Assembly (NCBI GenBank): GCA_965116365.1
Contig: OZ220682.1
Span: 2,008,001-2,072,000 of the forward strand
Direction of reading: 5' to 3'
Source: Dehalococcoidia bacterium
GTDB taxonomy: Bacteria; Chloroflexota; Dehalococcoidia; Lucifugimonadales; Lucifugimonadaceae
Length of the DNA stretch: 64,000 bases
In this document: positions 1 through 64,000 of the stretch, in pieces
How positions within the stretch are numbered: position 1 is the first letter of the stretch
How the letters are laid out: each line of letters opens with the position of its first letter
Made by a program: the position numbers and the translations under genes
The notes under the pieces: model-generated
Databases searched by the model: none
Told to the model about the DNA's origin: nothing
The model's input: only the letters and a program-made list of their open reading frames with translations

Positions 1-675
1 ATCGAGGGTTTCCACTTCGTGCGGAAGCACCCGATTCTGCCTGGTCTCTACTTGCTGGACATTGGCGTGACGATTGTGAGTTTCTACCGGATGCTGTTCC
101 CGTTCTTCTCTCACGAGCTGTACGGGATGGGCGCGCAGGGCACGGCGATGCTGACGTCGGCGAACGCTTTGGGTGGCGTGTGCGGGAGCATGGTGGTGTT
201 TATCACGGAGAGGTGGCGTCGCAAGGGGATGATTGTGCTGGTGGCGACGTTGATCTACGCGCTGTTGTTGTTCGCTTGGGGGTTCAACCGGGTCGATTTT
301 GTGGACAACCCGCATCTGGTGCTGAGTTTGTTCGATTTCTCGTGGACGGTTAACTACATCTTCGCTATTGGTCTGGGGTTGGTGGCGCTGCTTGGGGGTA
401 CGGATGCGGTTGGTATGACGATGCGGCAGGCTTTGGTGCAGTTGACGGCGCCTGACAATATGCTGGGGCGTGCGAGTAGCGCGCACTCGTTCTCGGCGAT
501 GGGTGCGAACCACCTGGGTCAGATGGAGGTGTCGTTCGTGGGCGGGATCATCGGTGCGGGGAATGTGATGGTTTTGGGAGGTGTGATCTCGGTGATCGTT
601 GTGTTTGCGATTTGGCGGCTGGTGCCGGGGATACGGAATTATCGGTATCGGCCGCAGAGGCGGCCGCGGGGGTGA
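1..675 (+). CDS. MFS-type transporter, C-terminal portion (5' end lies outside the window)
   Basis: Frame 1 is open from base 1 (IEGFHFVRKHPILPG...) to TGA at 673-675. The product is a series of hydrophobic helices with Gly-rich packing, typical of the C-terminal half of MFS permeases. The last ~49 nt lie inside a 105-bp direct repeat. Confidence 0.7.
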   Translation: MEGFHFVRKHPILPGLYLLDIGVTIVSFYRMLFPFFSHELYGMGAQGTAMLTSANALGGVCGSMVVFITERWRRKGMIVLVATLIYALLLFAWGFNRVDFVDNPHLVLSLFDFSWTVNYIFAIGLGLVALLGGTDAVGMTMRQALVQLTAPDNMLGRASSAHSFSAMGANHLGQMEVSFVGGIIGAGNVMVLGGVISVIVVFAIWRLVPGIRNYRYRPQRRPRG

Positions 676-731
676 TTTGAACTGTGATTTATGTGATTTG
701 AATGATGGGCTGTGATTTTTTTGGTGTTGGT
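627..731. repeat. Direct repeat copy 1 (~105 bp), spanning the MFS stop codon
   Basis: ggggatacggaattatcggtatcggccgcagaggcggccgcgggggtgatttgaactgtgatttatgtgatttgaatgatgggctgtgattttt..ggtgttggt recurs at 1120-1223. I see one substitution and one small indel in the T-run. Confidence 0.9.
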
Positions 732-1043
732 TTATGGGATGAGTTCAATGATTAAGGGGCCTGGGTTTGAGAAGTTCAAAGCGAAGTGATGTATGCTTAC
801 AACTGAGGTCGCGATGGCGTATCTCAAGTGGTCGGAGGATGGGGTCGCAGGTTCGCTTCAAGAGGCTGCGACACCAATTACGCTTGCTAGGCGACCTCCG
901 ACCAGTCCCAATCGTAACCGAGCATCCTCTGTGTTCGCTACGCGAAGGGGTTACCCTCACCCTAGCCTTCTCCCATCGAAGGACGTTTGCCAACTGGATG
1001 GCGGGGCTTGATAGCACATGTTGAGCCACCCCTTGACCCCGGT

Positions 1044-1082
1044 CCCCCTCACCCTAGCCCTCTCCCACGGAGGGGAGAGGGA
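1044..1082. repeat. Palindromic repeat family A (CACCCTAGCCCTCTCCC-loop-GGGAGAGGG)
   Basis: ccccctcaccctagccctctcccacggaggggagaggga. The arms ccctctccc (1058-1066) and gggagaggg (1073-1081) are complementary. The same element occurs at 1611, 3341, 5524, 7757 and 52099. Confidence 0.85.
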
Positions 1083-1119
1083 ATTGTTGTTGGCTGTGCA
1101 AACGTCACATCGAGGGACA

Positions 1120-1223
1120 GGGGATACGGAATTATCGGTATCGGCCGCAGAGGCGGCCGCGGGGGTGATTTGAACTGTGATTTATGTGATTTGAATGATG
1201 GACTGTGATTTTTAGGTGTTGGT
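1120..1223. repeat. Direct repeat copy 2 (~104 bp)
   Basis: Near-identical to 627-731, 493 bp downstream. It lies 60 bp upstream of the HicB-like gene. Confidence 0.9.
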
Positions 1224-1282
1224 GCAAAGGCGACTAAAATCTCAAGCTTCAGTCTGTGGAGTAGAGGGACAAGGAGATTGAA

Positions 1283-1549
1283 ATGAAGTTACAGGTCAAG
1301 TTTGAAGACGACGAAAATGGGTGGATTACGGCGTATTGCCCTGACCTGCCTGGCTGCATATCTCAAGGCAGAGGTATCGCTGATGCGAAAGCGAATATCA
1401 AGGAGGCGATGGAGGGATTTCTGGGGGTGTTGCTTGAAGATGCTATAGCCGAGTATCTGAAGAAATATGAAGAACGTGGACGGGCCATCCCTGGAGTCTC
1501 GAATGACAAGCATGTTGAGGCTCAATGGCGTATAGAAGCGACGGTTTGA
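1283..1549 (+). CDS. HicB-like antitoxin (UPF0150 family), no HicA partner seen
   Basis: The 88-aa product MKLQVKFEDDENGWITAYCPDLPGCISQGRGIADAKANIKEAMEGFL matches the HicB/UPF0150 N-terminal fold signature (..W.A.CP.LPGC...G.t.eEA..n..EA...). A GGAG lies ~9 nt upstream of the ATG. Confidence 0.7.
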   Translation: MKLQVKFEDDENGWITAYCPDLPGCISQGRGIADAKANIKEAMEGFLGVLLEDAIAEYLKKYEERGRAIPGVSNDKHVEAQWRIEATV

Positions 1550-1610
1550 AATAAGGTCCCGTAGAAAACGAGTTCGTGTCTGCGATGATGGTGCCCCCCT
1601 TTGTCCCATC

Positions 1611-1650
1611 TCACCCTCACCCTAGCCCTCTCCCATCGAGGGAGAGGGGA
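1611..1650. repeat. Palindromic repeat family A
   Basis: tcaccctcaccctagccctctcccatcgagggagagggga, the canonical copy. Confidence 0.85.
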
Positions 1651-1705
1651 ACCTGTTGCCCATCCGCCCCGGGCATACCCCGCGAAATTCGCTTCGCTCT
1701 TTCGC

Positions 1706-1730
1706 GCCCCTTTCGATTCTCGAAAGGGGC
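1706..1730. repeat. Palindromic repeat family D (CCCCTTTCGA-ttc-TCGAAAGGGG); possible terminator of the PQQ dehydrogenase gene
   Basis: Perfect 10-bp inverted arms at 1707-1716 and 1720-1729. It sits 3 nt beyond the stop (1734-1736, minus strand) of the adjacent gene. A second copy is at 3313-3337. Confidence 0.75.
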
Positions 1731-1733
1731 TAG

Positions 1734-3005
1734 TTAGCGGGGGACCATTTTGAGGATGGGGCCGTTGAAGCGGAGGATGTAGATTTCGCCTTGGGTGTCG
1801 GTGCCGAAGGAGGTTATGCCGGGTTGGTCGTATTGGGTGCCTTCAGGGGCGATGGGTTTGACGGCGGTGCTGCCGGTTTCGGGGTTTTCGGGGTTCATGA
1901 CGCGGATTTCGCCTTTGCAGTGGTCGGAGTAGAGGTAGTTGCCGGTGAGGGTGGGTATGTCGTCGCCGCGGTAGACGGGGCCGGCGATTACGGAGCAGTG
2001 GCCGGAGCGTGGCGGGTAGTCTTCGACGGGGAAGGTCATGCCGGTCTGGTTGCAGTCTTGGCGGGGTCGGAAGCAGGCGGTTCCTTCCATGGTGGCCCAG
2101 CCGAAGTTTGTGCCGCCGCCGGTCTTGGTGCTGATGACGTTGATTTCGTCGCGGTAGCTCTGCCCTACGTCGCCGATCCATAGGAGGTCGGTTTCGGCGT
2201 CGAATGTCATGCGCCACGGGTTGCGGAGTCCGTAGGCCCAGATTTCGTCAGGGATGTCGGGATCGTCGATGTAGGGATTGTCGGGGGGAATGCGATACGG
2301 TTCGCTGTTGCGGGTTTGAGAGATGTCGAGGCGGATGATGGTGCCCCATGCGTTGGTGAGGTCTTGGCCGTTGTCTTTGGGGTCGCCGCGTGAGCCGCCG
2401 TCGCCGAGTCCGAGGTAGAGGTAGCCATTGTTGTCGAAGACGATCTTTCCGCCGTTGTGATTGCCGTATGGCTGGGTAATCTCGTATACGATGTGCTCGC
2501 TGCTCCAGTCGGCGATGTATTCGTCGACTGTGAACCAGGAGAGTCTTGTGCTGCGGAAGCCTTGTTGTACGGAGTAGTACATCCAGACGCGGCCGTTGGT
2601 TTCGTAGTTGGGGTCGAGGGCTAATGAGAGGAGTCCTTCCTCGTTGGAGGCGCGGCTGACGCGTTCTCGGATGGAGAAGGTGAGGATCGGGTCGCGTCGG
2701 GCGTCGATGAACGCTCTGTGGACCTGCCCTACTTGCTCGGCGACGAGGGCCGATTCACCATCGGGAAGAAAGGCGATGTCGGTGGGACGTTCCCACTCGT
2801 AACCGCCGAAGGCTTCGACGAATCCGAAATCGTAGCGGTCGAAGGCGCGGTCAGGGGTCGGTGGGACCGCGACGGTAATGATGGGGACTGGGGTCGGAGT
2901 TGGGCGTGGGGTTGGTTCGGGGGTGGTTGAGCAGGCGATTAGGAATGTGGATAGGAGGATTAGGGGAAGGACGAGAGGGAGGATGTTGCGGAGGATTGGG
3001 TACAT
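1734..3005 (-). CDS. PQQ-dependent sugar (glucose/sorbosone) dehydrogenase family, probable lipoprotein
   Basis: The ORF 1734-3242 was trimmed to the ATG at 3003-3005, giving MYPILRNILPLVLPLILLSTFLIACSTT (signal peptide plus lipobox-like LIAC). The body carries beta-propeller motifs typical of soluble PQQ dehydrogenases (NHNGG, GLGDGG, YGLRNPWR, DVGQ..EEIN). Confidence 0.8.
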   Translation of the reverse strand: MYPILRNILPLVLPLILLSTFLIACSTTPEPTPRPTPTPVPIITVAVPPTPDRAFDRYDFGFVEAFGGYEWERPTDIAFLPDGESALVAEQVGQVHRAFIDARRDPILTFSIRERVSRASNEEGLLSLALDPNYETNGRVWMYYSVQQGFRSTRLSWFTVDEYIADWSSEHIVYEITQPYGNHNGGKIVFDNNGYLYLGLGDGGSRGDPKDNGQDLTNAWGTIIRLDISQTRNSEPYRIPPDNPYIDDPDIPDEIWAYGLRNPWRMTFDAETDLLWIGDVGQSYRDEINVISTKTGGGTNFGWATMEGTACFRPRQDCNQTGMTFPVEDYPPRSGHCSVIAGPVYRGDDIPTLTGNYLYSDHCKGEIRVMNPENPETGSTAVKPIAPEGTQYDQPGITSFGTDTQGEIYILRFNGPILKMVPR

Positions 3006-3150
3006 TCTCCTTATTTTGTGTTTTCTGAACTGTGATTGCGGTGACTTGGATTGATATCTGTGATCTTTTGGTGGGGCGTGATTGTTTGTTGCGGTGTGTG
3101 GTGTATGAACCCCCTGCGTCTTCTCGCGTCGGTCTTTTGGGCTCGCCGCG

Positions 3151-3178
3151 TCCCCCTTTTGCTGACGCAAAAAGGGGA
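3151..3178. repeat. Palindromic repeat family E (CCCCTTTTGC-loop-GCAAAAAGGGG)
   Basis: tccccctttt gctgacgcaa aaagggga, an imperfect hairpin. A related copy gtccccttacgctgtgcgaaggggac is at 5693-5718. Confidence 0.6.
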
Positions 3179-3195
3179 GGGAATGGCTTCTAAGT

Positions 3196-3220
3196 GGGTA
3201 GGTTTGAAACCTGCCTCTAC
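3196..3220. repeat. REP-like repeat family C (GTAG-headed palindrome around AGGTTTGAAACCT)
   Basis: gggtaggtttgaaacctgcctctac; its reverse complement starts GTAGAGGCAGGTTTCAAACCT. Related copies are at 7555-7580 and 7820-7849. Confidence 0.8.
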
Positions 3221-3278
3221 GTCGACGATGGGTTTGTGTCACCTGACGCCGGGCATCCCCCGCGTACCCCCTCTGAAT

Positions 3279-3297
3279 CTCCCCCTAAAAGGGGGAG
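3279..3297. repeat. Palindromic repeat family F (CTCCCCC-loop-GGGGGAG)
   Basis: ctccccctaaaagggggag. A second copy ctccccctaggagggggag is at 52963-52981. Confidence 0.6.
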
Positions 3298-3312
3298 GTG
3301 GAAGAAGTATGC

Positions 3313-3337
3313 GCCCCCTTCGATTCTCGAAAGGGGG
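3313..3337. repeat. Palindromic repeat family D
   Basis: gcccccttcgattctcgaaaggggg, a near-copy of 1706-1730 with one bulged A. Confidence 0.75.
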
Positions 3338-3340
3338 TGT

Positions 3341-3404
3341 TCACCCTCACCCCCGGATCAAGTCCGGGGCAGGCTCTAGCCCTCTCCCATCGAGGGAGAG
3401 GGGA
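3341..3404. repeat. Palindromic repeat family A with a nested hairpin insertion
   Basis: The family A left end tcaccctcac is interrupted by ccccggatcaagtccgggg (3351-3369, itself a hairpin). The element then resumes as ctagccctctcccatcgagggagagggga. It ends 2 nt before the dnaN stop codon (3407-3409). Confidence 0.8.
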
Positions 3405-3406
3405 TT

Positions 3407-4609
3407 TTACCACTGGACGTACATGGGCATGACAACGTGTGTGAAGCCGGGGTGGCTGGAGTGGCGGAAGACGGCGGGGCTAGATGGTGTGGTTATCGAT
3501 AGGACGAGCTTTTCGGCGCCGGGTGTGCCGTCGCCGTCGGTCTCGACGGGGTTGGATGAGCCGCCTTGGGAGTGTTGGACTAGATCGGTGAGGAAGCGCA
3601 CGTTGAAGGCGATCTTGCCCTCTTCGCCCTCGATGTCGATATCGAGGCTGCCTTCGCTGTTTCCGAGGTCTTCGGCGTTGGCGGAGAGAGTGAGACGCCC
3701 CTGCCCTTCGAGGTCGGATGCGACGAGTCGAATGATGGCGCTTCCTTCGCGGGCAATGACGTTCATGGACCGGGCGACCTGAGCGACGCCTTCGAGCGGG
3801 ATCGTCATTGTTGTGTCTGAGCTTTCAGGGACGAGGCTCTTGTAGTCGGGATAGGTTCCGGCGATGAGCTGGGTGATCATTTCGACATCATCGCCGATGC
3901 GGAACATTGCCTCGCCACCGGTTTCGGAGACCATGATTTCAACTGGGGATACGGTTCCGGACATCAGCGCAGTGAGTTCGCGCAGAGCGCGGGCTGGAAT
4001 GAGTGCGTCGAAGCCCTCTTCGGCGGCGTCCATAAGCTGGGCGGACTCGATCGAGAGTCGGAAACCGTCGGCGGCGGCGAATGTCGCCTTGTCGCCTTCG
4101 ACTTCCATCTTGACGCCGGTCAACACCGGGCGCGCGTCGTCGGTAGCGGCGGCGAAGACGGTTCGGTCCAAAGCGTTACGCAAGATGCCGGAATCTACTC
4201 TGACGCGGTGCTTGGGGGAGACTTCTGGGAAAGGCGGGTAATCGTCTTTGGGGGCGCCGCGGAGGTCGGTGTCGATGGTTGTAGGACCGCTGCCGCTCTG
4301 GGTGGTCGTCTGGATGTGTGCGCCGTAGGGTTCGTCGGTGACTTCAAGTTCGACACGCCCCATGTCGAAGCTGCTGATGGTGTCGATCAGGGTTCGGGCT
4401 GGCAGGGTTATGGCCCCGGTGGCTTCGATCTGTGCACCGACCCACGTCGTGATCGAGAGCTCCAAATCGGTCGCTGACAGTTTTACTCTTGCGTCCTCAG
4501 CCTCGATCAGGATGTTCTGAGTGATGGGGAGCGTTGCTCTCGACGGCACCGCTCGGTTCACCACTCGCAGTCCACGTGCCAAATTTTCCTGTATGCAAGT
4601 AATCTTCAT
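3407..4609 (-). CDS. dnaN: DNA polymerase III beta sliding clamp
   Basis: MKITCIQENLARGLRVVNRAVPSRATLPITQNILIEAEDARVKLSATDLELSI... is a classic DnaN N-terminus, and the length fits three domains. The ATG at 4607-4609 was preferred over the TTG at 4618. Confidence 0.93.
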   Translation of the reverse strand: MKITCIQENLARGLRVVNRAVPSRATLPITQNILIEAEDARVKLSATDLELSITTWVGAQIEATGAITLPARTLIDTISSFDMGRVELEVTDEPYGAHIQTTTQSGSGPTTIDTDLRGAPKDDYPPFPEVSPKHRVRVDSGILRNALDRTVFAAATDDARPVLTGVKMEVEGDKATFAAADGFRLSIESAQLMDAAEEGFDALIPARALRELTALMSGTVSPVEIMVSETGGEAMFRIGDDVEMITQLIAGTYPDYKSLVPESSDTTMTIPLEGVAQVARSMNVIAREGSAIIRLVASDLEGQGRLTLSANAEDLGNSEGSLDIDIEGEEGKIAFNVRFLTDLVQHSQGGSSNPVETDGDGTPGAEKLVLSITTPSSPAVFRHSSHPGFTHVVMPMYVQW

Positions 4610-4804
4610 TCCGACCAATCCAGAAATCTAGTCTCTTTCCCAGCAAGTCTGGTTAGACTCGCAAATTCTAGAATCACGTTGTGATCGACGTCGAAAATCG
4701 TCCAACGGGACTCGTTATTTCTTCGCTGTAATGATACAGCGTGGTAAATATCTTCTTTAAGTTCAACTCCAGTTCAAGCACAACTGAACTCTGAAAGCAA
4801 CGTA

Positions 4805-5515
4805 ATGCCATCCGACCCTAGCGAAATTTCCCAATCTGATCCAGTTGGTGAAGTGCCAAGTGCGGAGATGGGATTCGCTACGGTCGATCTCGATCGGGAG
4901 CGTAGGACCGGCTTTCCAGAGGTCGTGATGGGTCAGGGCAAGACACCGGAGCACATCGCTGAGATTGCGAAACGGATCTACGATGCGTCAGGCATGGTGC
5001 TTGTAACGCGGTCTGATGCAGTCGGTGCTGAAGCTGTTAAGGCGGTGGTTCCGAGTGCTCATTTCATCGAGAGTTGCGGGGCGATCTGGGCTGACGATCG
5101 GGGTTTAGTGGCGAAGCACGAGGGGTTGGTTGTGGTGTCTGCTGGTACTGCTGATATGGCGGTTGCGGATGAGGCGGAGATTGTGGCGAAGTTGATGCTT
5201 TGTGATGTCCGGCGGATCAATGATGTCGGTGTGGCAGGTATTCACCGATTGTTGGCGCATAAAGACGTGTTGCAGGCGGCGCGGGCGATTGTGGTGGTTG
5301 CAGGTATGGATGGTGCGTTACCGAGCGTTGTCGGCGGACTTGTCGAAGCGCCGGTTATTGCGGTGCCTACGAGTAATGGATATGGGACCGGATTGGAGGG
5401 CTTTTCGGCGATGCTGACGATGCTGAACTCGTGCTCGCCGGGAGTTTCGGTTGTGAATATCGACGCGGGGTTCTCAGCGGGGTATCAGGCGGCGCTGATT
5501 TGTCGGGCGGGATGA
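4805..5515 (+). CDS. larB: LarB-type (PurE-like) nickel-pincer cofactor biosynthesis carboxylase/hydrolase
   Basis: DLDRERRTGFPEVVMGQGKT...VVSAGTADMAVADEA...GIHRLL...VVAGMDGALPSVVGGL...PVIAVPTS.GYG matches the AIR-carboxylase-related LarB/CpmA family. The true start could instead be the internal Met at codon 22. Confidence 0.8.
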   Translation: MPSDPSEISQSDPVGEVPSAEMGFATVDLDRERRTGFPEVVMGQGKTPEHIAEIAKRIYDASGMVLVTRSDAVGAEAVKAVVPSAHFIESCGAIWADDRGLVAKHEGLVVVSAGTADMAVADEAEIVAKLMLCDVRRINDVGVAGIHRLLAHKDVLQAARAIVVVAGMDGALPSVVGGLVEAPVIAVPTSNGYGTGLEGFSAMLTMLNSCSPGVSVVNIDAGFSAGYQAALICRAG

Positions 5516-5523
5516 TGGATGTT

Positions 5524-5563
5524 TCACCCTCACCCTAACCCTCTCCCATCAAGGGAGAGGGGA
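5524..5563. repeat. Palindromic repeat family A
   Basis: tcaccctcaccctaaccctctcccatcaagggagagggga, 8 nt after the larB stop. A degenerate half copy follows at 5577-5598. Confidence 0.85.
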
Positions 5564-5615
5564 TACTATGGCGCTGCCCTCTCCGATCGAGGGGGAGGAT
5601 ACTGCTGCTGCCCTG

Positions 5616-5648
5616 CCCCTCTGGATTCCTGCCTGCGCAGGAATGACG
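5616..5648. repeat. Palindromic repeat family B (CCTCTGGATTCC-hairpin-GGAATGACG)
   Basis: cccctctggattcctgcctgcgcaggaatgacg. Related copies are at 52382, 52430, 54927 and 62517. Confidence 0.8.
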
Positions 5649-5692
5649 AATGGTGGGTGGGCATCCCCTGCGTAGTCTCTGAGCTTCTACGC

Positions 5693-5718
5693 GTCCCCTT
5701 ACGCTGTGCGAAGGGGAC
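5693..5718. repeat. Palindromic repeat family E-like; possible terminator of the cytochrome c gene
   Basis: gtcccctt acgctgtgcg aaggggac with 8-bp perfect outer arms. It ends 6 nt before the stop (5725-5727) of the minus-strand cytochrome c gene. Confidence 0.6.
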
Positions 5719-5724
5719 AAAGGA

Positions 5725-6249
5725 TTAATTGTTGGCTTTGACGAAGGCTAGTAGGTCGGCTAGCTCTTGATCGGAGAGGTAGTCGAAGGCTGGCATTACG
5801 TTGGTGAAGCCTTCGGCGATGAATTTCGAGGGTTTGGTGATGGATTGGACTAGGTAGTCTTCGGCTTCGAGGTCAGTGCGTTCGCCGGCGCGGGTGTAGA
5901 GGCCTTTCCAGCCGGGTCCGACGATGACGTCGTCGCCGACGGAGTGGCAGGCGGCACAGCCGAGAGATGTATGAAGCGCTTCGCCGTTGCTGGCGTTGCC
6001 TTCTGGAAGGACGATTGGTTCGGCGGCGAATGCGGCGATGTCGGCGGCTGATGCGCCTGCGAGGACTAGATCGCGGGTGCCGGGAGCGGCTGGTGTGGGA
6101 TCGAACGCCACTGGTGTCGCGGTGGGGTTCGGCACCTCGGTGCAGCCTGCGATGAATACCGATGCGAGCAGTAGGACGATTAGACTGGCGGCGGCGATTC
6201 TGCCGCGGCTCTTTTCGACGCGCTTAAACGAAAATCCTGCGATGGGCAA
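5725..6249 (-). CDS. Membrane-anchored/lipoprotein c-type monohaem cytochrome
   Basis: Contains the CAACH haem-binding motif. The N-terminus IAAASLIVLLLASVFIAGC looks like a signal peptide with a lipobox. The start is TTG at 6247-6249 with GGGAGAG 8 nt upstream. Confidence 0.8.
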   Translation of the reverse strand: MPIAGFSFKRVEKSRGRIAAASLIVLLLASVFIAGCTEVPNPTATPVAFDPTPAAPGTRDLVLAGASAADIAAFAAEPIVLPEGNASNGEALHTSLGCAACHSVGDDVIVGPGWKGLYTRAGERTDLEAEDYLVQSITKPSKFIAEGFTNVMPAFDYLSDQELADLLAFVKANN

Positions 6250-6348
6250 TGCCGATCTCTCCCAAGTTCTGGCGTTTCCGACTCCAACAATTCTACGTCA
6301 GGGCGCCCAGCGCCTTTTCTTTTGGCCGCATCTAATTCGGGCTTGCGG

Positions 6349-7185
6349 CTACATCAGGTCGATCATACCGACTAGGTGTTCGAACGATGCGGGGTTTTCC
6401 GCTCGCTTCGCGCGCATTTTCTTGACAAGGTCGAGTTCATCCGTGGTCAGTGCGTTGATGTCTTCAATGTCGATTCCGCGTTCACGGGCACGCTCCAAAG
6501 CGCCGATGGCGTCGCTGTCGACGCCGGCCAATGTCTGGGGATCTATGCCTTGTTGTCTGGATGCGCTGATGAATCCCAGCCAATCAGTGCCGACGTTGCT
6601 GAGTTCGTCGAGGTCTATACCGACGGATCGCGCCTTGTTGATCAGCGCGATGTCGGACTGCGACAGCTGGGAGATGTCTTCGGTGCCTACGCCCTGCACA
6701 ATCAGCTTCGCCAGTGCGTCCAGCATCTCGGTATCGATCAAGTCGATCTGCTCGTCAGTCAGCCCCAGACGCGCCAGTCTGCGGAGCGCAACGACTTGGG
6801 ATGCGGTCAGTTCGGCGAGGTCTTCGAGTGGAACACCGAGTTCTTCGAGCCGTCGCATGGTCCTGTCGGCTTCCGGGTTCAATTCGTCTAGATCATCCGC
6901 GGAGATGCCCATCTCGAGGACGGCGTCGAGAAGTCGAGCGTCTTCTAGCGAAAGTATGCGTACCTCTTCGTCGAAGTAGTGCACTACCCGGCCGTAGTTG
7001 ATACCGAGTTTGGCCATCCAGTAGTTGATGGTCGCTTTCTGAACTCCGATCTCTTTGGAAATGCTTGCGACGGTTTCACCAGGCTCGTTCAGGCGAGCGT
7101 GAAGAGTCTCACGCAGGGGGCCGCCTAGCTTCTTTTCGGCATCTTCTACCGCTTTGGTGATTCTCAAGTAGTTGACCGTAGTCAT
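6349..7185 (-). CDS. HTH DNA-binding protein with seven exact 24-residue tandem repeats (function unknown)
   Basis: The ATG at 7183-7185 gives MTTVNYLRI.... An HTH-like segment ETVASISKEIGVQKATINYWMAKLGI follows. From residue 107 of the ORF-track translation there are seven consecutive 24-aa units, each starting G(I/V/L)xx(E/D)(D/Q)(L/I) (nt 6406-6909). Confidence 0.6.
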   Translation of the reverse strand: MTTVNYLRITKAVEDAEKKLGGPLRETLHARLNEPGETVASISKEIGVQKATINYWMAKLGINYGRVVHYFDEEVRILSLEDARLLDAVLEMGISADDLDELNPEADRTMRRLEELGVPLEDLAELTASQVVALRRLARLGLTDEQIDLIDTEMLDALAKLIVQGVGTEDISQLSQSDIALINKARSVGIDLDELSNVGTDWLGFISASRQQGIDPQTLAGVDSDAIGALERARERGIDIEDINALTTDELDLVKKMRAKRAENPASFEHLVGMIDLM

Positions 7186-7227
7186 TTCTAGCCTCTTCCA
7201 CGGGTTTGGCGGAGTGTCTTTTCGCAT

Positions 7228-7520
7228 CTAATTTTGAATTAGTTTAGATGAAGTCTCATGCGAATATCAATACTTTTCGAAACAAGTCTCGAATTTTCGC
7301 GATCTGCCTTCAGGTGTGTTCAAATTTGTTCAAAATAAATTTAGCATTAATTTGGTTTAAGTTCGTTATAGTTTTGAACTTGTTTAATAATCGATGCGAT
7401 TTCGCTTTGGATTGGCGTGTTTTGGATGATGAACTAGTTTTGGCTAAGTACGAAAATAGGCTTCATCCGCTCTGGCGGCAGTTTGCGGCAAGAAAAAACG
7501 GGGCATTTTGGATTTAGAGA
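7228..7520. other. Strongly AT-rich intergenic block with iterated GTTCAAA and TTTGGAT motifs
   Basis: My hand count gives 13/60 GC for 7321-7380, against 55-67% in neighbouring genes. GTTCAAA occurs at 7318-7324 and 7328-7334, with the inverted TTTGAAC at 7373-7379. TTTGGAT occurs at 7406-7412, 7421-7427 and 7507-7513, all in the same orientation. Confidence 0.6.
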
Positions 7521-7554
7521 TTTGCGGTGTGTACGCGCTCCTGTGGCTGCAACG

Positions 7555-7580
7555 AGGACAGGTTTGAAACCTGCCGCTAC
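7555..7580. repeat. REP-like repeat family C
   Basis: aggacaggtttgaaacctgccgctac. It is inverted relative to the copy at 7820-7849. Confidence 0.8.
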
Positions 7581-7756
7581 CGTATCTCTGAAGATGACCC
7601 CTATCGCCTGCCCTTTCGAAAATGGGGGTAGGAGGGAGCGAGATAGGGTTTGGGACGTGTGCGGTGTCGCGAGGCGTGTTTTCGGGGATGTCTAGTTTGG
7701 GGTCTGCCCTGCCCCGTTTTGAAGTGCGGTGACGGTGTGCTTCTTGCGCTCGACGG

Positions 7757-7796
7757 CCCCCTCACCCTAGCCCTCTCCCACGGAAGGGAGAGGGGA
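7757..7796. repeat. Palindromic repeat family A
   Basis: ccccctcaccctagccctctcccacggaagggagagggga. Confidence 0.85.
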
Positions 7797-7819
7797 TTAA
7801 GTCTCGCGCCAACGCATTC

Positions 7820-7849
7820 GTAGCGGCGCAGGTTTGAAACCTGTCCTAC
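7820..7849. repeat. REP-like repeat family C (opposite orientation)
   Basis: gtagcggcgcaggtttgaaacctgtcctac, a GTAG head followed by an imperfect palindrome. Confidence 0.8.
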
Positions 7850-7970
7850 CATTGGATCTTTCGCTTCGCTAACGGGACGGTACGTGTTAGGGTTGCGGTG
7901 GGCGTTTTGGCCCGATGGTGGCTCTTCCGCTGTCGGCTAGAATCGGATTAACGCAACAGTCGGTTTTTCA

Positions 7971-10865
7971 ATGACTACTTCGTCGTCCAAGACGAGATCG
8001 AATGGTCGGACCAAGTGGCTCGATCTGCGGGTCAATGGTGTTGCGGTTCAGTGTGCGGATGGCGGGCGGGTTCTGGATGCGGTGAGGGATGCGGGGTTTG
8101 AGGTGCCGACTCTTTGCTATGACGAACGTGTGGGCGCGCAAGGGACTTGTCGGATGTGTTTGGTCGAGGTGGAGGTGAATGGGAGAGTGGAGCAGGTGGC
8201 GTCATGCACCGCCTTTGCGGAGCAAGGGATGGATGTGGCTACGCACACTGACGAGATTCGGTCGTATCGGAAGACGCTGTTGGAGATGCTGCTTTCGGAG
8301 ATGGCGTCGCCGAATAACAATCCGTATTCCAACAAGGTGGGGCCTACTGAGTTTGATCGTGCGGTTGAGGAGTATGAAGCGAAGTGGGACGCGTTACCTC
8401 ACTTGGGGGCTCGCCCAAAGGCGTCGCACGACGAGAATCCATTCATTCAGCGTGACTACGACTACTGCATCGCGTGTTATCGGTGCACGAACATCTGCAA
8501 CGACTGGGAGCAGGCGGCGGCGATCACGGTGGATGGTCGGGGGCAGGATTCGAGCATCTTCACCTTTTTCGGGAATGAGTTGATCGATTCACCGTGCACT
8601 TTCTGTGGTCAGTGCATCAACACCTGCCCTACTGGCGCGTTGACGGATCGGAAGGTTGTTAGTCAGGACATATCGGCAGAGGATATTGACCGGACGCAGT
8701 CGGTATGTCCGTACTGCGGTGTGGGATGCGGTATCGAGATATTGACGCATGACGGCGAGATCATCGGAGCGGAGCCGGACTTCACTGCTGCGAGTCGCGG
8801 CTCGCTTTGTGTGAAGGGTCAGTTCGCGTCTTGGGAGTTCGTGAGGAGCGAAGATCGGTTACGTCATCCGTTGATCAAACAGCCGGACGGGACTTTCCGC
8901 AAGGCGTCGTGGGACGAGGCATTGGATCTGGTTTCGTCGAAGTTCAAGGATGCGATCGCGGAAGAGGGGCCGGATTCTGTTGTTTGTTGGGCATCGGCTC
9001 GCGTGGTTACGGAAGCGAACTACCTGATGCAGAAGTTCGCTCGTGTCGCGATAGGGACGAACAATATCGACAACTGTTCCCGTACTTGACACGCTCCGAC
9101 GGTCGCCGGTCTGGCGGTCATGGTGGGAAGAGGAGCGATGTCGAACTCGATCGAGGAGTTGGCTGGCACCGATTTCCTGCTGGTTACAGGCTCCAACACT
9201 ACAGAGGCGCATCCGGTCATATCGTTGCGGATGAAGCGCGCAGTGAAGAATGGTGCCAAGTTAGTGGTGGTCGATCCGCGCAAAATCGAGCTTACGAATT
9301 GGGCGACGCGACACGTTCAGATCAAGGTCGGGACCGATATCCCGTTCTACAACGCGGTTGCGCACGTGATTATTAATGAGGGGTTGTACGATCCGGAGTT
9401 CGTCGAGCATCGGACTGAAGGTTTCGAGGCATTCGCTCGGCACGTGCAGATGTACACACCAGAGTATTCGGCGGAAATCTGCGGAGTAACTCCAGAGGAG
9501 ATTATCGAGACGGCACGGGAGTTTGCAGCGGCGGCACCGAAGGCTTCGATCTGCTACACGCTAGGCATTACCGAGCACTCTTGCGGCTCGCACAATGTTC
9601 AGTCGCTGGGAAATCTGGGACTGCTGTGCGGGACGTTGGGAGTGCCGAACGCGGGCGTGAATCCGCTTCGTGGTCAGAACAATGTTCAGGGTGCGGGCGA
9701 TGCCGGCTGTATTCCGACCGATCTGCCGGGGTACCAGAAGGTGGAACGTCCGGGAATTCGCGAGCAGTTCGAAGAGGCTTGGGGCGAGCCGCTGCCGAAA
9801 CGTCGGGGTATCACGAAGATCACGGCGATGGAGCAGATGATCAAGGGACGAGTGAAGGCGGTTTACGTGATGGGTGAGAACACGATCGTGTCGGACCCGC
9901 ACGCCAACCACGCCGAACATGCGCTGAGGTCGGTCGATTTCCTCGTGGTTCAGGACATATTTCTGACTGAAACGGCGCAGCTAGCGGACGTGGTTCTGCC
10001 AGCGGGGGCATTTGCGGAGTCGGACGGGACGTTTGCGAATAGCGAGCGACGAGTCCAACGGGTACGCCCTGCTGTTGCGCCGCCGGGCGAGGCGAAGACC
10101 GATGTCGAGATTCTGTTGACGCTGTTCGAGCGGATGGGCAAGCCGCAAGATATGAAGACGGCGACGGATGTTTTCAACGAGATGCGGAGCGTAACGCCGA
10201 TCTATGGTGGGATTTCGCATGAACGGTTGGAACGTGACGGAGGGATTCAGTGGCCATGCGGGGACGAGGACGATCCGGGGACGGAGTATTTGCACGGCGA
10301 CGAGTTTTCTACTGGTTTTCCTGGCTTCTTCGCACCAGTGGACCATATTCCACCAGCTGAGGAACCAGACGAGGAGTATCCCTGGATGCTGACTACGGGG
10401 CGGCGGAGGTCGACATATCACACGGGGACGCAGACGGGGCAGGCGTCGGGCTTCCAACTGTTAGTGCCGCACGAGATGCTGGAGATCAATCCGCGAGACG
10501 CAGAGGAGATGGGGTTGGAGGACGGCGATTTGCTGGATGTTGCGTCTAGGCGTGGGCAGGTAACAGTGGCGGCGCGGTTGACAGAGCGATCTCCCCGAGG
10601 TCTGGTCTTCATGTCGTTCGCATTTCCGGAGTTCACTCGGACAAACGATGTGACTTCAGACGCTTACGACTTCATCACAGAGACTCCGGAGTTCAAGGCA
10701 TGTGCGGTGAAGATATCGAAGTCGTCGCGTCAGGACGAAGAGTTCAGGCAGGCGCAGCGTCGGATACGGCTGGCAGGAGAGGTTAAGCAGCCGACGGAGT
10801 TGATGCCGGGGGTGAATGGGCATCGGAACGGACTAAAGTTGACAGATGTTCCAGATAGGCAGTAA
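7971..10865 (+). CDS. fdhA: Selenocysteine-containing formate dehydrogenase alpha subunit (2Fe-2S + 4Fe-4S + molybdopterin domains), read through the TGA at 9087-9089
   Basis: ORFs 7971-9089 and 9120-10865 are in the same frame. The sequence across the junction reads NNIDNCSRT-TGA-HAPTVAGLAVMVGRGAMSNSIEEL, which is the FdhF-type active-site context with TGA at the Sec position. The N-terminus carries CxxC clusters (CRMC, CIACYRCTNIC, CTFCGQCINTCP, CPYCGVGCG) and the C-terminus has MopB/molybdopterin-binding motifs. Confidence 0.9.
9090..9122 (+). promoter_or_regulatory. Bacterial SECIS hairpin directing Sec insertion at the TGA at 9087-9089
   Basis: GGUCGCC (9101-9107) pairs with GGCGGUC (9113-9119) as 7 bp including 2 G-U, around the loop GGUCU (9108-9112). 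The stem starts 11 nt after the UGA. From memory, E. coli fdhF has UGACACG...GGUUGCAGGUCUGCACC, with the same GGUCU apex. Confidence 0.75.
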
Positions 10866-10874
10866 ACTGATCGC

Positions 10875-11501
10875 ATGAGCGCGAGCAGCGACCTTCGACG
10901 AGACCTTGCGGGCCAAACTTTCGGGACGGTGCTGGCTGATCCGCCATGGCGGTTCCACAACCGTACCGGCAAGGTTGCGCCAGAACACCGCCGACTTTCA
11001 CGCTACGACACCCTGTCTTTCGACGAAATCGCAGCATTGCCGGTAGCAGAACACATGGATGAAACTGCTCACTGCTACCTGTGGGTGCCCAACGCGTTGC
11101 TGCCGTACGGGTTGTCGGTTCTTGAAGCATGGGGATTCACTTACAAGACAAACCTGATCTGGCACAAGATACGCAAGGACGGTGGATCGGACGGCCGCGG
11201 TGTAGGCTTTTACTTCCGTAACGTCACTGAGATGGTCCTGTTCGGCGTTCGTGGCAAAAATGCCCGCACACTCGCGCCAGGGCGTAGCCAGGTGAACTTG
11301 ATGGCATCACGCAAACGCGAGCACTCCCGTAAACCCGACGAACAGTACGACATCATCGAAGCCTGCTCGTGGGGTCCATATTTGGAACTCTTTGGTCGCG
11401 GTCAGCGCGGAGGATGGACTGTGTGGGGCGACCAAGCTACCGCCAGCTACGAGCCTGACTGGCCGACCTACGACTACAACTCTGCGACCGTGGCAGCATG
11501 A
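10875..11501 (+). CDS. MT-A70 family DNA N6-adenine methyltransferase
   Basis: Has the DPPW catalytic motif (VLADPPWRF). The downstream segment YLWVPN...EAWGF.Y....W.K.....G.G.YFRN.TE..LFG.RG, then HSRKPDE, is typical of MT-A70. It starts 9 nt after the fdhA stop, and its TGA overlaps the ATG of the next gene (ATGA at 11498-11501). Confidence 0.85.
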   Translation: MSASSDLRRDLAGQTFGTVLADPPWRFHNRTGKVAPEHRRLSRYDTLSFDEIAALPVAEHMDETAHCYLWVPNALLPYGLSVLEAWGFTYKTNLIWHKIRKDGGSDGRGVGFYFRNVTEMVLFGVRGKNARTLAPGRSQVNLMASRKREHSRKPDEQYDIIEACSWGPYLELFGRGQRGGWTVWGDQATASYEPDWPTYDYNSATVAA

Positions 11502-12232
11502 ACCTGAGCGACTTGGTGTCAGCCGAGTTCAACATCGATACATTGAACCATGCCGAAGCGGTGTTGGAGCGAGATTTCCCGCAACCTATGTCCGAACTCT
11601 GCGACGTCATGCTGAATATTAGTATTTCGGTGGAAGAGCTTGTGCGTGGCGGAGGCGGTGAATCTCCCGTGACTCGACGGATACGAAACGCGTTAAACGA
11701 CCACGGTTGGCCGACGCGTCAAGTAACTATCCGCAGAATCGTCGATGACGAAGAACGGGCATCAACCACGCACAAAATCGACCACGTACGCTCCACCGAT
11801 TCCGGATCGGTAGCTTTGGAGATCGAATGGAACAACAAAGACCCTTTCTATGACCGCGACTTGGAAAACTTCCAGCGGCTCCACCGCGAGGGAGTCATCA
11901 GTGTCGGTGTAATCATTACACGCGGATCATCTCTGCAAACGGCCCTACACCAGATCGTGTTGGACTTCGCTCATAGGTATCAAATCGCGGGATTTGATGA
12001 TCTGACGACTTTCGGCTACTCGCCCACAGCGCGCCAACAACGCGACGTGGAAAGACGACTTGCTGATAGCGATTTTCCCACCGCATGGAGCCGAGCATTC
12101 GTCACCGACAAGTTCGGTGCTTCCACCACGCACTGGGACAAACTCCAAGAACGCGTCCGCCGAGGCGTTGGCAACCCTTGCCCCCTTCTTCTCATAGGAA
12201 TCCCCGCCCAATCAGTACGGCAGAGCCCATGA
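11498..12232 (+). CDS. BglII/BamHI-fold restriction endonuclease-like protein (R1)
   Basis: The N-terminus FNIDTLNHAEAVLERDF resembles the BglII N-terminus (as I recall, DITDYNHADEIL). The catalytic-type segment is IDH-x10-ALEIEWNNKD, i.e. D...ExE as in BamHI. It is translationally coupled to the methyltransferase. Confidence 0.7.
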   Translation: MNLSDLVSAEFNIDTLNHAEAVLERDFPQPMSELCDVMLNISISVEELVRGGGGESPVTRRIRNALNDHGWPTRQVTIRRIVDDEERASTTHKIDHVRSTDSGSVALEIEWNNKDPFYDRDLENFQRLHREGVISVGVIITRGSSLQTALHQIVLDFAHRYQIAGFDDLTTFGYSPTARQQRDVERRLADSDFPTAWSRAFVTDKFGASTTHWDKLQERVRRGVGNPCPLLLIGIPAQSVRQSP

Positions 12233-12311
12233 ATGTCACGCTAGAACATTGCACACCGCGGCTTATGCATGAACCCGATTACCATCCGAGTAAACACAAC
12301 AGTGGCTATTG

Positions 12312-12923
12312 ATGCGCATCGTTGAGATTCATTCGCATCTTAACGGCGTCGAGTTTTTGTCTATTCGACGTCCATGGTTGTGGCGCGAGATCAAAGACGG
12401 GATTGAGGCCTTAGACATATCAGAGTGCGCGGAGACAGCCTTGGGTTCAAACGATCATTTGCTGCAAGGACGATTTTCGCCAACATCCGTAAAACATGCA
12501 CTCAACAATCGGTTCAAAGATTTAGGTTGGGGAAGACGAGCGACCAGGTTTTGGGCAGCTGATGATGCCGAACTAACAAGAACAGTTGCTCGAATGCCAG
12601 TGGAGATTCAGCTGCGAAATATCAAGTTTCAAGGGGCTGAACCGATCTCCACGCTCTTGGAAGTCGATCACTACAAAGACCGCGTAGCGGTTCAGGTCAA
12701 GTTCGATAACTCATCGCTGACAGGTTACGACACCTACTTGACTTACTTGAATTTCTACGGGTCCGGTCTGATAGACGTGGGGATTCAAATCCTGCCGATG
12801 AAAGAACTTGAGACTCAGATGTCGTCGGGTGTGGCCTGTTACGAGCGTGACTTGCTGAACATCATTCGCCAAGGGCGTGGTGTTCCGGCTGTACCGCTTG
12901 TATTGATGGGGATCGCGCCTTAG
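12312..12923 (+). CDS. Second, divergent BglII-fold restriction endonuclease-like protein (R2)
   Basis: IVEIHSHLNGVEFLSIRRPWLWREIKDGI resembles the BglII N-terminus. VDHYKDRVAVQVKFDN aligns with BglII DIDFGKRDTLVEVQFSN, giving D-x8-Q-x-K. The ATG at 12312 was preferred over the TTG at 12309. Three sampled lines give 43-50% GC, about 10 points below R1 and M. Confidence 0.65.
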   Translation: MRIVEIHSHLNGVEFLSIRRPWLWREIKDGIEALDISECAETALGSNDHLLQGRFSPTSVKHALNNRFKDLGWGRRATRFWAADDAELTRTVARMPVEIQLRNIKFQGAEPISTLLEVDHYKDRVAVQVKFDNSSLTGYDTYLTYLNFYGSGLIDVGIQILPMKELETQMSSGVACYERDLLNIIRQGRGVPAVPLVLMGIAP

Positions 12924-13825
12924 ATCGGCGTTTGCCTTGGGTGCATTCTTGATGCCCAGAATGCGGGATCGCCGGCTAGCGGGTGGGTTACGTGTTCGAC
13001 GATGGAGCGGGGTTGGTGGTTGAGTGCGTAGTTGCCTAGGTTGTCTAGAACCCAGCTTGTTGCGGCTCGAGGTCTACGCGAAGCGGATGCGCTTCCTAAG
13101 TCGGATGGCATCTCGCGGTAGTCTATGTTCCGCTCTTGGTACTCGTTTAACGTATTGATCGCCCTACGATCAACGACTTTTTCGCCCGACATATTTATTA
13201 CGGTGGCACCGATTTCGAGAAGGTGCAGCTCACGGTGGGACAACAATGGGTCCGAAGTGGGTCCGTGATGGACGGCGACGAAAACGATGTCGCTTTGAGA
13301 CATGAGCAGATCGAGCGAGGATCGGCGCGCCCCGATGCTCTGGAATGACATTTGTTGAGGTGTCCGAATGTCGTTTACCCAGATCTTCGCCCCTAATTCG
13401 TTCAAGCGTTTGCCGAGTTCGTACCCCAACGATCCGAAACCGATGATTCCGGCGACATTAGGGCTCTTTTGCCGGGTTCTGGATGATTGGCGTGCGATTT
13501 CGCGCCACTGGTCGATTGCCCAGTCGGCGGGATCGTGAACCAACAGTGAAGAGGCGTTGGCCACAGTCAAACCGTCGTCGGTCATGTTTGGTGCGCCGGA
13601 GCCGCAGTCTATGAGTTGCAGGTATCTAACCGAAGCTGGAAGTTTGCCGATTTCATTTTCCTGGGTTTCGCTATCGGTGACAACGACCTCAGCGTCGTCG
13701 ATGTTGTCTGTCAGGTCGTAATTGCCTAGATGAAGATTGCTGGCGGCCCGTAGAGCGTTTTCGAGGGCGGAACGAATTGCCGGACGGCGTGGCAAAGCGA
13801 TGTGGATTTTGTGTCGGTCTTGCAT
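12920..13825 (-). CDS. Divergent D-isomer 2-hydroxyacid dehydrogenase-like NAD-binding protein
   Basis: Rossmann motif VAGIIGFGSLGYELGKRL followed by an acidic residue in WVNDIR. The later segment DIVFVAVHHGP...LL is typical of the family. Its stop overlaps the R2 stop by 4 nt (the genes are convergent). Confidence 0.55.
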   Translation of the reverse strand: MQDRHKIHIALPRRPAIRSALENALRAASNLHLGNYDLTDNIDDAEVVVTDSETQENEIGKLPASVRYLQLIDCGSGAPNMTDDGLTVANASSLLVHDPADWAIDQWREIARQSSRTRQKSPNVAGIIGFGSLGYELGKRLNELGAKIWVNDIRTPQQMSFQSIGARRSSLDLLMSQSDIVFVAVHHGPTSDPLLSHRELHLLEIGATVINMSGEKVVDRRAINTLNEYQERNIDYREMPSDLGSASASRRPRAATSWVLDNLGNYALNHQPRSIVEHVTHPLAGDPAFWASRMHPRQTPI

Positions 13826-13859
13826 CCGCAGTTCTAAACTATCTCTTCAGGAGTCCTAG

Positions 13860-14792
13860 ATGCCGTCCGCCAAATTGTCGCACATAGATTTGCGTTGCCC
13901 TCTGTTCATCCCGGGCAATAGACGGGACATGCTCGGGAAGGCGGGACGTTACTCGCCGTCGGCGTTTATCCCAGACATGGAGGACTCGGTTCCGATGGCG
14001 AATAAGGCGGAGGCACGTGCGATTACCGCTGAAGCTCTGCCCTCCTTGTTCGAGTTGGGGAAGTCGGTTGTACCGCGGGTTAACTCGCTGGCTACTGAGT
14101 TGACGAGGGATGATCTTCAGGCGGTAGTTAGTCAACATATTGTTGCAATCAGCATCGGGAAGATTCGATCAGTCGACGATATTGCGGTGGTTGATGGCAT
14201 GTTGTCGGAGTTGGAGGCGAACTGCGGAATTGAGGTCGGGAAGGTCGGGATACTGCCTTGGTTAGAAACGGCTAGCGCGATCGTGAACGCGTTTGACATC
14301 TGTAACGCGTCAGAGAGAGTCAAGTGGGTTGCGTTTGGTGCTGAGGACTTCAGCGCTGATATGGGTATAAGCCGAGCGGTCGATGTTGTTGGTGGGGATA
14401 CGGGAACTATCGACGAGTATGGCGAGGCATCGCTGCTTTACGCGCGGTCGGCAGTGGCGGTGGCGGCACGCGCGGCGGATGTTCAGGCGCTGGATACGCC
14501 GTATGTGAAGTTCCGCGATCCTGACGGACTAAGAAGCGAGGCGGGTTTGGCTCGACGGTTAGGATATGGCGGCAAATTTGCGATCCACCCTGCTCAGGTC
14601 GAGGTGATCACGGAGATTTTTTCGCCTACGGATGCCGAAATCGAGCGCGCACGACGAGTACTCGAAGTCGCGCGCGTCGCAGAACTTGAGGGACGTGGGA
14701 GTGTTTCTCTGGATGGCGAGATGGTTGATGCACCAGTGGTGGCACGGGCTCGCAATGTGATGGCGCGGGCGAATATTAATCTCGATGATTGA
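13860..14792 (+). CDS. HpcH/HpaI aldolase / citrate lyase beta (CitE)-like CoA-ester lyase
   Basis: LFIPGNRRDMLGKA......FIPDMEDSV......AR....., then WVAFGAEDFSADMG and FAIHPAQV, are CitE/malyl-CoA lyase family signatures. Confidence 0.8.
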   Translation: MPSAKLSHIDLRCPLFIPGNRRDMLGKAGRYSPSAFIPDMEDSVPMANKAEARAITAEALPSLFELGKSVVPRVNSLATELTRDDLQAVVSQHIVAISIGKIRSVDDIAVVDGMLSELEANCGIEVGKVGILPWLETASAIVNAFDICNASERVKWVAFGAEDFSADMGISRAVDVVGGDTGTIDEYGEASLLYARSAVAVAARAADVQALDTPYVKFRDPDGLRSEAGLARRLGYGGKFAIHPAQVEVITEIFSPTDAEIERARRVLEVARVAELEGRGSVSLDGEMVDAPVVARARNVMARANINLDD

Positions 14793-14838
14793 CTGAACGT
14801 AAGACAATGGATTCAGCGCAAGATTGAGGAGAAACGAC

Positions 14839-15351
14839 ATGAGTGATAACGGAACGCAGGCATTTGGCCGGTTTTTCGAGGATTTCGAGGTTGGAGACGT
14901 TTATCGGAACTGGCCTGGGCGGACGATCTCGGAGGCGGACGACACGTGGTTTTCGCTGTTGACGCAGAACCAGAACCCGATCCATATCGATGCGAACTAC
15001 GCGGCCGAGCATACTGAGCATCGGAAGTGTCTGGTGAATGGCATCTTGGTATTTGCGATCGTGATTGGTCAGTGTGTTCCGAGCGTATCGGGGCGTGCGA
15101 TTGCGGCATTGGAGTATGAGAAGGTCACGCACGAGGGTCCGACGTTCCACGGCGACACGATCTACTCGGAGGCGCATGTCTTAGATAAGTGGGAGACTTC
15201 TAAGGGAGATCGCGGAGTCGTTCAACTGGACTGTTTCGGGTATAACCAGCGGAATGAGCGTGTGCTGTCGGTTAGACGCACGGTGCTGATACCGAAGCGG
15301 AACCATCCGACGATGGGTGAGCATGCGGAGTTTTATCCGGCGGTTGGTTAA
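14839..15351 (+). CDS. MaoC-like (R)-specific enoyl-CoA hydratase/dehydratase
   Basis: FEDFEVGDVY....RTISEADDTWFSLLTQNQNPIHID..YA is the hot-dog MaoC signature. The ATG at 14839 has GAGGAG 7 nt upstream. Confidence 0.8.
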   Translation: MSDNGTQAFGRFFEDFEVGDVYRNWPGRTISEADDTWFSLLTQNQNPIHIDANYAAEHTEHRKCLVNGILVFAIVIGQCVPSVSGRAIAALEYEKVTHEGPTFHGDTIYSEAHVLDKWETSKGDRGVVQLDCFGYNQRNERVLSVRRTVLIPKRNHPTMGEHAEFYPAVG

Positions 15352-15524
15352 CCCATGCTCCCGGTTCAAGTCCAGGACAGGCTATCGCCCCCTTGAAGTA
15401 GAAGTGTTTGCTGATCGGTATGCAGTGTGTGAAAATCCGCTTGGCGTAACATCTTTACTCGAGTGACATCAAGCATGTGTATCAAACCGCCAGTGGTTGC
15501 GTAAACGACATAGGAGGAATGCAT

Positions 15525-16421
15525 ATGTCGCTTTCAGTTTCGTGCTACACACGTGTCCAGGGCGATATCGCCATCCGGCTGGCATTGGCAGTCATGGGAT
15601 TCGTCTCGGGGTTAGTGGTAGTTTTCTGGTTCTTGGCCGGAAACGCGATACAAAACGAGTTAATAATCGCCCAAGACGAACCGACCAAGGAGAATTTGAC
15701 ATACACCGTTGTCGTGGATCGCTTTTGGAAAAGAGGAGGCGGAGTATACGGTTCAAAAGACGTTTGGGAAATATACGGTGTCAATGAGTTCCAACAAAAC
15801 GACGATTTCGTAGTCGATCGCTTTTGGTACTCGCCGATCCTTGATGAAGTGATGGAGAGGTGGATGAATCGCGGAAATGTGAGAAGCAACTACGGTGAGA
15901 GATTATTCATTGAAGGCGTTGAACGTGCGCTCATCGACATACCAGGATGTCCGTTGATCCTCATGACCGATAAGCCGTATCGTAGATTGGCGGAGGACAA
16001 TTGGTGGAGTCTGATTGTGCCACATGAGAGAGAAGAAACCTATAGTGGCGACATGCTCCGATGTGAGCGGACATTCTTAAACGAACTGACCCAGGATTTA
16101 GACGAAAAACTGAATAGTGAGGTCAGGGCGTTGGAGGATGAGTTAAAGCAACTGGAGAAAGAAGGAAACTTCTTGGCAGTTGCGTTAAGGTCTGTGCAAG
16201 GCCACGCTGAAGTTCGCAGGGTGGCCACGCAAGATCGGTTTGAGATTGCACTTCTGAGGTTCGACAGTCTGTTGCGCTGGGTAACTGGAGAGACCCATGT
16301 CGATCTATGGGAACCTATCGAGAGCCAAATGCAAGAACCTAGTTCAGAGTCACCAACGGCTTCGCCTGAAGCGCCGGATACAGCACTATTGTCCACTCCA
16401 ACTATCACTCCAACTGAATAA
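15525..16421 (+). CDS. Hypothetical N-terminally membrane-anchored protein with a coiled-coil and a PT-rich tail
   Basis: The ATG at 15525 lies 7 nt after AGGAGG. One TM helix (IRLALAVMGFVSGLVVVFWFLAG), a duplicated VVDRFW motif, a heptad-like segment LDEKLNSEVRALEDELKQLEKEG, and a tail ending STPTITPTE. Two sampled lines give 47% GC. I recognise no family. Confidence 0.5.
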   Translation: MSLSVSCYTRVQGDIAIRLALAVMGFVSGLVVVFWFLAGNAIQNELIIAQDEPTKENLTYTVVVDRFWKRGGGVYGSKDVWEIYGVNEFQQNDDFVVDRFWYSPILDEVMERWMNRGNVRSNYGERLFIEGVERALIDIPGCPLILMTDKPYRRLAEDNWWSLIVPHEREETYSGDMLRCERTFLNELTQDLDEKLNSEVRALEDELKQLEKEGNFLAVALRSVQGHAEVRRVATQDRFEIALLRFDSLLRWVTGETHVDLWEPIESQMQEPSSESPTASPEAPDTALLSTPTITPTE

Positions 16422-16440
16422 TCGCTACGCGGATTGACAC

Positions 16441-16461
16441 GCTACTCTATCTGCGAGTAGC
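16441..16461 (+). terminator. Candidate stem-loop after the hypothetical gene
   Basis: GCTACTC (16441-16447) and GAGTAGC (16455-16461) form a perfect 7-bp stem with a 7-nt loop. A T-rich tract (ttgtttt) follows ~20 nt later, so this is not a canonical intrinsic terminator. Confidence 0.35.
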
Positions 16462-16642
16462 ATTGAATCGATACCTTGTTTTGGTGCGTCGATCCCAATG
16501 TGGCGGCCAGAACAGTCGGTGAATCAGCGAGCTTAGGATCACAAAGCTGCTGCTGTCACTCCCGGCACGGGTCTACCCTCACAAAGGTTCCCATGCGCAG
16601 GTGATATGACAGGCATCAGCGCACAATCGAGGAACGACACCC

Positions 16643-17869
16643 GTGCCATACGTAAACGGTCTACGCTGCAAGGAATGCGGCACCGACTACCCTATCGAGC
16701 CGCTCTACGTTTGCGATTTCTGCTTCGGGCCACTGGAAGTCTCCTACGACTACGATGCGGTGAGTCGTTCGATCAGTCGGGAATCTATCGAGCGCGGTCC
16801 AGCGACACTTTGGCGGTATGCGGACCTTCTGCCTGCCTCAGCTTCTAACGCGGTTGACATCGGCGCAGGTCTGACACCGCTGATCAAGGCGGAGAATCTT
16901 GGCGAAGTTCTGGGTCTAGACAATCTCTGGATCAAGAACGATACGGCGAATCCGACACACTCGTTCAAAGACCGCGTCGTTTCGGTCGCAGCTACTAAGA
17001 CCGTCGAGTTCGGGTTTGACACTTTGGCGTGTCCGTCAACGGGTAACTTGGCTGGTGCGACAGCAGCGCATGGTCGGAAGGCGCGGTTGAACACGATGGT
17101 GTTCGTGCCGCACGATCTGGAACGGGCAAAGATCAACATGGCGGCGATCTTCGGATCTGTGATTCTGGTTCGGGGCAACTATGACGATGTGAACCGGCTG
17201 TGTAGCGAGTTGGCCGATGAGCGTCGGTGGGCGTTTGTGAACGTGAATATGCGTCCGTACTACTCGGAGGGCAGCAAGTCTTTGGGCTTCGAAGTTGCTG
17301 AGCAGCTCGGATGGCGTGCGCCAAGGCATATTGTGGTGCCGGTCGCTTCTGGCTCATTGCTGACTAAGGTTTGGAAGGGTTTGCGAGAGTTCACCGATCT
17401 CGGGTTGATCGATGATGCCCCAACGTCGATGCACGTCGCTCAAGCCGAGGGATGCTCCCCTGTCGCTACCGCCGTCCAAGAGGGTCAGACGCACCCGCGT
17501 CCGGTGGTCCCAGACACGATCGCTAAGTCACTTGCGATCGGCAATCCGGCGGATGGTTACTACTCGGCAAAGGTGACTGCGGAATCGGGCGGTAAGGGTT
17601 GCATCGTTCCGGAGGAGGACGTTGCGGCGGGCATTCGATTGTTGGCTGAGACTGAGGGCATCTTCGCGGAGACGGCTGGTGGTGTTGTGATTTCGGCACT
17701 GAAGCAGTTGGCAGAGGGCGGCGCGATTGCTCGTGACGAGGAGACGGTTGCGCTGATCACGGGCAGTGGGTTGAAGACGATAGATGCGGTTGCGGACTCG
17801 ATCAGGGTAACAACGATCGATGCGGACGTCAGGTCGTTCGACGAGATGATTATGGGCGCGGTGGCGTAG
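16643..17869 (+). CDS. thrC: Threonine synthase (PLP-dependent, with N-terminal zinc ribbon)
   Basis: N-terminal CKECGTDYPIEPLYVCDFCFGPLEV, the PLP-lysine context NPTHSFKDR, and the Gly-rich loop VPVASGSLL. GTG start at 16643 with GAGGA 9 nt upstream. Confidence 0.88.
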   Translation: MPYVNGLRCKECGTDYPIEPLYVCDFCFGPLEVSYDYDAVSRSISRESIERGPATLWRYADLLPASASNAVDIGAGLTPLIKAENLGEVLGLDNLWIKNDTANPTHSFKDRVVSVAATKTVEFGFDTLACPSTGNLAGATAAHGRKARLNTMVFVPHDLERAKINMAAIFGSVILVRGNYDDVNRLCSELADERRWAFVNVNMRPYYSEGSKSLGFEVAEQLGWRAPRHIVVPVASGSLLTKVWKGLREFTDLGLIDDAPTSMHVAQAEGCSPVATAVQEGQTHPRPVVPDTIAKSLAIGNPADGYYSAKVTAESGGKGCIVPEEDVAAGIRLLAETEGIFAETAGGVVISALKQLAEGGAIARDEETVALITGSGLKTIDAVADSIRVTTIDADVRSFDEMIMGAVA

Positions 17870-17973
17870 AAGGGTATTATGGAATTCAGTCACGCATCCC
17901 AGAGCGTCGTATACTCAACTGCGGCGTTAACGTGCGCGGCATAGGAACATCTTCGAGGAGTGAAGGCAGCAAC

Positions 17974-18069
17974 ATGATCCCAGTTCTGATAGCGATTGTC
18001 GTCGCTTTCTTCGTGGCAGGTCTCATATGGCTCCTAGTGGAGTGGACATCGGAAAAAGACCCGGCCTAG
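17974..18069 (+). CDS. Possible 31-aa single-pass membrane peptide
   Basis: ATG at 17974-17976 and TAG at 18067-18069. The product is MIPVLIAIVVAFFVAGLIWLLVEWTSEKDPA, one hydrophobic helix. GAAGG lies 7 nt upstream. It is below the ORF-track length cut-off. Confidence 0.3.
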   Translation: MIPVLIAIVVAFFVAGLIWLLVEWTSEKDPA

Positions 18070-18204
18070 GCATGGTCTGACTACTTTCCCTGAGTTCGAC
18101 TCGGTGCGATCGACGATGCTCATCGTCTAGAATCATCTCTCAGCATCCAGAAGCGAACCAGAACGCCGTGCGTTGCGGCGGTGATTGACGGAGTAACAGA
18201 CACA

Positions 18205-18480
18205 ATGGCAGTTTCAGTTAAGATACCGACGCCGTTGCGGCGGCTGACCGACCAGCAGTCGACGGTGAGTGCTGATGGTGGAGATGTATCAGCGATGATC
18301 GAATCGTTGGACGGGGCATTTCCTGGGATCAAGGCTCGGCTATGCGACGACTCTGGTGAGCTTCGCCACTTCGTCAACATCTACGTCAACGGCGAGGACA
18401 TTCGATATCTTGACGGGACCGACACTGGTTTGTCGGACGGGGATGAAGTCAGCATCGTGCCCGCGGTTGCAGGCGGTTAA
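18205..18480 (+). CDS. MoaD/ThiS/CysO-like ubiquitin-fold sulfur-carrier protein (C-terminal GG)
   Basis: 91 aa ending ...[39 protein letters not shown] is the MoaD/CysO pattern. The ATG at 18205 was preferred over the GTG at 18181. Confidence 0.8.
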
Positions 18481-19599
18481 CTAGCTAACTAGCACGTCGT
18501 TCAGAGCCGCTCGAACGACCCTCGTTGAGACATCGCGGCTCGTGGTGGAGCGGCCGGGACCTCGTAAAAGGACCCAGCGGATTTTGCCGCCGCGTGATTT
18601 TTTGTCCGAGGTTGTTGCTTCGAGCAACGTTTCGGGGTCGACGCCACTCAGCGTTGTTGGAAGTTCAAAGCGTTGGAGCAGTGTGCGTTGACGATCCACA
18701 AGTTCTTCTGATATCAGGCCTTGGCGTTGTGATATACCAGCGGCGACCATCATGCCGATGCTTACGGCTTCACCGTGGAGGTAGGTTCCGTATTCGGTTA
18801 CGGCTTCGATGGCATGGCCGATAGTGTGGCCGTAGTTGAGCAGAACACGGTCGTTGCCAGTCTCGAACTCGTCGGCTGACACGATCTCGGCTTTAATCTC
18901 GACGGAGCGCCGGATGACAGGTTCGACAAGGTCGCCTGAGAGTGCCGCTAAATCTTCCGCGTGGGTTTCGAAGGTGTTCAGCAGGTCGTCGTCGAGGATG
19001 AGGGCGTGTTTTACTGCTTCGGCCCAGCCGGCGGCAAGTTCGCGGCGTGGGAGCGTGTCGAGGAAGTCGATGTCGTGAATGACTAGGCGCGGTTGTTTGA
19101 AAGCGCCGACGAGGTTTTTGCCGATCGGCAGGTTGACGGCGGCTTTGCCTCCGATAGAGGCATCGACCATGGCGGCGAGAGATGTCGGAACATGTACCAC
19201 TGGCACACCACGGAGCCAAGTTGCGGAAACGAATCCAACGAGGTCGGAGGTTACTCCGCCGCCCATGGAAACGACGCAGTCGGTACGTTCGGCACGCTGC
19301 TCGGCGAGCCACTCGTACACCTTGGTTGCAGTCGGTATGGTCTTGGCTTCCTCGCCAAGTTCGAGGATGAGCGCGTGAGTTTCGTATCCGCCACGTTCGA
19401 GGGCTTCGTGTGCGCGTCGGACGAGCAGCGGGAACATCGCGTAGTCGGCGATGAGGAACGCCCTGCCGTTGACACCAGCTTGGCGCATCTCTGGCCCGAT
19501 AGCTTCGATGGCACCGCGCGAGACCATGACGCGGTAGTCGCCCTGAGAGGTTATGACGGTTGCGGCCGGTTCTTCAGCACCCGGATTGTAGTTAAACAT
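18481..19599 (-). CDS. aroB: 3-dehydroquinate synthase
   Basis: GGGVTSDLVGFVSATWLRGVP.VHVPT.L.AMVDASIGGK..VN, then HAL and LNYGHT.GHA.E, are AroB signatures. The ATG at 19597-19599 overlaps the aroK stop by 8 nt. Confidence 0.92.
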   Translation of the reverse strand: MFNYNPGAEEPAATVITSQGDYRVMVSRGAIEAIGPEMRQAGVNGRAFLIADYAMFPLLVRRAHEALERGGYETHALILELGEEAKTIPTATKVYEWLAEQRAERTDCVVSMGGGVTSDLVGFVSATWLRGVPVVHVPTSLAAMVDASIGGKAAVNLPIGKNLVGAFKQPRLVIHDIDFLDTLPRRELAAGWAEAVKHALILDDDLLNTFETHAEDLAALSGDLVEPVIRRSVEIKAEIVSADEFETGNDRVLLNYGHTIGHAIEAVTEYGTYLHGEAVSIGMMVAAGISQRQGLISEELVDRQRTLLQRFELPTTLSGVDPETLLEATTSDKKSRGGKIRWVLLRGPGRSTTSRDVSTRVVRAALNDVLVS

Positions 19600-20161
19600 C
19601 GGAGTTGACCTGATTGGATTCCGCCCAAGATGACAACTCTTGCCAGACGTTTTCAATAGCGGCGGCGACTTGACGGTGGGACAGTCCTTCCGTGTTTATG
19701 GATCGGTCGGCGCACGAGTATGCCTCGGTTCGCTCAGCCAGCAGATTGGCAATCCGTTGCTCTGGGGCATCGTCGCCCAGAAGCGGACGCAGTGTCCGGT
19801 TTCTGCTTTGTCGCGTGGTAAGCCTTTTGTGAATCGTTTCAGGAGTTGCCGTCAAATGTATGATGACCCCGCTGTTTCGCATAATTTGACGGTTGAGCTC
19901 GCGAACGGGAACACCTCCACCAGTGGAGACGACGCGGCTGGACTTCTCGGACAGTTCACGGAGGATGTCAGTCTCGATCTTGCGGAACTCATCCTCGCCG
20001 TCGTCCTCGAAGATCTCGGGTATCGACTTTTTTGTACGGTACTCGATCAGGTCGTCCATATCGACGAATGGGAGTTTGAGAAGTTCGGCGGCTCTGATAC
20101 CGCTGAGGGACTTTCCGGTTCCGGAGAAGCCGATGAGGTAGATGTTGCCGTTCGGTTTCAC
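19592..20161 (-). CDS. aroK: Shikimate kinase
   Basis: Walker A motif IYLIGFSGTGKS, then FVDMDDLIE and the STGGG motif. Confidence 0.9.
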   Translation of the reverse strand: MKPNGNIYLIGFSGTGKSLSGIRAAELLKLPFVDMDDLIEYRTKKSIPEIFEDDGEDEFRKIETDILRELSEKSSRVVSTGGGVPVRELNRQIMRNSGVIIHLTATPETIHKRLTTRQSRNRTLRPLLGDDAPEQRIANLLAERTEAYSCADRSINTEGLSHRQVAAAIENVWQELSSWAESNQVNSDV

Positions 20162-20162
20162 C

Positions 20163-21353
20163 TTATGCGACTACACCGACGCCGAACTCTTGGTGGGAGG
20201 CGATGTAGGAGTCGTAGTTTCGACGCGTCTCGGCTATGGAGTCACCGCCGAACTTCTCCAGAAACGCATCGGCAAGAACCAGTGCCATCATCGCTTCGCC
20301 GATCGGGCATGCGCGGGCGATCTGACAGATGTCGGAGCGGTTGTATGCGGCCTCGATCACCTCGCCAGTATTGATGTCGATACTGGGAAGCGGGCGCGTC
20401 ATGGTGGCGATGGGCTTGACGGCGACGTGGACGACGATGGGGTTGCCGTTAGACATTCCACCTTCGATGCCACCCGCGTGGTTGGTCAGCTGGCGGAATC
20501 GTCGAGGATCGGAGGGATCTGGCACGATAACGTCGTGGACATCCCTGCCCCATTTGGCGGTGTTGTCGAAGCCGTATCCGATCTCGACGCCCTTGACTGC
20601 GTTGATGCTGGCCATGGCTTGGGCGAGTCGACCATCGAGTTTGCGGTCCCACATGACGTGGCTGCCTAGTCCGACCGGCACACCGAAGGCGATGATCTCC
20701 ATCACGCCGCCGATAGTGGTGCGTTCCTTCTTCGCAGTGTCGATGGCGGCGCGGTATCGTTCGTCAGCGTCGGCATTCCAAGCCCGAACTTCGGAGGCTT
20801 CGACGGTATCCCAGTCGATTTCAGACGGGTTGATGATTGGGGATTTTTCGGATCCGCAGCTGACGACATGGGAACGGATGTCGATGTCGAACTGCTCGAG
20901 GATGCGTCGTGCGACGGTCGATGCGGCAACTCGGGCGGCTGTCTCACGGGCGGAGGCGCGTTCGAGCACGTTTCGGACGTCGTGATGTAGGTATTTGAGC
21001 GCGCCGGGGAAGTCGGCATGGCCGGGAACGATACGGGTATGCGTCTTTTTGTCTACATCGTCGCCTACGTCAGCGACGGACATCGCGTCCGTCCAGTTGG
21101 CGAAGTCTTTGTTCTCGATCCACATGGCGATGGGAGAGCCCAGCGCTTTGCCGTGGCGGACACCACCGCGGATGACGGCGCGGTCCTTCTCGATCTTCAT
21201 GCGACCGCCGGAGCCGTAGCCCTTTTGGCGGCGTGCCATCTGCTCCTCGACGTAGTCCTCGTCGATCGGGAGTCCGGAGGGTACGCCCTCCACTATCACG
21301 GTCAGCCCCGGACCGTGGGATTCGCCTGCGGTGAGGTATCTAAAACGGGTCAT
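20163..21353 (-). CDS. aroC: Chorismate synthase
   Basis: The N-terminus FRYLTAGESHGPGLTVIVEGVPSGL, then RQKGYGSGGRMKIE and RSDICQ, are hallmark AroC motifs. Confidence 0.95.
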   Translation of the reverse strand: MTRFRYLTAGESHGPGLTVIVEGVPSGLPIDEDYVEEQMARRQKGYGSGGRMKIEKDRAVIRGGVRHGKALGSPIAMWIENKDFANWTDAMSVADVGDDVDKKTHTRIVPGHADFPGALKYLHHDVRNVLERASARETAARVAASTVARRILEQFDIDIRSHVVSCGSEKSPIINPSEIDWDTVEASEVRAWNADADERYRAAIDTAKKERTTIGGVMEIIAFGVPVGLGSHVMWDRKLDGRLAQAMASINAVKGVEIGYGFDNTAKWGRDVHDVIVPDPSDPRRFRQLTNHAGGIEGGMSNGNPIVVHVAVKPIATMTRPLPSIDINTGEVIEAAYNRSDICQIARACPIGEAMMALVLADAFLEKFGGDSIAETRRNYDSYIASHQEFGVGVVA

Positions 21354-22201
21354 CAGGAAGTAGCTCGCCTAACTGCTTCGAACATTTCGTCCACGGGGGC
21401 CCGTTTGCCTGTCGCCAGCTCGAAGCCGACTGCGCCTTGGAGCAAGAGCATGGTGAAGCCACGGAGCGATTTGGCACCGGCTTTCTCGACTTCATTGAGG
21501 AACGGAGTCATCGGGGGAGCGTATACGGCGTCGTATGCGACAGCATCGGACGAGATAGCATCGGCGGTTACGGGAGTGGCATCGGGCGCGGGTCCACCAT
21601 CCATTCCCATCGATGAGGTATTTACCAAGAGATCAGACGCCAATGAGATGTCATTCAGGTCGTCGGCATCGAGACCGCATGAATTAATGTTCAGCGTGTC
21701 GTCGGAAAAGTCGGCTGCGAGTTCTTCGGCTCGCTCGACGGTGCGGTTGGCGATAGTCATCGACGCTACGCCTATGGTTTTGAGTGCGTGAACGATCGCT
21801 CGTGCCGCGCCGCCTGCGCCAAAGACGAGCGCAGATTTTCCTGCGGGATCGAACTCGCCGAGTTCGGTTAGGGCTCGTAGAAATCCTGGCGAGTCGGTGT
21901 TGTGGCCTGTCAGGTGTCCGTTGTTGTTGATGATCCAGTTGACGGCACCTACGGCAACTGCGGTGTCAGCGAGATCGTCGATCATCGGTATCACCGCCTG
22001 CTTGTGCGGCAGGGTGACGCAACTGGCTAGGAAACCGTCGGCCCGGAACGATTCGACTTTTGCGGCGAGGTCATCGGGATGTGTCGGCCAAGCCTCGAAC
22101 AACTCATCGATGCCGTGGTGTTTAAGTGCGGCGTTCTGGAAAACGGGCGACAGCGTGTGCCCTAACGGGTATCCGATGATGCCGAAATTGCTAGTAGTCA
22201 T
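21353..22201 (-). CDS. aroE: Shikimate 5-dehydrogenase
   Basis: FGIIGYPLGHTLSPVFQNAA......, then NTD..GF and GAGGAARA. Confidence 0.9.
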   Translation of the reverse strand: MTTSNFGIIGYPLGHTLSPVFQNAALKHHGIDELFEAWPTHPDDLAAKVESFRADGFLASCVTLPHKQAVIPMIDDLADTAVAVGAVNWIINNNGHLTGHNTDSPGFLRALTELGEFDPAGKSALVFGAGGAARAIVHALKTIGVASMTIANRTVERAEELAADFSDDTLNINSCGLDADDLNDISLASDLLVNTSSMGMDGGPAPDATPVTADAISSDAVAYDAVYAPPMTPFLNEVEKAGAKSLRGFTMLLLQGAVGFELATGKRAPVDEMFEAVRRATS

Positions 22202-22287
22202 GGGGGTCGGTTTGGAGGTGTTTGGGGGCTCGCGGTTAGATAAATCCTATACCGAGGACGATGCCTAATTTCGGATTGGACTGTTCG

Positions 22288-22734
22288 CTATCCGCCGTCG
22301 AGATAGGTCTGGAGGATTATTGCGGCGGCGGCGGAGTCGACACGTCCCTTGACGCGGTGACGGCGTTGGGATGGTGAATCTACTTCGTTCAGTGCCCTTT
22401 CGGCTTCGACAGTGCTTAGACGCTCGTCGGTGGTGAAGACTGGAATATCGACGACTGCTCGCAACTGTCCGACGAACGCCAAGGCATCTTCGCCCATGGG
22501 TGACATGCTACCGTCCATGTGCAGCGGCACGCCGACGACGATCTCAGTCACGCCGCGTTCGGCTACTAACGATTTGATGTGTACAAGTGCCTCGTCGGTC
22601 GCGGCGGCTTTGACGGGAGATGCGATTACCCGTTCAGGATCCGAAACAGCGAGGCCGACTCTTGCGAGTCCGAAATCGACACCTAGGCACCTGCCCGTAC
22701 GTTTGCGGCGGTCTTTGACTCGTTCTCCTGCCAT
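22288..22734 (-). CDS. ruvX: Holliday junction resolvase-like RuvX/YqgF
   Basis: CLGVDFGLARVGLAVSDP........, then IVVGVPLHMDGS and ERLSTVEAER. It lies immediately downstream of alaS, the usual arrangement. Confidence 0.88.
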   Translation of the reverse strand: MAGERVKDRRKRTGRCLGVDFGLARVGLAVSDPERVIASPVKAAATDEALVHIKSLVAERGVTEIVVGVPLHMDGSMSPMGEDALAFVGQLRAVVDIPVFTTDERLSTVEAERALNEVDSPSQRRHRVKGRVDSAAAAIILQTYLDGG

Positions 22735-22736
22735 GG

Positions 22737-25445
22737 CTATCCCTTCGTTTTAGCAACTGAATTGGTAAGTGATTCGACCACTGATCTAGTATTTCTCAAC
22801 GCCTCGTCTATGCGAGACGGATCGCGGGCGCCGGCCTGCGCCGCGTCGGGCCGTCCGCCGCCGCCGCCGCCGATGGTGGCGCTTATGCCCTTGGCAATGT
22901 TGCCAGCGTGGACTACTTTGCCAGCGATATCAGAGGTGGCCATCACAATGATGACTGGGCGTTCACCGACAACGCTGCCGAGAACGACGACTCCGCTGCC
23001 GAGACGGTCGCGCATGTGGTCGCCGGTGCGACGCATGGCATCAACGCTCGATGCGGAGATGGTCTTGACTTCCACAGGGATATTCCTGCCATTGACTTCT
23101 ATAAGAAAGTCATAACCTTGGTCAGCGTTTTTTGATCCACCAACTTCATTAATGAGGAGCTGCTCTTCAAGCTGTGTCGCCCGTCTCCGAGTGGATTCCA
23201 ACTCGGCTAACAACGCTTCGGTACGGTCAAGCACGTGATCGTCGTCTACTCGAAGCGTTGCGGCTACGCGGTCTACAATACCGAAACGCCGTTGGACTTC
23301 TTCCTCCGCACCGATGCCGGTAAGGGCTTCGATGCGCCGTATGCCGGAACCGATTCCGGACTGTCCGACGATTACGAATATGCCGATGCCTCCCGTGGCG
23401 TCCATGTGGGTACCCCCGCACAGCTCGTAGCTCCACGGGGCATCGATCTTGATGGTGCGGACATCGTGTTCGTAGGTATCGCCGAAGAAGGCAAGTGCCC
23501 CTTCTTCAACTGCCTTGCCGTAGGTGGTCCAATGGACTTCGACGGGCAGATTCTCGCGGATGGCGAGGTTGACGCGGTCTTGAACTTTGATGATCTCCTC
23601 GGGCGTCAGCGCGTCCATGTGGGTGAAGTCGAAGCGGAGGTAGTCGGGTGCAACGAGCGATCCGGATTGACGGACGTGCGTTCCGAGGACCTCGCGCAAC
23701 GCGGCGTGAACGAGATGGGTCGCGGTATGATTGCGGCGGATTTTTTCGCGACGGTCGCCATCGACTTCGACAGTCAGGACATCTCCAACGGAGACATTAC
23801 CACTCTCGATCTCACATGAATGGACGTTGAGGTGCCCATAGGGAGCTTGACAGTCGTTTACGCGAATCGAAGTTGCACTGTTTCGCATGTGGCCGGTGTC
23901 GCCGATCTGACCGCCGCGCGCGGCGTAGAACGGCGTTTCAGCGAGCACGATCTCGACATTTTCGCCTTTCGTCGCCTCGTTCAAGAGCTGGCTGTCTTGG
24001 ACAATGCCGATGACCTCAGCATCGGCGGTCAACGTCCGGTAGCCGAGGAAGGGAACCTCTTCGATTCCGAAGGAGCGGTAGAGATCGTCGGCACCAGTGT
24101 CGGATGAGAACATGCTGGCCGAGGCGCGGGAACGTGCACGTAGCGCCTCCATCTCAGCGTTAACGGCTTCTATGTCCACTTCTATGCCCTGCTCAGACGA
24201 GATTTCAGCGGTCATCTCGATCGGAAAGCCGTATGTGTCGTATAGCCGAACTACAGACTCACTGGGGACGTTGGAATCGCTAGAAGATTTGGATTCGGCG
24301 ATAACCTCGTCAAGCATTCGGGAACCTTGGTCGAGGGTCGACTCGAACGATTCCTCTTCGCGTTGCAAGACGTGCTGCACGAAGGATAGGTTGCTATTTA
24401 GCTCGGGGTAAACATGCGACATCTGTGAAGAGGTCGCTTCGGCGATCTGGGGAAGTATCGGTCCAGACAGTCCGAGTTCGCGCCCGAAGAGCATACCGCG
24501 ACGAATGACGCGTCGGAGGACGTATCCCCTGCCCGTGTTGCCGGGAACAACGCCGTCGGAGATAAGGAACGATGCCGAACGTCCATGCTCGGCTACAACG
24601 CGGATGGCGCGGTCGATCTCTTCGTCATCGCCGTAGGTCAGGCCAGCGCGATTGGCAACTAGGTCGATCAAGGGACCGAAGATGTCGGTTTCGTAAACGT
24701 TGTTTTTCCCCTGGAGGATCTGTACCGTCCGCTCCAACCCCATTCCGGTGTCGATGTTCTTCTTCGGCAGCAGTTCGTCGTTGCCCTGGCGGTCACGGTA
24801 GTACTGAGTGAAAACGAGGTTGTAGAACTCTAGGAAGTCGTCGGAGATGCCCGGGCCCCAAGTTGCTCCGCGGGCGGGAGAGTCGATGGGCGGGATATCG
24901 TCGAGGTCGCCGAGGTAGTAGTTGAGTTCGCTGCAGGGGCCGCATGCGCCTTCGTCACCGGCGGGCCCCCACCAGTTATCTTCATCGCCGAGGCGCGAGA
25001 TGCGATCGGGGGGAACACCGAGATCGAGCCAGATCTGGTTTGCTTCGTCGTCGTTGGTGTAGATGGTGGCGTAGATGCGTTCAAAATCCATGCCATAGAC
25101 GCCAAGGCAAAGTTCGAGCGCCCATTTGCACGATTCGGCTTTGAAGTAGTCGCCAAATGAGAAGTTTCCGAGCATCTCGAACAGGGTGAGATGGGAGACG
25201 TCGCCGACCTCTTCGATGTCAGTCGTGCGGAAACTCTTTTGGGCCGTGGTTATGCGCAGCGACGGTGGTGTCAACTCGCCCGAGAAGTAGGGTTTGAACG
25301 GCACCATTCCCGCGGTTGTGAGAAGAAGAGTGGGGTCGCCCGCGGGTATTAGCGACGCGGATGGCAGACGCAAGTGTTCACGTTCCTCGAAGAATTTAAG
25401 GAAATGTTCGCGGATTTCGTCGGCGGTGAATGTTTGGTCAGGCAT
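22737..25445 (-). CDS. alaS: Alanine--tRNA ligase
   Basis: 902 aa. FLKFFEEREHLRLPSASLIP..DPTLLLTTAGMVPFKPYF, the editing-domain motif HTATHLVHAALR, and a C-terminal DHHA1-like GGGGGRPD. Confidence 0.96.
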   Translation of the reverse strand: MPDQTFTADEIREHFLKFFEEREHLRLPSASLIPAGDPTLLLTTAGMVPFKPYFSGELTPPSLRITTAQKSFRTTDIEEVGDVSHLTLFEMLGNFSFGDYFKAESCKWALELCLGVYGMDFERIYATIYTNDDEANQIWLDLGVPPDRISRLGDEDNWWGPAGDEGACGPCSELNYYLGDLDDIPPIDSPARGATWGPGISDDFLEFYNLVFTQYYRDRQGNDELLPKKNIDTGMGLERTVQILQGKNNVYETDIFGPLIDLVANRAGLTYGDDEEIDRAIRVVAEHGRSASFLISDGVVPGNTGRGYVLRRVIRRGMLFGRELGLSGPILPQIAEATSSQMSHVYPELNSNLSFVQHVLQREEESFESTLDQGSRMLDEVIAESKSSSDSNVPSESVVRLYDTYGFPIEMTAEISSEQGIEVDIEAVNAEMEALRARSRASASMFSSDTGADDLYRSFGIEEVPFLGYRTLTADAEVIGIVQDSQLLNEATKGENVEIVLAETPFYAARGGQIGDTGHMRNSATSIRVNDCQAPYGHLNVHSCEIESGNVSVGDVLTVEVDGDRREKIRRNHTATHLVHAALREVLGTHVRQSGSLVAPDYLRFDFTHMDALTPEEIIKVQDRVNLAIRENLPVEVHWTTYGKAVEEGALAFFGDTYEHDVRTIKIDAPWSYELCGGTHMDATGGIGIFVIVGQSGIGSGIRRIEALTGIGAEEEVQRRFGIVDRVAATLRVDDDHVLDRTEALLAELESTRRRATQLEEQLLINEVGGSKNADQGYDFLIEVNGRNIPVEVKTISASSVDAMRRTGDHMRDRLGSGVVVLGSVVGERPVIIVMATSDIAGKVVHAGNIAKGISATIGGGGGGRPDAAQAGARDPSRIDEALRNTRSVVESLTNSVAKTKG

Positions 25446-25561
25446 CGTGCAGGCAGAATCGGGAGTCTTGACATATCAATTTTAAGCGTTGAGCCTTTCG
25501 GGTCTTTCGCCGGTGCTCGAAAAACTGAGAGAAAATGTATCCTGTGGGATACGATTGTGTT

Positions 25562-25852
25562 ATGATTGAGGTAAGAGAGACACCGACATTCACGCGATGG
25601 TTCGGGAAGTTGCGGGATCGTAATGCTCGATCTCGTATCGACGTTAGGATCTACCGGCTTTCGCTGGGCAATCCCGGCGATGTGAAATCGGTTGGCAAAG
25701 GAGTCTCGGAGATGCGGATACGATACGGGCCTGGATACCGTATCTATTTCTGCGAACGCGGGCGGGAGGTAGTGATCCTGCTTGCAGGTGGGGACAAAAG
25801 CTCGCAATCTCGAGACATCAGAACCGCACAAGAACTGGCTGAACGGGTTTGA
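25562..25852 (+). CDS. RelE/ParE-superfamily (HigB-like, addiction module killer) toxin
   Basis: MIEVRETPTFTRWFGKLRD.NAR.RI..RI.RL..GNPGDVKSVG.GVSEMRI.YGPGYRIYF..RG.EVVILLAGGDKS.Q..DI matches the TIGR02683-type killer protein. The ATG at 25562 was used. Confidence 0.8.
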   Translation: MIEVRETPTFTRWFGKLRDRNARSRIDVRIYRLSLGNPGDVKSVGKGVSEMRIRYGPGYRIYFCERGREVVILLAGGDKSSQSRDIRTAQELAERV

Positions 25853-25875
25853 TTCAACAATCAGGAACTGCTGAA

Positions 25876-26238
25876 ATGACAAAGGTAGCAACAAAACGAT
25901 GGGATCCGGCTGAGCATATCCGAGACGATGCCGACATTGCCGCTTATATTGAAGCGGCCTTGGAAGACGGCGATCATCGCGTGCTCGCCGCGGTGTTGGG
26001 AGATATCGCGCGTGCCAAGGGCATGACGCAGGTAGCGAGGGATACCGGACTAGGACGCGAGAGCCTCTACAAGTCGCTGTCGCCGGACGGGAACCCGGAA
26101 TTTTCGACAGTGCTACGAGTTTTGAAGGCGCTTGGGATCAGGCTGCGGGCAACGGTTGTCGACGACACTCAATCAGACAATTGGGCCGGGGCTACCGCAT
26201 CGGTATTGGCGGACGAAGGTGAAAGGTTCGGCGAGTGA
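25876..26238 (+). CDS. HTH antitoxin (HigA-like, addiction module antidote protein)
   Basis: WDPAEHIRDDADIAAYIEAALEDGD......LGDIARAKGMTQVARDTGL.RESLYKSLS.DGNPEF.TVL.VLKALG..L is the cognate antidote family. It sits 24 nt after the toxin stop. Confidence 0.8.
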   Translation: MTKVATKRWDPAEHIRDDADIAAYIEAALEDGDHRVLAAVLGDIARAKGMTQVARDTGLGRESLYKSLSPDGNPEFSTVLRVLKALGIRLRATVVDDTQSDNWAGATASVLADEGERFGE

Positions 26239-26273
26239 TGGTGGTGCGCGGGATTAGAATCGTCTGTATGTGC

Positions 26274-26350
26274 GGGCCTGTAGCTCAGTTCGGCAGAGCA
26301 GCGGACTTTTAATCCGAAGGTCGTGGGTTCGAATCCCACCGGGCCCACCA
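26274..26350 (+). tRNA. tRNA-Lys (anticodon UUU), CCA encoded
   Basis: Manual cloverleaf: acceptor GGGCCUG/CGGGCCC, D arm GCUC-AGUUCGGCA-GAGC, anticodon arm GCGGA-CUUUUAA-UCCGA (one G-A mismatch at the top pair), variable loop AGGUC, T arm GUGGG-UUCGAAU-CCCAC, discriminator A, then CCA. Confidence 0.9.
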
Positions 26351-26363
26351 GTTTCCGGTCAAA

Positions 26364-27509
26364 TTAACGCCAACTGGCCAACCATCCGGCGTATAGAGTC
26401 TCGCACGTCCCTCCGAAACGTACGGCCAAACTCTCTGTGAACGCAGTTCCTTGGCGGACATCATCGATCAACGCTAACAACCTTTGGTGACCGTGGTCAC
26501 GCTTCAGGTAACGAACGAATTCCATCGAAGTGCGATAAAACATCCTGATTTCAGAATGAGACCCGACAAACCTGAAATGGCAGAATTCTTCCGGTCTCAT
26601 CAAGTCGTGTCGCTTGCGCCAAACAATTGAACGATTCACGATCCTGTAGATCCTCTTTTGGTGACTTTCGTTTTCATAAATCTGAGCAAGTCCCTCGTGA
26701 AACCATAGGGGCACCGAATAGAACGCGGTTCGTCCGATCGTGTGACACAACATCGCGTGCGCCATCTCATGCACTGGGATCTGAGTGAAATCGTTCTCAG
26801 CCAGCGGATCAATCGCTTCTTCGAGTGGCACAAAGACAACGGCACCATCGGGGTCGCAGACCATTGATCCTCCGGACAACTGGCGTCCAGTACTGACGTG
26901 ATAGTCATTCAGGGTTTCGAAAATATGGAGTTCGATTGGCGTCTTGAAACGCATTGCTGGCATCTCGGAACTGAGTCTGTCGCGAGCCCATTCGAATTCG
27001 GCCAACGTTCTGTCAAACCTCGAATTGTCCAGGTCGTCACCGTAGGTTGTCACATTGAAATGTCGAAGTGCCGCATCGGCTGCTGCGCTGATACGCGAAC
27101 GCTCCAACCGGTCTGTGCCGATAAGGAATCCGATCACGACGAGCAATGCACAGATTGCAATCACCGCGTTCAGTTTCGCAGACGTTTCGGGCCAGTTAAG
27201 GCGGCTGAAGGCGTGCCTCAATGGCTTCCTCAACATCGCGAACAGACTCATTGGCACCGCGGCGGCGATCGTTGCCGCGGCGATCGACGCTACCGCAGTT
27301 GATCTGAAATCATGACTTAGAGGAACGTAATCGACAGTCAAAATCAAGAAAAACAGGCAGAAGAATAGAAAGGCCATGAACCATTGCTTGGCGAATTCCG
27401 CCCATCTGGGACGAACTCCGTCACAAATCTTCGATGCATGGTGCCAGAAATCCAACTGATTTGCGCCGATCATTTGACGAACGGAATGAAGAACCTTCGA
27501 AACCACCAC
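26364..27509 (-). CDS. Membrane-anchored MA-clan zinc metallopeptidase-like protein (HExxH)
   Basis: Three predicted TM helices in the N-terminal 140 aa, then IPVHEMAHAML and 22 residues later WFHEGLAQIYE (HExxH...E, Peptidase_MA_2-like). Three sampled lines give 38-48% GC, below background. The start could be the GTG at 27509 or the ATG at 27473. Confidence 0.6.
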   Translation of the reverse strand: MVVSKVLHSVRQMIGANQLDFWHHASKICDGVRPRWAEFAKQWFMAFLFFCLFFLILTVDYVPLSHDFRSTAVASIAAATIAAAVPMSLFAMLRKPLRHAFSRLNWPETSAKLNAVIAICALLVVIGFLIGTDRLERSRISAAADAALRHFNVTTYGDDLDNSRFDRTLAEFEWARDRLSSEMPAMRFKTPIELHIFETLNDYHVSTGRQLSGGSMVCDPDGAVVFVPLEEAIDPLAENDFTQIPVHEMAHAMLCHTIGRTAFYSVPLWFHEGLAQIYENESHQKRIYRIVNRSIVWRKRHDLMRPEEFCHFRFVGSHSEIRMFYRTSMEFVRYLKRDHGHQRLLALIDDVRQGTAFTESLAVRFGGTCETLYAGWLASWR

Positions 27510-27609
27510 TCTCGTCTAATATGCTTTGGATGGACTCCGCCCAGTTCATCAGATTCCGTGCTAAAACCCATACCTTGATAATTTAAATCGCCGCGCGTAC
27601 CGTTGAGAC

Positions 27610-30600
27610 ATGGCTCTTAGCCGGTCAAAAGCCGTCGCGGCGTCCGAAACTTACTTCAACCACCTGCGCTTGATCCGTGCATCTGGTGGCGGAACCGATG
27701 AGCGTTCCTACTATACCCCGTTGACAAACCTTCTCAATGCGGTCGGAGATTCGTTACGCCCCAAAGTCTTTTGCGTCGACGAACTCGCCGAGCAAGGTGC
27801 GGGTCACCCTGACCTCGGACTATACGCTGCCATCCAGCTGCAACGCCGCCGTCCTAAGCAGGGGCAAATTCCAGAACGCGGTGTCGTTGAGGTGAAACCG
27901 TCCCACGACGACGCTTGGTTGACCGTCGATACCGACCAAGTGAGTCGGTACTGGGATCGTTACCGCTTGGTCCTAGTAACGAACACGCGCGACTTTGTTT
28001 TGCTTGGCGAGAATTCAGAAGGTAGACCGACCAAGTTGGAGACTTTCCAGACGGCTCAATCCTCAGAGGAATTCGAAGAACTTCTCCGAACGCCTCAAGC
28101 ATTTGCCAACAAAGTCGGTGTGCGGCTCGGAGAGTACTTAAGCAGGATTCTTTCTCATCAAGCATCGCTCGCGGAACCTCGGGATTTGGCGTGGTTTTTG
28201 GCTTCATACGCGAGAGATGGTTTGTCGCGTGTTGAGGCAGCAGGAGACGTTCCCTCGCTCGAGTCTCTACGGTCGGCATTGGAAAACGCGCTCGGCATTC
28301 GTTTCGAAGGCGAACGGGGAGCGGCATTCTTCCATTCCACATTGGTGCAGACGCTCTTTTACGGTGTTTTCTCGGCGTGGGTCCTTTGGGCCCGGAGCGC
28401 ACCGGCCCAATCCGGATCATTCAATTGGCGTGAGGCTGTTTGGCATCTCCGAGTCCCCGTATTGAAAGAGCTATTCCACCAATTGGCAAACCCCAATCAG
28501 TTGCAGCCGTTGGGACTGGTCGAACTGTTGAATTGGACGTCGGCGGCATTGGATCGAGTCGACACCAAGGAATTCTTCGACCGCTTTAACGAAGAAGATG
28601 CGGTAGCGTATTTTTACGAACCGTTCCTCCAAGAGTTCGATCCCAAACTACGTAAAGCACTCGGTGCGTGGTACACCCCAACCGAAATCGTTCGTTACAT
28701 GGTGGCACGCGTTGACCGCTCGCTTAAAGACGATTTAGGAATCACAGCAGGCCTCGCTGGTGAAAACGTATACGTCCTTGATCCTTGCTGCGGCACGGGT
28801 GCGTACATCGTCGAAGTTTTGCGTCGCATTAATGTGAATTTGGAGGAACAGAATCTCGGCGCCCTCATCGGATCGCGATTGAGAGAAGCCGCGACTGAGC
28901 GCGTGTTTGGGTTTGAGATCATGCCCGCTCCGTTTGTAGTAGCGCACCTGCAATCCGGGCTCGCTTTGGACTCGCTTGGCGCACCACTTGGTGAAAACAC
29001 AGAATTACGCCCGGGCATCTATCTAACTAATGCGTTGACGGGATGGGAGGTTCGGACTCAGGATCCATTGCCGTTCAACGAGTTGCAAGAAGAGCGGGAT
29101 CGTGCTCTGCGTGTGAAACACAATGTTCCGGTTCTCGTGATACTAGGTAATCCTCCTTACAACGGTTTCGCCGGCGTGGCGATCGATGAAGAACATCGTC
29201 AACTCGAAACCTACAGAACCACCAAAAACGCACCGCTACCCGATACAAGAGGATTAAACGATCTATACGTGCGTTTTTTCCGCGTCGCCGAACAGCGTAT
29301 CGCGGAGAAGACGGGTCGAGGAATTGTCTGCTTCATATCCAACTACTCGTGGCTCGATGGCAGGTCATTCGCAGGTATGAGGGAACGTTACCTCGAGCAA
29401 TTCGACTCGATACGAATCGACAATCTGCACGGCGACCGAATCGTGTCCGAGTACGCACCGGATGGAAAACCGAGCGAAACCATTTTCGCCATCAAAGGAA
29501 AATCCCCTGGCATCAAAGTTGGCACCACGATCGCGCTCCTTTCAAAATCAGGAGGAGTGATTCCAGGGACGGATAGCACAATCAAATACCGCGATTTCAA
29601 TGAAGCCAAGGCAGAAGACCGAAGGCAAGGTTTGTTAGATAGTCTCGACGGGTCAGAAGCTGACTCGGGATACATCTCCATTAAACCCGAAACGAAACTT
29701 GGGCTACCGTTCAAACCGATGAAGTTTGACCCCGATTGGCATCATTGGCCAGCTATCACCGAACTTTTCCCGGTCCAATTCTCGGGAGTGAATACCAATC
29801 GAGACGGATTCGTTGTTGATTTCGAACTATCTACTTTAAGGACGAGGATCACCGAATACTTCAATCCCGAACTTGATCACGACGAGGTCGCAGAACGATA
29901 TCCGGTTTCAATGGGAACTAGAGCGCGGTTCAATCCACGCGATGTACGGGAAACATTACTTCGGCGCGGCGGACCCGTCCAATCAGGATTCATACGTTAC
30001 TCCTACCGGCCGTTTGATACCCGTTGGCTCTATTGGGAGGCCGACACCAAGCTTCTGAACGAAAAACGTCCCGACTACGTGCCACACGTTTTTGAAGGGA
30101 ACCTTTGGCTATCTGCTGTTCCGCACCTCAGGAAAGACATGGAACATCCTCAAGCGTACGCCACTTCGCATGCGGCATGTCTGCATTTGATCGAACGTGG
30201 GGCAAATATGTTCCCAATGCTTCTTCGACAGGAGGGGTTCAATTTCGATGGTAATGACTCGGGTGTTCTTGCCAACCTCTCTCCCGACGCGGAACGCTAC
30301 CTCGCGAGGTTAGAGCTGGGAGTCGAGGATCTGTTTCATTACGTTCTCGCGGTACTACATGATCCGACTTACCTCTCCGAAAATGCAGGTGCCTTGCAAA
30401 TGAGTTGGCCACGGATACCCATTCCCGGATGGCCGGACGGGAGTGGCGCGGATATTGTAAGCAAAGTAACTGCGTCTTCAGATCGCGGAAAACTATTGGC
30501 TAGCTTGCTCGATTCCGATGCGCCAGTTCCGGGTGTGACAACCGGCGAACTGCGAACAGGATTGGCCCAACTCGCGATACCGACAAAATCTGACGGCACC

Positions 30601-30975
30601 AACATGGTTGGTCATGATTTCAAAGTCACTGCTAACTGGGGTTACTTCGGATCCGGTCAAGCCATCATGCCTGGCCAAGGAAAAACCGTCGAGCGATCCT
30701 ACTCAACTCGCGAAAATGATGCGGCGTCTGAAATTGTCGGCGCTCTTGGAAAAGACGCGGTCGACGTTTACTTGAACGACAAAACATACTGGCGAAACGT
30801 TCCTTCTGCGGTTTGGGAATACAAGCTTGGAGGCTACCAAGTGCTCAAGAAATGGCTCTCTTACCGCGAATTCAAAGTTTTGGGTCGAGCACTCACGCCT
30901 GACGAGGTACAGCACTTCACCGAGACAACTCGACGTATCGCAGCGATAATCGAACTGACGCATCGGTCGTCATAG
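27610..30975 (+). CDS. Single-polypeptide restriction-modification enzyme candidate (N-terminal PD-ExK motif, gamma-class N6-adenine methyltransferase, large C-terminal specificity region; type IIG/IIL-like)
   Basis: HPD (D68) ... VVEVK (E94, K96) at nt ~27808-27897. AdoMet motif VLDPCCGTGAY at ~28774-28806. Catalytic NPPY at 29149-29160. About 600 aa lie C-terminal to NPPY. No helicase motifs were seen. Confidence 0.7.
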   Translation: MALSRSKAVAASETYFNHLRLIRASGGGTDERSYYTPLTNLLNAVGDSLRPKVFCVDELAEQGAGHPDLGLYAAIQLQRRRPKQGQIPERGVVEVKPSHDDAWLTVDTDQVSRYWDRYRLVLVTNTRDFVLLGENSEGRPTKLETFQTAQSSEEFEELLRTPQAFANKVGVRLGEYLSRILSHQASLAEPRDLAWFLASYARDGLSRVEAAGDVPSLESLRSALENALGIRFEGERGAAFFHSTLVQTLFYGVFSAWVLWARSAPAQSGSFNWREAVWHLRVPVLKELFHQLANPNQLQPLGLVELLNWTSAALDRVDTKEFFDRFNEEDAVAYFYEPFLQEFDPKLRKALGAWYTPTEIVRYMVARVDRSLKDDLGITAGLAGENVYVLDPCCGTGAYIVEVLRRINVNLEEQNLGALIGSRLREAATERVFGFEIMPAPFVVAHLQSGLALDSLGAPLGENTELRPGIYLTNALTGWEVRTQDPLPFNELQEERDRALRVKHNVPVLVILGNPPYNGFAGVAIDEEHRQLETYRTTKNAPLPDTRGLNDLYVRFFRVAEQRIAEKTGRGIVCFISNYSWLDGRSFAGMRERYLEQFDSIRIDNLHGDRIVSEYAPDGKPSETIFAIKGKSPGIKVGTTIALLSKSGGVIPGTDSTIKYRDFNEAKAEDRRQGLLDSLDGSEADSGYISIKPETKLGLPFKPMKFDPDWHHWPAITELFPVQFSGVNTNRDGFVVDFELSTLRTRITEYFNPELDHDEVAERYPVSMGTRARFNPRDVRETLLRRGGPVQSGFIRYSYRPFDTRWLYWEADTKLLNEKRPDYVPHVFEGNLWLSAVPHLRKDMEHPQAYATSHAACLHLIERGANMFPMLLRQEGFNFDGNDSGVLANLSPDAERYLARLELGVEDLFHYVLAVLHDPTYLSENAGALQMSWPRIPIPGWPDGSGADIVSKVTASSDRGKLLASLLDSDAPVPGVTTGELRTGLAQLAIPTKSDGTNMVGHDFKVTANWGYFGSGQAIMPGQGKTVERSYSTRENDAASEIVGALGKDAVDVYLNDKTYWRNVPSAVWEYKLGGYQVLKKWLSYREFKVLGRALTPDEVQHFTETTRRIAAIIELTHRSS

Positions 30976-31192
30976 TTACCGGCCAATTGCTGATCGTGTA
31001 CCAGTTCGGGGTTCGATACACGTGGATCGGGACGATGCTGAATGGGTCGCGGATGAGGAATTCCCTTCAATCTGCGACACCGACCACTCCGTAATACCCA
31101 ACCGTCGAATCTCAAGCCAGTTGATTTCGAAGGTGCTACTCTGATAATCGTCCATTCAGCCGACATCCAATGAATCGACAACGAGGATTCCT

Positions 31193-32071
31193 ATGCAGAA
31201 ACGAACTCTAGGTCGAACCGGACATGACAGCACGGTGGTTTCTTTTGGGACCTACGCAGTGGGATATGTCGACCAAGATGCGGCGGATCGGGCGATCCAA
31301 CTCGTTCTCGACGCTGGTGTGAACCACTTCGACATCGCACCGACGTATGGTCACGCGATGGAGCGAGTGGCCCCGTGGATGCCTGAAATCCGCAAGCAAG
31401 GGATATTTGTCGGAGCGAAGACGGCGGTTCGCGATCGGGAGGGTGCTTGGCGAGATGTCGAGAGCATCATGCAACGGATGAATTTCGAGGATTTCGACCT
31501 TTTCCAGCTTCATTCGGTGGGCAACATGGAACAGTTGGAACTTGCGACCGCCCCGGGCGGCTCTCTCGAAACCCTTGTGGAGATGCGTGAACAGGGTTTG
31601 ACGAGATGGCTCGGAATCACCGGTCATGGACCGGAAGTTCCGGCTACGATTCTCGAGGCATTGAAGCGATTCGACTTCGATACGGTGATGTTTCCGCTGA
31701 ACCCTGCCGCGGCTCGCGATCCGGAATACCGAAGGGTATCCGAAGCGCTTCTTGCAAAATGTGAAGAACGCGATATCGGGGTTCAAACAATAAAGATGAT
31801 CGCTCGTGGCGGCTGGGGGGACGGCGAGAAGCAAACAAACACTTGGTACGACCCGCATCGCGAACAGTCAGATATCGACGCTTCGCTGTGGTGGGTGCTC
31901 TCGCATGGCGTGCACACCGCGCCAAGTTGCGGCGAGATAAGCCTGTTGCCGAAGGTTCTGGATGCCGCGGAGCGTTTCAAACCGCTGTCTGAAGATCAGA
32001 TGCGAGCCGTCGAAGAGTCGCAACGCCCGCCTCTGCCCTTGCCTGATCTGGCCATTCCAGCGGCGGCTTGA
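31193..32071 (+). CDS. Aldo/keto reductase family oxidoreductase
   Basis: MQKRTLGRTGHDSTVVSFGTYAVG, then GVNHFDIAPTYGH and LGITGHG. Confidence 0.8.
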   Translation: MQKRTLGRTGHDSTVVSFGTYAVGYVDQDAADRAIQLVLDAGVNHFDIAPTYGHAMERVAPWMPEIRKQGIFVGAKTAVRDREGAWRDVESIMQRMNFEDFDLFQLHSVGNMEQLELATAPGGSLETLVEMREQGLTRWLGITGHGPEVPATILEALKRFDFDTVMFPLNPAAARDPEYRRVSEALLAKCEERDIGVQTIKMIARGGWGDGEKQTNTWYDPHREQSDIDASLWWVLSHGVHTAPSCGEISLLPKVLDAAERFKPLSEDQMRAVEESQRPPLPLPDLAIPAAA

Positions 32072-32123
32072 GGCGACGTTTGTATTCCAAGTCGGGTAAT
32101 CGACTCTGGTCCGAGTCCTGCCG

Positions 32124-33260
32124 TTGAACCAAGGCATAAAACGCAAGCGTTTTCTCATGCTGAGCGCGGCTGCGGTTTTCGCGGTGTTGCTCTTTCTGAT
32201 CTACATGTTGGGTTCGGTGTTGATCACGGTGCTGTTCAGCGCGTTGATCGCGTATGTTTTGCTTCCGTTGACGAACGTGATTGTCCGGGTGATGCCGTGG
32301 CGCGAGAGTCGTCCGGAACTTAGTCGAGGTATCGCGGTCGGGTTCATTTTCGTTGTCGCGGCCGGCATCTTCGCTGGTTCCCTAGCATTGGTGATACCTC
32401 CGACGATCGAGCAGAGTCGAGAGTTCATCGACGAGTTTCCAACATTCTTCAACTCTGCCCGCGCCACTATAGAAGGGTGGATAGGCGAGTACAGGGAACT
32501 GGTTCCAGAAGACGTTCGTGCGCAGATCGAACAGGATTTAGCGGGAATGGGAAGCGTTGTGGTAGATGCTGCTTGGCAAGTGTTGCCAAGAACTTTCGGC
32601 CTCGTGTCTGGAACTTTCTCATTGGTCATCGGACTGGCGACGATGCCGATGCTGATTTTCTACTTGGTCAAAGATTCGCGCGAGATTGGATCCAGCTTGC
32701 TGACACCATTCCCGAAGGCTGTGCGTCCGTATCTGCTCGACATTGCGAAGATCGCTGAGAACACATTGGGCGGTTACCTGCGCGGGCAACTCATCTTGGC
32801 GCTTGCGATCGGTATAGCTGTAACTGCTGGATTAGTCGCAATGGGTGTGCCATTCGCGTTCTTGCTCGGGGTTGTCGCTGGGTTGACCGCTTTGATCCCG
32901 ATCGTTGGTCCGTTCATCGGCGCTGCGGTGGCGATATTGGTAACTTTAGCGACCGCGCCTGAGAAGTTGGTTTGGGTCGGGTTGCTCTACTTAGGCGTGC
33001 AGTTAGTTGAAAACACTCTGTTAGCACCTCGAATTCAAGCGAACGCTTTGAACCTCCACCCGATTGCCGTGATATTCGTCATTATCGTCGGCGGGCATTT
33101 CTTCGGTATCTGGGGGATAGTATTGGGTCCGCCGTTGGTTTCTATGGTCAAAGACATCGTCCGATACCTTGCCGATGGTTGGAACGATCCAATTCGAAGC
33201 AAGGAACTGGAATCGGATGACGAAACCGAAGATGGTGGTGATGCTGCGGAGCCGATGTAG
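32124..33260 (+). CDS. AI-2E (PerM/YhhT) family transporter
   Basis: About 8 TM helices, with LGGYLRGQLILALAIGI and IPIVGPFIGA segments typical of the family. The start could be the TTG at 32124 or the ATG at 32157. Confidence 0.78.
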   Translation: MNQGIKRKRFLMLSAAAVFAVLLFLIYMLGSVLITVLFSALIAYVLLPLTNVIVRVMPWRESRPELSRGIAVGFIFVVAAGIFAGSLALVIPPTIEQSREFIDEFPTFFNSARATIEGWIGEYRELVPEDVRAQIEQDLAGMGSVVVDAAWQVLPRTFGLVSGTFSLVIGLATMPMLIFYLVKDSREIGSSLLTPFPKAVRPYLLDIAKIAENTLGGYLRGQLILALAIGIAVTAGLVAMGVPFAFLLGVVAGLTALIPIVGPFIGAAVAILVTLATAPEKLVWVGLLYLGVQLVENTLLAPRIQANALNLHPIAVIFVIIVGGHFFGIWGIVLGPPLVSMVKDIVRYLADGWNDPIRSKELESDDETEDGGDAAEPM

Positions 33261-33277
33261 CGCGGATCAATGGTGCG

Positions 33278-34450
33278 CTATTCGATGATTACCGTGTCCA
33301 AACGGTACTGTTCCAACCCCTTCCAGTTGTATTCCACGCCTAGGCCGGGGCCTTCAGGGACGGAGACTTTACCGTCTTTGTCGATGGAATCGATCTGGTC
33401 GGCATAGTCGGATCTGTAGAGGCTTGGCCCGGTCTCGACGATCTTAGGGTGGACAAGTCCCATCTCGTTGAAGTTGGAGTTGCGGATGGCGGCCATGCAG
33501 TGACGATGCGGCGGGTTGGAGATGTGCAGTTCGAGGTCCTGGCCGAATCCCTCGGCGGCGTGGGCGATCTTCATCACCCCGGTTATTCCACCGTCGTATT
33601 CGACGTCTGCACGCCAGAAGTCGGTGGCCTCCGCGATTGCCATGTCGGTGTGTGCCTCGACCATATGCAAGTGTTCGCCTTGTAGAAGCGGCGTCTTGAT
33701 CATCTTTTTCAACTGCTTATGGGCCCAGAGCGACACTCCACCATCGCGCATCGGATCCTCGTACCAGAAATAGTTGTATTCGTCGCAAACTCGGCCAACA
33801 GCCAGAGTGTCGGCGAAGGTGTCGTAGACGCAACAAGGGTCGGTCATCAGCGCCATCTTTCCGCCTACGCGCTCCCCTACAGCGCGAACGGTCGCGATCT
33901 CTCGGTCGATGTCGACTTCGCCCCAAGAATGAATTTTGAATCCGGGATATCCCATTTCTAGGCACTGCTCGGCGAAATCGGCGTATGCTTCTGGGCTACT
34001 GAGACCATCGGGTTCGCGATCGGCGTGGTATGTGCTGGCGTAGCACGGCAGTTGCTTGCGGTGCCCGCCTAACAGCTGGTAGATCGGAGCGTTGTGGTAC
34101 TTTCCCGCGAGGTCCCAGAGTGTGATGTCGATTGGTCCAACACCCATTCGATCGTTTTTTCTGAGGATCGACTTGGCTTGGTTGTAGAAACGTTCGCGTT
34201 CCAATGCGCTCTTGCCGATTACGAAGTTGACCCACATCAGCATCTGTTCGTAAGCGGCAGGTGCGCCGCTCATGTACTCGCCAGTCACGCCTTGATCGGT
34301 GTGAATCTTGATGCCAACTCTGGTTCGGGATCCCTGTGCGCCCGGTTGATAGAATTGCCCCATCGCGAATCCGACATCCGTCGCAAGATCATACGTTGGG
34401 ATCCGGTACCTCGAAAGTTCGACGCGCGTGATTATCGGGGCATTACCCAT
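33278..34450 (-). CDS. Enolase-superfamily (mandelate racemase/muconate lactonizing enzyme-like) protein
   Basis: N-terminal capping domain (ITRVELSRYRIP...VGIKIHTDQGVTGEY) and barrel segments (FKIH.WG, LMTDP, WYEDP, GEH). The ATG at 34448-34450 was used. Confidence 0.72.
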   Translation of the reverse strand: MGNAPIITRVELSRYRIPTYDLATDVGFAMGQFYQPGAQGSRTRVGIKIHTDQGVTGEYMSGAPAAYEQMLMWVNFVIGKSALERERFYNQAKSILRKNDRMGVGPIDITLWDLAGKYHNAPIYQLLGGHRKQLPCYASTYHADREPDGLSSPEAYADFAEQCLEMGYPGFKIHSWGEVDIDREIATVRAVGERVGGKMALMTDPCCVYDTFADTLAVGRVCDEYNYFWYEDPMRDGGVSLWAHKQLKKMIKTPLLQGEHLHMVEAHTDMAIAEATDFWRADVEYDGGITGVMKIAHAAEGFGQDLELHISNPPHRHCMAAIRNSNFNEMGLVHPKIVETGPSLYRSDYADQIDSIDKDGKVSVPEGPGLGVEYNWKGLEQYRLDTVIIE

Positions 34451-34563
34451 GGTGTGTCTCCATAGTTGCGAATGGTTGCCCACAGGTTATCGCAGTCGCG
34501 GAAGTACCTTTCGCGAACTACCGGACCAAATCGAGTGGACAGCCGTACCCCAAGGTCAACAAA

Positions 34564-35298
34564 TCAGTGCTCGGGTGTTTGCCCTATGCGGAGGCCCATC
34601 CGTCCCTGGTAGACGCCAACACCCATGATGATCCACCAGACGAGATAGAGGATCGACAACACGGTGAATATCGGGGCCAAGGCGTCGATGAGTTCATGGA
34701 AGGGTTCCGTCAACACCACGCCGGTCAACGACACGATACCGGCGATTCCTACGATACGGGCGAGGATTCGGTAAACGCCTGGTTTGAACTTCCGAGCGTA
34801 CGCGAATCCCAAAACGACGTATCCCGTCAGACCTGCGAGTGCTCCGAGCAATCTAGCGGCACCCCCGATTGACTGCATCTGTATCGCGATCGCCCTGAGC
34901 GCTTCGGTCTGATCCGGCCCCGTTCCTGCACCGATGCCATGGTCGACCACATGTGAAGTCGTGTAGTTGAGGCATTGCGCGATCAGGAAGGATACGAGGG
35001 CCAACATCACGCCAGCCAACCCGAATTTCACGAACGCGTCCAAAGCGCATTCGTTTTGCGCAGTCTGCCACATCACCGTCAAACCCCAAATCAGAAACAT
35101 CAGCGCGACAGAACCCAGCATCGCAGCAAAGGCCGTCAACAACGGGTTATCGGCGATAGCGTCGACCATTGAACCCAGATCACCCGCCGTGGTCTCGCCG
35201 ACCAAATGCCCTGGCGTGATTAACGTTGCGACTATGTACAACGCCGCACCCAAAATCAGAGCCAACCCGCCCACTCTAGGAGTAGTAATCATCGACAT
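34564..35298 (-). CDS. Hypothetical polytopic membrane protein
   Basis: The ATG at 35296-35298 lies 5 nt after GGAGGG. About 6-7 hydrophobic helices. I recognise no family. Confidence 0.55.
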   Translation of the reverse strand: MSMITTPRVGGLALILGAALYIVATLITPGHLVGETTAGDLGSMVDAIADNPLLTAFAAMLGSVALMFLIWGLTVMWQTAQNECALDAFVKFGLAGVMLALVSFLIAQCLNYTTSHVVDHGIGAGTGPDQTEALRAIAIQMQSIGGAARLLGALAGLTGYVVLGFAYARKFKPGVYRILARIVGIAGIVSLTGVVLTEPFHELIDALAPIFTVLSILYLVWWIIMGVGVYQGRMGLRIGQTPEH

Positions 35299-35383
35299 TT
35301 CGTCCCTCCAAACAGGTTCATAGCGAATCGGAGATAAACGTAATCCGAACTCTACCACGATGGCAGATGTGGCCTGCGATGCC

Positions 35384-36070
35384 CTACTCGAAAAGTGCGG
35401 GTTGAGAACCTAGCAGATAAGGTCCATCGTTCCTTGTTGAACCAACAGCGGGATTGGCTTCTTGGGCACGCATAGTCTCCCATTCGCGGGGTTTCAGCGC
35501 TCCTAGCAAGACCGTCTGATCAGCGGCATCATCGAGCCATATCGCTGCCCAATCATCGTCCAATATCACGGGCATACGGTCGTAAATCGGCTCCATCAGG
35601 GCGTTGGGAGAAGTAGTCAATATGGCGCACGATTCCACGATTCCATCGGGACCATGCCAAACGCTCCAGATACCAGCGAACGTGACGACTGGCGCGTTCG
35701 TGCTGTGTATCCACATTGGAGTCTTGTCCCTTGCGCCTCTTCTACGCCATTCGAAGAAACCGTTCGCTGGTACTAGGCAACGCCTCGCTATGAACGAATC
35801 GCGGAACGTCGGGCGTTCGGCTACGGTTTCGGACCTCGCATTGAACAAAGGACGTTTGAATGCCGTATCCGGCTTCGCCCAACGGGGGATGAGCCCCCAG
35901 CGCATCATCGAACCGAAACGTTGACCATCTATCTCGGTGATCGCCAACACAGGTGTCGTCGGGGGGATGTTCCAGCGTGGCGCGTACGCCTCTGCCGGCA
36001 TCTTCAGCTCGAAACCGAGTAACTCGATCAACTCGACGAGGTCGGTGAACAGGCCGAAACGTCCACACAT
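35384..36070 (-). CDS. SOS response-associated peptidase (SRAP/YedK family)
   Basis: Invariant N-terminus MCGRF, then WNIPPT, NARSET and P.NGFFEW. Confidence 0.88.
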   Translation of the reverse strand: MCGRFGLFTDLVELIELLGFELKMPAEAYAPRWNIPPTTPVLAITEIDGQRFGSMMRWGLIPRWAKPDTAFKRPLFNARSETVAERPTFRDSFIARRCLVPANGFFEWRRRGARDKTPMWIHSTNAPVVTFAGIWSVWHGPDGIVESCAILTTSPNALMEPIYDRMPVILDDDWAAIWLDDAADQTVLLGALKPREWETMRAQEANPAVGSTRNDGPYLLGSQPALFE

Positions 36071-36185
36071 CTCTAAACGCCTCTGATTTCAACGATTCGG
36101 ATCATGTGATATCAGCGTAGCATCCCAAACACCTACGCGATATCATCATCCGAGAACGTCACATCTACCACCCTAGCGATCGCTC

Positions 36186-36863
36186 ATGAATGTACTCGTA
36201 AACGGATCCCCAACTGCCATCGGGCGGGCCGTAGTTGCCGAACTCGCCGACTCGAGCCATAGCCTGCGCCTAACGTCGATGGCGCCATATGAACCTCAAG
36301 ATGTAGTGGTCGGCGCGTTGGAGCATGACGAAGCGACTGACAAGTTAGTCGAAGGAATCGACGCCATCATCAATGTCGGTTATCAAGACGAGGTCGATAT
36401 GGGAGCAACTTTTCATCTCGACTACTACACGCGCCGCACCTACAATCTTCTCTGGGCAGCATCAAACGCGGGCGTCAATCGAGTCGTCAATTTGAGCACG
36501 CTGCGGTTGATGGAGGAGTACGAGGAGAACTTGGTCGTCACGGAGCTATGGCGTAGCAAACCGCTGGCGAGCGACATCAATCTACTCTGTGCCCATCTCG
36601 TTGAGATCATCTGCAAGGAATATGCACGAGACCAAAAGTTCGAGGTTGTCAATCTTCGGCTCGGTTGGCCACTGGTCGCTGGTGGCAGAGATGACATTGA
36701 TGTCAACACGGGAACCTCGGCACTGTGCTCCGAAGACCTCGGTCGCGCGGTACTAGCGGCGTTGGAGTCCGATGTCGAGCTCTGGCAGGACATCCACATT
36801 CAATCAACAGTCCCGAACCAACGCTATACAACGGCAAAAGCAGCAGCTACGCTGGGGTTCTAG
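36186..36863 (+). CDS. NAD(P)-dependent epimerase/dehydratase-like protein with a degenerate glycine motif
   Basis: MNVLVNGSPTAIGRAVV replaces the GxxGxxG motif; overall Rossmann-like pattern (RVVNLST). Confidence 0.55.
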   Translation: MNVLVNGSPTAIGRAVVAELADSSHSLRLTSMAPYEPQDVVVGALEHDEATDKLVEGIDAIINVGYQDEVDMGATFHLDYYTRRTYNLLWAASNAGVNRVVNLSTLRLMEEYEENLVVTELWRSKPLASDINLLCAHLVEIICKEYARDQKFEVVNLRLGWPLVAGGRDDIDVNTGTSALCSEDLGRAVLAALESDVELWQDIHIQSTVPNQRYTTAKAAATLGF

Positions 36864-36894
36864 CTCTAACGCCCCACTCGGAGGATCATCAAAG

Positions 36895-37686
36895 ATGAAA
36901 GTTCTCATACTCGGTGGATGCGGGATGCTCGGACCTTGGGTCGTCAAGGCGCTGAAGCACCGCCACGAAATCGTCCTCACTGACATCAATCCGCCGGCAG
37001 ACGAGTTCGACGGTGATTTCCGTCAGATCAGTTCAGACGATCTTGACGGCGTGGTTGCGACGGCAGAAGGGTGCGACGCAATCATTAACCTGTCGGTTCT
37101 ACGCGAAGACCGCAAGCTGGCATTCGACGTCAGCACACGTGGCAACTACAACATGATGGAAGCCGCGCGAGTGCACGGCATCCAACGCGTCATCAACACT
37201 GGACCCCACTTCCAACTTGTCGGCGAGACGTACGAGAACTGGGATTTCGATCTCAATCCCGACATGCCGCCGCAGTTCGGCACGCGTCTATACGCCCACT
37301 CGAAGGGGCTCGGCCAAGAGATATGCCGCGTATTCAGCGAGCAGTACGGCATTTACGTCATTACGATGCTCTACTACAACATGCGCCACACTTGGAACTG
37401 GGGACTGGGGCGAGGCGTGCCTGAAGCGACCTATCACGAGGACATGACACCATTCACGACCGCTTGGACTGATTGCGGGACAGCGATCCAAGCCGCGCTC
37501 GAAGTCCCGCTGGAACGTCTGCCCTCCCGCTGTGAGACGTTTTTCACCTTCCCGGAGACACCACACCACAAGTTCAACAGCGAAAAGACGCGCCGCATCT
37601 TGGGCTGGGAGCCGCGCTACACGCTGGAGACGCTGTGGAACAAGGAACCGATGACGCCGCCGGATCATCTGCACGGCGCGTGGTGA
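36895..37686 (+). CDS. NAD-dependent epimerase/dehydratase family protein
   Basis: The ATG at 36895 lies 9 nt after GGAGGA. MKVLILGGCGMLGPWVVKAL, then RVINTG and the YAHSK (YxxxK) motif. Confidence 0.75.
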   Translation: MKVLILGGCGMLGPWVVKALKHRHEIVLTDINPPADEFDGDFRQISSDDLDGVVATAEGCDAIINLSVLREDRKLAFDVSTRGNYNMMEAARVHGIQRVINTGPHFQLVGETYENWDFDLNPDMPPQFGTRLYAHSKGLGQEICRVFSEQYGIYVITMLYYNMRHTWNWGLGRGVPEATYHEDMTPFTTAWTDCGTAIQAALEVPLERLPSRCETFFTFPETPHHKFNSEKTRRILGWEPRYTLETLWNKEPMTPPDHLHGAW

Positions 37687-37769
37687 TGATACGCTGATTC
37701 ATCTTGGCGCGAAAGTCAACTGCCCCCTTGTAACCGAGCGGCAAAATAACACAATTCGGGGCAGGCAGA

Positions 37770-38054
37770 ATGAATATCAACCCGCGTAGACACGATACTG
37801 ACGATGATGATCCGGACCTACCCGACCATCGCAGGACTACTCTACGCTTCTACTACTCAGAATTTGGATTTGGCGTGAAGAAAGACAATCAATGGCCCAG
37901 AATCGGTTGCGGGGTTCTGTTCCTCGTGATCGGTGTCTGGTTGCTGCTGTGGATCTTCGGCATAGTCCAACTTGATCCGAAGTACATCTGGATACCCTTC
38001 GCGGTAGTTCTAGTAGCCTTGGGTCTGCGGCTGTTGCTGAGCAACCGCAGGTAG
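37770..38054 (+). CDS. Hypothetical small membrane protein
   Basis: 94 aa with an acidic N-terminus followed by two hydrophobic helices. No family recognised. Confidence 0.4.
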   Translation: MNINPRRHDTDDDDPDLPDHRRTTLRFYYSEFGFGVKKDNQWPRIGCGVLFLVIGVWLLLWIFGIVQLDPKYIWIPFAVVLVALGLRLLLSNRR

Positions 38055-38087
38055 CATCTGGCGAACAAACCTCGATGGGTGATGAGT

Positions 38088-38471
38088 TCAGCCCATCAAA
38101 TCGCCCTCTTCGCTCATCACGGCCATTAGATTGTCGTCCGGGTCGCGGAAGAAAGCCATCCAGAGCGTGTAGTTATCCGTCTGGTGGATAATGTGGGGTT
38201 CGGATTCGATGGTTACTCCGCGCGACGCTAGGTCTTTAGCGGCTTCTTGGGCGGAATCGACTTGGAAGTAGACGACGGAGGTGCCAGCTTGCTCAGGATT
38301 CTCTGGTTGGTTGATGTAGAGGCGAGTTCCGGCGCAATTGAAGAACGCCATCGGGTTAGTGCCCGGGACTTGGAAGAGGAAGTCGATCCCGAGCGTGTCG
38401 CGGTAGAACTCTACTGCTCTGTCAACATCGGTTACTGAAATCGAGATTTGACCAACACCGTGAATCTTCAT
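38088..38471 (-). CDS. VOC/glyoxalase family protein (single domain pair)
   Basis: MKIHGVGQISISVTDVDRAVEFYRDTLG, then FFRDPDDNL. Confidence 0.8.
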   Translation of the reverse strand: MKIHGVGQISISVTDVDRAVEFYRDTLGIDFLFQVPGTNPMAFFNCAGTRLYINQPENPEQAGTSVVYFQVDSAQEAAKDLASRGVTIESEPHIIHQTDNYTLWMAFFRDPDDNLMAVMSEEGDLMG

Positions 38472-38499
38472 GTCTATCGTTGTCCTTTGCGCCCCAAGG

Positions 38500-39912
38500 T
38501 CACAGCTCTTTCATCTCTGTCAAGAGATCTTCGACGGATGCCCTCGCGTCGCCGAAGAGCATCATCGTGTTCTCCATATGGAAAAGTTCGTTCTCAACAC
38601 CGGCAAAACCAGATGCCATGGAACGTTTCAGCACGATAGCCGAACGTGCTTGGTCGACGTTCAGTATCGGCATCCCATAGATCGGGCTGCTTTGGTCGGT
38701 TCGTGCGGCCGGATTCGTGACATCGTTGGCGCCTACGACAACTGCAACATCGGCCCGCCTGAAGTCGTCGTTGATCTCGTCCAGGTCTTTCAACTCGTCG
38801 TATGGAACATCTGCTTCCGCAAGCAACACGTTCATGTGGCCGGGCATCCTACCAGCCACTGGGTGAATTGCGTATCGGACCTGCGCCCCGCGCTCTTTGA
38901 GCATGTCGGCCAGATCGCGAACCTGATGCTGCGCTTGTGCGACGGCGAGACCGTATCCGGGCACGAAGATGACTGAATCGGCGTATCCAAGTAGTATTGC
39001 AGCCTCGGCGGCATTAACGGACCGTACGGGCCGATCGGCAGCTGTTGCTCCGGGTGCAGTGCCGCCAGTCGAGTCAGCGACACCGAACCCGCCGAACATG
39101 ACATTGCCGAGAGATCGGTTCATCGCGCGCGTCATGATGCGGGTGAGTATCAGTCCAGAAGCGCCGACGAGTGATCCGGCGATGATAAGCATCGGGTTGT
39201 CGATGACGAAGCCAGTTGCGGCGGCGGCTAAGCCGGAATAAGAGTTCAACAGCGCGATGACAACGGGCATGTCGGCGCCGCCGATGGGAATGACGATCAG
39301 AACTCCGATGACGAGTGCGATGACAGCCATCGCAACCAGTGCCCATTCGAGGTTTGCATCGTATATAAGCAATCCTGCCATCGCTATGCCAGCGATGGCC
39401 AACACGACGTTGACGACGTGACGTAGAGGTATCAGCACTGGTTGAGTGGCAACGATGCCCTGCAATTTGCCGAAAGCGATGAGGCTGCCAGTCAGGGTCA
39501 GCGAGCCGATCAATACCGACAATGCCACGGTGACACTGACGACGGTATCAACATCGCCGGTATCGTTCTGGCTAAGTATCTGAGCCGCGGCGACGACCGC
39601 CGAAGCCGCGCCACCGAAGCCGTTGAAGATGGCAACCATCTGCGGCATTGCCGTTAACTGAACCTGCCGCGCGGCTATGGCACCGATCAAGGCGCCGACG
39701 ATGAAGCCGACGATTATCCACTCGTAGCTGACGATGTCTCGGTCGATGACGGTGAAGACGACTGCGATCAGCATTCCCAACGCCGAGAGTCGGTTTCCCG
39801 CTCTTGCCGTCTCAGGCGACCGCAGCCAGAGGAGTCCAATGATGAACAGGACAGAAGCGACGATGTACGCGGCGAGCGTTACGTTGTCGAGAATCTGTGT
39901 GGAGTCGTCCAT
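38500..39912 (-). CDS. pntB: NAD(P) transhydrogenase subunit beta
   Basis: N-terminal TM domain, then the dIII domain with VPGYGLAVAQAQH, HPVAGRMPGHMNVLLAEA and VVGANDV.NPAA. Confidence 0.93.
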   Translation of the reverse strand: MDDSTQILDNVTLAAYIVASVLFIIGLLWLRSPETARAGNRLSALGMLIAVVFTVIDRDIVSYEWIIVGFIVGALIGAIAARQVQLTAMPQMVAIFNGFGGAASAVVAAAQILSQNDTGDVDTVVSVTVALSVLIGSLTLTGSLIAFGKLQGIVATQPVLIPLRHVVNVVLAIAGIAMAGLLIYDANLEWALVAMAVIALVIGVLIVIPIGGADMPVVIALLNSYSGLAAAATGFVIDNPMLIIAGSLVGASGLILTRIMTRAMNRSLGNVMFGGFGVADSTGGTAPGATAADRPVRSVNAAEAAILLGYADSVIFVPGYGLAVAQAQHQVRDLADMLKERGAQVRYAIHPVAGRMPGHMNVLLAEADVPYDELKDLDEINDDFRRADVAVVVGANDVTNPAARTDQSSPIYGMPILNVDQARSAIVLKRSMASGFAGVENELFHMENTMMLFGDARASVEDLLTEMKEL

Positions 39913-39921
39913 TGCTCGCGT

Positions 39922-40221
39922 CTAGCGTCGTTCGTCATCACTGCGGTGGAACATGCGCAGCATCCTGTCAGTCACGAGATAGCCGCCGACCACGTTGATG
40001 GTTGCCAGCGTGACAGCAACCACTCCTAAGATCGCGCCGAGAAGACCGCCGACGGTTCCCGCCACGATGATGGCACCGACGATAACGATCCCTGAAATCG
40101 CATTGGAACCGGACATCAGTGGCGTGTGCAATGTAGGCGGGACGCGGGTGATCGTGAGGTATCCGACGAATATAGCCAAAACGAATACGGCTAGCGAGAT
40201 TAGGAGTTCTTCAATCGACAT
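39922..40221 (-). CDS. pntA: NAD(P) transhydrogenase subunit alpha part 2 (membrane)
   Basis: 99 aa with three TM helices (PLMSGSNAISGIV.VGA). Located between pntAA and pntB. Confidence 0.88.
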   Translation of the reverse strand: MSIEELLISLAVFVLAIFVGYLTITRVPPTLHTPLMSGSNAISGIVIVGAIIVAGTVGGLLGAILGVVAVTLATINVVGGYLVTDRMLRMFHRSDDERR

Positions 40222-40236
40222 ATCGGACTCCTGTGC

Positions 40237-41358
40237 TCATTGTCCAATCGTATGGCCGCGAATCTCGCCGCCATGGGTTACGCACATCGCATCGACCACC
40301 TCGTCTTCGAAATCGAGCGTTAGCAAGAGGTCTTCGCCGATGATTAGATTCAGCAACGACTCCAAGTTGCGGGCGTAAGTTACTGAGGCGTGGTACGGCA
40401 TTGATGATGGAACGTTCACGGGCCCTTTAACGGTCACCCCGTTTACCTCGACATCTTCTCCGGCAATTGTCGTTTCGACGTTTCCGCCAGTCTCGGCGGC
40501 AAGATCGATGATGATGCTTCCAGGTCTCATCGCTTCTACTGTCTGGGTCTCGATAAGCAGCGGAGCTTGGCGTCCCGGTATAGCAGCGGTCGTGATTACT
40601 GCATCTGCGCGAAGAATGTGCTCGGATAGGAATTGTCGTTGACGAGCGTTCTCGTCTTCGGTCTGTGCACGCGCGTAGCCACCTGCTGCTTCGGCATCAT
40701 CTGCGTCCAGAGGTGCAATGAATTTGGCGCCGAGGCTCTCAACCTGTTCACCAGCGGCATCTCGGACATCGAAGGCGTAGACATCCGCTCCGAGGCGTTT
40801 GGCAGTAGCGATCGCCTGTAACCCAGCGACGCCAGCACCCAATATCAGCACTCTTGCTGGCGGGATCGTTCCGGCAGCAGTCATCATCATCGGGAAGAAA
40901 CGGCTCAACGCGTTTGCGGCCATCAAGGCTGATTTGTAGCCCGCGATTGATGCTTGCGAGGACAGCACGTCCATACTCTGAGCACGGGCGATGCGCGGGA
41001 CTAAGTCCATCGCAAACGCCGTCACGCCAGCTTTAGCGAGCGAGTCCATTGTGGCTATGTCACGTCTAGCGTCTAGCGTCGCCGCGAGTGCGGAGCCGCT
41101 TTGCATCGATCCGATCTCATCGGCAGACGGTTTGCCGACGTGAAGCAACAGATCTGCGGATTGGGCTACGTTGGACGCCGAATCTTCGAGTATCGCGCCC
41201 GCTTCATCGTAGGTCGTGTCTGGGAACCCTGCGCTAACTCCAGCACCCATCTGCACGATCACGTCATGCCCAGCAGACGACAACTTGGACACCAGATCTG
41301 GGGATGCCGCGACACGATTTTCACCGGGCGTGCACTCTCGATTGATGCCTATTTTCAA
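40237..41358 (-). CDS. pntA: NAD(P) transhydrogenase subunit alpha part 1 (dI domain)
   Basis: MKIGINRE..PGENRVAASPD, then VLILGAGVAGLQAIATAKRLGA and ITTAAIPGR.AP, alanine dehydrogenase/PNT-like. Confidence 0.93.
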   Translation of the reverse strand: MKIGINRECTPGENRVAASPDLVSKLSSAGHDVIVQMGAGVSAGFPDTTYDEAGAILEDSASNVAQSADLLLHVGKPSADEIGSMQSGSALAATLDARRDIATMDSLAKAGVTAFAMDLVPRIARAQSMDVLSSQASIAGYKSALMAANALSRFFPMMMTAAGTIPPARVLILGAGVAGLQAIATAKRLGADVYAFDVRDAAGEQVESLGAKFIAPLDADDAEAAGGYARAQTEDENARQRQFLSEHILRADAVITTAAIPGRQAPLLIETQTVEAMRPGSIIIDLAAETGGNVETTIAGEDVEVNGVTVKGPVNVPSSMPYHASVTYARNLESLLNLIIGEDLLLTLDFEDEVVDAMCVTHGGEIRGHTIGQ

Positions 41359-41489
41359 GGTGTTTGCGGATTAAGTGGGAATGGGGCGAGGAACTCAGAA
41401 TATTATGGTAACCGCTGCGCTTGAAAAGCGTTTTGCTGAACTAACGACCATTTCTAACGCAGAACACAACCAAAGTGTGAGGTAACTCG

Positions 41490-41810
41490 ATGTACATGCT
41501 CCGACGGGTCTACAAGGCCAAGTACCGCCAAGGCAAGCTTGTGGCTTCTCTGGTTCAGAAGCAACAGAAAATCTACGAATCGGCGGGGCGTTCGAAGGGC
41601 ACGGTCTACTTCAACGCTGGGACGGTGCCTGGCGAACCCGACACCGTAGTGCTTGAGTGGACACAGGACAACCTTGGCTCTCCGTATATGTCGGGTGGAA
41701 GTATCCCGCGGGAAGCCTTGCAAGTCGGCGGACAGGTGCGCGAGCACATCGAGAGTCAAGAGATTGAGTTCTGGGAACTCATGACACCCCAAAAGATGGA
41801 CGACGTTTAG
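41490..41810 (+). CDS. Hypothetical small protein upstream of the Mo-oxidoreductase
   Basis: 106 aa of balanced composition, on the same strand as the next gene and 39 nt upstream of it. Preferred over the R/H/L-rich antisense ORF 41454-42029. No family recognised. Confidence 0.45.
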   Translation: MYMLRRVYKAKYRQGKLVASLVQKQQKIYESAGRSKGTVYFNAGTVPGEPDTVVLEWTQDNLGSPYMSGGSIPREALQVGGQVREHIESQEIEFWELMTPQKMDDV

Positions 41811-41852
41811 TCGCCTCCATTTTTCACATACCATCCCACTTAGAGGACTTTG

Positions 41853-42896
41853 ATGCGTCATAAGTGGGTAAATCTCATCCTCCTCACGCTCGTTGCAGGC
41901 GAGTTGGTGACGGGCGCGGTCGGATTGATGAGCGGGAACTCGCAGCATGAGATTGTGCTGCAGATTCATAGCGTTCTTGGCTACAGCATCATCGCCGTCC
42001 TCGCTTGGAAAACGGCCCTGGCCTTGCATTCTCTCAAACGTCCTTCGCGGGGGAGGCCGCGCAACGTGGCTGTTCTGGTTTCACTGCTGCTTTTGACGAC
42101 CCTGAGCATCGGTGTTGTATGGAGCATCGGAGGTTTTTGGTCTGTCGAAGGAATCACTGGCATGAGCCTTCACATCTACGCCGGAGCCGCGATCCTGCCG
42201 TTCATTGCTTGGCACGCGTGGGCTTACACTGCCCGATTCCGCGTCGGATACAGCGCTGAAAGACGTGAAGCGTTGCGATTCGGATCTGTACTTGCCGTGG
42301 GCACGGCGGCGTGGGTGGTCAGCGAGAACATCATCCGGGAGATACCAACCCCGGGCGCAGATCGGCGATTCACTGGCTCGCACGAACGTCGCTCATACGA
42401 AGGCAATGTCTTCCCCACCACTTCGTGGATCAACGACAAACCGGCGCAGATAGATATTGCCCAATGGCGCTTAAACCTCGTGGATGTTGACGGCAATTCC
42501 ACATCATTGACACTTCTAGACCTTGAGAACGGTAGTCTCGGGATCAACCTCACTGAACTCGAAGCGACGCTCGACTGTACGGGCGGTTGGTACTCACACC
42601 AGATATGGAGCGGCATTTATCTGCGTGACGTTTTGGAAGCCGCAGGCATGAACGCAGACGCACGCAGTTGCATCGTGCACTCGGTTACCGGTTACACCCG
42701 GCGATACGCGTCATCGGAGTTCGGCGAAATCATGCTCGCGACGCGAGTTGGTGGCGAGTTGCTGTGGCATGGGCATGGAGCGCCCTTGCGGCTGGTCGCT
42801 CCGGGAAGGCGGGGCTACGACTGGGTGAAGTGGGTGGACGAGGTTCGATTGACCGATTCGCCGCACTGGCTGCAGCCCTGGTTGCCGTTGCAGTAG
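41853..42896 (+). CDS. Molybdopterin-dependent (sulfite oxidase/YedY-fold) oxidoreductase fused to an N-terminal multi-helix membrane domain
   Basis: The ATG at 41853 lies 5 nt after AGAGGA. About 5 TM helices with conserved His residues (QIHSVLGY, WHAWAY). These are followed by LDCTGGWYSHQIWSGIYLRDVL and HGAPLRLVAPG.RGYDWVKWV, typical of the Oxidored_molyb domain. Confidence 0.7.
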   Translation: MRHKWVNLILLTLVAGELVTGAVGLMSGNSQHEIVLQIHSVLGYSIIAVLAWKTALALHSLKRPSRGRPRNVAVLVSLLLLTTLSIGVVWSIGGFWSVEGITGMSLHIYAGAAILPFIAWHAWAYTARFRVGYSAERREALRFGSVLAVGTAAWVVSENIIREIPTPGADRRFTGSHERRSYEGNVFPTTSWINDKPAQIDIAQWRLNLVDVDGNSTSLTLLDLENGSLGINLTELEATLDCTGGWYSHQIWSGIYLRDVLEAAGMNADARSCIVHSVTGYTRRYASSEFGEIMLATRVGGELLWHGHGAPLRLVAPGRRGYDWVKWVDEVRLTDSPHWLQPWLPLQ

Positions 42897-42901
42897 GGTT
42901 T

Positions 42902-43297
42902 TTAGCGGAGGTTGATGATCGCAATATCGCCGACTGGGGCTCGGCTCAGTCGTCCGTCCGACGTGATCAACTCCATGCCGTGCAAATGTGCAGTTGCAAG
43001 GTACAACGCGTCATATGCGGTCGCGTTTTGATAGAACCGCCAAGCATGTAAGATCAGTTCCGAATGCGAAATGCGCTCGAACGGACACTTGACTAATGCC
43101 TCGAGCACCTGCAAGGCCCGACTGGCTGACATGGTTTGTCGCAGCACACCACGTGTAACCGACGACATGATTTCTACGTCGATTAGTTCCGGCGCGATCA
43201 ATCGTTTGCCGCGCGTGACTTCTAAGAATTGCGATCCGACTTGCGACCCAGTCAAATATTCGAAAGCAACTGAAGCGTCGACGACGTAGCCGTTCAC
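42902..43297 (-). CDS. vapC: PIN-domain toxin
   Basis: YVVDASVAFEYL, then YDALYLA and LITSD(G)RL, carrying the PIN acidic residues. It overlaps the upstream antitoxin by 4 nt. Confidence 0.85.
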   Translation of the reverse strand: MNGYVVDASVAFEYLTGSQVGSQFLEVTRGKRLIAPELIDVEIMSSVTRGVLRQTMSASRALQVLEALVKCPFERISHSELILHAWRFYQNATAYDALYLATAHLHGMELITSDGRLSRAPVGDIAIINLR

Positions 43298-43527
43298 TCT
43301 AAACCTGCGTCTCTAAGTGTTCGGGCTTCGTAGACCAATTCTGAAGGAGGTACGTCGAGTTGGTCTTTCGGTAAACCTTCCCAGTATTCTTGCCATTCTT
43401 CGTCTCGGATCTGTTGTTCGACGGCTGCGATGACGGTCGCACTGATCGTAGAATTGCGTTTCTTCGCTAGCCAACGAATACGCTCGTACATCTCATCGGG
43501 GATGTTTCTTACCTGTAATGTGGCCAT
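43294..43527 (-). CDS. VapB/FitA-like ribbon-helix-helix antitoxin
   Basis: MATLQVRNIPDEMYERIRWLAKKRNSTISATV, an Arc/MetJ-type N-terminus. Translationally coupled to vapC. Confidence 0.8.
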   Translation of the reverse strand: MATLQVRNIPDEMYERIRWLAKKRNSTISATVIAAVEQQIRDEEWQEYWEGLPKDQLDVPPSELVYEARTLRDAGLE

Positions 43528-43621
43528 GATGGCTCAATCATACCACATATGAGACAAATTTGTTTGTGCGATGCTGTCGCGAGCCGCGACTAGCTGTGAC
43601 TCGACTGTCAATGATGCGTGT

Positions 43622-45682
43622 TCAATACTCCAACCCATGCCCAAACGGGAACAGGGTGTCCTCTTCGGAGTAGCCCGGGACGTCTGAATGCTGTCGAAGT
43701 ATCGCTTCAGCACTGTTGGCGAGGGCGAAGGGTAGTTTGCCTTGTGCGGGATGTTTGCCGGTGAGCACGTCCATCAATGCGGCGTCGCTTGAACCGAAGG
43801 TGGCAATGACGGCTCCGGCATTCAGCAGGCCGCTCGCTTCGTCCAAGACGAACGGCTGGCGGAATCGGATCGCTACGATAGTGCGGTCAGCGCCGATTTC
43901 GGACATGACACCGTTGATGTCGTCCAAACTTGGCGTGACAGTCCAAGAATTCGACTTTTCCATGTCTGAGAAGGCGATCATATCGAGTTCTTCCGGATCG
44001 GGAACCGGAAGGAAACCTCCGCCAACCTTGCTGTTGTTGCCGATGATGACGCGGATTATTGCGTAGTCGGTGCCATTGGGGACCTCAGGTCTGGCTTCCC
44101 CGTTGGCGGGGGTGTAGTCGCCAGACACAACCTCGTATTCATTCCATTCGGGACCGCTGATCACTTCGGGGGCCATGCCCATGACGTAGAGTTTTTTGCT
44201 GACCGGTTCGATCTCCGGCTCATCCGTCGCATCCTGATGGAAACCGAGCATTGCGAACGGATTTGGTTGCGGTTTAGGCGTCGGCATCTCCATCGGCAGC
44301 ACGTTGTTGCGGTTCTGTAGAAGCACTATCGCCTTGCGTTGGGCAGCGTCAGCCTTGGCCTGCGTGATGCGGTTGTTGAGGATGTATCCCGCTCGATTCG
44401 GCTCTACGAAGGGGTTCTCGAACAGACCGAGTTTGAACTGTTCGGTAAGTAACCGACTGACCGCTTGATCGAGTCGTTCCTCAGGGATCGTGCCGGAGTC
44501 GATAAGTGCGCTCATCTGCGTGTTGTCACTGAACCCGGACAGGACATCTACACCGGCGTTGATCGCCATAGCGACGCGTTCAGAGACGGGTTTGTCTTCG
44601 ACGCCCCACGGCATCGTCGTGGCAATTGCAGTATCTGAGTTGACGTTCCCCTCGAATCCCAGTTTCTCACGCAACAACTCGGTGGTGATGCCTTTAGAGA
44701 ACGACATACCGACATCGTTGGGTTGGTACCTCTGCCCCACTGGCACGCCGTAGTACGGCATGATCGACGAGACGCCGGCCTTGATCGCGGCGATGAACGG
44801 CTTGTAGTGATAGTCGAAGTTGTCGCCCGGATACGCTTGGTACTTTCCGAACTCGAAGTGCGGGTCGGCACCGCCCTCTTGGGGTCCGCCGCCTGGGAAG
44901 TGCTTCATGGTGACTTGAACACTCTGATGGTTCAGTGATTCGCCTTGTATGCCCTTGACTAGGGCCGTGGCGATCTCGCTTACCAGATCAGCGTCTTGCG
45001 CGAAGGTCTCGGTGATACGGAACCATCGAGGTTCGGTCGAGAGGTCGAGACAGTAGCCATACATCCCTCTGATGCCGAGGGCGACCCATTCTCTCGCGAC
45101 CGTACGGGCAAAGTCAGCGATGAGCTCCATGTCACGAGTCGCGGCGAGACCGGCCTCTTTGGGCCACGCCGAGAATGCTCCTACGGATGCATCGAGTCCG
45201 CCCATGAATCCTTCTTCGAAGTGGTTGCGTGGGTTCGACTTGAAGATCGCGGGTATGCCGAGGCGCGTGGTTTCGCACATCTCCTGCACCGCGTTCGTGA
45301 ACTGCGCCATCTCGTACGGAGTAACCTGCGCGCCGAAGAATGGGTGACCAGTTTCTTGAGGCGAATTCGTGACGGTGTTTCGGAGGATGAACCGCGTCAT
45401 CTTCTCTTCAAACAGCAATTTGCCTGCCAGTAACGGGACTTGACCACCCGCGTCGGCGTTCAACTGATCGATCATCAGCATCCCAGCCTTCTCGTCCAGT
45501 GTCATCTGAGAAAGCAGGTCGGCGACGCGAGCTTCAACTGGTTCGCGCCAGTCTTCGTATGTGTCTATCTCGCCGTTCTTGTTGAGGTCTCGGAATGGAA
45601 GCCCGTCGTCGTACAGGAGTTCAACAGCCCTTGTCTCCACCGAGGGGCGCGTTTCACCAATATGAGACATCATTGTTAACAA
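43622..45682 (-). CDS. Glycoside hydrolase family 3 (beta-glucosidase-like)
   Basis: MTLDEKAGML, KHFPGGGPQEGG.DPH, SDT and a C-terminal beta-sandwich region. The start could be any of Met 1, 4 or 5. Confidence 0.85.
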   Translation of the reverse strand: MLTMMSHIGETRPSVETRAVELLYDDGLPFRDLNKNGEIDTYEDWREPVEARVADLLSQMTLDEKAGMLMIDQLNADAGGQVPLLAGKLLFEEKMTRFILRNTVTNSPQETGHPFFGAQVTPYEMAQFTNAVQEMCETTRLGIPAIFKSNPRNHFEEGFMGGLDASVGAFSAWPKEAGLAATRDMELIADFARTVAREWVALGIRGMYGYCLDLSTEPRWFRITETFAQDADLVSEIATALVKGIQGESLNHQSVQVTMKHFPGGGPQEGGADPHFEFGKYQAYPGDNFDYHYKPFIAAIKAGVSSIMPYYGVPVGQRYQPNDVGMSFSKGITTELLREKLGFEGNVNSDTAIATTMPWGVEDKPVSERVAMAINAGVDVLSGFSDNTQMSALIDSGTIPEERLDQAVSRLLTEQFKLGLFENPFVEPNRAGYILNNRITQAKADAAQRKAIVLLQNRNNVLPMEMPTPKPQPNPFAMLGFHQDATDEPEIEPVSKKLYVMGMAPEVISGPEWNEYEVVSGDYTPANGEARPEVPNGTDYAIIRVIIGNNSKVGGGFLPVPDPEELDMIAFSDMEKSNSWTVTPSLDDINGVMSEIGADRTIVAIRFRQPFVLDEASGLLNAGAVIATFGSSDAALMDVLTGKHPAQGKLPFALANSAEAILRQHSDVPGYSEEDTLFPFGHGLEY

Positions 45683-45711
45683 ATCTTTCCGAGGACGCTG
45701 GCGGATGCCTA

Positions 45712-47643
45712 CTACTCTTTCACTAGAGGGTCTCTAGACATATCGTAGATTAACGTTTGATATTCGTCTGAAGCTTCCTCTCCGCCGGCACTGTCATCGT
45801 CTACATCTCTCGGCGTAGACGAATTCGAAGTTTCGTCGCTGTCCGAGGTACTGGATTTTCTGCGAGACCGGTAAATAATCACTCCAGCGCCGATTATCGC
45901 TAGCAAGAGCAAGATGATGAATATCCACCACCAGGCTGTCGAGTTTTCATCGTCTTTACTACCCGGAAGAACAGATGCTGAAGTTGCGACAGGCAATGGA
46001 GTGCTGCTAGGCACCGATGTCGGAGCAACTGTCGGTTCCGGAGTAGCGGTAACAATAGACGCAAGAGCTAGAGCGACGATGGACGTAGCAGTGGGGGTGG
46101 GTGTAAGAGTAGCTTGGTGTGTCGGTTCCAGAACGAGGCTGGGAGCGGGTGTATTCGTTGGCGTAAAGGTCAGCATCGGTATTGGCGTCGAGGTCGCGGT
46201 GGGTGTAAGAGTAGCTTGGTGTGTCGGTTCCAGAACGAGGCTGGGAGTTGGCGTACTCGTTGGCGTGTAAATCAGCACTGGTATCGGCGTCGAGGTCGCA
46301 GTAGGAGTATTGGTCACTGTCGGAGTAGGTGTGTTCGTTGATATGGATATCTGGACCGCTATCACCGTTGCAGTTGCGGTGGGGGTGTTGGTCGACGTGG
46401 GAGTATTAGGCGGCGCGGGCTTACTAGTCGGTGTTGCGGTGGTCGTCGGAGTGTTGACTGCCGCGGGCCTATTGGCGGGTGTTGCAGTCGCAGTCGGAGT
46501 GTTGACTGCCGTGGGCGTGCTAGTCGGTGTTGGTATCTGAGGCTGAGCTGACGTACGATCCGGGGTCGATCTAGGCTCAGATCCGTATGTGGTACGAGTC
46601 GGTGTCGCAGTTGGTGTGTTAGTAGGCGTTGACGTTGGACTGTCGCTAGGTACACGTCTAGGCGCACGATTCGGTGTAGCAGTAGGCGTGGGTGTCGGTG
46701 TCGCAGTTGGTGTGTTAGTGGGTGTTGGCGTCGGCGTCGCAGTCGGTGTCGGCGAGTTGGTGGGCGTAGGCGTCGGTGTCGCAGTCGGCGTGTTGGTGGG
46801 TGTTGGCGTCGGTGTGTTGGTGGGCGGCGGACCATCGTCGTCAACGATGATGAGACTGGCAGCATTGGCAGTAAGACTGGCGGCGGTTGTGTGGATGACG
46901 AGTACCTCATCGTCATCGTCATCGGAGTCGTCGGTGATTGTGACAGTGGTGGTTCCAGTCTTGCTTCCCGCAGAAATCGTGATGGATTCAGACGACAGGC
47001 TGTAATCGGCACTAGATGCGGAGCTTTGGCTGGAGACGGACAGGGGGATCTGCACTCCGTTGTTGCCTGCCGCTTCGTCGAGGGCCGCGGTTATGGTTAC
47101 CGTGTCGCCTTCGTTGGGCGTGTAGTCGGATGCGGTCAGGGTGACGCACGTTAGCGTCTGATTTGACCCGTCGTCGTCGATGATGATGAGATTTATAGGC
47201 GCGTGGCTTTGTATGGGGCTCCCGGATATGGGGAAGGAGCCAGAGACTATGAGTCCGAATTCTTCGTGTCCTTCAACAAGTGAGTCGTCTTTGGCGACGA
47301 CTCTGAAGGTGGCGGTCGTCCGTCCTTCTGCAAAGGAGGGTAATGAGAATTCGTAGTCGTCTTTCCAGTTAGCGTCCTTATAGTGCCCCATACCGAGTCC
47401 CACATACTCGGGCGCGGGGTTCACGAGGGACGCGGTTATGGTGACGGAGCCGCGGTTTTCGGGGATGCAGTAGGATCCGCTTGTGATGTTGAGTACGAGA
47501 GTGCTCGGGGGCTGCGGTTGCGCTTGAGTGCCTGAGTGGAGCAACGTCGCGGCTGTGATGGCGGTGAGTGCGACAAAGGCAAGAAGAATAGTGTGCGCGA
47601 TCGGATGCCGCCAGGCCGCAGTGTTGCCGTAGATACTGTCCAT
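45712..47643 (-). CDS. Cell-surface type I membrane protein: signal peptide, Calx-beta-like domains, a Pro/Thr-rich linker of about 250 aa, a C-terminal TM anchor and an acidic tail
   Basis: N-terminal hydrophobic helix [19 protein letters not shown]. Calx-beta-like segments ([19 protein letters not shown]; [18 protein letters not shown]). Long [17 protein letters not shown] tracts. The TM helix [21 protein letters not shown] followed by RSRRK. Confidence 0.7.
46097..46300. repeat. 102-bp tandem duplication (2 units) inside the PT-rich linker
   Basis: Units 46097-46198 and 46199-46300. The first 49 nt are identical (gtgggtgtaagagtagcttggtgtgtcggttccagaacgaggctgggag) and the remainder has diverged. 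They encode the 34-aa unit ..[27 protein letters not shown]. Confidence 0.85.
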
Positions 47644-48096
47644 TACCTGCGAATTTCTCGGGTAGAGGGGAGCCGAGGTACGGGAAAAACGCTTAACGCA
47701 ACACAGTCAGATGGCCTATCACGTCGATTTTCACCACAGCCGTAACTTAGGAAGTCCCCCATGTCAGCGAATCTACGAAAATCGCGCATAGTCTTTCTAT
47801 ACATTTGGAAGCATTAGGGAGCGCAAGTCACGCGCAATACACAGGGCAGACGCGGCGCGTTTAGGTTCTCCCGGAAGGTCGGGAAACAGCCGAATGATAG
47901 AGAGGCTGTGAAGCTAATTCACTAGTCGGAACACTTTGCGTCTCGCTATACTCGACGCATCCGCCCTTTGCCTAGCAAAAACTGATGGTGGACAAACGTC
48001 TCAAACGGTATAGTTCAGATGACGCGCCAAACCACGACCACCGAAATCAGAGACGCGGCATGTTCCACTGAATCGTCGATTCGACGAACTAAGATT

Positions 48097-49191
48097 TCAA
48101 TCATCCATCATCTGGATGCATACCGGTCCCGGTATCGAGATCATGTGTCCGGTGTGGGTCAGTTCACCAGAATCAGCGTCTCGCTTGAAGGTGTGAATGG
48201 TCCCCGAATCTTGGTTCTCGGCGAGTACCCAAGTTCCGGTGGGATCGATGGCGAAGTTGCGAGGAGTGTTGCCGCGAGTGGACTCGTTGGCGATGTAGTA
48301 GAGCATCCGAGCGTAGGGGTCCCAGCCGTAGATGACTAGTGTGTCGTGGCCACGGTTCGAGCCGTAGACGTGCCTGCCATCGGGTGATACGTGGATATCG
48401 GCGGTGCTGTTGCCATCGGCGTAGACAATATCGGGACGGACAGTGCCGACCCAGTGGGTTTCAGTCAGCTTGCCGCTGTCGGCATCGACATCGTATGCAC
48501 TGATGGTGAGGCCGATCTCGTTGATGGCGAACGCTGCGGTGCCGTCGGGGTGGAACGCGAAATGGCGCGGCCCTTCACCTGGCCTCGAATCGGCGGATGC
48601 GTCTTCGTTGAGCACGATCTTGCCCGCATGGTGATCGATGTCGTAAACCAACACCTTGTCCAGACCTAAGTCGCAGACGATCAGCTGGTTATTGCTCGGC
48701 GCCATGGTTACGGAGTGGGCGTGCGGTTCGTTTTGACGGTCTGCTTGAACCATGCTGCCGCCGACGTGCTGATGGAAGTCGCAGGCTTCGTTCAGGCTGC
48801 CGTCGTCGTTGATCTCGAACATTGCGACGCTACCGCCTGCGTAGTTGGCGACGAATAGGTACTTTCCGTTCGCCTCGACGACGAGGTGGCAGGGCCCAGT
48901 GCCTTTGGTCGACTCTTTGTTGATGAGGGATAGCTTTCCGTTCCCGCCGATGGCGTATGCGTGGACACCGCCAGCATCATCGCCGTCGAAGTCGTTGACT
49001 TCAGCCACTGAGTAGAGGAATTTGCCGTTCGGGTGAAGAGTGACGAATGATGGGTTGGGCCCGCTATCGGTGGCGACTGACAACTCGGTCAGTCGTCCGG
49101 TTGCGCCATCCATGTGGCACGTGTAGATGCCTTTTGCGCCGAGATTGGTGTAGGTACCGACGAATATCAGCTGGTCTTTGGGGTGTCCCAT
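48097..49191 (-). CDS. Lactonase, 7-bladed beta-propeller family (6-phosphogluconolactonase-like)
   Basis: LIFVGTYT....GIY......TG.L, then PSF...HPNGKFLY, FVANY.GGSVA.F, H......P and VSPDGR.VY.SNRG.D...I. The ATG at 49189-49191 was used. Confidence 0.8.
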   Translation of the reverse strand: MGHPKDQLIFVGTYTNLGAKGIYTCHMDGATGRLTELSVATDSGPNPSFVTLHPNGKFLYSVAEVNDFDGDDAGGVHAYAIGGNGKLSLINKESTKGTGPCHLVVEANGKYLFVANYAGGSVAMFEINDDGSLNEACDFHQHVGGSMVQADRQNEPHAHSVTMAPSNNQLIVCDLGLDKVLVYDIDHHAGKIVLNEDASADSRPGEGPRHFAFHPDGTAAFAINEIGLTISAYDVDADSGKLTETHWVGTVRPDIVYADGNSTADIHVSPDGRHVYGSNRGHDTLVIYGWDPYARMLYYIANESTRGNTPRNFAIDPTGTWVLAENQDSGTIHTFKRDADSGELTHTGHMISIPGPVCIQMMDD

Positions 49192-49342
49192 GCTTGCGAT
49201 CTGCCTTTCGATTTGACGTTGATAGATGCGATTTGGTCTGCGCTGAAATGATAAGCGACAAATCGCGGAATCATTCCACTGATACATTAGGATTCAGGTG
49301 ATTCAAGCACCAGCAATTGCAACCCAGCCAAGCGTTTAGCGT

Positions 49343-51985
49343 ATGAAACCAGCACCATTCAACTCTGTCAATCGAATCGATGTCCAAGGGCGAGAGTATT
49401 CCTACTACGATCTGGGTGCCCTCGAACGTGCTGGACTGTGCGACGTGTCGACGTTGCCATTTTCGATACGGGTGCTGCTGGAAAACGCTCTTCGTAACGC
49501 CCATGTCGGTCCCGCGACCGAAGACGATGTGCGACTCGTGGCGTCTTGGTCGCCATCTGCGACTCCACCCAAAGAGTTTCCTTACATGCCGGGTCGTGTC
49601 GCCTTACAAGACTTCACCGGCGTTCCCGTTGTGGTCGATCTTGCCGCTATGCGCGATGCCGTTGCCGAAAAAGGCGGCGATCCGGGGATCATAAATCCGG
49701 TTGTTCACTCCGACCTTGTCATCGATCACTCGGTCCAAGTCGACTATTTCGCATCCGAAGGCGCGTTGGCGCGGAACATTGACCTCGAGTTTGAGCGCAA
49801 TGTGGAGCGATACAAGCTACTGAAGTGGTCGCAGACGGCGTTCAACAATATGCTGGTCATCCCGCCGGGAACGGGCATAGTCCACCAAGTAAACCTCGAA
49901 TTCTTGGCATCCGCCGTTCTTACTAACGAGATCGATGGCGGGACTTTTGCATACCCTGATACCTGCGTAGGCACCGACTCCCACACGACGATGATCAACG
50001 GGCTTGGCGTCCTAGGTTGGGGTGTTGGCGGTATTGAAGCCGAGGCGGTGATGCTTGGACAGCCTTACTACATGCTCGTGCCAGAAGTGGTGGGCGTGAA
50101 ACTCACTGGCAGCTTGGCGGAAGGTGCCACGGCTACTGACCTCGTGCTCGCCATTACAGAGATGCTCCGCGGTGTTGGTGTGGTGGAACGCTTCGTAGAG
50201 TTTTACGGACCCGGTCTGGCATCATTGCCAGTCGCAGATCGTGCGACGATCGGAAACATGGCTCCGGAGTACGGCGCGACGTGTGGTTTCTTCCCTATCG
50301 ACGAGCAGACGTTCGACTACTTGCGACGTACCGGACGTTCTGAGGAGACTGTGGCGCTTGTGGAGGCATATTCGGCTGCTAACCACCTCACTCCTACTGA
50401 CAACGACGATCCGCAGTACACGATTGCTCTTGAGTTCGATCTCGGCGAAGTTGAGCCGAGTATGGCGGGGCCGAAGCGTCCACAGGACCGCGTGTTGCTG
50501 AGCGATGTCTCCGAAAACTTCCGAGACGCGTTTCCCGACGCTTCTTCGAATGGCGCAGAGGTCACGGATGGATCGGTTGTCATCGCCGCGATCACTAGTT
50601 GCACTAACACCTCCAACCCGTCTGTGATGATTGGAGCCGGCTTGCTGGCTCGCAACGCTGTCGAGAAAGGACTAGAGCGTAAGTGGTGGGTGAAGAGCAG
50701 CTTGGCACCCGGATCGAAGGTGGTCTCGGATTATTTGGACCGCGCGGGGCTCACAGATCCGCTTGAATCGCTTGGTTTTCAGACTGTTGGCTATGGCTGC
50801 ACAACGTGCATCGGAAACTCGGGTCCGTTGCCGCAAGAGGTGGCGGATACGGTTACGGACCACGATCTGGTGGCAGCGGCGGTACTCAGTGGCAACCGCA
50901 ACTTCGAGGGGCGTGTGCATCCGCAAGTGAAGGCCAACTACCTTGCATCGCCGATGTTGGTGGTCGCTTACGCGCTCGCGGGACGCATCGATGTCGATTT
51001 GACGCGTGACGCTCTAGGCACTGACGACGACGGCAATGATGTCTATCTGTCTGACATCTGGCCGAGCCAGAACGAGATCGCGCAGACGATTGCCAGCGCA
51101 GTTGGAGTCGATCAGTTCAATGACCGTTACGGCGCGGTTTACGATGGTCCGGAGCAATGGCAGGAGTTGGAAGCGGCTACTGGTGAGCAGTTCCAGTGGG
51201 ATCCGGGGAGCACCTATATTCAGCCGCCGCCGTACTTCGACGGTTTCGAGCTTGAGCCGCGGCCTCGCGACGAGATTGAGAATGCCCGGGTGCTGGTGAG
51301 TGTCGGGGATACGGTTACAACTGATCACATCTCCCCTGCTGGAAGCATCCCTCCGAGCGCGCCGTCTGGTCAGCATTTGATAGCGAACGATGTTCCTCGG
51401 CGATCGTTCAATTCTTACGGATCGCGGCGTGGAAACCATAACGTGATGATGAGGGGAACGTTCGGCAACATCCGTCTCCGCAATAAACTCACACCGGATT
51501 ACGAGGGTGACTGGACGGTTCACTATCCGACTGGTGAGACGATGCGTATCTTCAATGCGGCGGAGCGTTATCGATCTGAGGGTGTGCCGCTCATCGTGAT
51601 CGCAGGTAAGGAGTACGGAACGGGAAGCTCACGCGATTGGGCGGCTAAGGGTCCAATGCTGTTGGGTGTGCGGGCTGTGATTGCAGAGAGCTTCGAGCGT
51701 ATCCACCGCGCCAATCTGATCGGTATGGGTGTGGTTCCGCTTCAGTTCGTAGATGGACAGTCGGGGCAGTCGTTGGGTTTGACTGGCAAAGAGCGGTTCA
51801 CCATCAATGGTGTTGGGGCGAGCGTGGAGCCCGGCTCGATACTCAGGGTCAGTGCGACGAGCGACGATGGGTCTTCGCAGACTTTCGACGTGCTGTGTCG
51901 GGTGGATACCGCGATCGAGGCTGAGTATTACGAGCATGGGGGGCTGCTGCCCTACGTTCTGCGTCAGATGATTGCGCAGAGCTGA
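49343..51985 (+). CDS. acnA: Aconitate hydratase A
   Basis: 880 aa with DTCVGTDSHTTMINGLGVLGWGVGGIEAEA, ITSCTNTSNP and GCTTCIGNSGPL cluster ligands, plus the C-terminal swivel domain. Confidence 0.96.
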   Translation: MKPAPFNSVNRIDVQGREYSYYDLGALERAGLCDVSTLPFSIRVLLENALRNAHVGPATEDDVRLVASWSPSATPPKEFPYMPGRVALQDFTGVPVVVDLAAMRDAVAEKGGDPGIINPVVHSDLVIDHSVQVDYFASEGALARNIDLEFERNVERYKLLKWSQTAFNNMLVIPPGTGIVHQVNLEFLASAVLTNEIDGGTFAYPDTCVGTDSHTTMINGLGVLGWGVGGIEAEAVMLGQPYYMLVPEVVGVKLTGSLAEGATATDLVLAITEMLRGVGVVERFVEFYGPGLASLPVADRATIGNMAPEYGATCGFFPIDEQTFDYLRRTGRSEETVALVEAYSAANHLTPTDNDDPQYTIALEFDLGEVEPSMAGPKRPQDRVLLSDVSENFRDAFPDASSNGAEVTDGSVVIAAITSCTNTSNPSVMIGAGLLARNAVEKGLERKWWVKSSLAPGSKVVSDYLDRAGLTDPLESLGFQTVGYGCTTCIGNSGPLPQEVADTVTDHDLVAAAVLSGNRNFEGRVHPQVKANYLASPMLVVAYALAGRIDVDLTRDALGTDDDGNDVYLSDIWPSQNEIAQTIASAVGVDQFNDRYGAVYDGPEQWQELEAATGEQFQWDPGSTYIQPPPYFDGFELEPRPRDEIENARVLVSVGDTVTTDHISPAGSIPPSAPSGQHLIANDVPRRSFNSYGSRRGNHNVMMRGTFGNIRLRNKLTPDYEGDWTVHYPTGETMRIFNAAERYRSEGVPLIVIAGKEYGTGSSRDWAAKGPMLLGVRAVIAESFERIHRANLIGMGVVPLQFVDGQSGQSLGLTGKERFTINGVGASVEPGSILRVSATSDDGSSQTFDVLCRVDTAIEAEYYEHGGLLPYVLRQMIAQS

Positions 51986-52098
51986 GGTTCGCGTCGCTTT
52001 ACGAAAGGGCGATGACGCGTGTAATTGCCAGTCGGTATAGGTTCCGGCTGGTTTCGGAACGGTTTTTGGCGCGTTTAATTGAAGGGGTTTTACTCCCT

Positions 52099-52138
52099 TC
52101 ACCCTCACCCTAGCCCTCTCCCATCAAGGGAGAGGGGA
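52099..52138. repeat. Palindromic repeat family A
   Basis: tcaccctcaccctagccctctcccatcaagggagagggga. Confidence 0.85.
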
Positions 52139-52381
52139 TCGATGTTCGAAGCATCGCCGCGTCGTTTCGATCGCGTGCGGCAAGTACTTTTGGTCCAGCA
52201 CCGCCGACGTCGCCAGACCGTCGGCCCTCCGGGAAGCGTCTGAAAGAGGTGCTCCCGTCATCGCTCGATTCATTCCTCTCGCTGGTGCTGCAGCCTCCCC
52301 CGCCCGACGATGCGGGTAGACGTGTGCCGGATAAAAGACCGTTCGCCCGAACCTTGAACGGACAGATTCCCCCGCGCTACT

Positions 52382-52410
52382 CCCCTCTGGATTCCGGTTC
52401 TCCCCGGAAC
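52382..52410. repeat. Palindromic repeat family B (degenerate)
   Basis: cccctctggattccggttctccccggaac. Confidence 0.6.
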
Positions 52411-52429
52411 AACCTGGGTTTGGCACGTT

Positions 52430-52461
52430 CCCCTCTGGATCCCCGCGTGCGCGGGAATGGC
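52430..52461. repeat. Palindromic repeat family B (variant)
   Basis: cccctctggatccccgcgtgcgcgggaatggc. Confidence 0.65.
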
Positions 52462-52962
52462 ATCAGGGAGGGCGTCCGCCGTCTGGCTTGCTTTCGTTGG
52501 CGGAGCCGGCGTATGCCCCGCGTCCGAGCCCTGCAGCTACAACGGTCTTCGTTTACCGATTATTGGCGTACGTTGGACCCTGACATCAAAGGGGATTTGA
52601 CGGGCTCCGCCGGCGGGCGCCGTCAGCGCCCCGAGGTCTCCCGCCCGCAGGCCGGGTTGTTTGTAATTTTCGTCAACGGCGTAGAAAAGGAAAGGTGCAC
52701 GCTCTCCGTCTCGACGCGGCGATGTCTCTGGCGCCGCTCCGAGGGTTCGGCTCGGCGCTTGTTTGTTATATTACTACAGATGTAGCGGGAGTCAAGTGTC
52801 TGAACCGGGGATTGCGGGGATTTAGGGATTGGTGGGATTTTGGTGGTGGTGGGTATGAGCTTCCTACGGTGTGCCCCCTTTGTCCTTCGGACATTTCCCC
52901 CGCGAGCGGGGGAAACCCTGCCTTGTGGTCGCCCTGTTCGCCCTCGCCGGGGCCCTCTTAAT

Positions 52963-52981
52963 CTCCCCCTAGGAGGGGGAG
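52963..52981. repeat. Palindromic repeat family F
   Basis: ctccccctaggagggggag. Confidence 0.6.
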
Positions 52982-53078
52982 GGAAGGATGGAGGGGGAGA
53001 GGGGATATGCGCCACAGCCCTGTCTCGCCGGGAATACCCCGCTCGCGTCACTTCGTTTCGAAAGGGGCACACATTCCC

Positions 53079-53987
53079 CTACTTTGTGTTCAATTCGTGT
53101 TTTAGACAGGCTCGTAGGTCGCGATGTTCGAACTCGAAGCTGGCTTGTAGGAGTTTTTCGGGTATGACGAATTTGCTGTCGATGGCGAGTTCTTGGATGT
53201 AGTTACCGATGGCGAAGCGGGCGATGATTGCGGGCATCCATCCGAAGCAGGGCTTGTGCAGCGCGTCGGCGATGGCTTGAGATAGTTCGGAGTTTCTGAC
53301 GACGCCGGGTGAAACTACGTTGACCGGCCCGTTTAACGACTCGTTTTCGGCGACAAAGATCAGGGCCGAGATGGCGTCGTCGATGTGAATCCACGGCGTC
53401 CACTGCCTGCCGTTGCCTAGTCGTCCGCCGAGACCTAGCTTGAACGGCAGTATCATCACTGGAAGCGGCCCGTCATCGGCAGCAAACACCATGCCGAAAC
53501 GCGCGGTGGCTGTGCGAACGCCGAACTCCTCAGCACTCGCGGTCGCCGCTTCCCACGGAATGGCGATGTCGGCGAGGATGCCTTCGCCACGTTCGCTCTG
53601 TTCGGTCAGCTGTTCGTCGCCGCGATCGCCGTAGATGGCAACTCCCGAAGGGGTGATTAAGACGGTCGGAGGCGAGTCCATTCGGCGGCAGATCTCAACC
53701 AGCGTCTCGGTGGTGATGATACGGCTACTGGCGATTAGGTCCAGATATTCGCGTGTCCAGCGTTTCGCAACGGACGCGCCGGAGAGGTTGACTACGGCGT
53801 CGATGGGACCTAGATCGTCAATGTTGACGGAATCGGGATCGGTGGTGTCCCATGGGATCTGAGGAACGTCAGGTTCTGGATCGGGTTCTCGGCGCACGAG
53901 ATGGACCACCTCGTCGCCACGTTCGAGCAAGCGTGCGGTTAGTGATTTACCGATGAAACCGCTTGCTCCGGATATAAGAACCCTCAT
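53079..53987 (-). CDS. YfcH/TIGR01777-type NAD-dependent epimerase-like protein (with DUF1731-like C-terminus)
   Basis: MRVLISGASGFIGKSLTARLLERGDEVVHLVRR. The ATG at 53987 leaves a 7-nt gap to the upstream SDR stop. C-terminal segment P.KLL..GF.F....L..CL. Confidence 0.8.
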   Translation of the reverse strand: MRVLISGASGFIGKSLTARLLERGDEVVHLVRREPDPEPDVPQIPWDTTDPDSVNIDDLGPIDAVVNLSGASVAKRWTREYLDLIASSRIITTETLVEICRRMDSPPTVLITPSGVAIYGDRGDEQLTEQSERGEGILADIAIPWEAATASAEEFGVRTATARFGMVFAADDGPLPVMILPFKLGLGGRLGNGRQWTPWIHIDDAISALIFVAENESLNGPVNVVSPGVVRNSELSQAIADALHKPCFGWMPAIIARFAIGNYIQELAIDSKFVIPEKLLQASFEFEHRDLRACLKHELNTK

Positions 53988-53994
53988 GCTTAAA

Positions 53995-54795
53995 TCATAA
54001 AGCCGCGCCACCATCGACGGTGATCATGGAGCCGGTGACGCCGCTGGCTTCGTCGGATGCTGCGAATAGGAAGGCGTTGGCCAAGTCTTCGGGCATCATC
54101 AATCGTCCCATCGGGGTGTTAGAACGTCTGCCTTCGTAGTTTTCCGGGTTATCGATGCTCGTCGATGCGTCGTTTGGACTGTAGGCGTTGTTGCCTCTGA
54201 TGAATGGCGTGTCGACGTGTCCGGGCGAGATGATTACGGAGCGGATATTTTCCTTGGCGTAGCTTGCGGCAGCCGCTCGGTTCAGTCCGACCATGCCCAT
54301 CTTCTGCGCGGCGTATCCCGGTGATCCGCCACCGGGACGGATCGATGCAAGTGATCCTATGTTCAGGATTGCTCCACTGCCGGCTCGACGCATGGATGGC
54401 ACGACCGCTTTTATACCGAGAAAGGCTCCTGTCAAGCCGGTTTCCATGATGATGTGCCACATATCCAAGGATTGATCGTCGAAACTGACCCTGAAATTCG
54501 CCCCGGCATTGTTGCATAAGATGCTTACCGGTCCGAACGCGTCTTCAGTCGCGCTAACGCAATCCGTCCACCCTGCTTCATCGCGGACATCCAGTTCATA
54601 AGCGATTGCGCTGCCACCGTTCTCGGCAATGTCAGCACGAATCGTTTCAGCGGCATCCATTCGGAAGTCAGCGACACACACCGCCGCGCCGTGTTCTGCG
54701 AATAGTCGGCACTGTGCGCCGCCCATCGCTCCACCGCCGCCCGTCACGATGGCGACTTTGCCATCAAGTCTTTTTCCGAAGTTAGCCGTTGACAT
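53995..54795 (-). CDS. Short-chain dehydrogenase/reductase (SDR)
   Basis: The motifs VAIVTGGGGAMG, NNAG and YAAQK (YxxxK) plus a PG motif, forming the classical SDR set. Confidence 0.88.
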   Translation of the reverse strand: MSTANFGKRLDGKVAIVTGGGGAMGGAQCRLFAEHGAAVCVADFRMDAAETIRADIAENGGSAIAYELDVRDEAGWTDCVSATEDAFGPVSILCNNAGANFRVSFDDQSLDMWHIIMETGLTGAFLGIKAVVPSMRRAGSGAILNIGSLASIRPGGGSPGYAAQKMGMVGLNRAAAASYAKENIRSVIISPGHVDTPFIRGNNAYSPNDASTSIDNPENYEGRRSNTPMGRLMMPEDLANAFLFAASDEASGVTGSMITVDGGAAL

Positions 54796-54926
54796 TTACC
54801 ATGTTCCCGCAGATTGTTGGTAACGCCTGAAATGTTACATGGAAACCTAGACGAGTTCGCCATCGAGACCTTTGCAAAACTGTTTGGCAAGTCGATGGCT
54901 CGGTCCGTAGTTGTCCGCTGGTGCAT

Positions 54927-54958
54927 CCCTCTGGATTCCGGCTTTCGTCGGAATGACG
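54927..54958. repeat. Palindromic repeat family B
   Basis: ccctctggattccggctttcgtcggaatgacg. Confidence 0.8.
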
Positions 54959-55002
54959 TGAGCGTGCGACGGAATGACTGACTTTTCAATTGTCTTTTGA
55001 CG

Positions 55003-55809
55003 TTACGAACTAGGGGGAGTAATCAGCCCTAACAGTGCGCCTTGTGGATCGAAAATCCACGCGATGCGCCCTACTCCTGGCACGTCCCATGGCGGGTCCG
55101 GCAACTCGGCACCGTTCTGCACTGCTCGTTCAACTGCTGTATCCACATCATCGACGTTGAGGTAGACGACCCAAGTCGGACCACCGAGTCGCGCTAGTAA
55201 CTCTTCTGAAAGCCCGGCAAGAGCGCTGATGCCCATCACGGGTCCATCCTCGGTTCTGACTATTGAGTTGATCGATCCGTCCGGCATCTCCATAGGATCG
55301 GTCTTGACTCTCAGCAACGTACGGTAAAACGCGGCGGCGGTTTCAGGATCGGGCGTCATCAACTCGCACCACTGCATCGAACCATGTTCGTGCTTGATGG
55401 TGGGACCCGACTGAAACGCCTGCCAGATGTTCACTCTCCCACCGGTGGGATCCGCGATCTGTGCGCCAATCCCGTACTCTCCCACTTTCGATGGAGCCTC
55501 AACCACAGAACCGCCAAGATCTGGGACTCGCCTCGTGACATCCTCCATGTCGTCGACCAGAATTTGGATGCTCCACTGCGGCTTCGCACCGGACTCGATC
55601 TCCTCGTTGCTCTGCGAAGCAACCCCGGCTGAATACCCGGATGAGTTTTTCGCCCATGCGTAACGTCTTCCTCCTACGTCCTCTGGCGGCGCTTCGTCGT
55701 AGCCCCAACCGAACAGATTCGTGTAGAACGACATCGATGCCGCGATATCAGGCGAACTTAGGTCCACCCAAAACGGCGTTCCTTGAGTGAGATTGGTGTA
55801 TTGGGGCAT
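55003..55809 (-). CDS. Two-domain VOC (glyoxalase-fold) protein, paralogue 1 of 6
   Basis: MPQYTNLTQGTPFWVDLSSPDIAASMSFYTNLFGWGY, with a second half-domain around QWCELMT.DPE.AA.FY. The ATG at 55807-55809 was preferred over the GTG at 55824. Confidence 0.8.
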   Translation of the reverse strand: MPQYTNLTQGTPFWVDLSSPDIAASMSFYTNLFGWGYDEAPPEDVGGRRYAWAKNSSGYSAGVASQSNEEIESGAKPQWSIQILVDDMEDVTRRVPDLGGSVVEAPSKVGEYGIGAQIADPTGGRVNIWQAFQSGPTIKHEHGSMQWCELMTPDPETAAAFYRTLLRVKTDPMEMPDGSINSIVRTEDGPVMGISALAGLSEELLARLGGPTWVVYLNVDDVDTAVERAVQNGAELPDPPWDVPGVGRIAWIFDPQGALLGLITPPSS

Positions 55810-55820
55810 GATTAGTTCGA

Positions 55821-56627
55821 TCACTCCTCTCGCTGGTGCGGTTCGATGACGCAGAAATCGGCACCTTGGGGATCGCGGAGCACGATGAAACGTCCGACAT
55901 CGTTAACCGCGGGTTCGCTGGCCATCGCCTTGCCGCCGTTTGCGTGCACATAGTCAACTGCCCTGTCAAGATCGGTCACTTGAAAATAGACGAACCACAT
56001 CGATGGTACGCCATTCGCGATCATCTCATCCGGCCACTGAAACATACCCGCGACCGGGATGTTGTCCACGATCCACATCGTGTATTCGTTTAGATTGCCC
56101 TGCGGGGCAGTTACTGTCGCAACTCCGAGAACATCTTCGTAGAAGCGTACTGATTGCTTGAGATCGGTGCTAACGTGTTCGGACCAAGTCAATGCGCCCG
56201 GCTCTGCGCGGATTAGACTGCCTTGAAACTCCCCCGGTTGCCACAGTGTGGTCTGACAGCCAGTCGGGTCTTCGATTACAGCGACGCGCCCTGCGCGATC
56301 CACATCGGTAGCCTCGGCTAGAACCACATCGCCGCGTTGCCGGACGTGGCCTAGAGTCGCGTCGATGTCATCGACCGAGACGTAGACGTTCCAGTTCGGC
56401 TTCGAGGGAGCGCGTATCTGATCCGGACCCAGCTCGTAGATCGCCGCCGTAGCAACATCGTTCACCATCGCCATCGAATATGTGCCGATGCCCATTTCGC
56501 CCATCTGCTCGTCGATGTAGCTCCATCCGAAGAGTCCTGAGTAGAAATCTCTGGCCGCTGCGAGATCGTTCGTCGCTAGATCGACCCAACACGGCGTTCC
56601 GTGTTGATACTTGGCAAGTAGCGGCAA
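55821..56627 (-). CDS. Two-domain VOC protein, paralogue 2 of 6
   Basis: MPLLAKYQHGTPCWVDLATNDLAAARDFYSGLFGWSY. Confidence 0.8.
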   Translation of the reverse strand: MPLLAKYQHGTPCWVDLATNDLAAARDFYSGLFGWSYIDEQMGEMGIGTYSMAMVNDVATAAIYELGPDQIRAPSKPNWNVYVSVDDIDATLGHVRQRGDVVLAEATDVDRAGRVAVIEDPTGCQTTLWQPGEFQGSLIRAEPGALTWSEHVSTDLKQSVRFYEDVLGVATVTAPQGNLNEYTMWIVDNIPVAGMFQWPDEMIANGVPSMWFVYFQVTDLDRAVDYVHANGGKAMASEPAVNDVGRFIVLRDPQGADFCVIEPHQREE

Positions 56628-56645
56628 TGTTCGGGACGGTTGGTA

Positions 56646-57443
56646 TCAGACCGTTGGCAACTGCTGAATGCCAAAAACCGCACCTTGCGGATCTTGCATC
56701 ACCGCGAATGTGCCCACCATTGGCAACACTTCTGGGCCGAAATGTACGGTTGCACCTAACGACGTCGCGGTCTCGACGGTCGCCGTTGCATCATCTACTC
56801 TGAAGTAGACCTCCCAGTGCGGCGGGACGCCCATTTCGACCAGATGTTCTGGCGATGGCATCACACCAGCGACAGGCACGCCCTCGACCATGAGCATGTG
56901 GTACGGTTCGCCCTCTGGTGTTGGCATCGTTTCTATATCGAGATCGATGCCGAGTAGTTCGGTGTAAAACTTGCCTGCGCCCTCTTGATCTGAGGTCAGC
57001 AACTCGGCCCAGGTCAACGCGCCGTGCTCATCTCGAATTTCGCAACCGATATTGGCCTTCGCCTGCCAGAACTGAATCATCGCGCCGGTGGGGTCTTGCG
57101 CCATTATCATCCGTCCGGATTCGTCCTCATCGAACTCATCAACGATGATCGTTCCACCAAGATCAGAGACTTTTGAAGCGGTTGCCTCAATGTCGTCAAC
57201 CGCTAGGTAAACCTTCCAGTGCGGTGGGACTCCAGCCTCAGCTTCCTGAGCGACCTGTGTGAATATCGCTCCGGCGTCTGATCCGTTGAGCTTGGCTATT
57301 GAGTAGACTTGGCCTTCGCCCATAGGGATGTCTTGGTAATCCCATCCAAAGATCGCCGAATAGAACGCCTTGGCTCCGTCCTGATCCGTCGTAGATAAAT
57401 CGGTCCAACAGGGTGTTCCCTGTTTGTAGCTTTCGATCTTCAA
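56646..57443 (-). CDS. Two-domain VOC protein, paralogue 3 of 6
   Basis: MKIESYKQGTPCWTDLSTTDQDGAKAFYSAIFGWDY... and VPPHWEVYFRVDD. Confidence 0.8.
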   Translation of the reverse strand: MKIESYKQGTPCWTDLSTTDQDGAKAFYSAIFGWDYQDIPMGEGQVYSIAKLNGSDAGAIFTQVAQEAEAGVPPHWKVYLAVDDIEATASKVSDLGGTIIVDEFDEDESGRMIMAQDPTGAMIQFWQAKANIGCEIRDEHGALTWAELLTSDQEGAGKFYTELLGIDLDIETMPTPEGEPYHMLMVEGVPVAGVMPSPEHLVEMGVPPHWEVYFRVDDATATVETATSLGATVHFGPEVLPMVGTFAVMQDPQGAVFGIQQLPTV

Positions 57444-57467
57444 GTCGATATTCCTTTCGCTGGTCGG

Positions 57468-58268
57468 TTATCCAGTTGGCGGCGATTGGACACCGAACTG
57501 TGCGCCTTGGGGATCTTGCATGTAGCCGATCGTTCCCATGGGGCCCAAATCCGCCGGTCCCATGTAAACCTGCCCGCCGCTCGCCGTCGTCGCGTCGCAG
57601 ACTGCCTGCGCGTCGTCGACTCTGAAGTAGACCTCCCAGTGCGAGGGAACTCCCATATCGACTAGTTGTTGCGGCATGTTCATGATGCTTGCCACAGGTT
57701 GACCGTTGACGACTAACTGATGAACTGTTCCACCGTCAGGCGACGACATCGCGTCTTTGGCGACTTCGATGTCTAGCAACTCCGAGTAGAAAGTTGCTGT
57801 CGCATCTTTGTCGGTAGTCAACACCAGAGTCCACGTCAACGCACCATGCTCATCACGGACCTCCGCGCCGATGTGTTGATTCGGCTGCCAGAACATGACT
57901 ACAGCACCGACTGAGTCCTGGGCGACGATCATTCGTCCGGCATCGAACACGTCCAGAGGAGCCATGAGCACGTTACCGCCCAACTCTGGTACTCGTTCGG
58001 CAACGGCGTCCACATCATCTACCGTGATGTAGACATTCCAGTGTGGCGGTACGCCCTGCTGAGCTTCTTCTGGCTGCTGAGGAGCGATGGCGCCTGCGGG
58101 AGAGCCACCGATTTGGGCCATGGAATAGATCATTCCGTTACCCGCATCGTTGTCTTCGTATTCCCATCCGAAAAGGGTCGAATAAAACCCTTTAGCAGCT
58201 TCCTGATCTGAGGTCGATAGATCGACCCATGACGGGGTCCCCTGAGCGTATTTTTCAACTTTGGGCAT
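57468..58268 (-). CDS. Two-domain VOC protein, paralogue 4 of 6
   Basis: MPKVEKYAQGTPSWVDLSTSDQEAAKGFYSTLFGWEY. By eye it is about 50% identical to paralogue 3. Confidence 0.8.
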   Translation of the reverse strand: MPKVEKYAQGTPSWVDLSTSDQEAAKGFYSTLFGWEYEDNDAGNGMIYSMAQIGGSPAGAIAPQQPEEAQQGVPPHWNVYITVDDVDAVAERVPELGGNVLMAPLDVFDAGRMIVAQDSVGAVVMFWQPNQHIGAEVRDEHGALTWTLVLTTDKDATATFYSELLDIEVAKDAMSSPDGGTVHQLVVNGQPVASIMNMPQQLVDMGVPSHWEVYFRVDDAQAVCDATTASGGQVYMGPADLGPMGTIGYMQDPQGAQFGVQSPPTG

Positions 58269-58353
58269 GTGTTGTCGGCCTTTCTCGCCTATTCGTGTTG
58301 TCGCATTGGACGCGTCAAAGTGACCTTCGACACGTTACGTTGCCAATTTGTGA

Positions 58354-59211
58354 TTACTCCATAGGCCGCAACGACATGATGCTGAACGTTGCGCCGTGAG
58401 GATCGTTGATCACCGAGAACTTACCGGGCGGTATCTCGGTAGGCGGCACACATACGGCGCCGCCAAGCTCAGCGGCCTTCGCCGCCGACGCGTCGCAATC
58501 CTCAACTCGGAAATATGTCATGAAGTGCGACGGCATGTCGCCCCAACTCGCGTCCATCTCCATCATCCCGCCACGGTCCGGTTCTAGGCCGGGCACCTTT
58601 AGCCAGTGATACTCGTATTCGATATCGCCTTCAGCATCCTCATAGTCAGTCGGCGGCCGCATCAAATCGACTCGTTGATACCGGCTGCCGAACACATGTC
58701 CGACGAAATCGTTGAGCCCCGCGACGTCACGTGTGTAGTACTCGACCCAACATACGCCGCCAACTTCCCAAAACGCTTCGTTCTCTACGCCCTTTTCGCC
58801 GCTCCAAACAACGAACGGAGCACCTTCAGGTGTTTTCAAGAGTGATTTACTACCGCCACTCGCAGGGTCGTCGCAAGCCGTCATGATGACTGAACCGCCC
58901 TTCTCGACGGCTCGTTCCATCGCTGTATCGGCGTCATCAACCCAGAACGCGTTGACCCAGTTGAACGGTTCCGGTGGTAACGGCATTCCCTCGCTGTATG
59001 TGTAGACGCCGCCGACTACCTTGTCGCCGAGCTGCGCCTGCGAGAACACGCCTTTTGGACTCGACATGAGATCGTGCCACTCCCATCCCAGCAACTTCGC
59101 GTAGAACTTCTTGGTCGCATCCACATCCCTCGACGCCAAATCCCACCAAACTGGCGTGCCCTGCACATGTCCAGACGAGTTGCTCAACTGCTTCTCCTGA
59201 CTTGCTTGCAA
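58354..59211 (-). CDS. Two-domain VOC protein, paralogue 5 of 6 (most divergent)
   Basis: GHVQGTPVWWDLASRDVDATKKFYAKLLGWEW, and a second domain with SHFMTYFRVEDCD. Confidence 0.75.
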   Translation of the reverse strand: MQASQEKQLSNSSGHVQGTPVWWDLASRDVDATKKFYAKLLGWEWHDLMSSPKGVFSQAQLGDKVVGGVYTYSEGMPLPPEPFNWVNAFWVDDADTAMERAVEKGGSVIMTACDDPASGGSKSLLKTPEGAPFVVWSGEKGVENEAFWEVGGVCWVEYYTRDVAGLNDFVGHVFGSRYQRVDLMRPPTDYEDAEGDIEYEYHWLKVPGLEPDRGGMMEMDASWGDMPSHFMTYFRVEDCDASAAKAAELGGAVCVPPTEIPPGKFSVINDPHGATFSIMSLRPME

Positions 59212-59315
59212 TCGAGACGAGAATCTTTCTCAACCGATTAGAGATAGTAACTAGCGAAGATTATCTAACGTTGACGTGCGATACACCAACTCAACATAGG
59301 AAAAGCCTCTGCTAC

Positions 59316-60092
59316 TCAACCGGCAGGCTGCCACAGGTTGAAGCGAACGCCTTGGGGATCCACGAGGGACGCGAGCGACCCCGGCGGGACATCCATCACC
59401 GGAAATACTACTTTTGCTCCAAGCGATTCGGCTCTTGCAACTGACGCGTGAATATCTTCGACCATGAAGTACGTGGCCCATCGCGCCGTAGATTCGCCCT
59501 CTGTCAACTCGAAAAACGCGCATGGCATCTGCTCACCATCGATGGAAAGCATCGTCACTGTGTAGTCTGAGCCAGCAGCATCACTCATCGGAATCGTTAT
59601 CGTGTCGAAATCTACGCCGAAAGTCTCAGAGTAAAACCGCTTTGCGGCTTCGAGATCTCCGGTGTGATACTCGACCCAACACACCGAACCCGGTTCTCCG
59701 AATATGTCGGCACCGTAACCTTTCAGGCTTTGCCATATGCCGAACACAGGGCCCTCTGGCGTGGCGACGGTTGCGGTTACGCCCCAACCGTCGGCATTGT
59801 GAGGCTCGGTAAGCACGCTACCGCCGTTCGCCTCGATACGTCTCGCCGTCGCTTCGGCATCCTCGACATAGACGCTGTTGACCCACACTCCCATAATCCC
59901 GTGAATTTCATCGTTCTCGGACATACCGGCGATGTTGGTGTCGTTTCTAATCGCCATGTGGTAGGTATTGCCACCCGACATCGGGACATCCGCCCACTCC
60001 CAGCCGAAGAGACCGGAATAGAAATCCTTCGCTCCTTGCGGATCAGGCGTGGACAGATTGAACCAGATCGGGTTGCCTTGCAGTTGCGGCAT
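59316..60092 (-). CDS. Two-domain VOC protein, paralogue 6 of 6
   Basis: MPQLQGNPIWFNLSTPDPQGAKDFYSGLFGWEW. The ATG at 60090-60092 removes the 26-nt overlap with the next gene that the ORF-track start (60134) would create. The start remains uncertain. Confidence 0.75.
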   Translation of the reverse strand: MPQLQGNPIWFNLSTPDPQGAKDFYSGLFGWEWADVPMSGGNTYHMAIRNDTNIAGMSENDEIHGIMGVWVNSVYVEDAEATARRIEANGGSVLTEPHNADGWGVTATVATPEGPVFGIWQSLKGYGADIFGEPGSVCWVEYHTGDLEAAKRFYSETFGVDFDTITIPMSDAAGSDYTVTMLSIDGEQMPCAFFELTEGESTARWATYFMVEDIHASVARAESLGAKVVFPVMDVPPGSLASLVDPQGVRFNLWQPAG

Positions 60093-60108
60093 TCTTGGTT
60101 GAGTTATC

Positions 60109-60780
60109 TCAATGATCCTTTTTGCCTTTTTCATCCAACGGATAGTGCATTAGTTTGTTCAACGTTTCATCATCGAGCCCAGTTTTGTTGGTCTTCACCA
60201 TTTCGTCCCACAACGAACGTAGGTATTTGGCATCTAATTCGCGAGTCACATCGACGATGTTTTCCGTAAGTTCTTTAATGTCGCCGATCTCCAGAATGTA
60301 TCCGTATCGCTCAAGTTCGCCGTCGTACACCGACATGAATGTCGGTATCGGGTGCATATCAGTCCACACAAAACCGGTCAATTTCGAAGACATCAAAACA
60401 GGGCCGTTCCGAAAATCCGATTCGATGTACCGGTTAGGTGAAATAGCACCGTGGATAATGCGATTTCGTCGTTTATTCAGTTCATTGAGACAGGACTGCA
60501 AGTTCACTTTTCCAGTCAACCGCTCAATGGCGAGCGAAACGGGTTGGTGTGCTTCTGATTTATGAAGAAAAGATCGCACATCAAGAATCGGCATCGGATG
60601 AAATGCACCGCCTTCATATTTGGCTTTGTCTAAAGCCCATAGTCTCCATTCCAACTCGGACCACGCCGCATGAAACGAACCTACAGCTCGAATTAAGGCT
60701 TTGCGTTGCATCCCGAAAATCAACTGATTGACACTCCAGGGAAGACGTGATCGAAGGCGTCTGATCCGCGCTTGATCCAT
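60109..60780 (-). CDS. Hypothetical protein with an RNxxxH (HEPN-type) motif, in an AT-rich insert
   Basis: The ATG at 60778-60780 gives MDQARIRRLR.... The motif LNELNKRRNRIIHGA contains R-N-R-I-I-H, which fits the HEPN Rx4-6H consensus. Sampled lines give 42-45% GC, against 55% in the flanking VOC gene. Confidence 0.5.
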   Translation of the reverse strand: MDQARIRRLRSRLPWSVNQLIFGMQRKALIRAVGSFHAAWSELEWRLWALDKAKYEGGAFHPMPILDVRSFLHKSEAHQPVSLAIERLTGKVNLQSCLNELNKRRNRIIHGAISPNRYIESDFRNGPVLMSSKLTGFVWTDMHPIPTFMSVYDGELERYGYILEIGDIKELTENIVDVTRELDAKYLRSLWDEMVKTNKTGLDDETLNKLMHYPLDEKGKKDH

Positions 60781-60923
60781 GTTGAGTTGCTCCTGTTTGA
60801 TTACGAAAAACGTTAGATAGCGAATCCGCACAAAGCGACCGTTGCTTTCGCGGCGGTCTTATCCCGATCACCAAAGATCAGGGGAAGGTAGTTCGATAAT
60901 AGCACATATATTTCATTACGGTT

Positions 60924-61445
60924 TCACTTATTAATCCCTCTCATCATCCCGCGCAGGTACTCGATCTGCCCCAGATGCTCAGCCTCTTCGCAAAGCAGGT
61001 GCCCTAGCACCCACGCGTAGGTGATCGGATCGTAGCGGGGATGCGTTAGCTCGATGGTTAGATCCGATTCTTGCATCTCGTTTTCGAAGTATTCGGTTGT
61101 GCCTTCACGGACGGCTTGGTAGTAGTCCATGACCTTCGGTACATCGAACGCGGGCATGGCGCGGATGTCCTCGGCGGTCTGACCGAATCCGTTGGTCGGC
61201 TCTTCGACGCCGCAGCGCTCGGCCCATCTGTCGCGGTCCCAGATCGATTCTGAATTGCGAAGCCGGACGTTGATCCAGTTGTCCTCAACCCGCGCCATGT
61301 GCCACACCATCCAATCGATGGTGTTCGACTCCAATGCTGGCCGCCAGTGGAGTTCGTCTTCGGAAAGGCCGTCTAGCGCCCTCTTCAGTTTCTCAAAAGC
61401 CTCGTTGAGACCAGAATCGATGGCTGCTAAGAACGGTTTCATCAT
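60924..61445 (-). CDS. DinB-family (four-helix bundle, DinB_2-like) protein, paralogue 1 of 3
   Basis: LDGLSEDELHWRP...NTIDWMVWHMARVED and LGHLLCEEAEHLGQIEYLRGMMRG. Confidence 0.8.
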   Translation of the reverse strand: MMKPFLAAIDSGLNEAFEKLKRALDGLSEDELHWRPALESNTIDWMVWHMARVEDNWINVRLRNSESIWDRDRWAERCGVEEPTNGFGQTAEDIRAMPAFDVPKVMDYYQAVREGTTEYFENEMQESDLTIELTHPRYDPITYAWVLGHLLCEEAEHLGQIEYLRGMMRGINK

Positions 61446-61960
61446 TTGTTAAGTCCTCTCATCATGCCTCGGAGGTACTCGATCTGTCCGAGGTGTTCTG
61501 CCTCTTCGCATAGCAGACGACCCAAGATTTGAGCGCCGGTCCAACCTCGGAAGTTCGTATGTTCGATGACTCTCGACAGGTCATCTTCACTCATAGCGTT
61601 CGCAAAGTAGCCTGACGTCTCTTTACGGATGGATCGATAGTAGCCCATGACTTTCGGAACATCGATCCCACCCATCGCCCGAATCTCATCCATCGTCATC
61701 CCGGCACCAGCGCCGGTGTATGCGATGCCTAGACACTTGCCCCAGCCGTCGCGTTCCCAGATCGGAACTCGTTTTTGAAGTACAACATTGACCAAGTTGT
61801 CTTCTACCCGCGCCATGTGCCAAACCATCCAATCGATAGAGTTCGACTCCAGCGTCGGTTGCCAACTTAGCTCATCCTCACTCAAACCATCCAAAGCACG
61901 ATTCAGCTTCTCGAAGCACTCGTTGACGCCGCTGTCGATGGCTTGCAGAAAAGGTCGCAT
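61442..61960 (-). CDS. DinB-family protein, paralogue 2 of 3
   Basis: By eye about 65% identical to paralogue 1. Its stop overlaps the start of paralogue 1 (ATGA at 61442-61445). Confidence 0.8.
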   Translation of the reverse strand: MRPFLQAIDSGVNECFEKLNRALDGLSEDELSWQPTLESNSIDWMVWHMARVEDNLVNVVLQKRVPIWERDGWGKCLGIAYTGAGAGMTMDEIRAMGGIDVPKVMGYYRSIRKETSGYFANAMSEDDLSRVIEHTNFRGWTGAQILGRLLCEEAEHLGQIEYLRGMMRGLNK

Positions 61961-61973
61961 GGCCAGTCCCCAA

Positions 61974-62492
61974 CTACCCGTCCAACCCGCGCATCATTCC
62001 GCGCAGGTACGCGATCTGCCCTAGGTGCTGAGCCTCTTCGACGAGGATGTGTCCTAAGACCCAAGCGCCGCTTACCGCGATCTTTCTGCGCGGATGGTAA
62101 AACTCCTTGTCCAAATCCTCGACGGGCATCTGATCAAGATGCGCGAGCGTGACCTTCCGAGCTTCTCGGTAATAGTCCATCATCTCGTTGATGTCCGTCT
62201 TGGGCATCGCCCGCATTTTCTCGGCTGTATCTTCCCGTCCGTAGTCGTCGGGGTCCATTCCGAAGCGCTTGTACCAGCCATCCTTGACCCAGATGTCGTC
62301 ATCTTGGCGGAGGACGAGATTCACCCATCGGTCTTCCACTCGTCCCATATGCCAGACGATCCACTCGATGAAGTTGGCATGGAGAGCCGGTTGATACCGC
62401 AGTTCATCCTCGGTTAGGCCGTCCAGCGCTTTTTCGAGCCCTTCCATGTACTCGATCAAACCGCTTCGAACCGCATCCTTGAAATCTGGCAT
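61974..62492 (-). CDS. DinB-family protein, paralogue 3 of 3
   Basis: LDGLTEDELRYQP...NFIEWIVWHMGRVED and LGHILVEEAQHLGQIAYLRGMMRG. Confidence 0.8.
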   Translation of the reverse strand: MPDFKDAVRSGLIEYMEGLEKALDGLTEDELRYQPALHANFIEWIVWHMGRVEDRWVNLVLRQDDDIWVKDGWYKRFGMDPDDYGREDTAEKMRAMPKTDINEMMDYYREARKVTLAHLDQMPVEDLDKEFYHPRRKIAVSGAWVLGHILVEEAQHLGQIAYLRGMMRGLDG

Positions 62493-62516
62493 GGTTTATC
62501 TCCTATCCACCCAATT

Positions 62517-62547
62517 CCTCTGGATTCCGGCTTTCGCCGGAATGACG
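62517..62547. repeat. Palindromic repeat family B
   Basis: cctctggattccggctttcgccggaatgacg. Confidence 0.8.
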
Positions 62548-62567
62548 GGATTGCGGTGGCCTTGGCC

Positions 62568-63542
62568 TCAAGCGGCAGACTGCTTCGTAACCGCCTCAAT
62601 CATCGCTTGGATGTAGCCATTGGCGAATGCTCTGCCGCGGTGACCCCACGGCGTGTCCTCGAATGTCTGCGGCACGTGGTCGTCGATGAAGAAGGAGTCG
62701 TAGCCCACTTCCTGGTAGATCTGCATCGCCTTGTACATGTCAACGTGGCCCGTGTTGATGAACTCCTCACGGAATTTTGGCACTGGTGCCGACACGTTGC
62801 GGAAATGCACGTATAGGATCTTCTTTCGCTCGCCGAAGTAGCGGATCATGTCGTAGATGCCGCCATTGGCCGCGTCCTCCATCTCTGAGAACGTCCCTTG
62901 GCAGAATTCGATGCCGTTGTAAGGGGAATCGACGATCTCGATCAGCCGCTTGTAAGAGTCGAACGACCTGAACAGCTGAGGGATACCGCCAAGCTTTTCG
63001 ACGGGCGGATCGCATGGATGGATGCCGCATCGCACACCAGCCTCCTCAGCGACCGGCGTGATGATACGTATCCACTCCTCAAGTCGCTCCCACATCTCCT
63101 CTTCGGTGTGCTCACGCCCGTGAGTATTGGGCATCTTCAACGCCTGTTCGTAGTCGAACGCCGTCGCCAGCGCACCACCTCGAATGAGTTCCGGTTTAGT
63201 TCGCCAGACATGCGACGGCATCCAGTTGTAGCCGAAGATCGGAATGCCAGCGTCACCGATGTTGCGCACTGTTTGGATCATGTTCTCGATCTGCTGCTCC
63301 CGGTTCGGGCCGCCGAGCATGATGTCGAGGTAGAAGTGTGTCGGCACGTTCTCCAGCGCCATCAGCTTCAAGCCTTCGCTCTCGACCTGCAACCTCAGCT
63401 TCACGAGGTCGTTGACCGCCCACTTTCCACCGGCATCAGGCAGTTGCGGCGTGTTGAGCAACACGTCCTTTACACCGTATTGGGCGGCGAACCGCAGATA
63501 CTCACGGCCGGGTGTATTGAACTGTCCAAATCCTGCTCGCAT
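62568..63542 (-). CDS. Mannonate dehydratase (UxuA)-like / xylose-isomerase-fold TIM-barrel protein
   Basis: LALENVP....LD.MLGGP.R..QIEN...T.RN.G.AGIP..GYNWMP..VWRT is UxuA-like, as are HPCDPP and HFRNV. The assignment comes from motif memory only. Confidence 0.6.
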   Translation of the reverse strand: MRAGFGQFNTPGREYLRFAAQYGVKDVLLNTPQLPDAGGKWAVNDLVKLRLQVESEGLKLMALENVPTHFYLDIMLGGPNREQQIENMIQTVRNIGDAGIPIFGYNWMPSHVWRTKPELIRGGALATAFDYEQALKMPNTHGREHTEEEMWERLEEWIRIITPVAEEAGVRCGIHPCDPPVEKLGGIPQLFRSFDSYKRLIEIVDSPYNGIEFCQGTFSEMEDAANGGIYDMIRYFGERKKILYVHFRNVSAPVPKFREEFINTGHVDMYKAMQIYQEVGYDSFFIDDHVPQTFEDTPWGHRGRAFANGYIQAMIEAVTKQSAA

Positions 63543-63648
63543 TTTCGTGCTGCCTTTCGAAACTATCCGGTTTCTAGTGAATTACAGGTTATCTATCAGT
63601 TGTGCGACTTACATTGTTGTCAAGTGATGCGGACGATCATGTTCGTCG

Positions 63649-64000
63649 TTAGGTTCGTCGGGCCCACCTGAAATTCCACCAAGTGATAATCGGGCTGATA
63701 ACCACTGTAGGAGCAATCCAAACAATCCATGCCGGTTCGACGTAATCGAAATTGACGACCATCACCGCCGTGATCGTAGCTATAGTGCCGGCGAGCATGT
63801 TTGTCAGGTGCCGTTGTATTCGCTGGCGCGCCGAAGCAGCCCAACCGCGGTGATACAGCCAATCCAACACGCTGAGAGCGATCGCAATCGTCCCAAACAC
63901 CGCGAGAGCGATCCATATCGTATTGCCTGATGTTCCAACCACGACACCGTACACCCACATTGTCACCCCCGTGACCGCCATGATGCTGACCGCTGCCCAG
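63649..64000 (-). CDS. Hypothetical membrane protein (5' end may lie beyond the window)
   Basis: The hydrophobic product has about 3 TM helices. The reading frame stays open from the ATG at 63979-63981 up to base 64000, so the true start may be outside the window. Confidence 0.45.
   Translation of the reverse strand, partial: WAAVSIMAVTGVTMWVYGVVVGTSGNTIWIALAVFGTIAIALSVLDWLYHRGWAASARQRIQRHLTNMLAGTIATITAVMVVNFDYVEPAWIVWIAPTVVISPIITWWNFRWARRT

Follow-up and report, generated by a model that had tools for sequence, protein, structure and literature searches.

Two open reading frames, 7971-9089 and 9120-10865, lie in a common frame in the window, by which we mean the whole 64,000-nucleotide stretch analysed (C1:2008001-2072000); their sole interruption is the TGA at 9087-9089. 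The host is a sponge-associated SAR202 (Chloroflexota) bacterium. Conceptual translation of the TGA as U gives a single product of 964 residues with zero further stops, in which the codon is surrounded by NNIDNCSRT-U-HAPTVAGL. The initial annotation had described the locus as one formate dehydrogenase alpha subunit gene recoded through a UGA selenocysteine codon, and its coordinates, frame and residue context were all reproduced. TGA also ends 15 other long ORFs of the window, from which we conclude that the genetic code is standard; it is otherwise the most frequent stop codon. The features of the locus are collected in the table.

Features of the fdhA locus (window coordinates)
Feature	Coordinates	Strand	Basis
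fdhA, predicted 964-aa selenocysteine-containing formate dehydrogenase alpha subunit	7971..10865	+	One frame, single internal TGA; stop TAA 10863-10865
N-terminal [2Fe-2S] domain, residues 17-93, Cys49, 60, 63, 79	8019..8249	+	Pfam Fer2_4, E 3.5e-14
Degenerate NuoG-N5-like His/Cys3 [4Fe-4S] site, residues 104-132, devoid of Cys and ligand His	8280..8366	+	Alignment; PF10588 absent
Ferredoxin-like domain, two [4Fe-4S] motifs, residues 157-225	8439..8645	+	Pfam Fer4_Nqo3 and Fer4_7
MopB N-terminal [4Fe-4S] domain, residues 241-286	8691..8828	+	Pfam Molybdop_Fe4S4
Molybdopterin oxidoreductase catalytic domain, residues 296-720, with U373, H374, R567	8856..10130	+	Pfam PF00384, E 3.5e-69
Predicted UGA selenocysteine codon, residue 373, predicted Mo/W ligand position	9087..9089	+	Aligns with E. 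coli K-12 fdhF TGA codon 140
Synonymous-site-frozen block, codons +4 to +10 after UGA	9099..9119	+	Third-position entropy in orthologues
Minimal SECIS hairpin, stem 9101-9107/9113-9119, loop GGUCU 9108-9112	9101..9119	+	Position, conservation, pairing
Molybdopterin dinucleotide-binding domain, residues 806-912	10386..10706	+	Pfam PF01568, E 4e-28

The product scores 773.5 bits against the TIGR01591 Fdh-alpha family (cut-off 666.25), the runner-up being NasC with 482 bits against a cut-off of 1100, and its best solved relatives (7qv7, 9t1s, 6tg9, 7e5z and 1aa6) are all formate dehydrogenases. Orthologue alignments span residue 1 to about residue 950. The fused 2Fe-2S/4Fe-4S/MopB architecture of about 964 aa anticipated by the initial annotation was recovered as matches to Fer2_4, Fer4_Nqo3, Molybdop_Fe4S4, Molybdopterin and Molydop_binding. 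The four cysteines of the [2Fe-2S] domain are kept in all of the 75 orthologues having the column, and the eight of the ferredoxin-like domain (Cys166, 169, 172, 176, 209, 212, 215 and 219) are invariant among these 75, as are Cys246, 249, 253 and 280 of the MopB CxxCxxxC...C site together with Lys282, which are also shared with E. coli FdhF. Lys282 aligns with K44 of the E. coli enzyme, H374 with H141 and R567 with R333, the last two being invariant in the orthologues.

One cluster site departs from this pattern of conservation. A Pfam search of the product gave no match to PF10588, the NuoG-N5-like HxxxCxxCx5C [4Fe-4S] family, and all four ligands are substituted: HPNDCxxCxADGDC of the closest Cys-type homologues aligns with ASPNNNPYSNKVGP. 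The region is devoid of Cys in 48 of 75 SAR202 orthologues, and CxxCx5C is retained in the other 27. The His/Cys3 site has thus been lost in this lineage, though kept by the closest Cys-type relatives, which is a mildly unusual trait.

The UGA codon and its downstream hairpin

Alignment with Sec- and Cys-type enzymes places the TGA in the metal-ligand column, as had been proposed on the basis of FdhF-type enzymes. This column holds Sec140 in E. coli FdhF, Cys in T. kivui FdhF and in FdsA, and an X, taken to be Sec, in the F420-dependent enzyme 9t1s. The TGA occurs at the identical column in all 103 SAR202 orthologous loci fetched (82 distinct sequences; 59-97% protein identity), including 22 of 22 from the same genus. 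Both gene halves are open in the orthologues, which had been named as the place to look for signs of a pseudogene; they have no scattered stops or frameshifts, and relaxed selection downstream of the TGA (dN/dS near 1) is not seen in their alignments. Extra stops flagged in two orthologues, G014 (2 TGA) and G020 (1 TGA, 1 TAG), are merely the true stop codons.

In bacteria, the SECIS is a stem-loop within the ORF that directly follows the UGA; its apical loop contains G/U and lies approximately 16-37 nt from that codon. The hairpin at this locus (GGTCGCC, GGTCT and GGCGGTC) agrees with this description in both placement and loop: a spacer of exactly 11 nt (9090-9100) separates the TGA from a stem of 7 pairs, G-U in two of them, such that the stem begins at +15 and the GGUCU loop lies at +22 to +26 relative to the UGA. 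Hairpin coordinates, loop and spacing are exactly those first reported.

Third-position entropy is 0.00-0.57 bits in the 9099-9119 block, compared with 1.4-2.0 bits in flanking four-fold codons. Over 890 aligned codons from 75 orthologues there are 177 conserved four-fold columns, and just 5 of them have an entropy below 0.6 bits: codons +5, +6, +7, +9 and +10, all of which fall in the hairpin. This pattern of synonymous-site conservation argues for an RNA constraint that overlies the coding sequence at 9099-9119. The helix 15-21/27-33 (numbered from the UGA) pairs in 53 of 53 distinct sequences; in locus L109 the G15-C33 pair has become A-U by a compensatory double change, and two one-sided substitutions preserve pairing. 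Covariation is limited to this one compensatory event because the element is nearly invariant. The folding energy of the hairpin is no better than that of shuffled sequence (z = 0.14), and we thus draw its significance from comparative data rather than from thermodynamics.

A different register, 19-22/29-32 with interrupted lower pairs, was returned by RNAfold (MFE) and RNAalifold but was dropped in favour of the 15-21/27-33 helix. The G31-to-A change of the L110 group breaks C20-G31 of the RNAalifold register and creates U17-A31 in the 15-21/27-33 helix, and the G15/C33 double change of L109 is compensatory in the latter only. A lower stem, 7-11/46-50, was likewise not accepted as part of the element, as the pair U9-A48 does not form in 31 of 53 sequences and the third positions are free to vary. 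In this genome the lower stem does pair.

The hairpin scores below the gathering score of both curated covariance models examined. The match of 9084-9142 to Rfam RF01989 (SECIS_3) covers the full-length model, aligning the UGA, bulge-type stem and GUC apex with their counterparts, and has an E-value of about 1e-6, which is significant for a short search. Its score is 34.5 bits, whereas the gathering score is 63, and several of the model's lower-stem pairs become non-canonical in this sequence; the match to RF01988 reaches 15.5 bits against 70. The initial annotation had called the element a textbook SECIS and had likened its apex to that of E. coli fdhF. The likeness was confirmed: in the K-12 gene as in fdhA the UGA is followed by CAC, the stem opens with GGU at +15, and GGUCUG occupies +22 to +27. 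The word "textbook" is slightly too generous: U17, bulged in E. coli, here pairs with G31, so that the 7 pairs of the stem are continuous; the loop has 5 nt instead of 4; and the SECIS_3 match stays below the gathering score. A further difference from E. coli is that no conserved lower stem is evident, since synonymous sites outside 9099-9119 vary freely. With its 21 nt almost invariant, the element shows neatly how a minimal SECIS can overlie coding sequence in nature.

Selenocysteine machinery and alternative readings of the UGA

The initial annotation had reported that the window contains no sel genes, and indeed none of selA, selB, selC and selD lies inside it; all four map elsewhere on C1, so that the Sec-decoding trait is complete in the same genome. 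A whole-genome search located selA at C1:1320590 (521.6 bits), selB at C1:132278 (337.1 bits; with SelB-wing_2 and SelB-wing_3 domains), tRNA-Sec (selC) with anticodon TCA at C1:1451351 (68.2 bits; called SeC(tca) by ARAGORN) and selD at C1:1042929 (369.6 bits), each above its cut-off. SelD is itself a selenoprotein, with Sec at the position of E. coli Cys17. Downstream of the selD UGA lies an 8-bp hairpin whose loop is GGUUU, and the GGUYU loop motif thus recurs within one genome. We also scanned the genome for selenoproteins; the filter asked for a TGA with open frames on both sides and, 16-40 nt downstream of it, a loop beginning with GGU on a stem of 6 bp or more. The scan returned 35 candidates and recovered fdhA and selD; once translated, the 14 strongest of the other candidates passing this narrow filter all resemble non-coding frames or stops that precede real starts.

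On this evidence we are confident that 7971-10865 is one intact fdhA gene and that a small RNA hairpin allows its internal UGA to be decoded as selenocysteine. Sec recoding of such a UGA is well known and ordinary, and gene callers routinely overlook it; no other selenoprotein is as common in bacteria as this one, and the mechanism is a textbook one.

Three other readings were weighed. The UGA could be decoded as a residue other than Sec, either as Cys via a Sec-like tRNA or as Trp or Cys by a near-cognate tRNA, with the hairpin acting as a mere generic stimulator of read-through. The sequence by itself is compatible with any of these residues, and two same-genus genomes without fdhA still carry selA and selD, which means that the machinery is not tied to fdhA alone. 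Nevertheless, we consider such decoding very improbable given a complete and specific Sec pathway that includes a SelB with SECIS-binding wings and a tRNA-Sec (TCA), the recurrence of the GGUYU loop after the selD UGA at the known Sec/Cys site of SelD, and the match of the hairpin to the SelB-binding apex of E. coli in sequence and spacing. Slightly less credible still is translation into two polypeptides, an Fe-S subunit ending at UGA 9087 and a separate catalytic subunit restarting at ATG 9120. An in-frame ATG does lie 30 nt past the TGA, but it encodes the Met of a conserved AVMVG and is replaced by TTA (Leu) in orthologue L100, so it is not a required start codon; moreover, the TGA falls inside the Molybdopterin domain and not at a domain boundary, and a split there would drop the metal ligand along with HAPTVAGLAV, a stretch of 10 residues also conserved in E. 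coli. [quoted passage not shown]

Reading the UGA of fdhA as Sec also bears on current annotation. In public databases the SAR202 orthologues appear as pieces of 535-583 aa from the C-terminal part, under the names "molybdopterin-dependent oxidoreductase", "hypothetical protein" or "YjgC", the last being the name given to many SAR202 fragments by JGI. This is also true of Ca. Lucifugimonas marina, a cultured SAR202 bacterium whose orthologue is 69-71% identical and has the same UGA and hairpin. Metabolic reconstructions of SAR202 list "subunits of formate dehydrogenase" and leave selenium unmentioned (PMC6306507, PMC11245477), and a link between SAR202 and selenocysteine was not found in the literature searched. 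Recognition of the Sec codon restores the full-length enzyme and, by implication, makes formate/C1 oxidation dependent on selenium in this abundant clade of marine and sponge-symbiont bacteria.

Solitary fdhA, proposed mechanism and comparison with known systems

The window contains no NuoE- or NuoF-like genes, and a diaphorase or Moco gene was not present within 6 kb of fdhA in any of 50 orthologous loci. The initial annotation had likewise seen no NuoE/F-like partners nearby; the genome has one NuoF-like gene, at C1:1444363, which also lies outside the window. It belongs to the single NuoE-NuoF pair (C1:1443252-1445541), which adjoins a ligand-less NuoG-like gene within C1:1443252-1448295. 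The genome's second FDH-like gene (906 aa, C1:1445575-1448295) was rejected as a second FDH active site, having no Cys/Sec-His motif and missing the Fdh-alpha and NuoG cut-offs. Neither the FdhD/FdsC sulfurtransferase (PF02634) nor ForE (DUF1641, PF07849) was matched in this single-contig genome, whose completeness is estimated at 90%. MoaA, MoaC, MoeA and MogA-like genes were found by tblastn in the genome, and the MobA match was weak; together with the missing FdhD match, the latter suggests that maturation differs from the E. coli/Rhodobacter paradigm or that the factors are divergent. Three small upstream ORFs (7248-7517, 7483-7695 and 7601-7852) were considered as FdsD- or ForE-like partners and rejected, as they have no family matches; they are conserved in nearest relatives only, at the DNA level. 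Hence fdhA stands alone without a NuoE/F, FdhD or ForE partner, which is a mildly unusual lineage trait. Overall, we regard fdhA as an ordinary selenoprotein gene with mildly unusual lineage traits, namely its solitary position, the lost His/Cys3 site and the shortened public gene calls.

By analogy with the E. coli paradigm and solved homologues, we propose the following model. The product would be the cytoplasmic catalytic subunit of a formate dehydrogenase with a Mo- or W-bis-pyranopterin guanine dinucleotide cofactor. SelA would convert Ser-tRNA(Sec) to Sec-tRNA(Sec) using selenophosphate from SelD. The C-terminal winged-helix domains of SelB, loaded with GTP and Sec-tRNA(Sec), would bind the hairpin at 9101-9119, and SelB would then bring Sec to the UGA in competition with release factor 2. 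Sec373 is predicted to be the protein ligand of the metal, and His374 and Arg567 may complete the formate site. Electrons would pass from the MopB [4Fe-4S] cluster through the two ferredoxin-type [4Fe-4S] clusters to the N-terminal [2Fe-2S] cluster and on to an acceptor that is not encoded beside fdhA.

We speculate that the SAR202 Sec-FdhA may form a separate subclass of its own among cytoplasmic formate dehydrogenases, one that stands alone, is Sec-ligated, has no diaphorase, FdhD, ForE or Moco gene nearby and has been stripped of the N5-like cluster in this lineage, although we hold this to be doubtful. If it were the case, electrons would reach a partner that the known FDH types do not predict; this could be the single NuoEF module of the genome, shared with the NuoG-like paralogue, or a soluble ferredoxin-type carrier. 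C1 oxidation would then be selenium-dependent in a bacterial clade that is among the most abundant in the ocean, and in its sponge symbionts.

With E. coli FdhF (Sec140; PDB 1AA6/1FDO) the catalytic module shares 39% identity across 715 aa, and its Sec, His, Arg and Lys residues and all four cysteines of the [4Fe-4S] site fall in the same columns. Compared with FdhF, the window protein has a 240-residue N-terminal extension ([2Fe-2S] plus two [4Fe-4S]) and a 45-residue C-terminal tail, and its gene lacks a hydrogenase partner. The NAD-linked FdsA of Rhodobacter capsulatus (6TG9) and Fdh1A of Methylorubrum extorquens (7E5Z/7VW6) are collinear with the window protein over the full length in their [2Fe-2S], ferredoxin-like, MopB and dinucleotide-binding domains (E about 1e-180 for 6tg9 and 7e5z). 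Uncultured Cys-type FdhA homologues (P0034, P0043 and P0062) are 47-49% identical to the window protein. The FdsA/Fdh1A type and the Cys-type homologues (P0034, P0117) use a Cys ligand and keep the HxxxCxxCx5C cluster (PF10588), whereas the SAR202 gene has Sec and has lost the cluster in this lineage. Their operons comprise nuoE-like, nuoF-like, fdhA and mobA-like genes, while the 50 SAR202 loci have no diaphorase or Moco gene within 6 kb. The menaquinone-linked formate dehydrogenase of Bacillus subtilis, ForCE (YjgC-YjgD; PDB 8RQZ; PMC8808070), matches residues 235-915 of the window protein with an E-value of 1.6e-173 and resembles it in its fused FdhA, its N-terminal Fe-S domains and the absence of a NuoE/F partner. 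However, YjgC uses Cys, and the partner that defines ForCE, ForE (DUF1641), is missing from the SAR202 genome.

Conservation of the in-frame UGA in fdhA

The initial annotation had joined two ORFs (7971-9089 and 9120-10865) into one fdhA gene recoded through a UGA codon. Indeed, both lie in a common frame in which the TGA at 9087-9089 is the sole intervening stop, and reading this codon as U over 7971-10865 yielded one product of 964 residues, encoded in a source genome that consists of a single contig of 2.45 Mb. The context TNNIDNCSRT-U-HAPTVAGLAVMVG matches the Sec/Cys site of FdhF-type enzymes, as had been proposed, and the TGA falls inside the Molybdopterin catalytic domain, not at a domain junction. 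The five Pfam domains of the product follow the order listed in the table. The product scored 773.5 bits against TIGR01591 (NCBIfam formate dehydrogenase subunit alpha; cut-off 666.25), no other NCBIfam family came close to its own cut-off, and every top-ranking solved relative is a formate dehydrogenase (T. kivui HDCR FdhF, F420-dependent FDH, R. capsulatus-type FdsA, M. extorquens Fdh1A, B. subtilis YjgC and E. coli FdhH). Formate dehydrogenase activity and the metal of FdhA are predicted. U373, H374, R567, K282 and the sixteen cysteines of the [2Fe-2S] and three [4Fe-4S] clusters are all invariant among 75 distinct orthologues from SAR202, the Chloroflexota clade of the source genome. Because its N-terminus carries no twin-arginine motif, the enzyme is read as probably cytoplasmic.

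Exactly one internal TGA was found in 22/22 same-genus orthologues (81-97% identity), the additional stops flagged in two of them being their true terminators; several of the closest relatives' genomes are presumably sponge-symbiont metagenome bins. Adding 80 loci of GTDB species representatives brought the set to 103 orthologous loci with identities as low as 59%. Stops at other positions in homologues would have pointed to a pseudogene, yet TGA occupied the Sec column in 103/103 loci, while more distant paralogues of the same order (40-45% identity) carry TGC or TGT there. Neither a pseudogene nor an assembly error can account for such a pattern, and both were rejected. Sec insertion at UGA 9087-9089 is predicted, and the Sec form appears universal among the sampled SAR202 orthologues.

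Features of fdhA, its surroundings and the Sec machinery (nucleotide positions in the window, residues in FdhA; G000:C1, contig of the source genome; L011, fetched locus)
Feature	Location	Strand	Basis or content
Fer2_4	residues 17-93		Pfam
Fer4_Nqo3	residues 157-225		Pfam
Molybdop_Fe4S4	residues 241-286		Pfam
Molybdopterin	residues 296-720		Pfam
Molydop_binding	residues 806-912		Pfam
Degenerate NuoG-N5-like [4Fe-4S] site	8280-8366 (residues 104-132)		alignment with Cys-type homologues
Stem 5' arm GGTCGCC	9101-9107	+	sequence
Loop GGTCT	9108-9112	+	sequence
Stem 3' arm GGCGGTC	9113-9119	+	sequence
Upstream of fdhA			dnaN, larB, cytochrome c, repeat-rich HTH-like protein
Downstream of fdhA			restriction-modification island, 2-hydroxyacid-dehydrogenase-like gene, CitE-like lyase, MaoC hydratase
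Restriction-modification island	10875-12923		MT-A70 methylase and two BglII-fold nuclease ORFs, directly after fdhA stop
selA	source genome		521.6 bits
selB	source genome		337.1 bits; 617 aa; GTPase, domain 2, beta-barrel, SelB-wing_2, SelB-wing_3
selD	G000:C1:1042929-1043858 (L011)	minus	369.6 bits
tRNA-Sec			anticodon TCA; 68.2 bits on tRNA-Sec model; ARAGORN call tRNA-SeC

RNA-level constraint on the putative SECIS hairpin

The coordinates and pairing of the hairpin were as initially annotated: the stem starts exactly 11 nt past the TGA and comprises seven pairs, two of them G-U. Its folding energy was unremarkable against shuffles in this 56% G+C genome (z = 0.14) and is therefore not counted as evidence. 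The comparative signal for selection at the RNA level is strong. Across 82 distinct orthologous sequences, third positions of the four-fold codons flanking the element are free (1.4-2.0 bits), and those of codons +4 to +10 (window 9099-9119, ACG GTC GCC GGT CTG GCG GTC) are nearly frozen (0.00-0.57 bits). In an alignment of 890 codons from 75 orthologues, the 177 conserved four-fold-degenerate columns averaged 1.76 bits of third-position entropy, and only five fell below 0.6 bits, namely codons +5, +6, +7, +9 and +10.

The helix joins columns 15-21 to columns 27-33, and standard pairs were found in 100% of its cells among 53 distinct sequences. The changes that do occur keep pairing: one compensatory case, in the orthologous locus L109 (G15-C33 to A15-U33, counted from the U of UGA), U17-G31 to U17-A31, and eight cases of C21-G27 to U21-G27. 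The G31-to-A variant breaks the alternative register that RNAfold and RNAalifold favour, and a candidate lower stem is not conserved over orthologues. Because helix pairing is conserved and the lower stem is not, the functional unit looks like a minimal SECIS, the counterpart of the upper stem-loop 11 nt from the UGA that suffices as SECIS in E. coli. The element is near-invariant over 21 nt.

Selenocysteine machinery and the genomic setting of fdhA

As had been noted, the window holds no selA, selB, selC or selD; a search of the rest of the genome located all four Sec components outside it. SelD is predicted to be itself a selenoprotein, with Sec at the position of E. coli Cys17 (LASCAG-U-AGKL), and 28 nt past the UGA begins a hairpin of 8 bp whose loop reads GGUUU; Sec-type selD is kept in the 5 same-genus genomes checked. 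A GGUYU apical loop is thus common to both Sec genes found, fdhA and selD, as expected for a single SelB. TGA is the commonest ordinary stop and closes 15 other window ORFs of 250 aa or longer, so the codon has not been reassigned across the genome. Two same-genus genomes, G012 (2 contigs) and G024 (130 contigs), have a NuoG-like paralogue as best match and no Sec-fdhA orthologue, and still keep selA and Sec-type selD; either the genus has other selenoproteins or selenium uses, or fdhA is missing from these assemblies.

The neighbours of fdhA are unrelated to formate metabolism. Of 50 related SAR202 loci, only 6-9 carry the restriction-modification island, whereas the genes bordering it keep their synteny in about 40; the island is therefore a strain-variable insertion. 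The LarB homologue (nickel-pincer cofactor biosynthesis; 4805-5515, 257 bits, cut-off 175), between dnaN and a divergent cytochrome c gene, is syntenic with fdhA in about 43/50 loci. A 43-nt hairpin repeat, CCCCCTCACCCTAGCCCTCTCCCACGGAAGGGAGAGGGGATTA, lies upstream of fdhA at 7757-7799 and again at 1044-1086 (3 mismatches); blastn also placed it at unrelated positions in the fetched loci L055, L057, L067 (two copies), L081 and L100, so that it resembles a dispersed, REP-like element.

The reported lack of a NuoE/F-like partner extends to the compared loci of the clade: no NuoE, NuoF, MoeA, MoaA, MoaC or MobA-like gene occurs within 6 kb of Sec-fdhA in 50/50 SAR202 loci. Elsewhere in the genome, MoaA, MoaC, MoeA and MogA-like genes are present and a MobA-like match is weak (tblastn); FdhD and DUF1641/ForE were not found in it. 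Its only NuoE-NuoF pair (C1:1443252-1445541) is separated from nuoD by about 90 kb and adjoins a 906-aa NuoG-like paralogue with full MopB domains, lacking the Cys/Sec-His motif and scoring below both the Fdh-alpha and NuoG cut-offs. This stand-alone cluster (G000:C1:1443252-1448295, locus L136 7253-12296) has unrelated flanking genes, lies 3 kb upstream of tRNA-Sec and encodes a 621-aa NuoF-like protein with a long N-terminal extension. A shared NuoEF module or a soluble carrier as electron acceptor of FdhA are only hypotheses.

Comparison with known formate dehydrogenases and SECIS elements

The mechanism of UGA, SECIS and SelABCD and the FdhA family are textbook knowledge, FdhA being the most widespread bacterial selenoprotein; what is specific to SAR202 Sec-fdhA is modest. 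Nearly all public entries for the SAR202 orthologues (protein clusters P0002-P0121) begin past the UGA and hold only a C-terminal fragment (535-583 aa), under the names 'molybdopterin-dependent oxidoreductase', 'hypothetical protein' or 'YjgC', and the call in the complete genome of the cultured Ca. Lucifugimonas marina is also such a fragment. Our literature search found no paper linking SAR202 with selenocysteine, and selenium goes unmentioned in two SAR202 papers that treat the clade's formate dehydrogenase (PMC6306507, PMC11245477).

Outside SAR202, the nearest full-length homologues share 47-49% identity; unlike FdhA, they are Cys-type and stand in operons of nuoE-like, nuoF-like, fdhA and mobA-like genes. 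They retain the HxxxCxxCx5C motif of a NuoG-N5-like [4Fe-4S] cluster, whereas the window protein has ASPNNNPYSNKVGP there; the annotated fused 2Fe-2S/4Fe-4S/MopB architecture held in domain order and length, with this one motif replaced. No Cys is left at the site in 48/75 SAR202 orthologues, and the 27 that keep CxxCx5C carry Ser or Thr for the usual upstream His (orthologous loci L082-L132 compared), which looks like a stepwise loss of one [4Fe-4S] cluster inside one orthologous group. fdhA is an orphan gene, without the partner and maturation genes usual for it; in the source lineage, its product also lacks one Fe-S cluster.

Rfam SECIS_3 matched 9084-9142 end to end (34.5 bits, E about 1e-6), and because this is under the gathering score of 63, the element is classed by its anatomy and spacing as a putative fdhF-type SECIS and is not counted among the members of the curated family. 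In E. coli K-12 fdhF, the first in-frame stop is likewise a TGA, at codon 140 (TNNVDCCARV-U-HGPSVAGL), and the proteins share 39% identity over 715 residues (BLASTP), with U140, H141, R333 and K44 aligned to U373, H374, R567 and K282. The hairpin mirrors the E. coli apex, as first suggested, in part: both RNAs read UGACACG and place the upper-stem GGU at +15 to +17 and GGUCUG at +22 to +27, whereas U17 is paired here and bulged in E. coli, and the apical loop has 5 nt (GGUCU, closed by C-G) instead of 4.

Follow-up and report, generated by a model that had tools for sequence, protein, structure and literature searches.

An Nph3I-type restriction-modification pair and an orphaned, probably nuclease-dead BstYI relative at the fdhA site of a Dehalococcoidia genome

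The closest described counterpart of the locus analyzed here is the Nph3I system of the Nitratiruptor phage NrS-3, a two-gene cassette in which an MT-A70-type methylase lies beside an Endonuc-BglII nuclease (PMC10734518). M.Nph3I was experimentally shown to produce RG(6mA)TCY from RGATCY, and R.Nph3I cuts the palindromic RGATCY on its own (PMC10734518). A first-pass annotation of this DNA had stated that no arrangement of this kind was characterised, which is out of date, since Nph3I is itself an MT-A70 plus BglII-fold system. The other reference point is BstYI from Geobacillus stearothermophilus (PDB 1sdo, 1vrr), whose type of gene is paired with an N4-cytosine methylase carrying an SPPY motif. 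Here, we describe a locus in which both lineages meet.

The M-R1 pair and its relation to R2

In the window (the whole stretch of DNA analyzed, 64 kb in length), three co-oriented genes, M, R1 and R2, follow fdhA on the + strand. Their coordinates, re-derived from the window sequence, and those of the associated features are as follows.

10839 to 10868, + strand: promoter-like site TTGACA-18-TAAACT in the 3′-terminal part of fdhA, shortly before M; 10 of 12 matches
10875 to 11501, + strand: M, an MT-A70-family N6-adenine DNA methyltransferase with a DPPW motif; 208 aa
11498 to 12232, + strand: R1, a BglII/BstYI-fold type IIP restriction endonuclease with intact D95/E108/E110; 244 aa
12229 to 12312, + strand: mini-ORF of 27 codons, read from the sequence, overlapping R1 at its stop (ATGA) and R2 at its start (TGATG)
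12256 to 12311, + strand: methylase vestige, left from the 3′ end of an N4-cytosine-type methylase gene (N6_N4_Mtase, SPPY) that was deleted, and directly abutting the start codon of R2
12312 to 12923, + strand: R2, an orphaned BstYI-family protein with D119/Q128/K130 and N133; 203 aa from the ATG

The fdhA stop lies at 10865 and M starts 9 nt downstream, M and R1 overlap by ATGA, and a gap of 79 nt separates R1 from R2, all as the first-pass annotation had laid out. The ORF listed for R2 begins at a TTG (12309), and the ATG start is at 12312. Over whole genes, the GC content falls from 58.4% in M to 54.6% in R1 and 50.0% in R2, with 56.0% for the window; the drop that the annotation had reported from sampled lines (67, 58 and 43-50%) is real, but much shallower. 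Promoter and terminator counts in the region were not above those in shuffled sequences; the promoter-like site was the sole candidate (1 found versus 1.4 ± 1.2 in shuffles), and the promoter scan found none in the R1-R2 spacer. The frame of the 27-codon mini-ORF is also open in the relatives L171, L007 and L004, and this mini-ORF could be a candidate for coupling the translation of R2 to that of R1.

M matched Pfam MT-A70 (PF05063; 1.2e-27) over profile positions 1-172 of 172 and PADLOC MTase_II (PDLC03221; 1.2e-86), and contains ADPPW. The alignment with M.Nph3I (NrS3_07) extends over the full length, with 141 of 208 residues identical (68%, E 4e-113). Pfam Endonuc-BglII matched both R1 (1.1e-29) and R2 (3.8e-22), and in the fold comparison that the first-pass annotation had proposed, the AF2 models of both proteins matched BstYI, in agreement with its assignment of the two nucleases to the BglII fold. 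For R1 (model pLDDT 89), BstYI was the best PDB neighbour and was found by the fold search only, as searching the PDB with the R1 sequence gave no match; an NCBIfam search likewise gave none for M, R1 or R2. The IDH...ALEIEW signature of R1 corresponds to D95...E108-x-E110, the D...ExE pattern recognised earlier, and is invariant in the 28 relatives compared. R1 is 31% identical to R.Nph3I (E 7e-37), and the two have the D...ALEIEWNNKDPF core in common.

R1 is the cognate nuclease of M, translationally coupled to it via the ATGA, and M and R1 constitute a complete, self-sufficient two-gene type II restriction-modification (R-M) system. By analogy with Nph3I, M most likely converts RGATCY into RG(6mA)TCY, and R1, most likely acting as a homodimer, would cleave RGATCY when it is unmethylated but not when it carries 6mA. 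This specificity, predicted from the 68% and 31% identity to the characterised enzymes, would assign a testable target to a very large nuclease family, with more than 7800 R1 homologues in the database, that had remained uncharacterised. Within the 64 kb covered by the palindrome-avoidance analysis, RGATCY occurs 48 times versus about 60 expected and AGATCT 10 times versus 18.8 expected, with a GATC ratio of 0.80; no site was avoided clearly enough to point to the recognition sequence.

An MT-A70 gene adjoins R1 in 76 of 80 genome loci, in many phyla and in several orientations. M and R1 occur without R2 in 74 of these loci and with R2 in two, and the remaining four have neither M nor R2. This distribution bears on the first-pass proposals of a heterodimeric R1-R2 enzyme, which would either recognise an asymmetric site in the manner of BbvCI or, with R2 as its impaired subunit, act as a nickase. 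The two genes are indeed adjacent, co-oriented and closely spaced, their products share one fold with different catalytic signatures, and no terminator stands out between them. However, R.Nph3I acts alone on a palindrome, R1 and R2 are only 22% identical and belong to two different subfamilies, and the locus has a single methylase, of a family that methylates a palindrome. In addition, R2(Q) lies at the fdhA site of the contig ctg717480c with M-R1 725 kb distant, and a close relative, L008, has M-R1 without R2. The two genes thus do not obligately co-occur, and we rejected the heterodimer because of this distribution; both the asymmetric-site and the nicking versions are attractive but wrong, and we give them next to no credence. 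As to the gene neighbourhood, which the annotation had also raised, M is usually immediately upstream of R2(Q); R2 accompanies R1 in just those two loci and is unlinked from it in the contig above.

Active site of R2 and selection on the gene

R2 matched BstYI (PDB 1sdo) over residues 1-203, its full length (phmmer, E 3e-49; 41% identity), and PADLOC REase_II (6e-51), and its AF2 model aligned to BstYI with a TM of 0.83-0.87 (Foldseek). The two proteins are colinear over all 203 residues, and R2 retains D119, K122, R124, D155, the MSSG loop and the RQGRGVPAVPL C-terminus. The catalytic segment, VDHYKDRVAVQVKF, reads D-x8-Q-x-K, as the first reading of the sequence had it, giving the triad D119/Q128/K130 in place of D119/E128/Q130 in BstYI; the catalytic Glu128 is replaced by Gln and Gln130 by Lys. 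Position 133, a Lys in the canonical family, which we take to contact the outer base in the BstYI-DNA structure, is Asn in R2. With a cut-off of at least 95% conservation among 103 canonical proteins, about 25 conserved positions, K133 included, are changed in the R2 clade.

The R2 clade comprises 17 clusters and was seen only in Dehalococcoidia. Its triads are DQQ in 10 clusters, DQK in two, NQQ in two, DHQ in two and DEE in one, so that two members are also devoid of Asp119 (N119 together with Q128), whereas D119/E128/Q130 is kept in 158 of 158 canonical relatives. Scanning metagenomes with the R2 alignment brought up canonical BstYI-like loci only, with no further non-canonical members, and these loci served as a control set. 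R2 is most likely no longer a restriction nuclease, because the metal-binding Glu128 and Lys133, a base contact, have been replaced in its clade, as has Asp119 in part of the members. Some points speak against inactivity. HinP1I is a natural, active nuclease with D...QxK. In the R2 of the window, the segment E117-x-D119...Q128-x-K130 is reminiscent of EPD...xxK as in EcoO109I, and the clade member P0129 has regained Glu at 128, with Lys at 117.

The R2 clade is under purifying selection that is relaxed about 4-fold relative to the canonical genes (median dN/dS 0.22 versus 0.05; Mann-Whitney p 5e-7, for pairs that are not independent). Across 15 pairs, whose dS reached about 1.5, the dN/dS ranged from 0.15 to 0.29, at least 13 clusters have an uninterrupted ORF of exactly 203 codons, the ORFs being intact at dS above 1, and the C-terminal third is nearly invariant. 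Loss of both the catalytic Glu and the cognate methylase, faster divergence (46-51% identity to canonical members, versus 69% for syntenic canonical genes), a GC content below that of the neighbouring genes and the absence of R2 from L008 would all suit a dying pseudogene without function that is not yet disrupted. The preserved reading frames and C-terminal third do not suit it, and we rejected a neutral pseudogene because of the dN/dS values, leaving this reading very improbable. Since it is under purifying selection, R2 does something.

One function compatible with selection would be cleavage itself. R2 might still cut GATC-type DNA through a rewired active site (Gln128 together with Glu117 or Lys130) and have acquired sensitivity to 6mA. 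The MT-A70 methylase would then protect the genome from R1 and R2 alike, and the N4 methylase would no longer have been needed. The migration of the Glu within the active site has been described for Cfr10I and EcoO109I (PMC3424549), and the E-x-D...Q-x-K of the window R2 could be read in this light, as could the swap from E117/Q128 to K117/E128 in P0129, which looks compensatory. The intact ORFs under purifying selection, the bridging mini-ORF with its suggestion of coupled expression, and RGATCY as a plausible target of both parent systems would also agree with a shared methylase. On the other hand, the catalytic positions vary in the R2 clade and never in the 158 canonical proteins: both carboxylates are gone in the two N119 + Q128 members, others have H128, E117 is replaced by A or G in the P0132-P0134 subclade, and K130 occurs in two clusters only. 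The canonical residue is also missing at K133 and at about 25 further conserved positions, constraint is relaxed about 4-fold, and BstYI itself is not blocked by 6mA. Every genome seen to carry R2(Q) also has M, as would be expected too if R2 depended on 6mA protection. This co-occurrence counts for little, because M-R1 is common across this genome group with or without R2. Overall, we regard a second active nuclease under one methylase as unlikely.

We return to R2 as a protein that most likely does not cleave. R2 is kept under the relaxed purifying selection and would be co-transcribed with M-R1. On these grounds, its role is probably one other than cleavage, and it might bind DNA.

The lost N4-cytosine methylase and the probable history of the site

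An SPPY methylase lies immediately upstream of the nuclease gene in 63 of 80 canonical BstYI-like loci, and neither MT-A70 nor R1 adjoins the canonical gene in any of the 80. One of the canonical loci, L112, has a weak MT-A70-like fragment (31 bits) about 900 nt upstream. At the same fdhA/2-Hacid_dh site as in the window, L166 and L170 carry an N6_N4_Mtase gene (N4M) with a canonical nuclease. The end of the R1-R2 spacer aligns to the 3′-terminal ~33-40 nt (final 17 codons) of the N4M genes in L166 and L170, and the alignment always stops exactly at the R2 start. The window spacer matched the L170 N4M with a z of 4.2 and a score equal to the best of 300 shuffles, and did not match the L166 N4M; the homologous spacers of L171, L173 and L007 gave z values of 2.1 to 11.8 against the N4M ends, depending on the pair. 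The match to the methylase end is weaker in the window spacer than in the R1-R2 spacers of the relatives. No N4-type methylase was found anywhere in the 64-kb window.

Strains with 98% identical FdhA bear three different cassettes; L008, which lacks R2, has an FdhA 98% identical to that of L171. No remnants of M, R1 or R2 were found in the L008 spacer or in the small ORFs of L170. The canonical pairs of L166 and L170 and the spacer vestige support the view that the site was occupied by the BstYI-type gene first and that M-R1 is a mobile cassette sitting where the N4-cytosine methylase of R2 used to be. The third option of the first-pass annotation, a later and independent acquisition of R2, is therefore borne out as to independent origin and reversed as to direction.

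The following course of events would account for the locus. An older BstYI-type system, consisting of an SPPY N4-cytosine methylase and a nuclease, would once have occupied the fdhA/2-Hacid_dh site, with R2 as its surviving nuclease gene. M-R1, presumably travelling between genomes as a two-gene cassette, would have arrived there, and the N4 methylase gene would have been deleted with only its 3′ end left in the R1-R2 spacer. If R2 had lost its nuclease function, its methylase could be lost for that reason.

Taken together, the observed gene identities, homologies, distribution, synteny, methylase vestige and selection regime make it reasonably probable, in our judgement, that the locus consists of an Nph3I-type system plus an orphaned BstYI relic that is probably nuclease-dead. 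More tentatively, and with confidence well below even, the R2 clade might represent a restriction endonuclease that was domesticated once its methylase was gone, either as a dead sequence-specific DNA binder working with or regulating M-R1 or as the rewired 6mA-sensitive nuclease considered above. If the latter version were true, one MT-A70 methylase would service two unrelated isoschizomeric nucleases. To our knowledge, orphan methylases are common and conserved orphan nucleases are not, and R2 would be a rare example of an orphan restriction nuclease that is still under selection despite lacking the catalytic glutamate. R2-like orphan proteins are thus candidates for domesticated sequence-specific DNA binders, and the site can be viewed as a molecular fossil in which one restriction system displaced the methylase of another, probably with the same recognition sequence.

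Comparison with known systems

Relative to the phage Nph3I system, the window pair has the order M then R1 instead of R then M, and is followed by R2, whereas the phage system has no third gene. R1 is longer than R.Nph3I (244 versus 195 aa), with an insertion of ~50 residues (residues ~150-200) and a hairpin before the ExE that is 4 residues longer. Relative to BstYI-type loci, R2 has only a vestige of ~40 nt in place of the partner methylase.

BbvCI and Bpu10I, the heterodimeric type IIT enzymes, resemble R1 and R2 in being encoded by two adjacent genes for non-identical, subunit-sized proteins of one fold. Their subunit genes, however, obligately co-occur, recognise asymmetric sites through their products and are accompanied by two methylases (or one fused), whereas R1 and R2 have separate histories and distributions and a single methylase.

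R-M systems reportedly compete for one recognition sequence, an idea attributed to Kusano et al. in 1995. The locus is similar to such competition, and to variable defence islands (PMC12707154), in that two systems meet at one chromosomal hot spot and one complete system is left, and both plausibly target RGATCY, one via 6mA and the other via 4mC. It differs in that the nuclease gene of the loser persisted here, altered and under selection.

Gene layout around M, R1 and R2

The three ORFs lie where the first-pass annotation had placed them:

10875-11501, + strand: M, the MT-A70 methylase gene (208 aa, ADPPW), starting 9 nt past the fdhA stop
11498-12232, + strand: R1, a BglII/BstYI-fold nuclease gene (244 aa), with an ATGA overlap with M
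12312-12923, + strand: R2, a second such nuclease gene (203 aa from ATG), after a 79-nt gap

The real start of R2 is the ATG at 12312, which gives a length common to essentially all homologues. In Pfam, M matches MT-A70 (1.2e-27) and Endonuc-BglII matches both R1 (1.1e-29) and R2 (3.8e-22), bearing out the earlier assignment of both nucleases to the BglII fold; the two are only 22% identical. The GC gradient claimed at the same time is real but shallow (whole-gene values of 58.4% for M, 54.6% for R1 and 50.0% for R2; window, 56.0%).

A 27-codon mini-ORF (12229-12312) bridges R1 and R2, sharing ATGA with the R1 stop and TGATG with the R2 start; its frame is likewise open in the related loci L171, L007 and L004. 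It may be an R1-to-R2 translational coupling relay, or merely the remnant frame of the deleted methylase. Upstream, the fdhA ORFs 7971-9089 and 9120-10865 share a frame and are joined by a TGA (9087-9089) in the context NCSRT-U-HAPTV, the usual formate dehydrogenase Sec/Cys position. Split by gene callers in the same way in all related contigs, fdhA (7971-10865) appears to be one selenoprotein gene. The 2-Hacid_dh gene (12920-13825, - strand) is convergent with R2, overlapping its end by 4 nt, and is unusually divergent across genomes (54-87% identity where FdhA shows 90-95%). The sole RNA gene found in the window is tRNA-Lys(TTT) at 26274-26350. Among GC-containing 6-bp palindromes in the whole window, GCATGC shows the strongest depletion (4 observed vs 14.3 expected, Markov model), perhaps a sign of a further host restriction system.

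M and R1 as a restriction-modification unit

More than 7800 relatives of R1 are in the database; D95, E108, E110 and the EWNNKDPF block showed no variation in 28 sampled sequences. Scanning one genome per species yielded 80 R1 loci, spanning Chloroflexota, Proteobacteria, Actinobacteria, Planctomycetota, Nitrospirae and other phyla. An M-like MT-A70 gene directly adjoins R1 in 76 of them, in varying orientation (M then R, R then M, or convergent), and R2 is also present in only two of the 80, both from the nearest Dehalococcoidia relatives. The only four loci without MT-A70 within 5 kb (L052, L057, L063 and L069) come from Nitrospirillum spp., where the R1-holding stop-to-stop frames far exceed 244 aa; these may have another partner methylase, or a fusion.

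Aligned end to end, M shares 68% identity with NrS3_07 from Nitratiruptor phage NrS-3, while the product of the neighbouring phage gene, NrS3_08, shares 31% identity with R1 (E 7e-37); the two phage proteins are M.Nph3I and R.Nph3I. The product of M.Nph3I is RG(6mA)TCY by cell-free assay, R.Nph3I unaided cuts each of the four RGATCY sequences unless 6mA is present, which blocks it fully, and the RG(6mA)TCY motif is ~100% methylated in host and phage genomes (PMC10734518). The AlphaFold model of R1 (pLDDT 89) has BstYI as its sole significant PDB neighbour. M and R1 are therefore read as an Nph3I-type system. By homology, their specificity would be RGATCY with 6mA. R1 has a ~50-residue insertion absent from R.Nph3I. 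The first-pass proposals that R1 and R2 form a heterodimer for an asymmetric site, or a nicking pair, are contradicted by the gene distribution and the R.Nph3I biochemistry. M and R1 are a self-contained, widespread restriction-modification unit.

R2 and the vestige of its methylase

All 203 residues of R2 can be aligned with BstYI (41% identity, E 3e-49), and its predicted structure superposes on BstYI with a TM of 0.83-0.87. D119/E128/Q130 is found in BstYI and in 158 of 158 canonical relatives examined, against D/Q/K in R2.

In a control set of 80 canonical BstYI-like loci from metagenomes, neither MT-A70 nor R1 adjoined the nuclease in any locus, the sole MT-A70-like match being a weak 31-bit fragment in L112, ~900 nt upstream. 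At least 63 of the 80 carry an SPPY methylase (~300 aa) directly upstream of the nuclease and in the same orientation. It belongs to the N6_N4_Mtase family, the kind represented by M.BamHI, M.BglII and probably also M.BstYI (PMC2890505). An N6_N4_Mtase with a canonical D-E-Q nuclease also occupies the window's M-R1-R2 chromosomal site, between fdhA and 2-Hacid_dh, in two related Dehalococcoidia contigs, L166 and L170. Their nucleases are P0143 and P0136, and P0136 is the top canonical match to R2 in both searches.

The final 33-40 nt of the L166/L170 methylase genes have their counterpart at the end of the R1-R2 spacer, in an alignment that always stops flush at the R2 ATG and keeps the TGATG stop/start overlap. 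For the L171, L173 and L007 spacers, z ranged from 2.1 to 11.8 by pair, highest for L171 and for L173 vs L170. The window spacer gave z 4.2 against L170, a score only equal to the best of 300 shuffles, and no match to the L166 methylase gene. As protein, the vestige reads R.M..P.Y.P.K.N.G. in the window vs RPMGKPVYDPGKRNGGH at the methylase C-terminus. No N4-type methylase was detectable anywhere in the 64-kb window. R2 has lost its own methylase, and a fossil of the methylase gene's 3' end persists.

Cassettes at the fdhA/2-Hacid_dh site (N4M, N4-cytosine-type methylase; R2(DEQ), canonical nuclease; R2(Q), nuclease of the R2 clade)
State 1: N4M + R2(DEQ); L166, L170
State 2: R2(Q) alone + unrelated small genes; L173
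State 3: M-R1-R2(Q); window, L001-L007, L167-L172, L174
State 4: M-R1 alone; L008

The FdhA proteins of L171, L008 and L170 are mutually 98% identical, yet accompany three different cassettes, a pattern indicating that close strains have exchanged cassettes by recombination. On the 2.67-Mb contig of L173, M-R1 lies 725 kb from R2(Q) in a different context, and the 2.60-Mb contig of L166 has the two systems, each complete, at different sites. R2 thus does not depend on M-R1 for its location. The site acts as a small variable defence islet. In L173, HI1420-type antitoxin-like and phage T4 endonuclease IV-like genes are found there (4883-7231).

Divergence, selection and proposed history of R2

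The R2 clade comprises 17 protein clusters from a 5.8-billion-protein collection, with Dehalococcoidia in all inspected genomic contexts; its states at 119/128/130 are DQQ (10), DQK (2), NQQ (2), DHQ (2) and DEE (1). About 25 positions whose conservation among 103 canonical proteins is 95% or more differ in the clade, among them K42, S44, E46, N61, Y115, N116, T118, E128, G132, K133, Y134, F136, F142-H145 and E159, while the C-terminal third, D119, K122, R124 and D155 are retained. In BstYI, K133 touches the outer purine of the recognition site. Mean identity to 151 canonical proteins is 46-51% for the clade vs 69% for the sister-genome canonical genes at the same locus, and therefore a burst of divergence occurred in the R2 clade. 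One R2 orthologue, P0129 (L007, 5815-6423), has K117/E128/E130 where close relatives have E117/Q128/Q130, an active-site charge swap that looks compensatory.

R2 is not a neutral pseudogene, because dN/dS in the clade is 0.15-0.29 (median 0.22, 15 pairs, dS up to ~1.5) and the 203-codon ORFs are intact. The median for canonical BstYI-like genes is 0.05 (21 pairs; p 5e-7, with non-independent pairs), so that R2 is under ~4-fold weaker constraint than a working enzyme of the family.

Loss of cleavage is the most likely state of R2, since the catalytic positions vary inside the clade (two members have N119/Q128) and never outside it. We hold this with moderate confidence only, because some active nucleases, HinP1I among them, carry Gln or a migrated Glu at the altered position, the window R2 reads E117-x-D...Q-x-K, P0129 shows its K117/E128 swap, and M is present in every R2(Q) genome. 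These same points would fit a single methylase, M, shielding the genome from two nucleases, R1 and R2, which we consider unlikely. The data fit an encounter, in these genomes, of a resident BstYI-type (4mC) system with a mobile Nph3I-type (6mA) system, RGATCY being a plausible target of both. On this reading the catalytic Glu of the BstYI-type nuclease was lost and the partner methylase vanished, in either order, with M-R1 now filling the methylase's former place.

A conserved orphan nuclease without its Glu, next to a methylase fossil, is no new class of system; it represents an unusual variant of restriction-modification decay and turnover, and M with R1 is a further member of an already known kind of system.

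Follow-up and report, generated by a model that had tools for sequence, protein, structure and literature searches.

A tandem array of six diverged genes encoding two-domain VOC proteins lies in the genome of a SAR202-type Dehalococcoidia (Chloroflexota), within a 64,000-nucleotide stretch of DNA that we refer to as the window. The best explanation that we can offer for the array, to which we assign a probability of about 0.45, is an ancient and vertically inherited set of metal-free double-VOC proteins that process different small aromatics. The gene expansion is real, and the type of protein involved is already known, the six copies being double-VOC proteins of the Rv0577/KbpA/AbxF subfamily. 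The host genome is small (2.45 Mb) and belongs to a SAR202-type Dehalococcoidia, not to an actinobacterium.

Organization of the array

The six open reading frames (258-285 codons) are intact and follow one another head to tail on the minus strand, uninterrupted by other genes (Table 1). Each encodes a double VOC domain, as the initial annotation of six co-oriented two-domain paralogues had proposed. Intergenic gaps of 11-104 nt with nothing unrelated interposed, also described there, were recovered from the ORF calls, which give distances of 104, 85, 24, 18, and 11 nt from p1 to p6 when the probable starts are used. Two of these starts have alternatives. A longer reading frame for p1 (59316-60134, from ATG 60134) overlaps the gene upstream, and the shorter frame begins with the MP.. 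start common to p3, p5, p6, and the orthologue consensus; for p6, an alternative GTG start at 55824 (ORF 55003-55824) would produce a 4-nt overlap with the p5 stop. The GC content of the array (0.55-0.575) is native and uniform across copies, and the six proteins are cytoplasmic. A profile search of the single-contig genome recovered these six two-domain copies only.

Table 1. Features of the VOC locus, with the orthologue clade to which each array position belongs.
Feature	Coordinates	Strand	Description	Rows in orthologue clade	Clade support	Support in second tree
p1	59316-60092	-	First gene; two-domain Rv0577-type VOC; 258 aa from probable start ATG 60092	21	99	100/99
p2	58354-59211	-	285 aa; most divergent copy	23	100	
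p3	57468-58268	-	266 aa; sister paralogue of p4	22	99	100/100
p4	56646-57443	-	265 aa; TTG start; nearest copy to family consensus (best profile match)	(core clade)	99	100/100
p5	55821-56627	-	268 aa; TTG start	13	100	
p6	55003-55809	-	Last gene; 268 aa from probable start ATG 55809	17	99	100/99
DinB/mycothiol-S-transferase-like (MST) genes	60924-62492	-	Three tandem paralogues just upstream; Pfam PF04978, PF12867			
Short-chain dehydrogenase (SDR)	53995-54795	-	Downstream; Pfam			
NAD-dependent epimerase	53079-54014	-	Downstream; with DUF1731; Pfam			

Domain architecture and family assignment

All six proteins match PF00903 (Glyoxalase/Bleomycin resistance/Dioxygenase) with scores of 44.7-78.1 bits (cut-off 20.6), over two stretches in five copies and one stretch in p2. 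Pairwise identity among the six ranges from 23 to 52%, and the value for p3 and p4, put at about 50% by eye in the initial annotation, was computed as 52%. The sequence motifs quoted there are approximately right and not universal across the copies: p1 carries GNP..W.NL, p2 carries LLGW and DFVG, p3 carries WTLV without the Glu, and the literal HW is limited to p3 and p4. No variation occurs in the W, FY, and GW columns, and the signature of the subfamily is present (Trp replacing the first metal His of either domain, together with FGW and DPxG..W motifs).

Membership of the Rv0577/CFP32-type family, as proposed in the initial annotation, is borne out over the full length of the proteins. A profile of the six aligns positions 5-266 to residues 21-278 of Rv0577 from M. 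tuberculosis (CFP32/TB27.3, PDB 3OXH) with E=1e-83. The same structure ranks first (TM 0.78/0.88, 32% identity) in a Foldseek search with an AlphaFold2 model of p2 (pLDDT 85.8, pTM 0.85), in which four beta-alpha-beta-beta-beta modules are predicted; about 14 extra residues are inserted in the C-terminal domain of this copy. The profile also matches 2R6U in the N-terminal domain (E=4e-11). The array proteins share with Rv0577 the two-domain, four-module VOC architecture, with collinear full-length similarity. Rv0577, itself a protein without an agreed function, is usually treated as the product of one gene that is paired with an ArsR-type regulator, whereas the array comprises six diverged tandem copies in a Chloroflexota host with no regulator seen in its flanks. 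The further claim that the family is specifically actinobacterial had to be abandoned, given the Dehalococcoidia host and the single-copy relatives in other groups (Acidobacteriota, Planctomycetota, Gammaproteobacteria, and others).

Age and inheritance of the array

Across 24 genomes of the genus, the sequences from each array position group together in a separate clade with strong support (99-100, two trees), as expected if the copies are old and not a recent amplification. Position order and flanking genes are conserved in the same-genus loci that were fetched, and dN/dS against orthologues is 0.12 for p1, 0.07 for p2, 0.07 for p3, 0.10 for p4, 0.12 for p5, and 0.12 for p6. Each copy is a separate orthologue under strong purifying selection, and the array, an ancient one, has passed down vertically in a fixed chromosomal slot. 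All six copies appear functional because their frames are intact, they cover the family profile from position 2 to 268, and their dN/dS values are 0.07-0.12. A check for decaying pseudogenes accordingly found none, and even the most divergent copy, p2, is predicted to fold confidently.

The survey of array size in related genomes suggested by the initial annotation gave 3-9 copies per genome within the genus versus 0-3 in other Dehalococcoidia; at least three copies occur in this genus only, among 301 Dehalococcoidia. Members are gained and lost within this range, and p5 is absent from several genus members. In a sample of Actinomycetota, genomes hold up to 7 copies, dispersed and not in tandem.

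The phylogeny recovers p3+p4 and p1+p2 as sister pairs and p3-p6 as one clade, and a single clade for all genus copies is not rejected by an AU test (p=0.40); unrelated acquisitions, the alternative to an origin in situ, were not shown. We regard as unlikely a more limited mosaic, in which p1/p2 and p3-p6 were acquired separately and came to lie side by side without duplication in place. Such an origin would suit the position of the p1+p2 clade, which has long branches in both trees and does not come out as the sister group of p3-p6, and the placement of Rv0577 and sequences from other phyla between the two groups, where backbone support is weak. However, the AU result leaves the genus copies free to form one clade, p1/p2 group with no relative from outside the genus in either tree, and long-branch artefacts were flagged by the tree tool. 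The composition is, moreover, uniform over the array, and gene order along p1-p6 does not vary in the genus.

Metal-ligand sites and probable pocket diversification

The initial annotation had called for a comparison of the metal-binding His/Glu residues in each half-domain. With H5, E56, H74, and E122 of E. coli GloA as the reference ligands, hhalign alignments and tallies per orthogroup showed that all four canonical VOC metal ligands are absent from every half-protein (0/12 retain the set). In both domains of all six orthologue groups, 95-100% of sequences have Trp at the position equivalent to H5, as does Rv0577, which shows the same replacements throughout; the equivalents of E56, H74, and E122 are non-ligand residues in both domains. 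Most copies carry a carboxylate on the same strand, two residues past that Trp (Asp in the N-terminal domain and Glu in the C-terminal domain), and in p3 the putative pocket Glu of the C-terminal domain has become a fixed Leu (C:+2 is L in 100% of orthologues). Pocket geometry is here taken from strand register and the GloA alignment, not from coordinates, and the alignment of the E56 equivalent is uncertain.

With the His/Glu set missing from all twelve half-proteins, a metal-free role in binding or catalysis is favoured over that of classical VOC metalloenzymes. Metal-dependent activity as a glyoxalase I (on methylglyoxal), an extradiol dioxygenase, or an epimerase is highly improbable, even though the proteins have Pfam Glyoxalase matches, annotations of Rv0577 widely call it a putative glyoxalase (PMC12982171, PMC9817126), and Foldseek also returns two-domain dioxygenases and maize glyoxalase I (E about 1e-11). 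In no copy does either domain keep any of the four ligand positions, TIGR00068 scores reach at most 28.4 bits against a cut-off of 120, and the structural likeness to dioxygenases is much weaker (TM 0.5-0.6, 9-16% identity). With no metal ligands kept and the first His replaced by an invariant Trp, glyoxalase I is therefore unlikely.

Fixation within orthologue groups is 0.75-0.92 at the six ligand-equivalent sites, where 3-6 residue types occur between groups. The score of these sites was matched by 561/20000 random six-column sets, a modest statistic (p about 0.03) that concerns six sites in related sequences; more broadly, 50/252 columns are fixed within groups yet show at least four residue types between groups. 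Because the ligand-equivalent sites are constant within each orthologue group and differ between groups, the alignments support a diversification of specificity among the copies for small, probably aromatic, molecules. In the mechanism that we propose, each protein would offer two Trp-lined and presumably metal-free pockets for small molecules that are planar or hydrophobic and probably aromatic. The ligand-equivalent sites are assumed to face these pockets and, being variable between paralogues and fixed within each, would allow the six copies to cover different compounds.

Binding, regulation, and catalysis

A non-catalytic role is possible, though we lean against it. The sequestration of electrophiles or antibiotics put forward in the initial annotation is speculative. 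The copies could sequester or buffer toxic planar compounds by stoichiometric binding, in the manner of bleomycin-resistance or TnmS-type VOC proteins, and so shield a symbiont from antibiotics of its host or neighbours. The loss of metal ligands and the invariant Trp at pocket-equivalent sites of both domains would be consistent with such a role, as would the Ble-like_N Pfam matches of p1, p4, and p5 (27.5-32.8 bits versus a cut-off of 24.5) and the weak profile matches to the TnmS-type chains 5UMP, 5UMQ, and 5W27 (E=8e-6 to 3e-5). Rv0577 is said to bind the dye neutral red, and several diverged copies would suit several ligands. True sequestration proteins are, however, only weakly similar to the array (E about 1e-5) and are homodimers whose subunits each have one VOC domain (about 120-140 aa), in contrast to the two domains and 258-285 aa found here. 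Six stoichiometric binders would also be costly for a genome of this size, and the conserved carboxylates at pocket-equivalent sites and the enzyme neighbours fit catalysis equally well.

The nearest characterised relative after Rv0577 is, furthermore, an enzyme. AbxF structures (9JT3/8STB/8EO9) follow 3OXH in the Foldseek ranking; by the titles of its PDB entries (8EO9, 8EPY, 8STB, 9JT3), AbxF is a spiroketal-forming enzyme of the anthrabenzoxocinone pathway, which yields a polyketide antibiotic. Its N-terminal domain is clearly homologous to that of the array proteins (E=2.4e-34 with the profile of the six) and its overall fold is similar (TM 0.65/0.85 with the p2 model), but its C-terminal half barely matches (-0.4 bits for the C-domain stretch), and AbxF serves an aromatic polyketide pathway, whereas no PKS genes were found in the flanks of the array. 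AbxF shows that the subfamily is able to catalyse reactions on a polycyclic aromatic substrate. Because this characterised enzyme relative exists, we consider catalysis by the array proteins at least as likely as pure binding. By analogy with AbxF, the mechanism that we prefer would be cofactor-free acid/base chemistry (isomerisation, cyclisation, or ring opening), with simple binding as a close alternative.

It is extremely improbable that the proteins are regulators acting on a Ser/Thr protein kinase by binding and inhibition, in the way that Streptomyces KbpA acts on AfsK. The family model of the S. coelicolor AfsK-binding protein KbpA (NF053614), itself within the Rv0577 subfamily, is the top NCBIfam match for all six, KbpA is documented to inhibit the autophosphorylation of AfsK (PMC6988585), and the entry title of 3OXH reads 'kinase inhibitor homolog'. 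Yet the scores of 113-151 bits, given as less than 60% of the 250-bit equivalog cut-off, fall far under it. A search for Pkinase (PF00069) gave no match in the single 2.45-Mb contig, while control genomes did match. The genome thus has no Hanks-type kinase, and therefore a KbpA-type inhibitor role is unlikely; six diverged inhibitors without a kinase would make little sense.

Genomic neighbourhood

The slot reads acnA, epimerase, SDR, p6 back to p1, MST/DinB copies, and UxuA, and Pfam identifies SDR, epimerase, MST/DinB, UxuA, aconitase, and lactonase genes in the flanks. The three MST-family genes beside the array are the only ones recovered in a search of the genome. MST/DinB genes adjoin the VOC array in genus genomes in 2-4 copies, and the pairing of SDR and epimerase directly downstream is also conserved across the genus. 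Adjacency to MST/DinB was not found at single-copy VOC relatives outside the genus. Because the association with MST/DinB and SDR is seen in this genus only, it may be coincidental synteny. If it is functional, the array, the thiol-transferase-like MST/DinB proteins, and the SDR could form one locus for processing or detoxifying aromatics, with aromatic natural products or dissolved organic matter met in the host as candidate targets.

Lineage-level expansion and a possible link to symbiosis

Expansions of paralogues are known in SAR202 for flavin monooxygenases, ring-hydroxylating dioxygenases, and enolases, and are thought to broaden the range of usable organic compounds (PMC6946804, PMC5395668). 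The VOC array displays the same lineage-level habit of old, diversified families, but its copies have multiplied strictly in tandem and within one genus only. In the texts of PMC6946804, PMC5649159, and PMC6306507, which deal with SAR202 and sponge SAR202, the terms 'glyoxalase', 'bleomycin', and 'DinB' have zero occurrences, as has 'vicinal' in that of PMC6946804.

A connection to sponges comes from a same-genus genome, G016 (bin127, a symbiont of the sponge Aplysina aerophoba), and not from the window's own genome. For sponge SAR202, Bayer et al. 2018 (PMC6306507) proposed a role in handling aromatic metabolites of the host. We put forward, as a speculation that we ourselves find doubtful, that VOC and MST/DinB arrays are a symbiosis trait, a panel of metal-free, Trp-lined pockets each serving a different aromatic natural product of the host (e.g. 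brominated compounds). Its expansion would be convergent among symbiont lineages that are unrelated, this SAR202 genus being one. If this were true, the array would help decide which bacteria inhabit chemically defended hosts and would provide the first natural substrates for the orphan Rv0577 family.

Array layout and neighbouring genes

Six head-to-tail ORFs of 258-285 codons each, numbered p1-p6 in transcription order, occupy positions 55003-60134 of the minus strand and encode two-domain VOC proteins. The ATG starts listed for p1 and p6 are suggested by orthologue consensus and a shared 'MP' start, and with them the intergenic gaps come to 104, 85, 24, 18 and 11 nt, the same values as in the initial annotation. 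Pairwise identity among the six proteins is 23-52%, with p3 and p4 the closest pair (52%), and the N- and C-terminal halves of each protein are mutually homologous (hhalign probability 100%). Because all six lack a hydrophobic N-terminus, we take them to be cytoplasmic. GC content is uniform across the array (0.55-0.575) and the same as in its surroundings, the sole dip (0.475) falling in an unrelated gene upstream of p1.

Array members and adjoining genes, with positions in the window
Feature	Position	Strand	Remark
p1	59316-60134	-	ORF; likely start ATG 60092
p2	58354-59211	-	ORF
p3	57468-58268	-	ORF
p4	56646-57443	-	ORF
p5	55821-56627	-	ORF
p6	55003-55824	-	ORF; likely start ATG 55809
Lineage-variable ORF	60109-60831	-	240 aa, no Pfam match; between VOC and DinB arrays; GC 0.475 vs about 0.56
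MST/DinB genes	60924-62492	-	three tandem DinB/mycothiol-S-transferase-like paralogues, 172-173 aa; sole PF04978 matches in whole genome

The gene order common to loci of the genus is lactonase, aconitase, a gene-free tract, epimerase, short-chain dehydrogenase (SDR), p6 back to p1, the MST/DinB genes and UxuA; in the loci compared within the genus, 2-4 MST/DinB copies adjoin the VOC array. The end of the 240-aa ORF between the two arrays overlaps the longer reading of p1, and a homologue of this ORF stands at the same place in only 3 of 27 related loci, at identities of 75%, 59% and 39%; it thus resembles an insert that varies between lineages. Downstream of aconitase, a tract of about 1.1 kb (51986-53078) holds no convincing gene, with overlapping R/P/G-rich ORFs on both strands, and Rfam models found nothing there at the gathering threshold. 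At the same threshold, Rfam models matched one tRNA only in the window, and none in or near the VOC array. A promoter and terminator scan of 52800-63800 (4 observed against 5.7 expected from shuffled sequence, and 10 against 10.1, respectively) was uninformative on operon structure.

Family assignment and fold

All six proteins match Pfam PF00903, five of them in two separate stretches. A profile built from p1-p6 recovered the Mycobacterium tuberculosis two-domain protein Rv0577 (PDB 3OXH) with E=1e-83, covering both domains. Next came the AbxF chains 8EO9, 8STB and 9JT3, aligned through the N-domain alone at E about 3e-34, and then 2R6U, which has a single domain, at E=4e-11; lower still were classical glyoxalases, methylmalonyl-CoA epimerases and TnmS-type proteins (E=1e-8 to 1e-3). 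The most divergent copy is p2, and its AlphaFold2 model contains four beta-alpha-beta-beta-beta modules (pLDDT 85.8, pTM 0.85). Foldseek searches with this model again ranked 3OXH first (TM 0.78/0.88) and AbxF structures second (TM 0.65/0.85), with two-domain extradiol dioxygenases and HPPD-type enzymes far below both. The Rv0577-type family named in the initial annotation is thus upheld by profile and structure searches alike. The top NCBIfam match is the KbpA equivalog, whose cut-off of 250 bits lies well above the scores obtained here (113-151 bits).

Members of the Rv0577/KbpA family have variously been termed glyoxalase, kinase inhibitor, dye-binding protein and TLR2 agonist, and AbxF is a polyketide cyclase. 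According to PDB titles, AbxF makes the chiral spiroketal found in an anthrabenzoxocinone antibiotic; the subfamily holds at least one true enzyme. Elsewhere in the genome, the array profile matched only two further VOC-like stretches (G000:C1:1896080-1896394 and G000:C1:460361-460735; E about 1e-7 and 1e-6), both single-domain, which may be the housekeeping glyoxalase or epimerase.

Metal site and pocket residues

Each domain family was aligned to E. coli GloA with hhalign, extending the strand register by three residues, and residues at the equivalents of the metal ligands H5, E56, H74 and E122 were tallied per orthologue group. Trp takes the place of H5 in 95-100% of sequences, whichever domain or orthologue group is considered, and Rv0577 has the same replacement. 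At the remaining positions, of which the alignment at E56 is uncertain, the N-domains carry S/Y/A/F (E56), V/N/K/S (H74) and G/V/M/Q/T/N (E122), and the C-domains F/M/S, A/M/E/F/I and S/G/C, respectively. The His/Glu ligand set, which the initial annotation had put forward as a means of separating enzymes from binding proteins, is accordingly present in none of the half-domains.

Other residues are strongly retained. A carboxylate is conserved two residues past the Trp, on the same strand face, as Asp in the N-domain (Asp or Asn in p1) and Glu in the C-domain, the exception being the p3 C-domain with a fixed Leu. Each domain also has an invariant Trp immediately preceding the H74 equivalent, with Phe instead in the C-domain of p2, and the N-domain has another two positions past the E122 equivalent. 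Within groups, the six ligand-equivalent sites show fixation of 0.75-0.92, with 3-6 residue types between groups, and their combined score was matched by 561 of 20000 random six-column sets, the sequences being related. More broadly, within-group fixation, scored as a mean, goes together with four or more residue types among the six groups in 50 of the 252 columns; a stricter screen, requiring fixation of 85% or more in each group along with four or more residue types, gave 2 columns. Paralogues that retain one scaffold but differ in the molecules their pockets admit are expected to show this pattern, which is indirect evidence for such divergence.

Distribution and evolution of the array

The host genome is a single contig of 2.45 Mb, and its nearest relatives are MAGs named Dehalococcoidia, Chloroflexi or SAR202 cluster. 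Among these relatives are the SB0664/SB0665 bins and Plut_88894, which from their names are presumably sponge and coral MAGs. The sponge Aplysina aerophoba was the source of the same-genus MAG bin127 (MPNN01000001.1; SAR202 clade, Chloroflexi), as listed by Slaby et al. 2017 (PMC5649159). The label 'actinobacterial', given to the protein family in the initial annotation, does not suit an array in this SAR202-type Dehalococcoidia host. Every one of the 24 further genomes in the genus holds 3-9 matches, nearly all within one tandem block; 16 genomes representing other families in the order have 0-3 scattered matches. Of 301 Dehalococcoidia drawn evenly, 18 had a two-domain match, and at least three copies occurred in this genus only. 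Among 301 genomes of Actinomycetota, 81 carry 1-7 copies; those with several are mostly large, and their copies lie far apart with no single tandem block. Single-copy relatives occur in Acidobacteriota, Krumholzibacteriota, Planctomycetota, Gammaproteobacteria, Gemmatimonadota and Solirubrobacterales, and those outside the genus lack the array's neighbour genes.

Two trees were built, one of 139 sequences by a quick tree search and a more careful one of 61 sequences with ultrafast bootstrap and SH-aLRT support, and in both each array position forms its own clade across the genus. Support in the 61-sequence tree is 100/99 for p1, p2 and p6 and 100/100 for p3, the p4 core and p5, with deeper clades uniting p3+p4 (99/97), p1+p2 (100/98) and p3-p6 (99/97). 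The free tree places p1+p2 on long branches and not as the sister group of p3-p6, the deep backbone being without resolution; a single clade of all 124 genus copies was not rejected by the AU test (delta lnL 10.9, p=0.40). In-place duplication from one ancestor fits these data, and two old lineages behind the array are also conceivable. Six unrelated acquisitions, raised at the outset as the alternative to duplication in situ, find no support in the AU result or in the p1+p2 and p3-p6 clades.

Some early-branching members of the genus have a single p3/p4-type gene, other genomes have an additional p3 copy or a seventh group missing from the window genome, and fragments with stop codons occur in several, which argues that the family turns over by gene birth and death. 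The seventh group (three sequences, support 100) lies at the p5 position (L045 8636-9460, L050 8851-9678, L055 10469-11281). Broken members in relatives (L052 6226-7074 in G020, L046 8321-8647 in G014, L038 5831-6451 in G005) comprise a TAA-split p6-type gene, a C-domain remnant interrupted by two TAG stops and an internally deleted copy, and show ongoing gene loss in the array slot. For the window genes themselves, dN/dS against orthologues has medians of 0.07-0.12 and a maximum of 0.20; these low values mark all six as maintained genes, and a reading as decaying pseudogenes is rejected.

Possible functions

Glyoxalase I activity or other metal-dependent VOC chemistry is unlikely, because the ligands are absent and scores against TIGR00068 (at most 28 bits) are far below its cut-off of 120. 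KbpA binds unphosphorylated AfsK and thereby blocks its autophosphorylation (PMC6988585), and a comparable kinase-inhibitor role is likewise improbable, as the single-contig genome has no Pkinase match and control genomes do. This leaves small-molecule chemistry or binding in two putative pockets, Trp-lined and metal-free as judged from the alignment. Rv0577 reportedly binds neutral red and, weakly, deoxyadenosine. Together with the AbxF substrate, a polycyclic aromatic polyketide (PDB titles), this leads us to favour planar aromatics as the probable ligands. Cofactor-free acid/base catalysis is slightly preferred over pure sequestration, given the conserved carboxylates and the enzyme neighbours. 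We hypothesize that the VOC array, MST/DinB genes, SDR and epimerase, whose association is confined to the genus, might form a small locus processing xenobiotics or natural products. Aromatic host natural products, perhaps degraded by symbionts, have been proposed to shape SAR202 abundance in sponges (Bayer et al. 2018, PMC6306507), and a part for the array in such metabolite handling is plausible.

Expanded paralogue families are an established hallmark of SAR202, and the Rv0577-type family is likewise known; the array is a well-documented genus-specific tandem expansion of such proteins, rather than a new type of system. Our literature search found no paper joining sponge, SAR202 and glyoxalase, and the glyoxalase, bleomycin-resistance and DinB families are unmentioned in the SAR202 pangenome study (PMC6946804) and in the two sponge papers (PMC5649159, PMC6306507). 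The practical weight of the array stays modest for as long as its proteins have no assigned ligand or activity. The Rv0577/KbpA family is widespread and without a settled biochemical role, and six diversified paralogues, each with about 12-21 orthologues, under purifying selection and lacking a metal site, offer a panel for ligand or substrate screening and for specificity residues. More generally, this strictly tandem expansion beside the only MST/DinB genes of the genome joins the known paralogue expansions of SAR202, as a candidate locus for the handling of aromatic host metabolites that has been proposed for SAR202 bacteria of sponges.

Follow-up and report, generated by a model that had tools for sequence, protein, structure and literature searches.

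A gene cassette with a single open reading frame lies in the DinB/VOC detoxification cluster of a SAR202 genome, where it appears to have been inserted exactly at the junction of the last DinB gene with the first VOC gene (VOC_1). The cassette comprises a conserved leader of ~70 nt and a cargo gene, P0001, whose product is most likely a very divergent RNase of the HEPN superfamily, nearest to the RiboL-PSP and AbiD-AbiF branch. Our best explanation for the locus, which we hold with about as much confidence as doubt, is that the window (the whole 64-kb stretch of DNA that was analyzed) carries a single-gene Abi-like RNase cassette in a defense hotspot exchanged by recombination, and that the cargo represents a new, divergent HEPN-like family.

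The coding region was defined from the open reading frame, its translation and the upstream ribosome-binding sequence, as follows.

60109..60780, minus strand: gene of the HEPN-like protein P0001, 223 aa, stop codon included (ORF and translation)
60790..60794, minus strand: Shine-Dalgarno sequence AGGAG, 8 nt upstream of the ATG at 60780 (sequence)

The 223-aa frame with an RNxxxH motif that the original prediction had described is present here behind a good Shine-Dalgarno sequence, and the translation carries LNELNKRRNRIIHG, in which the motif reads RRNRIIHG. The Shine-Dalgarno sequence is kept as AGGAG, AGGAA or TGGAG in four of the six carriers aligned. Two other starts were considered, a GTG at 60831 that would give a 240-aa protein and the internal Met from which the public gene call for the window genome (P0006, 161 aa, 60109-60594) apparently begins. 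We prefer the ATG at 60780, and with it the 223-aa form, over both because of the spacing of the AGGAG and because the homologs share the equivalent Met. The P0006 call lacks the first 62 residues, a conserved N-terminal part of the protein that is under selection in all homologs. A truncated call of the same kind, P0011, was found in loci L008 and L009; it does not mark a pseudogene, since the short call is an internal-Met annotation and the full frame is intact in L008. The G427 allele, which had looked like a pseudogene with a "TAA inside", was also cleared, the TAA being the natural stop of a 216-aa allele.

The gene differs from its surroundings in composition and constraint. Its GC content is 0.464 and its GC3 0.50, compared with a window mean GC of 0.560 and a GC3 of 0.60-0.75 in the neighboring genes, and only 0.4% of the 672-bp windows in the 64 kb are as GC-low (0.4th percentile). 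With the 143-bp upstream spacer at 0.448, the AT-rich insert expected some 10 GC points below its flanks is borne out, and a low GC of 0.46-0.49 is common to all alleles of the HEPN-like gene. Elsewhere in the window, a 672-bp GC of 0.48 or less occurs only at ~6776-7800 and ~15451-16170, stretches that could hold foreign or accessory genes. Pairwise dN/dS of the HEPN-like gene is 0.23-0.27 for pairs with unsaturated dS, and that of its neighbors is 0.02-0.11. We conclude that this is a real, functional protein-coding gene under purifying selection, less constrained than the genes around it.

The slot that the cassette occupies is bordered by two genes on the same strand.

60924..61445, minus strand: last DinB/MST-family gene, left border of the slot; its stop codon is directly followed by the insert (Pfam MST/DinB_2)
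59316..60092, minus strand: first two-domain VOC (glyoxalase-fold) gene, VOC_1, right border of the slot (Pfam Glyoxalase; junction alignment)

The ATG with which VOC_1 begins in relatives (TGAGATGACTCAACC) reads ATA in the window (60093-60095 region), so the window copy must start at the ATG at 60092 or at the in-frame upstream ATG at 60134. The stop codon of the HEPN-like gene (60109-60111) accordingly lies 16 nt from VOC_1 with the first of these starts and overlaps it with the second, just as had been predicted; in relatives the HEPN-like stop and the VOC_1 start touch or overlap, and the two genes are co-oriented. Gene order is the same at every homolog, down to those of 38-41% identity, and reads UxuA-like, three to four DinB genes, the HEPN-like gene, four to six VOC genes, SDR, epimerase and aconitase. 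Between the epimerase and aconitase genes, a HicA/HicB toxin-antitoxin pair was seen in L001 (15790-16270), L002, L003, L008 (14714-15194) and L009. The absence of an adjacent antitoxin or MNT partner, also predicted, holds in the window and in all homologous loci, where the neighbors of the gene are DinB/MST and VOC genes. VOC_1 was rejected as a dedicated partner or antitoxin, for it is present at empty sites too.

Empty sites were found by a search anchored on the UxuA-like gene, which is 85-96% identical across the genus and gave us the region from ten congeners that lack the HEPN-like gene. The last DinB gene and VOC_1 are only ~26 nt apart in five of these congeners and 109 nt apart in L018, and no remnant of the HEPN-like gene was detected in the congener loci without it. 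The DinB/VOC junction is thus usually empty in congeners, which confirms that the window carries a single-gene insert. In L023 (G420) the cluster breaks off behind its first DinB gene (after position 1623), and unrelated Hsp20-like, dehydrogenase, SulP-type transporter and DXP synthase-like genes follow, an arrangement that suggests rearrangement rather than insertion. Two further loci carry a different gene at the slot.

L021, 7624-8208, plus strand: NYN-domain gene in the DinB/VOC slot (Pfam NYN)
L024, 9580-10158, minus strand: NYN-domain gene in the DinB/VOC slot (Pfam NYN; HEC-09 match)

Their products are 192-194 aa long with an NYN domain (Pfam E 2e-16 and 5e-9, respectively), and the L024 protein matches the PADLOC candidate HEC-09 (PDLC04163) over its full length with an E of 2.3e-41. 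In L021, VOC_1 is present as two ORFs of 131 and 189 aa, a split that a frameshift probably caused. Alignment of the junctions showed that the insert spans the interval from the DinB stop codon to the VOC_1 ribosome-binding site and ATG, replacing ~12 nt of the empty-site spacer. Terminal or direct repeats, a target-site duplication and mobility genes are all absent at the insert, and we therefore find no sign that the cassette originated as a mobile element.

The history of the slot does not follow that of its flanks. When the flanking UxuA-like and DinB_a proteins were placed on a tree, loci with an empty slot, a HEPN-like gene or an NYN gene were interspersed; a clade with 94/96 support holds all three states, the HEPN-like locus L007 pairs with the NYN locus L024, and the basal clade is empty. 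The flanks of L007 are the closest to those of the window (DinB_a 97%, SDR 94%, dS ~0.8), yet its HEPN-like allele is only 40% identical. Between the window and L001, the dS of the HEPN-like gene (0.56) is lower than that of every neighbor. The divergence of the HEPN-like alleles is discordant with the divergence of the flanks, and the site combines presence and absence with cargo replacement at a fixed position between conserved genes, as a hotspot does.

These observations also bear on a non-conflict role, in which the protein would be a functional accessory of the DinB/VOC detoxification cluster, such as an enzyme, an RNA-processing factor or a regulatory factor, kept in some species. Such a role would fit the position of every homolog at the same place inside the cluster, its orientation and its contact or overlap with VOC_1, and the observation that VOC_1 diverges roughly in step with the HEPN-like gene. 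We nevertheless consider it quite improbable, given that most congeners retain the entire cluster, with VOC_1, yet lack the HEPN-like gene, that an unrelated NYN gene can take its place in the slot, that the composition is foreign in all alleles, and that the history of the alleles disagrees with that of the flanks.

Relatives have a second variable site, located between their first two DinB genes; the window has no equivalent there, its DinB genes abutting at 61960/61974. The inserts at this site were as follows.

L004, 1252-6183: second-site insert with an OLD/AriA/GajA-like ATPase and a HepT/MNT pair
L010, 2824-6160: second-site insert with a PD-Lambda-2_B-like gene (E 8e-38), a HigB-like toxin and a 133-aa unannotated protein
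L005, 2475-6183: second-site insert with five unannotated genes, one of them with an fn3 domain
L021, 1626-5781: second-site insert of 4 kb

Judged by the predicted functions of such genes, the DinB/VOC cluster contains hotspots of a defense type. According to the original prediction, homologs in ordinary metabolic contexts would speak against a defense nuclease. All homologs do lie among detoxification-type genes and not in a classical defense island, which we count against the defense reading, but the same cluster holds the defense-type hotspots, and the resemblance to an ordinary metabolic context is only superficial.

The HEPN-like family is small. A word-indexed search of 5.8 billion proteins returned eight relatives of P0001 at 61-82% identity, and HMMER, run exhaustively over 1.84 billion representatives, contributed only two further real members, P0010 (41%) and P0011 (38%). 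P0012 was rejected as spurious, being a 2110-aa repeat protein that matched through summed 36-residue segments. No further members came from a profile search and a region-limited search of the 5.8 billion proteins, none of the 1.84 and 5.8 billion proteins bridged the family to an annotated one, and scans of genome, metagenome and viral contigs found only the genus-restricted family of P0001. The family amounts to ~10 protein clusters among the billions of proteins searched, all in one SAR202 (Chloroflexota) genus, and its carriers are SAR202-cluster/Dehalococcoidia MAGs. The window genome, a single contig of 2.45 Mb, carries the gene once, the gene is present in 4 of the 36 species genomes of the genus with the window genome included, and it was not found in ~400 other genomes sampled from the class. 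NCBIfam, PADLOC and PHROG gave no match for any allele (with PADLOC-DB v2, no model at E up to 10 for P0001 or at E up to 1 for 11 alleles), and a PDB sequence profile search with P0001 was likewise empty, with no match to a HEPN protein, in agreement with the earlier statement that the protein belongs to no recognizable family. On the strength of these searches, the HEPN-like proteins form a new and, as far as the databases covered extend, genus-restricted family. The insert is not the recent acquisition unique to the window genome that might have been supposed; it is an old polymorphic cassette common to several species of the genus.

The assignment of P0001 to the HEPN superfamily begins with the motif.

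60448..60471, minus strand: codons R104-R105-N106-R107-I108-I109-H110-G111, putative HEPN Rx4-6H catalytic motif (sequence, conservation and PF18735 alignment)

The residues R105-N106-R107-I108-I109-H110 have the form described for the superfamily, Rx4-6H with a usually polar residue after the R. RNxxxH alone is weak evidence because it occurs three times in the long frames of the window and in 2.4% of shuffles of P0001. The motif gains weight because it is invariant across alleles that are only 34-40% identical: R105, N106, I109, H110 and G111 are the same in 11 of 11 aligned sequences with identity down to 34%, so the conservation of R and H that would be expected of a catalytic pair was found in every homolog aligned. 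Thirty other columns of this alignment are as invariant as those of the motif, and the invariant positions are densest in two helices, 15-52 (50%) and the motif-bearing 95-111 (53%).

Searches with Pfam and profile-profile comparison point in the same direction at different strengths. P0001 matches HEPN_RiboL-PSP (PF18735) over residues 96-119 with 15.8 bits (E 0.013), below the gathering cut-off of 28.4 bits, and by that family's own criterion it is not a PF18735 member. A sub-threshold PF18735 match at the motif recurs in all eight members scanned (best E 0.007), one member also matches HEPN_Cthe2314 (PF18730), another HEPN family, and the eight members match only four Pfam families at E<1, two of which are HEPN. 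As a comparison set we used 21 above-threshold PF18735 proteins from Chloroflexota genomes, all of which carry R-[NH]-x-hydrophobic-[AV]-H. Aligned with these by hhalign, the family profile reached a probability of 52%, an E of 1.4e-4 and a score of 34.0, compared with a maximum of 18.8 in 40 column shuffles and 13.3 with the reversed alignment. The comparison pairs LNKRRNRIIHG of the family with L..RNxIAHG of PF18735 and is confident only for the ~60 columns that surround the motif; when relaxed, the alignment was colinear across query positions 5-138 without a gain in confidence. About 110 residues follow the motif in P0001 and ~30 in the PF18735 profile. HEPN proteins have a conserved acidic residue in helix 2 close to the active site. 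Of the residues that could correspond to it, E44 and D51 are at least 90% conserved and E42 less so, in a region where the register of the relaxed alignment is unreliable. Profile comparison thus favors a HEPN relationship in the hhalign score, which far exceeds the shuffles, but not in the Pfam score, which stays under the gathering cut-off.

Structure prediction gave a similarly divided picture. A first AF2 model from 8 sequences had a pLDDT of 48 and was too poor for use; a second, from 11 sequences, had a pLDDT of 67 and a pTM of 0.65, a moderate confidence, with confident helices at 15-52, 81-87, 95-109 and 165-197. In this model helix 95-109 terminates in the motif and gives way to a strand or loop, and the pLDDT over residues 81-110 is 87-90. 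The Rx4-6H motif of HEPN proteins sits at the end of helix 3 (Anantharaman et al., PMC3710099). The expectation of the original prediction that R and H would stand at the start of helix 3 was therefore mistaken, and the AF2 model places the motif where the published description does. The helices, together with an insert at 53-94, are compatible in this moderate-confidence model with a four-helix up-and-down HEPN core carrying an insert between helices 2 and 3. When the pLDDT-67 model was searched with Foldseek against PDB and BFVD, no match was significant and the top matches included no HEPN structure. The predicted HEPN bundle thus agrees with the model in motif position, and its helix layout may fit, but it has no counterpart in the structure search.

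Given these results, we regard P0001 as a probable member of the HEPN superfamily on the basis of its sequence and model. The proposal that it is a HEPN RNase keeps the invariant motif, the PF18735 matches, the hhalign result and the context of the slot on its side; it loses the Pfam cut-off, Foldseek and PADLOC. The principal alternative is a lineage-specific helical protein outside the HEPN superfamily, for example a nucleic-acid-binding or regulatory protein, that arrived at RNxxxHG by convergence and makes the cassette an accessory element with a role other than RNA cleavage. The arginine-rich N-terminus of P0001 would suit such a protein, as would the lack of a significant structural match to any HEPN, of an above-threshold Pfam match and of bridge sequences to annotated families, the frequency of RNxxxH in shuffles and in the long frames of the window, and the thirty equally invariant columns. 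Convergence would leave unexplained why the profile-profile score lies far above both the shuffled and the reversed controls, why two of only four Pfam families matched at E<1 are HEPN, why the motif falls at the helix end expected of HEPN proteins, and why the other cargo found in the slot likewise has an RNase-type domain. We consider this alternative unlikely, though substantial enough to be taken seriously.

The second conserved part of the cassette lies upstream of the gene, in the spacer that separates it from the DinB stop codon.

60896..60904, minus strand: extended -10-like box TGCTATTAT (TGnTAnnnT), head of the leader
60862..60886, minus strand: leader hairpin 1 (RNAalifold consensus; nearly invariant in all occupied slots)
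60830..60858, minus strand: leader hairpin 2 with T-run, terminator-like (folds, alifold pair table and CM score)

Alignment of the upstream spacers revealed a nearly invariant 57-nt two-hairpin element with the consensus CCCCCTGATCTTCGGTGATGGGGTTAAGACCGCCGCGAAAGCGGCGGTCGCTTTTT, preceded by an invariant TGnTAnnnT box. Counted with the box, the leader is ~70 nt long and consists of the extended -10-like box, hairpin 1 and the terminator-like hairpin 2. The TG, the TA and the final T of the box are invariant across HEPN-like and NYN cassettes. Hairpin 2 in relatives is GACCGCCGC-GAAA-GCGGCGGTC, a 9-bp GC stem capped by a GAAA loop and followed by a T-run. In the window copy, changes of GG to AA break two pairs and the T-run is weaker, and the window leader has the lowest covariance-model score of all copies, 79.5 bits compared with 91-102 bits. 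The leader is found in all carriers, even those with only 40% protein identity, and the ~45 nt between it and the start codon vary freely among carriers. Each occupied slot, HEPN-like or NYN, has one leader, and empty sites have none. No further copies were detected in the 64-kb window, in 306 kb of loci searched with the covariance model or in viral contigs. A dispersed (REP-like) repeat was rejected as the identity of the leader on this distribution, one copy per occupied slot and none elsewhere in the 306 kb. The leader has no Rfam match and no tandem repeats, and a consensus scan of the window copy found no full sigma-70 promoter and no terminator. With one compensatory pair and two G-U changes, the copies vary too little for a covariation test. 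A 9-codon ORF, MKLPPPDLR-stop (polyproline), runs across hairpin 1 (window 60870-60898, minus strand) in most copies, with equivalents in L001, L007, L008 and L021, an ATC in place of the start in the window and ATG-TAG in L010; it has no Shine-Dalgarno sequence and is unlikely to be translated.

The ORFs of the NYN cassettes start ~12 nt past the T-run, so expression of the NYN cargo must depend on read-through of hairpin 2. From the sequence, we infer that the leader joins a promoter to an attenuator, or to an insulating terminator, that would keep a toxic cargo low. The conservation of its loops and linker, as read from the alignment, exceeds the needs of a plain terminator. One elaboration, to which we assign a slim chance, is that the leader is a cargo-independent control module or a recombination arm of a nuclease cassette system not described before; unrelated RNases (the HEPN-like family, NYN/HEC-09) would then be swapped behind a fixed sensor or attenuator RNA, their expression gated by conditional read-through, as upon phage infection, or by the leader RNA as a common antidote.

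An RNA antidote was also considered in a more specific form, an addiction module of the type III/I-like kind in which the leader RNA (hairpin 1 and terminator) neutralizes the nuclease or represses its translation. Type III toxin-antitoxin systems of the ToxIN kind have the order antitoxin RNA tandem repeats, terminator and endoRNase gene. The cassette resembles them in architecture, with a -10-like box, then a short, conserved, structured RNA-like element whose terminator-like hairpin comes last, and a nuclease gene directly downstream. The leader is conserved including its loops and linker while the next 45 nt and the protein diverge to saturation, and no protein antitoxin is present, as an RNA antidote would allow. 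The cassette departs from type III systems in its lack of ToxI-type tandem repeats and in its toxin fold, and a single RNA precedes two unrelated nuclease folds, which argues against specific recognition of a toxin by the RNA. Nor does the leader match Rfam or vary enough to offer covariation, and in the window hairpin 2 is damaged yet the gene is intact. We therefore judge an addiction module to be very unlikely.

The closest known systems share some features with the cassette and lack others. PF18735 HEPN_RiboL-PSP proteins have the same L-x2-L-x3-R-N-x-I-x-H-G block at a helix end, are likewise small and mostly helical, and belong to the only family matched by all members scanned; the P0001 locus differs in having neither an L-PSP fusion nor a ParB neighbor. 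AbiD/AbiF and HEC-08 are similar to P0001 in being stand-alone genes with no antitoxin partner, a conserved Rx4-6H and an accessory place in a variable locus. Unlike them, P0001 has no sequence match to their PADLOC models and no zinc-ribbon C-terminus. HEC-09 connects to the cassette through the NYN genes of L021 and L024, predicted single-gene RNases in the identical slot behind the identical leader, and differs from the helical HEPN-like protein by its PIN-like NYN fold. HepT, of the HepT/MNT systems (type II/type VII TA), is like P0001 in that the latter is a putative HEPN RNase with an Rx4H motif, but no MNT nucleotidyltransferase gene adjoins P0001 and the protein is about twice the size of HepT. 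The genuine HepT/MNT pair elsewhere in the L004 cluster is unrelated to P0001.

Single-gene HEPN defenses include relatives of AbiD/AbiF (PMC3710099) and HEC-08, which has been validated as a defense system (bioRxiv 10.1101/2024.01.29.577857). The lack of an antitoxin is no obstacle to a HEPN-RNase reading of P0001, because such single-gene HEPN defenses exist. HEC-09 was proposed as a defense RNase in the same study but gave no protection against the phages tested (bioRxiv 10.1101/2024.01.29.577857), and we count this published result for the match of the alternative cargo against the defense reading. [quoted passage not shown] The RNase activity of HEPN proteins is metal-independent and depends on the R and the H. 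The leader would provide the promoter and, through its terminator, keep the HEPN-like protein at a low level. Phage infection or some other trigger would then lead to cleavage of RNA by the protein and to cell arrest, and the presumed role of the cassette would be defense.

If P0001 is an active HEPN RNase, it would add a new and very divergent single-gene family to the candidate anti-phage and toxin effectors, in an uncultured marine and sponge-associated lineage, SAR202, whose defense systems have barely been explored. The architecture is the more unusual feature, in that two unrelated predicted RNases alternate at one slot behind a near-invariant leader, with coding sequences that are saturated. 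The cassette may thus serve as a testable case of a shared cis-regulatory, or RNA-antidote, module placed over interchangeable toxic effectors, and the leader sequence offers a handle for finding further cargo genes. The cluster also suggests that DinB/VOC detoxification arrays can host defense hotspots, which screens centered on classical defense islands would miss.
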